IMG/VR virus record: IMGVR_UViG_2713896784_000011
DNA length: 17,524 nt
Origin: a virus
Lineage: Duplodnaviria > Heunggongvirae > Uroviricota > Caudoviricetes
Strand: one strand, 5' to 3'
This document shows, in pieces, positions 1 to 17,524 of this stretch (position 1 is its first letter; every line of letters begins with the position of its first letter). The translations under genes were made by a program, and so were the position numbers. Below the pieces are notes generated by a model. It ran no database searches, was not told the origin of the DNA, and saw only the letters and a list, made by a program, of their open reading frames with translations.

Positions 1-395
1 GCCAGATGATAAGCATCCCGGAACAGCGTGTAACAGTCCGTCACCCCGTGCTCAAAGCGCCGCCCGGTGAGATGCGGCACACAGCGGAACTTATGAATCG
101 TCCCCCGGCAGACCAGCCACCACGGCAAATCACTCTGCACCTGCAGCCGCCGGTCGGCCTCACTCAGCCAGGGCAGACCACCGGGGTGGCTGTGGACCAG
201 CGCCACAATCTCACCCTGCATTTCTGCCTGCAGCCAGTCTTCCGGCGACATACGGAAATACGCCTCCGGCTCACCGGAGATATTCACGCAGGGGAAATAT
301 CTTTCCCCCTCCGGCGTGCTTACCACGAAGCCGCACGACTCCGCTGGCGCACATCGCCGGGCGTGCGCCAGAATCGCTGATTCTGTCTGTGTCAT
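1..395 (-). CDS. K: Tail tip assembly protein K, 5'-proximal part only (gene runs off the window start)
   Basis: Minus-strand frame open from ATG at 393-395 to the window edge; translation MTQTESAILAHARRCAPAESCGFVVSTPEGERYFPCVNISGEPEAYFRMSPEDWLQAEMQGEIVALVHSHPGG... matches my recollection of the lambda gpK N-terminus. Absent from the ORF track because no stop lies inside the window. Confidence 0.85.
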   Translation of the reverse strand, partial: MTQTESAILAHARRCAPAESCGFVVSTPEGERYFPCVNISGEPEAYFRMSPEDWLQAEMQGEIVALVHSHPGGLPWLSEADRRLQVQSDLPWWLVCRGTIHKFRCVPHLTGRRFEHGVTDCYTLFRDAYHL

Positions 396-400
396 GGGAT

Positions 401-1099
401 TTACTGCGAAAGTTTGTTAATGGAAAGGAAGCCGCCAAAGTTGCCGACGTTATTGCGGAACTTACAACCGCTCAGGCATTTGCTGCATTTATCCTTCGTG
501 ATATCGGACGTTGGCTGGTCATATTCATCCGCGACCGCCGGACCGTGATAACCGCACTCATCGCCGCGATAGGTCCAGGTGCAGGTGTTGGCCAGCATGA
601 TACGTCCCGGAAAAACAGCGCCGTCCGTTTCCGTCGGCGTGGACAGTACAAAAGAGGCACTCACCGCGCTCAGTTCGCTGCACTGCTCAATGCGCCAGCG
701 GCTGATCACCTCCTGCTCCGGATCGGCGTCGCTGTTTCCGTTGACGAAGTTCACCGCATCCAGAAAACGGGCGTAAACCTTACGCCGGACCACCGTTCCG
801 CCGACCAGACTCTGCAGGTCTTCCGCCATCCCCGTGACCATGCCGTGCAGGTTAGAAACCGTCAGTGTCGGACGGGCAGAACTGCCCTTGCCGTTCAGTT
901 CAAATCCCGTCCCCTGAATGGGGTATGCCTGATACTGCCGCCCCTGCCAGGTAACCGGCTCACCTTTTTCGTTCTGCTCATTACAGAAAAAATAACGTTC
1001 ACCACCGACCTCTGTCAGATCGATTTCCCAGAGCACCGCCTGGGCTGACTGAGTGAGGCGTGTCGTCTCATGATGTGTTTCCTGTGGAATATCCTGCAT
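401..1099 (-). CDS. L: Minor tail protein L (tail tip assembly)
   Basis: 232-aa ORF, ATG at 1097-1099; MQDIPQETHHETTRL...VLWEIDLTEVGGERYFFCNEQNEKGEPVTWQGRQYQ...CSKCLSGCKFRNNVGNFGGFLSINKLSQ closely matches lambda gpL as I recall it, including the C-terminal Cys cluster. Confidence 0.9.
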   Translation of the reverse strand: MQDIPQETHHETTRLTQSAQAVLWEIDLTEVGGERYFFCNEQNEKGEPVTWQGRQYQAYPIQGTGFELNGKGSSARPTLTVSNLHGMVTGMAEDLQSLVGGTVVRRKVYARFLDAVNFVNGNSDADPEQEVISRWRIEQCSELSAVSASFVLSTPTETDGAVFPGRIMLANTCTWTYRGDECGYHGPAVADEYDQPTSDITKDKCSKCLSGCKFRNNVGNFGGFLSINKLSQ

Positions 1100-1108
1100 C
1101 AGAGCCTC

Positions 1109-1438
1109 CTATGCCACGACCTGTTCAAAATCTGCCGTTATGGTTACCCACAGCGCCCCCACGCTTGCCGACCATTTACGACAAACCACCCTGATCGGTT
1201 TCCAGTCATAAGGTGGCGTCCACTGAAATGCACGGACGCCACCGTGCCGTTCCAGAAAGGCTTTTAAAGATGGGTGTTCACATTTACGAACACGTATCGT
1301 CACGCTGTAAGTCGACAACTGGTTATTCAGTCCCGCCGCACGACGCTGTTCATAACCATCGCCCAGCTTCACTGTCACCACTTTCGGCTCTGATACCACA
1401 TTCATATCCGGGCGCACTTTCCAGTGAAACGTCTCCAT
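1109..1438 (-). CDS. M: Minor tail protein M
   Basis: 109-aa ORF METFHWKVRPDMNVV...FEQVVA, same length and pattern as lambda gpM (MKTFRWKV...FEQVVN). Its ATG (1436-1438) overlaps the H stop (TAATG). Confidence 0.9.
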   Translation of the reverse strand: METFHWKVRPDMNVVSEPKVVTVKLGDGYEQRRAAGLNNQLSTYSVTIRVRKCEHPSLKAFLERHGGVRAFQWTPPYDWKPIRVVCRKWSASVGALWVTITADFEQVVA

Positions 1439-4400
1439 TACCGATATGCTCCACTTAACCGACCACCATCACGGGCCTGCTGTTGCATAAAGTCCGCTGC
1501 CGCTTTTTTCCCGAGGTCATAAACCGCCTTCAGGGCAGCCGGACCTATCTGCCCGTTCGTGCCATCGTTATTGATCTCGATGTTGTACTGCGGGGAAAAC
1601 ATCGCCATACCTGAACCCCCAATATCCGCCACAACCCCCAGCTTACCGTCAGCACCACGACGCAATGGCAGAATGGCTTCAGGTCCCGCTTCCCCCATCA
1701 CACCCGCGCCTTTTGCAAAAGCAAAAAACGTCGGACGGTTAACCACCGTGCCACTGTAACGACTCAAATCAGCAGACTGATAAATCCCCCCATTGGCATT
1801 CAGGGAAAGGCTGCTGAGATCAAATCCCAGTACACTGCCAATCCCTTTTATCGATTTCATCATGGTTGCCTGCGCCAGGATTTTCGCCATATCTGACAGC
1901 ACAGAAGAGGTGAAGGATTTGAAATTGAGTTTGCCGGTAGTGACAAAAGTTGCCAGGCCATTTCCCATGTTGCTGAAGGCTGACGAGAACACCTGTTCTG
2001 CTGTTTCTGCCGTATTATCTGCATCCACGGTAAAATCCTGAAATGCACGCAGGACTCCGTTTTTCCAGTTACCCTGTACAACTTCAAGCTGTTGCCAGTA
2101 ACGGCGATTCTCATTCAGTTGTCGGTTCAGGCTCTCCGTCAGCGCCTGCTCGGCCTTTCTGTAGTCATCCGTGTTATATGTCCCTTTCTGCTCACTATCC
2201 CGCCTCAACTGCTCCAGCTGTTGCTGGTATTTCTGGCGAAGACTCAGTTGTACCTGATATCGCTGTCGCTGCTGATCACCCATACCCACCGTGGCGATAT
2301 CCAGGTCATGTTGCTGACGCTGAGCGCGCTCTTCTTCAGCCAGTTGACTGGTCAGCTGAATTGTTTTTTTCTTCAGCTCGTTGAGTGCCGTCTGTTTCTG
2401 AAGCTCCTGCTGTTTTACATCCAGCAGCGTCAGTGCCTGAATCAGTTCATCTTTACGGGCCAGCACACTCTTTTCATCTGCCGTCAGTTTTTTCCCGTCC
2501 AGGTCGCTGATGCGCTGCTGCAGAGCCAGAAGCTGTTTACGCGCTTCTGTCATCCTTTCCGTGGCAATGCCTGCTGACTGTCTGGCAGCAGCAATCTGTC
2601 CTTCCACCTGTGCCTGTTGCTGACTGTACTGCAGCAATAACCGGGTGGCCTCATCATTACGGGTTTCGCGTGTTTTTTTCTTACCGGATGCCAGGGCTTT
2701 CTCGTAACGTTCATTTTCACGTTGTATCGCCGCATCCCTGACAGCCTGATCGGCGTACTGCATGGCATTAATACGCGCTATTTCACGCTGATGTCGTGCT
2801 GCTTCCGTTTCATTCATCCGGTTCAGTGCAGCATTTTCAGCATTACGGCGTTTCTGTTGCTCCTGATAATTCCGCTCTGCCTGCTCTTTTGCATCCTGCA
2901 AATCCTTCTGGCGTTTTTTCTCCTGAAGATCGTTAAGACGCTGCTGATCGTATTCAACCTGAGAAGATGATGCCGTCCAGGGGAGTCTTTTCGCCCGCGA
3001 CACTTTCTCCTGTAAAGCGGCAATCTGTTCATCCAGCGAGTCTTCACGACCAATATTCATGGCCGCATCCCAGAAACGACTCCACAAATCAGACAGATAC
3101 TTCAGCGTACTGCCAAGCGCATTGAGGTTATTATCAATATCCGCAGTACGCCGACCGGTTTCCTCTGCCAGTGCAGACATGGCTATCCGTGCAGCATCAC
3201 TGGACCGCCCCTGCTCCCCAAGGACGCGTATCTGCTCAAGCTGAGTGGCAGTAAGAAAATGCAGCTCATTGTCCAGAGCCTTCGCGGCATTTACAGGATC
3301 ATCCTTCAGCCGCTTAAACTGATTTATGGTATCGCTGACCGACTGGCCAACCGATCGCTCCATCTGTGCGGCAGCTCTCGCCACCATACCGATATCGTTT
3401 CCACGAAATGCACCACTCCCCACCACCTGAGCCAGCGCACCGGCTGCAGCATGTTGCGTGATACCATTCCCGGAAATAGCACGACTGAGCGTCCACAGCT
3501 GCCCGGCAGTGACTCCGGCATAATGCCCCGTCAGCGACAGCTGGCGGTTAAATTCTTCCCCCTCCTTCTGACCGTCATACCAGGCTTTACCCAGACCATA
3601 GACAGCCGCGGCAATACCGCCAATAACCGCTCCTGGCATCATGCCTTTCGGTGACATCAGTGTGTCTATCCACCCGGCACGGTTAGCCAGCGTTATTCCG
3701 GATCCCCTCAGCGCACCTAAATTGCCGCGGGCCAGTTCACCTATCAGAACGCCTATCTCCTGACGGGCTGCTGCACTTTTCAGACCCAGCGAATGCGTGG
3801 CTTTTCCTGCCTGCTCCATTTTGCGGATATACACTTCTGCAGCACTGCTTACCCCCAGCTGGGCAGCCTTAGCACGAAGCAACTCAGAAGAAGAAAGATT
3901 CTGGCGGGTTGCCTGCTCTTTAAGCTGACGGATAAACGCCACTTTCTGTCGGGTAGCCTCTTCCTCAGCCTGTGTAAGAACACGGGTTTTCGCCGTAACC
4001 TCAGAAATCAGCGCCAGATAATCCTGCTGACCAATCCCGCCACTGTTTCTGGCCTGTCGGATCTGTTGCTGAATACGCTGTAATTCCTGCAGCCCCGCAC
4101 CGGCCTGTTTCACACTGTCAATCTGACGATAAAACGCAGCAGCCGCTTTATCCTGAGCCTCCGCCAGAGCCATGGCCTGCGCCTGTTCCTCGCGCATTTT
4201 CTGGCTCAGTGCCTCCATACGCTGGCGGGTTTGCTCCACCTCGCGGGCCATGCGTTCATGAGCCTGTGCGCTCTTCTCCACCGTCTGCGCATGGACGGAT
4301 GCGGCTGTTGCAGCCGAAGAAGCCGCCTGCATTGTCTGCCGGGCGGCCTGAGTCTGACGCTCCATAAAACGCTGCATACGGGCAGAAGACCGTTCTGCAT

Positions 4401-4503
4401 CGCTGGCTGCACCATTCAGAAGGTTTTTGATACGGGGAATTTCATTTTTAAACTCTGCCGCATCAATCCCCAAATCAATGACCAGGTTGGCTATCTGGTC
4501 CAT
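1438..4503 (-). CDS. H: Tail tape measure protein (gpH-like), about 1021 aa
   Basis: Long ORF. The ORF-track N-terminus is a TTG extension; the likely true start is ATG 4501-4503 (MDQIANLVIDLGIDAAEF), preceded by GGAGG 8 nt upstream. Has a long Q/A/E/R-rich coiled-coil middle and a lambda gpH-like C-terminus (INNDGTNGQIGPAALKAVYD). Confidence 0.9.
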   Translation of the reverse strand: MDQIANLVIDLGIDAAEFKNEIPRIKNLLNGAASDAERSSARMQRFMERQTQAARQTMQAASSAATAASVHAQTVEKSAQAHERMAREVEQTRQRMEALSQKMREEQAQAMALAEAQDKAAAAFYRQIDSVKQAGAGLQELQRIQQQIRQARNSGGIGQQDYLALISEVTAKTRVLTQAEEEATRQKVAFIRQLKEQATRQNLSSSELLRAKAAQLGVSSAAEVYIRKMEQAGKATHSLGLKSAAARQEIGVLIGELARGNLGALRGSGITLANRAGWIDTLMSPKGMMPGAVIGGIAAAVYGLGKAWYDGQKEGEEFNRQLSLTGHYAGVTAGQLWTLSRAISGNGITQHAAAGALAQVVGSGAFRGNDIGMVARAAAQMERSVGQSVSDTINQFKRLKDDPVNAAKALDNELHFLTATQLEQIRVLGEQGRSSDAARIAMSALAEETGRRTADIDNNLNALGSTLKYLSDLWSRFWDAAMNIGREDSLDEQIAALQEKVSRAKRLPWTASSSQVEYDQQRLNDLQEKKRQKDLQDAKEQAERNYQEQQKRRNAENAALNRMNETEAARHQREIARINAMQYADQAVRDAAIQRENERYEKALASGKKKTRETRNDEATRLLLQYSQQQAQVEGQIAAARQSAGIATERMTEARKQLLALQQRISDLDGKKLTADEKSVLARKDELIQALTLLDVKQQELQKQTALNELKKKTIQLTSQLAEEERAQRQQHDLDIATVGMGDQQRQRYQVQLSLRQKYQQQLEQLRRDSEQKGTYNTDDYRKAEQALTESLNRQLNENRRYWQQLEVVQGNWKNGVLRAFQDFTVDADNTAETAEQVFSSAFSNMGNGLATFVTTGKLNFKSFTSSVLSDMAKILAQATMMKSIKGIGSVLGFDLSSLSLNANGGIYQSADLSRYSGTVVNRPTFFAFAKGAGVMGEAGPEAILPLRRGADGKLGVVADIGGSGMAMFSPQYNIEINNDGTNGQIGPAALKAVYDLGKKAAADFMQQQARDGGRLSGAYR

Positions 4504-4825
4504 AACGCACACCTCCGGAAATACCTTCCCCAAGATGCATCAGTTCTTCGTCCGTTCGCTCCGGTATCCCGTTCTCTTCCGGTAAAAGGCTGAAATCAGC
4601 CACCGCAGCATCACTGCTACCGGACACCATTCTCACGATCAATGCCTTCAGCGAGGCAAACTGCGCATCCATCCACACATCACTGAAGCTCTGCATCCGG
4701 AAATAATCGCCCCACTCACCAAGCTCAGTGGCCGACATTTCCGACAGCATCCGCCGCCAGTCTGCCCGCCGGAACTCCCGGGCAAGCCGCATGACAAACT
4801 GCATTTCCCGCGTCAGGACTTTTCC
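4475..4825 (-). CDS. T: T portion of the G-T tail assembly chaperone fusion, reached by -1 frameshift from G
   Basis: The -1 frame relative to G is open from just after an in-frame TGA through the end of G and on to 4475. It overlaps the 3' end of G, and the G stop lies 4 nt downstream of the heptamer GGAAAAG (4819-4825, minus strand). Same arrangement as lambda G/GT. Confidence 0.7.
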   Translation of the reverse strand, partial: GKVLTREMQFVMRLAREFRRADWRRMLSEMSATELGEWGDYFRMQSFSDVWMDAQFASLKALIVRMVSGSSDAAVADFSLLPEENGIPERTDEELMHLGEGISGGVRYGPDSQPGH

Positions 4826-5199
4826 GGCGTCAGCACCTCATGCTCCAAATCCCCGGCATTCTCAATGGCTCCCATACCGCTCAGCGACAGAACCATCTCC
4901 GCCCCCGCTCCCAGGGCATCATACGACCATGTTGTAATAACGGATGCGCAAAGCGTCTCAACATCCTGAGACTGTTCCGCATTCCACAGTGAGCGGGAAA
5001 CCAGCCAGGCATTGATATCCATCCCCATCCGCAGAAAAGCAATCTGTCGTTCAGCCTCCGGCAGTTCTCCCTCTTCGGCATCAAACTTTGCCGTTCGCTG
5101 CTGAACAAACGCCAGATATTCAATTCTCTGCAGCCCGGACAGCTCACTGAGCACCACGGACTGCTTTTCATAATTAAACGTGCCCTGTTTCAGAAACAT
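4813..5199 (-). CDS. G: Tail assembly chaperone G
   Basis: ORF track 4813..5241; likely start MFLKQGTFNYEK (ATG 5197-5199, or the adjacent ATG 5200-5202), with GGTGGAG just upstream. Lambda G also begins MFLK. Ends ...DLEHEVLTPEKS. Confidence 0.85.
   Translation of the reverse strand: MFLKQGTFNYEKQSVVLSELSGLQRIEYLAFVQQRTAKFDAEEGELPEAERQIAFLRMGMDINAWLVSRSLWNAEQSQDVETLCASVITTWSYDALGAGAEMVLSLSGMGAIENAGDLEHEVLTPEKS
4819..4825 (-). other. Candidate -1 programmed frameshift heptamer G_GAA_AAG
   Basis: Minus-strand sequence ccG GAA AAG TCC TGA. The A-site Lys codon AAG can re-pair to AAA, and the P-site GAA to GGA with a G-U wobble. Lambda uses G_GGA_AAG at the equivalent place. Confidence 0.55.
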
Positions 5200-5215
5200 C
5201 ATGTTCTCCACCTGC

Positions 5216-5239
5216 AAAAAAGCCCCGGATAACCGGGGC
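5216..5239 (-). terminator. Intrinsic terminator between V and G
   Basis: Minus strand reads GCCCCGG-TTAT-CCGGGGC followed by TTTTTT: a perfect 7-bp GC stem, 4-nt loop and T6. Confidence 0.6.
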
Positions 5240-5259
5240 AAATGATGAGTATCGTCCTG

Positions 5260-6003
5260 TTAACCTGCAGCGCTGACAGTCACCGCAGCCACAGCCACAA
5301 AATTCCCGTCAGCGGTCATGCCCACAATGCTGACGCTGCCCTGCTTCACGCCTTTCACCGTGGCCACAAGTCCGTTCAGGGTCACAGTGGCTGTCTGTGG
5401 ATCTGTCGAATGCACACTGATCGCTTTGTCACTGGCTCCGTCAGGTTTTACTGTAAAGGTCAGCGTGGTGGTTGCTCCCACATTGACACTGGCGGATGCC
5501 GGTGCCACCGTCAGCCCGGTAACGCCCACAGTTTCAGTGCCCTCCTCTGCCAGATATGGACGCCCCACACCGCTGATTTTCACTGTGCGGGTCATCACGT
5601 CTTTTGAGGCAATGGTTTTACCCAGTGAGCTCAGCCAGCCGCGGAAAACATCAACAGTGCCGTTGGGATATTTGATACGAAACGCGCAGACTTCACCGGA
5701 GTCGAACAACTGAACCAGTTTTTTCTGCCCGCTGTCACCCGGACGCCAGGCCAGCGTCGCCGAAGTATCACCAACGGATTTCTGCCCCTGGGTTGTCGTT
5801 TTCCAGTCTGCATCTTCATCATCGAGATAAGTGTCATCTTCTGCATCAGCGGTCATTTCGCCAGGTTGCAGATCCTTCACCATCGCAAGACGCAGCCAGT
5901 CAGTGTCCGACAAAGGGTTCGCAAACGCATCGCCGTTGCCGGTATACATCCAGAACGTCGTCCCCGCACCTTTCGTCTTTGCCAGTGGATTTGGCGTGGT
6001 CAT
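5260..6003 (-). CDS. V: Major tail protein V with C-terminal Ig-like domain
   Basis: Likely start ATG 6001-6003 (MTTPNPLAKTKGAGTTFWMY), with AAGGAGG 6 nt upstream. Strongly lambda gpV-like (YLDDEDADW, PNGTVDVFRGW). The C-terminal about 90 aa is Thr/Val-rich and resembles a Big_2-type Ig domain. Confidence 0.9.
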   Translation of the reverse strand: MTTPNPLAKTKGAGTTFWMYTGNGDAFANPLSDTDWLRLAMVKDLQPGEMTADAEDDTYLDDEDADWKTTTQGQKSVGDTSATLAWRPGDSGQKKLVQLFDSGEVCAFRIKYPNGTVDVFRGWLSSLGKTIASKDVMTRTVKISGVGRPYLAEEGTETVGVTGLTVAPASASVNVGATTTLTFTVKPDGASDKAISVHSTDPQTATVTLNGLVATVKGVKQGSVSIVGMTADGNFVAVAAVTVSAAG

Positions 6004-6013
6004 TACCACCTCC

Positions 6014-6415
6014 TTAATTCGTGTACGTGATCTGGTACGTGATTTCCGCCATCGCCCAGGTGGCCATCTCATTATCACGTTGATAGTTAAAACCGAGTGG
6101 GATCAGGGTGTCGATGAGTCCGGAAAGTGCCGATACATCATTCAGGGCCGGGAAAATGGTGCTCTCCATCCACATATCCAGCTCTGAATCCGGTGCCTGT
6201 GCCCGGATGAAGACAGCAATATGCAGAACAGCCTGCCAGTCATCTTCATCCGTCATTTTTCCGGTGTACTGAGCATCACTCAGCCACACCGCCACGGCAG
6301 GCAGTTCCTGCGCATCAACAAATGCCGGAAGCCCGTCAAAAAACGTGGCGCTGTCTCCACACTGTTCCCGAAGGCGTGCCAGTACGACCTGGCGGATTTG
6401 TGTATGTCGGTTCAT
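6014..6415 (-). CDS. U: Tail terminator protein U
   Basis: Contains ATFFDG...ELPAVAVWL...AQYTGK...SELDMWMES, matching the lambda gpU pattern. Chosen start ATG 6413-6415 overlaps the Z stop (ATGA); an upstream ATG at 6425-6427 is also possible. Confidence 0.85.
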   Translation of the reverse strand: MNRHTQIRQVVLARLREQCGDSATFFDGLPAFVDAQELPAVAVWLSDAQYTGKMTDEDDWQAVLHIAVFIRAQAPDSELDMWMESTIFPALNDVSALSGLIDTLIPLGFNYQRDNEMATWAMAEITYQITYTN

Positions 6416-6990
6416 CGGGTCAGCCATAACCTCAGTTGTTGTTTCAGTGCATACCCCAGCTGTTTCGGCATTTCCGCAGCAATGATGCGGTCGCGGGCAT
6501 CTTCAAATGCCTGTGTCAGCGGTCCGGACAGCGGGATTTTCACCACATCAATGGGGTAACGATTTTTGCCATCAATACGCCGCATCACATGCCAGCGACC
6601 ATTCGCCAGTTGCTGAATAAACGCATCCCGGAAAAGATATTTACCCACCTTCAGCACACTGCCACGGTACTGCAGTTTTCCACCACGCTGGGCCAGTCTG
6701 ACCCGGGCTGTCCCCAGCTTAATGGCGGGCAGATTGCCCCGGTTAACGCGGATCCTGGCCGTCATTTTTCCTGACGGACTGGCTTTAAACACCCGGACAC
6801 GCTGACGAACCAGTTTCAGGGGGATCCCTTTCACCTGGTTATCTCCCGCAACGGTATTCCCGGCAACCTGCCGGGTGGCAACCGAGCCCGCTTTCTGTGC
6901 CACACGGTTTATCGCCCATGCGCTGGCCTGTGGCACCATACGGGTATCAAGGCTGTTCAGATTGCGGATGGCATTCTCAAGCCCCTTCAT
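6412..6990 (-). CDS. Z: Tail completion protein Z
   Basis: 192-aa ORF MKGLENAIRNLNSL..., same size as lambda gpZ, with position and order conserved (between the FII-like gene and U). AGAGGTG lies upstream of the ATG. Confidence 0.8.
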   Translation of the reverse strand: MKGLENAIRNLNSLDTRMVPQASAWAINRVAQKAGSVATRQVAGNTVAGDNQVKGIPLKLVRQRVRVFKASPSGKMTARIRVNRGNLPAIKLGTARVRLAQRGGKLQYRGSVLKVGKYLFRDAFIQQLANGRWHVMRRIDGKNRYPIDVVKIPLSGPLTQAFEDARDRIIAAEMPKQLGYALKQQLRLWLTR

Positions 6991-7001
6991 CCCACACCTC
7001 T

Positions 7002-7277
7002 TTACTCAATAAAGATCATTGGCTTACCGTTAAAGCGTTCATGCCGTGTGACCGTCCATTGTTGTCCGTCATAAACAACGCGATCCCCGCGCCGTGGGCG
7101 GTATCCCGAAGAAAACACCACCAGAGAGACCGCAGGTCCGGACAGAGCATTCAGCTCTGCCAGTGTTTCTCCCGGGATCACAGTCATATCGACATCATTA
7201 ATCGAGGCTGTCTTTCCCATCTTTCTGACCGTGATAGCATCCATACGCGCTGCCAGCCGGGAAAAGGGATCAGACAT
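7002..7277 (-). CDS. Head-tail joining protein, gpFII-like
   Basis: 91-aa ORF with an RRGDRVVYDGQQWTV motif reminiscent of lambda FII (RRGDTLTIGEENFWV). Sits between the head genes and Z. Its start overlaps the stop of the upstream gene. Confidence 0.65.
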   Translation of the reverse strand: MSDPFSRLAARMDAITVRKMGKTASINDVDMTVIPGETLAELNALSGPAVSLVVFSSGYRPRRGDRVVYDGQQWTVTRHERFNGKPMIFIE

Positions 7278-7593
7278 TGAGTTTTACCGGCACTTCTTCT
7301 GCACTGGTTCCGGCATCTGCCCAGACAACCCCGACCAGCGGATCAGAGCCGCTGTTAGTCAGCTGAACTTTTCCTGACTTCAGATAAACCTTCTTACCCG
7401 TTTTCATGTCATCCGTTTTCAGCTTAGGCAGCATAAACACACCTTCGGTCATGCCGTCGCCTGTTTCACCCTGTGGAATATCGGTCAGCGCCACCGCAAA
7501 AACATCGCCCACCTGCACCAGATCTCCGCTGCTGATGGCTGCACTGGCAACAATCGCCACCGTTTTTCCTTCTTCTACAAAATTCTTTGCCAT
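7270..7593 (-). CDS. Small head-associated protein of unknown function (the family often mis-annotated RecA/RadA-like in Gifsy-type prophages)
   Basis: Likely start ATG 7591-7593 (MAKNFVEEGKTV), with GGAGA 7 nt upstream; the ORF-track N-terminus is an extension. Lies immediately downstream of the capsid gene. Confidence 0.65.
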   Translation of the reverse strand: MAKNFVEEGKTVAIVASAAISSGDLVQVGDVFAVALTDIPQGETGDGMTEGVFMLPKLKTDDMKTGKKVYLKSGKVQLTNSGSDPLVGVVWADAGTSAEEVPVKLNV

Positions 7594-7636
7594 AACTGTC
7601 TCCGCACAGCCCCGTTCAGGGGCTGATTTCAGGTAC

Positions 7637-7656
7637 AAAAAAAGCCCTTACGGGCC
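7637..7656 (-). terminator. Intrinsic terminator downstream of the capsid gene
   Basis: Minus strand reads GGCCC-GTAA-GGGC(T) followed by TTTTTTT: a short GC stem with a GNRA-type tetraloop, then a T7 run. Confidence 0.5.
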
Positions 7657-7679
7657 ATCAGAGTTGTTGTCTGCGACGT

Positions 7680-15972: not shown

Positions 15973-16023
15973 AAGGTTCCCGATGTGTGTTACATATCAT
16001 TTCTCCACGGGGAATATCCCCAC

Positions 16024-16073
16024 GCCAGCGCAGACTCTTTTACCCGTTCTCTTCTGCGCTGGCTCTTTTTTAT
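16024..16073 (+). terminator. Plus-strand hairpin plus T-tract (11-bp perfect inverted repeat)
   Basis: GCCAGCGCAGA (16024-16034) pairs perfectly with TCTGCGCTGGC (16053-16063) across an 18-nt loop, followed by TCTTTTTTAT. The long loop makes a protein-binding inverted repeat an alternative reading. Confidence 0.45.
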
Positions 16074-16252
16074 TATGCTGCTGCATTTACCTCTGGCACC
16101 ATGCTTTCTATCTCAACACAATACGTGGTACTTCTTGTAACCAATATCATAACGATTAATCGACATAGAATTTCTCCCGTGTACAGGAACAGAGTTAAAA
16201 AGCCGGAACCGGAATCAAATCACAGGATGACCATCTGCCAGTGGCAGGTCAT

Positions 16253-16279
16253 AAAAAAAAGGCCGCGCCATGCGCAGCC
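16253..16279 (-). terminator. Strong minus-strand intrinsic terminator
   Basis: Minus strand reads GGCTGCGC-ATG-GCGCGGCC followed by T8: an 8-bp GC-rich stem with one G-U pair. The plus-strand version has a C-A mismatch and no T-run, so it is strand-specific. Confidence 0.6.
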
Positions 16280-16465
16280 AGAACTCACAAGGAAAATGAT
16301 AGAAGGAAATAACATTAGTGATGTACGCATGGCGCCTCCCGCTAAGTTCTGCAATGATCAAACAGAACTCGCTACGTGCCCTTAAAACTCGATCATTTAG
16401 CCCCTCCAAGGAGGATTCACCATGCGGTTGATTTTTTAATAAACAGTAAACAAAAAAGTCAAGAA

Positions 16466-16576
16466 TTATTCATTCTGTTCTTTCATCATCGGCCACAGCA
16501 ATACCACAATGCCGCAGACCAGAGCGCCATCAGTCAGTACCAACATTATCCTGCTGGTGAAATCCATCATCACCAT
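16466..16576 (-). CDS. Hypothetical 36-aa hydrophobic peptide
   Basis: ATG 16574-16576 to TAA 16466-16468 translates to MVMMDFTSRIMLVLTDGALVCGIVVLLWPMMKEQNE: one predicted transmembrane helix and a charged tail. No convincing SD. Below the ORF-track size cutoff. Speculative. Confidence 0.2.
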   Translation of the reverse strand: MVMMDFTSRIMLVLTDGALVCGIVVLLWPMMKEQNE

Positions 16577-16709
16577 CACTAAAAGCAGGATCACAACAGC
16601 AAGCAGACACAGTTTATAAAACAATGTTCAGGAAACGCATTCAGCATGCCTAAGGTTCTATTCCTACGAATAGCCAACTTGCAACTTAAAATATTATTTA
16701 TGCAGCCAA

Positions 16710-17468
16710 TTAAATTCTGGTCCTTACAATATCAACCTGAAGATTCTTATCTTGTGCTGATTGATAAATGACAAACCTTTTACTACCTGCATTGAAAGAA
16801 GTAGACAAAACCAGACAATTATCATAACGAGCAAGAACATAATACCAACCATCATTATAATTAATCATTTCATATTCTTTCTTAAACTGTGGTTTGTAAT
16901 ATCCTGTCAGAAATGAAAAAAGCCAGAAATATGCCACAAAAGCAATCATCACAATCTCAAAAAAATGTTTTTTTATAAATGGCTTATCATAGAAGCATGA
17001 TACCGATAAAAATCGCCCATAAGATCTTATCGAAATTGTAACCGCCAGCGCAATCGCTGCTGACAGTAGCAAAAGAGGTACCTGAATCTTCTGTCTCAAT
17101 ATAGAAAACTCAATAATTGCCGGCACAAACAATAATTCCACAGCAAAATAAAGGCGAAATACATTTAGCTCTTGCATAGAATGTTTTCTTTTCACTGCGA
17201 AAAAGAATACAACACCAATACCCCAACCGATAAGAAATATAGCAATGACGATAACTGCAAAAAATAAACTTCTGGCAACATCATCAACACCTGCACCTAC
17301 AATCCACCATGGGAAGCCGTAGTAAAAAGAAGTACCCCATCCATAGAAATAAGCACTCCCCCATCCAAGGCATCCCATGTAGGCAATAAAAAGTGAAGAA
17401 CTCCTGAGCAGCGCACCATCCTTCATAACCACCCCAATACAAGATGATAACATTGGCTTACAACTCAT
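16710..17468 (-). CDS. Hypothetical polytopic inner-membrane protein encoded in AT-rich cargo DNA
   Basis: 252-aa ORF with about five hydrophobic helices and an approximately 60-aa hydrophilic C-terminal domain (KPQFKKEYEMINYNDGWYYVLARYDNCLVLSTSFNAGSKRFVIYQSAQDKNLQVDIVRTRI). Strongly AT-rich codon usage, unlike the flanking phage genes. The real start may be the internal ATG 17424-17426 (MKDGALL..., GGGGTGG upstream). I recognise no family. Confidence 0.6.
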   Translation of the reverse strand: MSCKPMLSSCIGVVMKDGALLRSSSLFIAYMGCLGWGSAYFYGWGTSFYYGFPWWIVGAGVDDVARSLFFAVIVIAIFLIGWGIGVVFFFAVKRKHSMQELNVFRLYFAVELLFVPAIIEFSILRQKIQVPLLLLSAAIALAVTISIRSYGRFLSVSCFYDKPFIKKHFFEIVMIAFVAYFWLFSFLTGYYKPQFKKEYEMINYNDGWYYVLARYDNCLVLSTSFNAGSKRFVIYQSAQDKNLQVDIVRTRI

Positions 17469-17524
17469 AACAAAAGCAATTCAATGCCGTCAAGAGGTTA
17501 CAGGCTAAAAAAACTCTATTACAT

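Follow-up and report, generated by a model that had tools for sequence, protein, structure and literature searches.

The window, meaning the whole 17,524-nucleotide stretch of DNA that was analysed, comes from a lambdoid prophage of E. coli O157:H7 and covers part of its late region, which runs on the minus strand. Many complete O157:H7 genomes match all 17.5 kb of it at 100%. In these window-identical genomes the prophage lies between ybhC and bioA and has nleB2 and nleC aboard; the site is presumably that of Sp3 / CP-933K on the Sakai and EDL933 prophage maps. The match to the O157 genomes is split in two pieces, with the genomes spanning 110 bp more, and the portal gene is annotated as two CDSs in one window-identical genome (locus L004; window ~10100–10250 against L004 16526–16648). 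The two-piece match and the split annotation suggest that the portal region has undergone an indel or a frameshift. A tRNA gene scan found no tRNA genes in the window.

The unit under study, assigned below to the small RNA gene pasD, extends from 16462 to 16253 on the minus strand. It is preceded by two cargo genes on the same strand: a membrane-protein gene (WP_001302581, ~16710–17453, from the ORF and annotation), for which there is no Pfam match, and a gene for a 52-residue small membrane protein of the DUF3927 family (16466–16624; PF13064, E = 3.4e-14), whose stop codon is 3 nt ahead of the pasD -35 hexamer. The initial annotation described the gene immediately upstream as a membrane protein and not an antiterminator. 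It is indeed no antiterminator, but the immediate neighbour is the DUF3927 gene, and the larger membrane-protein gene is further upstream. Just before this larger gene, at 17444–17473 on the minus strand, the sequence TTGTTA-18-TATCAT resembles a promoter and is preceded by a TG; a TTGACG is found a few bases further upstream. These elements suggest that the cargo genes own a promoter that is active in the lysogen and independent of PR'.

The first lysis gene downstream of pasD encodes a class II holin (15629–15844, minus strand; PF04971 and annotation). Between the holin gene and pasD lies a convergent, Esr41-like unit that resembles a small RNA gene (15969–16073, plus strand), recognised by a promoter-like site, its fold and a weak Rfam match. 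The promoter-like sequence CTGACT-18-GATAAT precedes it at 15932–15961 on the plus strand. The unit consists of two small hairpins followed by a long terminal hairpin and a U-run, with a fold of -37.7 kcal/mol (z = -5.5). The Esr41 match covers 15984–16073 and scores 32.3 bits, where the gathering score is 102. This part of the locus is also annotated by PGAP with a 132-residue "hypothetical protein", WP_012578864 (15987–16385, plus strand), recorded as antisense to both small RNA units and without a Pfam match above the cutoff. This annotation is probably spurious and, across hundreds of genomes, hides the RNA genes.

In locus L004, annotation places the LpxR gene at 6765–7724, the Q gene at 8199–8888 and the holin gene from 10681, with pasD at ~10063–10272. 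The Sp3 prophage and seven other Sakai prophages have been described as carrying Q, PR', a moron CDS, a convergent small RNA pair and a phage ORF (Tree et al. 2014, PMC4104026). The order around pasD here, namely Q, PR', cargo "moron" genes, small RNA pair and lysis genes, matches this layout, and the plus-strand unit that faces pasD fits the partner in the "convergent small RNA pair". More than 98% of PasD copies have Q and LpxR no further than 10 kb away, and a holin/lysozyme operon typically adjoins pasD1 (Zhu, Shabalina and Storz 2026 preprint). The same arrangement is found in L004, with Q and LpxR within 10 kb and the holin/lysozyme operon adjacent. A prophage with the nleB2/nleC effector genes that carries PasD is in line with the known picture.

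Identity with PasD1

The minus-strand unit ends in an intrinsic terminator (16253–16279), found by a terminator scan and by folding, which has an 8-bp GC-rich stem, a 3-nt loop and U8. Its letters, from 16279 to 16253, are GGCUGCGC-AUG-GCGCGGCC followed by U8. The terminator ranks first among the 38 terminator-like sites in the window and has a fold of -15.2 kcal/mol (z = -3.4).

From the -35 hexamer to beyond the terminator, the window is 100% identical to the PasD1 locus of prophage PP4 in EPEC E2348/69. PasD1 is a 173-nt RNA at NC_011601 1060260–1060432 (Pearl Mizrahi et al. 2021, PMC8550237), and these coordinates map onto window positions 16425 and 16253, so that the 173-nt PasD1-type RNA occupies 16253–16425 on the minus strand. 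As the locus is identical and the ends coincide, 16462–16253 can be assigned with high confidence to the pasD gene, in its PasD1 allele, which is EcOnc13 in EHEC, belongs to the STnc100 lineage and most likely has a sigma-70 promoter of its own. The initial annotation had predicted a self-contained, short minus-strand unit of ~170 nt that starts near 16430 and has a strong terminator 160–180 nt downstream. Both predictions agree with the 173-nt RNA (16425–16253) mapped in EPEC on identical DNA. The promoter-plus-terminator that had been spotted by eye is thus a genuine transcription unit and a real feature; its identity was published previously and it is not a new element.

PasD1 and PasD2 (172/173 nt) were validated by Northern blotting in EPEC, depend on Hfq and have RIL-seq targets; PasD is among the more abundant Hfq-bound accessory small RNAs there, and its targets include virulence genes (PMC8550237). 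The Northern probe target, CCTTGTGAGTTCTGGCTGCGCATG, has an exact match in the window. No 5'-triphosphate mapping of the pasD locus was found in the literature, and the 5' end is that given by RNA-seq coverage and Northern size. The published seed, UGUGAG (Pearl Mizrahi et al. 2021, fig. S5 and table S7), is present letter for letter at 16284–16289 on the minus strand, and is complementary to the CUCACA motif of the RIL-seq targets (PMC8550237). The terminator and its U8 tail are likely to be the 3' binding site for Hfq too.

The pasD1 element was found in 678 of 5,426 complete E. coli genomes, and pasD is also carried by the phages 434 and 2B8. Phage 434 has the PasD2 allele, from which the window has five differences. 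In PasD2 and phage 434 there is a G-to-A change in the 3' arm of the terminator, which replaces a U-G pair with U-A. For EHEC, Pearl Mizrahi et al. 2021 (PMC8550237) named EcOnc13 as the homologue of PasD, and the STnc100 copies of EDL933 are transcribed (PMC5331693). One of these, "STnc100_1" at 902,843, is ~10 kb into CP-933K, a position that fits its being the present copy.

Promoter and 5' domain of pasD

The TTGACT hexamer that the initial annotation had named as a -35 element is present at 16457–16462 on the minus strand. The AT-rich -10 needs a correction: TATTAA and TTAAAA both exist, but the best geometric fit is TAAAAA (16438–16433), which has an 18-bp spacer and is 7 nt ahead of the 5' end at G16425. 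This -10 is weak, with 4 of 6 matches and no T at position 6. Because of the missing T, a stringent consensus promoter scan of the window does not list the pasD promoter. The looser pattern TTGAC-N17-19-TAAAA has one match in the window, against 0.08 expected, and at least one match in 14 of 200 shuffles; from the window's letters alone, the promoter is therefore suggestive.

Support for the promoter comes from the wider family. Viral contigs were scanned with the 15-base motif GCATGGTGAATCCNCC, and 88 family members gathered from them gave 47 distinct upstream flanks for comparison. (In genome contigs, the matches listed for this motif were chance matches from unrelated phyla only.) A TA-type -10, that is TAAAAA, TAAAAG or TAGAAA, is located 5–7 nt before the G of GCAUGG in 43 of the 47 flanks. 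Among these 43, an extended -10 TG is also present in 31, while 42 have a -35 that matches at 4 or more of the 6 positions, with a spacer of 16–19 bp, mostly 18. PasD-type copies are without the extended -10 TG but have the near-consensus TTGACT. The genes upstream of these flanks differ while the geometry is kept, which argues for an autonomous pasD promoter. In addition, a figure of a study of Salmonella LT2 displays RpoD ChIP-exo data for STnc100 promoter regions (PMC10794520). The conserved promoter geometry is a modest addition to the published accounts of the PasD/STnc100 family.

A further feature was seen upstream of main-type STnc100 copies (in L007, L017, L021 and many other viral loci). 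Here, a strongly conserved box covers -60 to -25 and reads CTCACAATTCAG-N4-TTGAC(A/T)GTTG(T/C)CTG, extending past the promoter hexamers. This box is absent from PasD-type copies.

At gathering thresholds, Rfam has no matches in the window. In E-value mode, STnc100 (RF02076) matches 16455–16250 on the minus strand over model positions 1–206, with a score of 37.7 bits (E = 3.4e-6) that is below the gathering score of 47. A relationship between STnc100 and PasD of EPEC E2348/69 has also been stated by the Storz laboratory (Zhu, Shabalina and Storz 2026 preprint).

The first 99 nt of the RNA form a structured 5' domain (16327–16425, minus strand), as judged from folding and covariation. The minimum-free-energy fold of the 173-nt RNA, for which z is only -2.1, begins with this domain, closed by helix P1 (16425–16418 with 16334–16327, RNA positions 1–8 with 92–99), and continues with an unpaired seed region and the terminator. 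The RNA 5' end is the first base of P1 in all family members. An alignment of 49 distinct cores showed that the core fold of P1, P2 and P4 is common to PasD and STnc100. Hairpin P4 (16370–16363 with 16351–16344) is backed by covariation: there are 13 stem variants among these cores, with pairing kept in all.

The segment that follows hairpin P2 is predicted to pair with the loop of P4, which in the window would join 16397–16388 with 16362–16353. Among 47 distinct cores the pairing recurs with unrelated sequences, in four classes or more: AUCAGC/GCUGAU, CUGGUG/CACCGG, UAAUGAC/GUCAUUG and, in PasD, AAUGAUCGAG/UUUGAUCAUU. It was scored by duplex detection in each sequence, as MAFFT column scoring is unsuited to loops that differ in length. 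Pairs of at least 6 bp were reached by 97% of cognate combinations, compared with 30% in a loose non-cognate control, in which related loops of different length were counted as separate classes. Covariation thus supports a pseudoknot in the 5' domain. The literature found on PasD/STnc100, including the preprint of Zhu, Shabalina and Storz 2026, makes no mention of a pseudoknot or promoter. What is added here, the promoter geometry and a 5' domain with a pseudoknot, is modest and could help in designing mutants of PasD and STnc100.

The GGGAGG hairpin of STnc100 (CCGGGAGGCACCCGG) is not intact in the PasD type. Here, GCGGGAGGC is followed directly by the 3' strand of P1, GCCAUGC, which amounts to a 7-nt deletion. 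Tandem STnc100 copies ~470 nt apart were seen in seven viral contigs (L012, L021, L022, L031, L044, L078 and L089), with cores of differing pseudoknot classes.

The 99-nt 5' domain is far more conserved than the seed and terminator modules at the 3' end, which are interchangeable, and pasD/STnc100 keeps its site downstream of Q genes from no fewer than two unrelated families (PF06323 and PF03589). An additional role, in which the 5' domain is more than a small RNA scaffold and acts as a functional RNA module of lambdoid late operons, fixed between the cargo slot and the lysis genes, is a tentative and rather unlikely proposal. If so, it could possibly bind a protein or the polymerase, or be a stability or processing element that affects late read-through or lysis gene expression.

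Q, the late promoter and other readings

The initial annotation noted that there is no Q gene adjacent to the unit. This is true within the window. In window-identical genomes, a 229-residue antiterminator ends 113 bp past window position 17524, so Q appeared to be missing because the window was cut 113 bp short of its gene. The protein belongs to family PF06323 (E = 1e-91) and is called "Q82-like" in the phage 434 record. It has no sequence relative among solved structures.

A candidate late promoter module for this Q82-like protein is located outside the window, at L004 8860–8965, as judged from conserved elements and folding. Overlapping and following the 3' end of Q are TTGCAA-N17-TATACT, the sequence TGgTATGTT and a hairpin with a U-run, the terminator reading AAACCCGCUGCCGAGUGGG plus its U-run. 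TGgTATGTT resembles an extended -10 element, of the type responsible for sigma-70-dependent pausing. The promoter, the pause-like element and the terminator are all kept in five diverged loci with the same type of Q; the terminator stems differ between loci and the hairpin is still formed. A terminator is annotated at the same site in phage 434. By sequence, this module is the probable true late promoter. Prophage PP4 of E2348/69 has a lambda-type Q (PF03589), and directly after it a lambda-like TTGACT-N17-GAAACT; its homology with the O157 locus picks up again at the terminator. From the Q stop codon (L004 8888) to the pasD -35 (L004 10063) there are 1,174 bp with two cargo genes between, and no TAnnnT pause element is present in +1 to +26 of pasD (GCATGGTGAATCCTCCTTGGAGGGGC). 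In the viral contigs examined, family members are separated from Q by 565 nt or more, or follow cargo genes, for example stx2AB or a DNA methylase gene.

These findings bear on how the unit had been read at the outset, as a possible pR'-tR' late leader, the target of a Q that has itself been displaced or lost. Known leaders of this kind are lambda 6S RNA and StxS. The lambda pR' -35 is TTGACT, the same as that of pasD, and lambda 6S RNA is 194 nt, close to the ~173 nt of the present unit. Such transcripts can be Hfq small RNAs as well, StxS being the true pR'-tR' small RNA of Stx phages (PMC7547250). Q, however, is present 113 bp outside the window, and it is directly followed by its own promoter, pause-like element and terminator, conserved in the five diverged loci. 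The initial annotation had called for a search for a Q homologue upstream, a sigma-70 pause element and a Q-binding site, and had said that a Q gene and late promoter further upstream, with transcription passing through the region, would refute its reading. The Q homologue was found there, with the Q-proximal promoter on the sequence side; the pause-like element is with that promoter, and pasD has no TAnnnT in +1 to +25. The pasD -35 is ~1.17 kb past the Q stop behind two genes, and other family members are likewise distant from Q or downstream of cargo. Moreover, the same pasD module is found behind two unrelated types of Q, the PF03589 type having its own lambda-like pR'. The late-leader reading is therefore rejected and has almost no remaining probability. 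Its counterpart, that the element is the terminator of the cargo gene, is partly right. The pasD terminator very probably ends cargo-gene transcripts as well, as a secondary role of an independent, conserved small RNA gene; since the terminator is shared, processed cargo transcripts could contribute to the 173-nt RNA. The stronger form, in which the element is only a terminator and 3' UTR of the cargo operon and the RNA is processed from it with no promoter of its own, is improbable. Many Hfq small RNAs are derived from 3' UTRs, the pasD -35 begins 3 nt after the DUF3927 stop, and the pasD terminator is the first strong one past the cargo genes. The EPEC authors also drew PasD2 as 3' UTR-associated with its upstream gene (PMC8550237). 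Against this, in 43 of 47 flanks the promoter geometry keeps its register with the RNA 5' end, behind genes as different as stx2B, a DNA methylase, TerB-like proteins and DUF3927, and that 5' end coincides with the first base of P1 throughout the family. The sequence at 16425 (CAACC/GCAUGG) appears unlike an AU-rich RNase E site, and RpoD ChIP-exo data are displayed for Salmonella STnc100 promoter regions (PMC10794520).

A coding function, with the element specifying a small membrane protein or lipoprotein, is also extremely unlikely. An ATG at 16330 has GGGAGG, a strong Shine-Dalgarno-like sequence, 4 nt before it, and the encoded peptide, MRTSLMLFPSIIFLVSSGC..., resembles a signal peptide with a lipobox-like SSGC. 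The phage 434 record has a CDS over a 62-residue ORF with a TTG start, and some EDL933 STnc100 copies have ribosome footprints (PMC5331693). None of these frames is conserved, however: PasD1 is separated from PasD2/phage 434 by a 1-nt indel that leaves no overlapping ORF in the same frame, the last ~30 residues of the TTG ORF are in different frames in the two alleles, and the ATG ORF ends after 14 codons in PasD2. The terminator is inside the ORF, leaving the 173-nt RNA with no stop codon. The STnc100 consensus lacks the ATG itself, and its GGGAGG forms the conserved loop of a hairpin. The TTG ORF, the ATG ORF and the PGAP plus-strand ORF (15987–16385) were all rejected, as there is no conserved frame. 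The phage 434 record (L245, OL657226) shows a CDS for a "putative membrane protein" at 2554–2742, where the PasD2 allele lies, and places a terminator inside it.

Proposed working and related systems

With pasD as an autonomous small RNA gene, transcription would most likely start at G16425 from the sigma-70 promoter TTGACT-N18-TAAAAA, G16425 being the presumed primary start in this strain, and would end at 16253 at the intrinsic terminator, to give the 173-nt RNA. The first 99 nt would form the conserved, pseudoknotted domain closed by P1. The 3' third would hold the single-stranded seed UGUGAG, the terminator hairpin and the U8 tail. A seed followed by a terminator hairpin and a U tail is the usual architecture of Hfq-binding small RNAs. 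In the lysogen, the RNA would base-pair in trans, with the help of Hfq, with mRNAs of the host and of virulence genes, as shown for the identical EPEC sequence. The unit has a fixed slot in the late regions of lambdoid phages, in which Q, PR'/tR' and the cargo genes are followed by pasD/STnc100 facing an opposite-strand small RNA, and then by the lysis cassette. After induction, Q-modified RNA polymerase arriving from PR', outside the window, would have to read through the pasD terminator on its way to the holin gene.

The closest known system is PasD1 of E2348/69, which has the same 173 nt, promoter, downstream flank, seed, terminator and gene neighbourhood, with no difference at the sequence level. 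The setting differs in that the host here is O157:H7 and the prophage is inserted at ybhC-bioA. In addition, the Q beside pasD is of the PF06323 (Q82-like) family, as in PP2 of E2348/69, whereas PasD1's own prophage, PP4, has the lambda-type Q (PF03589). EcOnc13 is an Hfq-bound RNA of O157:H7 Sakai (PMC4104026), and its equivalence to the window copy rests on the cited statement of homology. Its position is alike: downstream of PR', between cargo and lysis genes, it is the sense-strand partner in a convergent pair of small RNAs.

STnc100 (RF02076), from Salmonella and E. coli prophages, shares with PasD the helices P1, P2 and P4, the loop pseudoknot and the promoter geometry. It also occupies the same genomic slot, for example 75–104 nt after stx2B. 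PasD differs from STnc100 in the 7-nt deletion, which takes the 3' half of the GGGAGG hairpin, in a shortened P2, and in a 3' seed region and terminator of another type. For the plus-strand unit, the likeness to Esr41 is confined to the central hairpin and the terminator. Lambda 6S RNA and StxS resemble pasD in being short, terminated transcripts of the lambdoid late region that are constitutive in lysogens, and StxS binds Hfq. They start, however, at a Q-dependent promoter directly after Q, with a Q-binding site and a sigma-70 pause element, whereas pasD has no pause element and is separated from the upstream Q by ~1.17 kb and two genes.

Follow-up and report, generated by a model that had tools for sequence, protein, structure and literature searches.

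A gene of the TfpB/STM1630 family (PF27470) lies at the AT-rich end of a lambdoid prophage late region, as the first gene after the Q antiterminator, the late promoter and its terminator, a position that it holds both in the prophage of E. coli O157:H7 and in phage 434. We found it in a viral DNA of 17,524 nucleotides (IMGVR_UViG_2713896784_000011; this whole stretch is called the window), where it most likely occupies positions 16,710-17,426 on the minus strand and encodes 238 amino acids. Its membership of the family and its status as cargo, taken by themselves, are in our judgement highly probable. For the complete proposal, in which the product is an accessory envelope or host-adaptation protein of this family, we consider the chances evenly balanced.

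The original prediction, made from the DNA alone, had described an unrecognised protein that could not be assigned to any family. This part is overturned by a confident full-length assignment to PF27470 (TfpB), the PGAP name 'STM1630 family protein', PHROG 1521 and an identical annotated gene in phage 434; the object is already catalogued. To the letter, a confident match to a known family was found, and that family is itself without an assigned function.

For now, it counts as an ordinary cargo gene that is uncharacterised, and such a membrane protein in this slot will be no surprise to a specialist. Its place in the late operon is promoter-proximal and is the slot of Shiga toxin in Stx phages; its relatives lie beside sseJ, LpxR, LT/STb and a cdt operon. 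Recurrence behind three unrelated Q families and survival beside toxins and effectors make it worth a bench test, and a host-adaptation or phage-exclusion function, if found, would extend the accessory traits of pathogenic E. coli prophages by a widespread one. Experiments on this point are easy to set up, since there are clean Salmonella mutants and a small protein that has no conserved partner. The identical copy in textbook phage 434 also provides, with 434 and 434B, a natural pair for experiments.

The gene, its product and its family

The predicted open reading frame at 16,710-17,468 on the minus strand is present, and its longest reading gives 252 amino acids. PGAP starts the same frame at 17,453, which yields 247 amino acids (WP_001302581.1, 'hypothetical protein'). 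Homologues in other genera (Citrobacter, Salmonella, Klebsiella, Yersinia and others) have 237-238 amino acids and align from Met15, and the ATG at 17,426 is the sole start with an adjacent upstream Shine-Dalgarno-like sequence (GGGGTGG, 17,435-17,429). We prefer the start at 17,426 for these two reasons. The annotation of 16,710-17,426 as the coding sequence of a TfpB/STM1630-family inner-membrane protein draws on the homologue alignment, the Shine-Dalgarno-like site, PF27470, PHROG 1521, an AlphaFold2 model and dN/dS, with 17,453 and 17,468 as alternative starts.

Base composition sets the gene apart, with about 36% GC in the open reading frame versus about 54% in the rest of the window. GC falls from 53.7% at 1-14,700 and 51.1% in the lysis genes to 42.4% at 15,890-16,465, 41.4% at 16,466-16,709 and 36.3% in the open reading frame; a run of 85 N bases at 15,300-15,384, which hides part of the lysozyme gene, lowers the values of the composition windows around it. 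The predicted switch to AT-rich sequence at about 15,890 is real as a drop in GC, but it is stepwise and deepest over the open reading frame and not sharp at that point. The claim that this is the only long open reading frame in the AT-rich stretch comes close, as the stretch also holds a 52-amino-acid DUF3927 gene, an STnc100/PasD-like RNA element and a plus-strand frame of 132 amino acids annotated by PGAP. The entire stretch 15,880-17,524 occurs at 100% identity in hundreds of E. coli O157:H7 genomes, and copies of the gene have a GC content of 30-41% in all hosts examined. Pairwise dN/dS between the gene and the Salmonella, Citrobacter and ETEC copies is 0.12-0.20, with synonymous sites nearly saturated, which points to a real, functional gene under purifying selection.

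Hydropathy analysis revealed four strong hydrophobic stretches, with peaks at residues 58-76, 92-110, 114-132 and 155-173. The Gly/aromatic-rich N-terminal segment stays below the hydropathy threshold and is a helix in the AlphaFold model only. A first AlphaFold run with close homologues only was poor (pLDDT 58.8); a second run with distant clades added reached a pLDDT of 79.1 and a pTM of 0.72, and placed helices at 10-36, 47-79, 84-111, 116-137 and 155-181, followed by a five-stranded C-terminal beta domain of roughly 55 residues at 184-235. Because the loops carry 13 Lys/Arg on one side versus 3 on the other, the N-terminus is predicted to be cytoplasmic and the beta domain periplasmic. Hydropathy and the model (pLDDT 79) thus bear out the predicted 238-252 amino acids, about five transmembrane helices and small C-terminal domain. 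Alignment of proteins that are 39-100% identical showed almost no variation in the N-terminal 80 and C-terminal 75 residues, with the conserved motifs AY.YGWG...YYG.PWW and ARSL. By alignments, hydropathy and the AlphaFold2 model, the 238-amino-acid protein fits the architecture of the family, namely about 235-250 amino acids, five predicted transmembrane helices, a C-terminal beta domain and the conserved motifs.

The identical protein and all 104 matches in a large protein collection carry a precomputed PF27470.1 assignment. TfpB is the name of this Pfam family, one cluster member was deposited as 'protein tfpB', and 'STM1630 family protein' is the label that PGAP gives to an E. coli homologue. 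The match to PHROG 1521 (E = 2e-154) falls in the category 'unknown function'. Scans of the protein against NCBIfam, PADLOC and a copy of Pfam older than PF27470 gave nothing significant, and a Pfam scan of 49 diverse family members did not find a second family.

The family is small: when 1.84 billion representative proteins were searched exhaustively with a profile, 72 members came up at E <= 0.001. They fall into three tiers: Enterobacterales at 39-100% identity; a group at 20-29%, assigned by a genome scan to Moraxella, Pasteurellaceae and Neisseriaceae; and a group at 12-18% in Mangrovibacter, Enterobacter and Klebsiella aerogenes. Members of the Moraxella/Pasteurellaceae clade appear in the profile search with E values from 1e-41 to 1e-19, and hhalign of this clade against the enterobacterial one gives a probability of 100% (E = 4e-50, 232 columns). 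All 34 confirmed genome loci outside Enterobacterales belong to Moraxella, Pasteurellaceae and Neisseriaceae, which are animal-associated groups; sampling bias may underlie this host association. Within E. coli, 1197 of 5426 complete genomes carry a homologue, and the O157:H7 genomes among the matches listed have it in two places each (median 2 per genome).

The namesake of PF27470, TfpB of Moraxella bovis and M. lacunata, is homologous over its full length (hhalign 100%) with a similar aligned length, and the same architecture of five transmembrane helices plus a beta domain is therefore expected. However, it is only 20-29% identical, and its gene adjoins piv within an invertible type IV pilin region instead of lying in a phage. 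A literature search found no paper on the function of Moraxella TfpB and none on PF27470. The protein called TfpB in Acinetobacter is, according to the literature, PilB-like and unrelated to PF27470.

Sequence and fold searches brought up no relative that hints at an activity. A PADLOC scan gave no match at E <= 1, and a profile search of the PDB by sequence gave no match. A Foldseek comparison with BFVD and the PDB, a check that had been proposed together with the original prediction, found no significant structural relative; nothing scored below E = 0.02 and no viral structure matched. The Foldseek matches of the beta domain to SH3-like barrels are weak and not significant.

The cassette and its position behind Q

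The window, whose genes lie on the minus strand, represents a lambdoid prophage late region. A longer query placed terminase, portal and tail genes on one side and Q, YlcG, LpxR and nin genes on the other, and in annotated neighbourhoods the gene has the nin region and Q upstream of it and lysis and head genes on its downstream side. These annotated prophage genes on both sides exclude that it belongs to host chromosome next to a truncated prophage. Identical O157:H7 genomes have Q ending 183 bp past the PGAP start, beyond the window, where, according to the original prediction, a Q-like antiterminator might lie. At the other edge of the cargo slot, a class II holin gene (15,629-15,844, minus strand; an open reading frame with PGAP annotation of the identical sequence) starts the lysis cassette. 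The prediction of AT-rich cargo in the Q-to-S slot also holds, since the gene is flanked as described, comparison of gene neighbourhoods across related prophages showed that the content of the slot varies, and phage 434B is viable without the segment.

The flanks were surveyed in the best 80 IMG/VR matches, all of them identical copies and hence informative on flanks, not on diversity. The upstream Q is lambda-type in 42 of these contigs and Q82-type in 32, and six contigs are too short to tell; 79 of the 80 carry the DUF3927 gene after it, and 26 have an esterase. A 45%-identical homologue in Yersinia follows a third type of Q. The three Q proteins represent three Pfam families (PF03589, PF06323 and PF06530), and family members are found directly behind all three of these unrelated families. 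Comparison of the lambda-Q and Q82 contexts showed that the 98 bases before the ATG are identical, that mismatches start at base 99 and that divergence is complete beyond about -145, just after the terminator. The unit is thus a cassette that is placed immediately behind any Q, late promoter and terminator of the phage and that recombines behind different Q types.

The identical leader corresponds to positions 17,427-17,524 (minus strand). It contains a sigma-70-like match at 17,473-17,444 (TTGTTA-18-TATCAT with TG), which is weak and at chance level (5 found, 5.5 expected). Because this match is no better than chance, expression in lysogens may depend wholly on leak-through at the terminator. 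Downstream of the gene, phage copies carry a partner gene for a DUF3927/TciB-like mini membrane protein of 52 amino acids (16,466-16,624, minus strand; PF13064, E = 3e-14; phrog_1470), whose PHROG annotation reads 'TciB-like inhibition of cell division or resistance to colicin'. The STnc100/PasD-like small-RNA element follows at 16,250-16,455 on the same strand (Rfam RF02076, E = 3.8e-6, full model length), with a score of 37.7 bits, which is below the gathering score of 47. A strong intrinsic terminator, with a stem at 16,279-16,261 and then a T run, ends the RNA element and is likely the 3' end of the cassette. PasD has been reported to adjoin Q and LpxR in such prophages (bioRxiv 10.64898/2026.05.13.724894). 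The TfpB/STM1630 gene, the DUF3927/TciB-like mini-protein and the PasD/STnc100-like RNA form a small, mobile cassette.

A tblastn search of 50,697 phage records detected the gene in three records, which represent two phages, one of them phage 434 (100% identity). The 434 protein, CPT_434_68, is annotated as a 'putative membrane protein' (OL657226). The order in phage 434 is a truncated Q fragment, LpxR, YlcG, a Q82-like Q, the terminator, CPT_434_68, TciB (DUF3927), a small ORF, a SASA esterase, a pinholin and a SAR endolysin; the gene begins 137 nt past the terminator and is the first ORF of the late transcript. The window prophage shares the order of Q, terminator, gene, TciB/DUF3927 and small-RNA region (the small ORF of the 434 annotation), but it passes straight from the cassette to the holin, whereas phage 434 has the SASA-family esterase gene in between and another holin allele. 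Between the gene and the holin lie 0.8-2.8 kb of variable DNA and a strong terminator. The phage 434 annotation marks the segment from YlcG through the lysis genes as differing in 434B, and in 434B, a propagated clear-plaque phage, Q, the late promoter and the lysis region were replaced by DLP12 DNA (PMC9119081). Since 434B was propagated without the segment, these two sources show that the gene is dispensable for phage growth.

The gene resembles the classical Q-to-S cargo (stx, nmpC and the nanS-p/SASA esterase) in its slot, its variability between phages, its dispensability, its atypical composition and its presumed Q-dependent transcription. The slot is occupied by stx in Stx phages and by nmpC in DLP12. 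Unlike these genes, which encode secreted toxins, a porin or an esterase, the TfpB/STM1630 gene encodes an integral inner-membrane protein, and it stands directly after the terminator, in a fixed cassette behind three unrelated Q families.

Family members outside intact phages

The Salmonella orthologue stands alone in the chromosome as a remnant, with steB on one side and the adjoining sseJ on the other. A 66%-identical copy in Citrobacter rodentium lies between a split LpxR gene and the adh-MCP-LysR genes that also flank STM1630, and the two copies look like an old prophage remnant at a common chromosomal site. ETEC carries a 59%-identical copy in more than 900 contigs, divergent from eltAB and near estB, with IS transposase and integrase genes in its flanks; at least some of these copies are plasmid-borne. 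The DUF3927 partner is absent from all remnant copies (Salmonella, Citrobacter rodentium and ETEC). These arrangements show that the gene is kept when the surrounding prophage decays.

Pasteurellaceae and Neisseriaceae have the homologue as a lone gene, with neighbours that include P-II, esterase D, sigma factor, TsaB, Smr and HscB genes, and in Glaesserella the gene beside it encodes a cytolethal distending toxin A/C domain. An all-against-all neighbour search of the 34 non-enteric loci found no conserved neighbour beyond lineage-specific synteny. Because no partner gene is conserved across the family, the protein probably acts without a dedicated partner.

The pilin inversion regions of M. 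bovis, M. lacunata and M. equi are among the family loci. In M. lacunata and M. equi, the gene has a promoterless pilin segment on one side and an expressed pilin gene on the other and is next to a 328-amino-acid piv-like gene, in what we take to be the classical tfpQ/I-tfpB-piv inversion region. These two copies look frameshifted, with an ORF of 195-197 amino acids and similarity that continues past its end. Linkage to pilin or pilus-assembly genes was found in Moraxella only, and none was seen in the window, in phage 434 or at the Pasteurellaceae and Neisseriaceae loci.

The Salmonella homologue in our set (P0075) is STM1630 (SL1344_1560), as its 717-bp size and its adjacency to sseJ match and a published deletion primer encodes its N-terminus, NSSMLLAYLGGLGWG. 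STM1630 and the window protein have 238 amino acids each, are 46% identical over their full length, and share the conserved motifs and a similarly low GC content. STM1630 differs in being a lone chromosomal remnant without Q, DUF3927 partner or lysis genes, and in having its own promoter and a long leader. The distance from that promoter to the start is about 215 nt, and the upstream region bears no resemblance by eye to the phage leader.

The published phenotypes concern the STM1630 copy only. STM1630 has its own transcription start and is bound by H-NS, and its expression was seen both inside macrophages and in SPI-2-inducing medium; in calves and chicks, signature-tagged mutants showed attenuation, and a clean deletion in strain 4/74 increased intramacrophage replication (PMC6785131 Text S1). 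A regulator-mutant compendium groups STM1630 with the SPI-2 regulon (PMC2639726). Every ST313 isolate examined carries STM1630 with a destroyed -10 box (PMC6785131 Text S1). A deletion was reported to be hypermotile (PMC4219756), a phenotype that a clean deletion failed to reproduce (PMC4534456). Transposon screens had scored STM1630 as 'required for growth', which the authors ascribe to H-NS blocking insertion (PMC6785131 Text S1).

Candidate functions

We propose that the gene is a lysogenic-conversion gene, whose product would most likely alter an envelope property relevant to life in the animal host and would not be a lysis, virion or replication function. Transcription is expected to occur by Q read-through after induction; by analogy with STM1630, host-like conditions would probably also activate a separate promoter that H-NS keeps silent. 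The points counted for this proposal are the family assignment, the position behind three Q families, the dispensability for phage growth, the non-enteric distribution, the retention beside sseJ, LpxR and eltAB-estB, the dN/dS values, the low GC content and the STM1630 data. The published STM1630 data (H-NS binding, induction in macrophages and colonisation phenotypes) would favour a host-adaptation envelope factor over superinfection exclusion; weighing against transfer from STM1630 are the identity of only 46% and the different regulatory context. Also counted against the proposal are the hypermotility that a clean deletion failed to reproduce, the chance-level promoter match, the possible sampling bias in host association and the lack of any relative that hints at an activity.

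Superinfection exclusion or another anti-phage activity is, in our view, rather unlikely, and the analysis brought no support for the exclusion or abortive-infection role guessed in the original prediction. In lysogens, small amounts of this inner-membrane protein could stop infecting phages at DNA entry or at a membrane step via the predicted periplasmic domain, and several known exclusion proteins share the architecture of a polytopic membrane protein with a small periplasmic domain. The prophage cargo slot, the polytopic protein with its small, predicted periplasmic beta domain, the dispensability for phage growth and the TciB-like annotation of the partner all fit this idea. However, neither PADLOC nor the PHROG category lends it support, the Pasteurellaceae, Neisseriaceae and Moraxella homologues are single genes among housekeeping genes and not in prophages or defence islands, the remnant copies have long persisted at fixed chromosomal sites beside virulence genes, and the Salmonella copy is co-regulated with intracellular virulence genes. 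HK97 gp15, P22 SieA and T4 Imm, which act in superinfection exclusion at the inner membrane, are likewise small (pro)phage-encoded membrane proteins that are dispensable for growth, but they are functional analogues only: we detected no sequence or fold similarity between them and the TfpB/STM1630 family, which, unlike them, also has members outside phages. It is improbable, too, that the protein is a late lytic helper, made only after Q antitermination, that conditions the membrane, tunes lysis timing or aids release together with the adjacent lysis genes. The place as first ORF of the late transcript in 434, upstream of the holin, would suit a membrane protein of this kind, as would the fact that no convincing promoter of its own was found in the window. 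Yet the variable DNA and the strong terminator come before the holin, the gene is kept without lysis genes in Salmonella, Citrobacter, ETEC plasmids and Pasteurellaceae, and 434B grows with a different cassette that lacks it. A holin, antiholin or lysis accessory protein was rejected on the same grounds and on size, as 238 amino acids with five transmembrane helices are unlike holins or antiholins.

The purifying selection (dN/dS 0.12-0.20) across genera, the near-invariant motifs and the independent retention after prophage decay make it highly improbable that the gene is a functionless passenger carried by late-region recombination, despite the loss of the Salmonella promoter in ST313 without obvious cost and the many truncated and frameshifted copies in databases. 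We also give little credence to the idea that the protein modulates type IV filaments (type IV pili, type II secretion or competence pseudopili) by binding pilin-like subunits or the inner-membrane platform. The namesake gene does lie inside the invertible pilin locus of Moraxella, next to piv and pilin genes; the non-enteric members belong to Moraxella, Pasteurellaceae and Neisseriaceae, which rely on type IV filaments for natural competence; and the ETEC copy is beside eltAB, whose product, LT toxin, leaves the cell via type II secretion. Nevertheless, no pilus or secretion gene recurs nearby in genera other than Moraxella, the M. lacunata and M. equi copies look frameshifted, and therefore the gene would not be needed for piliation there, and the taxonomic pattern is confounded with animal association. 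A bolder version, to which we assign a slim likelihood, holds that TfpB/STM1630 proteins are an unrecognised class of inner-membrane type IV filament modulators, one of which lambdoid phages would carry as the leading gene of the late operon to reprogramme pilus- or secretion-dependent host traits. If true, phages might for example alter toxin export or the uptake of competing DNA and phages. The observations behind this version are of position, namely the Moraxella pilin locus, the non-enteric distribution and the eltAB and cdt neighbourhoods.

TfpB-family members beside toxin and virulence genes

Family members related to the membrane protein gene of the window lie close to toxin genes in ETEC and in Glaesserella parasuis. 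In ETEC, contigs of plasmid type (L041-L044) carry a family member of 59% identity, which is divergently oriented from the heat-labile enterotoxin genes eltAB and separated from eltA by about 870 bp. The STb gene is situated about 3 kb away at this locus, the whole set lies between IS elements, and this family member is present on more than 900 contigs. Glaesserella parasuis (L022, 6982-9044) is a further case of a toxin operon beside a TfpB-family member: the gene adjoining the TfpB homologue encodes a cytolethal distending toxin A/C domain, and beyond it are two more ORFs of the sizes expected of cdtB and cdtA.

Citrobacter rodentium (L045) and Salmonella (L004) hold the family gene at one common chromosomal site, flanked on one side by adh, MCP and LysR genes, whereas the gene beside the family member is LpxR in Citrobacter and sseJ in Salmonella. 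The common site with different neighbors suggests an old prophage late-region remnant, to which different virulence genes were later added.

At the pilin locus of Moraxella lacunata and M. equi (L014 and L018, region 6001-6733), the tfpB frame ends at 195-197 codons, and similarity to full-length homologues runs past the stop to about 6733. Therefore, tfpB appears to be frameshifted in both species.

The DUF3927 gene and small-RNA candidates

The gene next after the TfpB-family gene encodes a DUF3927/TciB-like mini membrane protein of 52 aa (16466-16624, minus strand; PF13064, phrog_1470). This order is found in 79 of 80 phage contigs, and the DUF3927 gene is absent beside the remnant TfpB-family copies of Salmonella, Citrobacter and the ETEC plasmids.

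Further downstream, window 16250-16455 (minus strand) matches the prophage small RNA STnc100 over its full length, yet below threshold (37.7 bits, gathering score 47, E = 3.8e-6). A strong intrinsic terminator (stem 16279-16261, minus strand) closes this STnc100-like element. PasD sRNAs, which are related to STnc100, adjoin Q and LpxR in prophages of exactly this kind (2026 preprint, bioRxiv 10.64898/2026.05.13.724894). The element is overlapped by two mutually conflicting protein annotations, namely a 132-aa ORF annotated by PGAP (15987-16385, plus strand) and, on the minus strand, a small ORF from the phage 434 annotation that corresponds to window 16215-16409. Window 15984-16073 (plus strand) weakly matches Esr41, an sRNA of EHEC (32 bits, gathering score 102, E = 0.001), but this match is probably not significant.

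Just past the window end, in phage 434 (L002, 3770-3865), the Q gene overlaps at its end with a promoter-like pair, TTGCAA-17-TATACT, and an annotated terminator comes after this pair. Together they would yield a predicted transcript of about 55 nt, possibly a pR'/tR' small RNA of the type described in Stx phages.

State of the prophage

A run of 85 N (15300-15384) hides the central part of the gene for the RrrD-like SAR endolysin and depresses the apparent GC in surrounding sliding windows. The portal gene (window 9652-11233, minus strand) corresponds to L040 4653-6234 in the identical O157:H7 genome, where it is annotated as two separate CDS of 336 bp and 1125 bp. This annotation suggests that the portal gene is frameshifted or split, and so the prophage is possibly defective.
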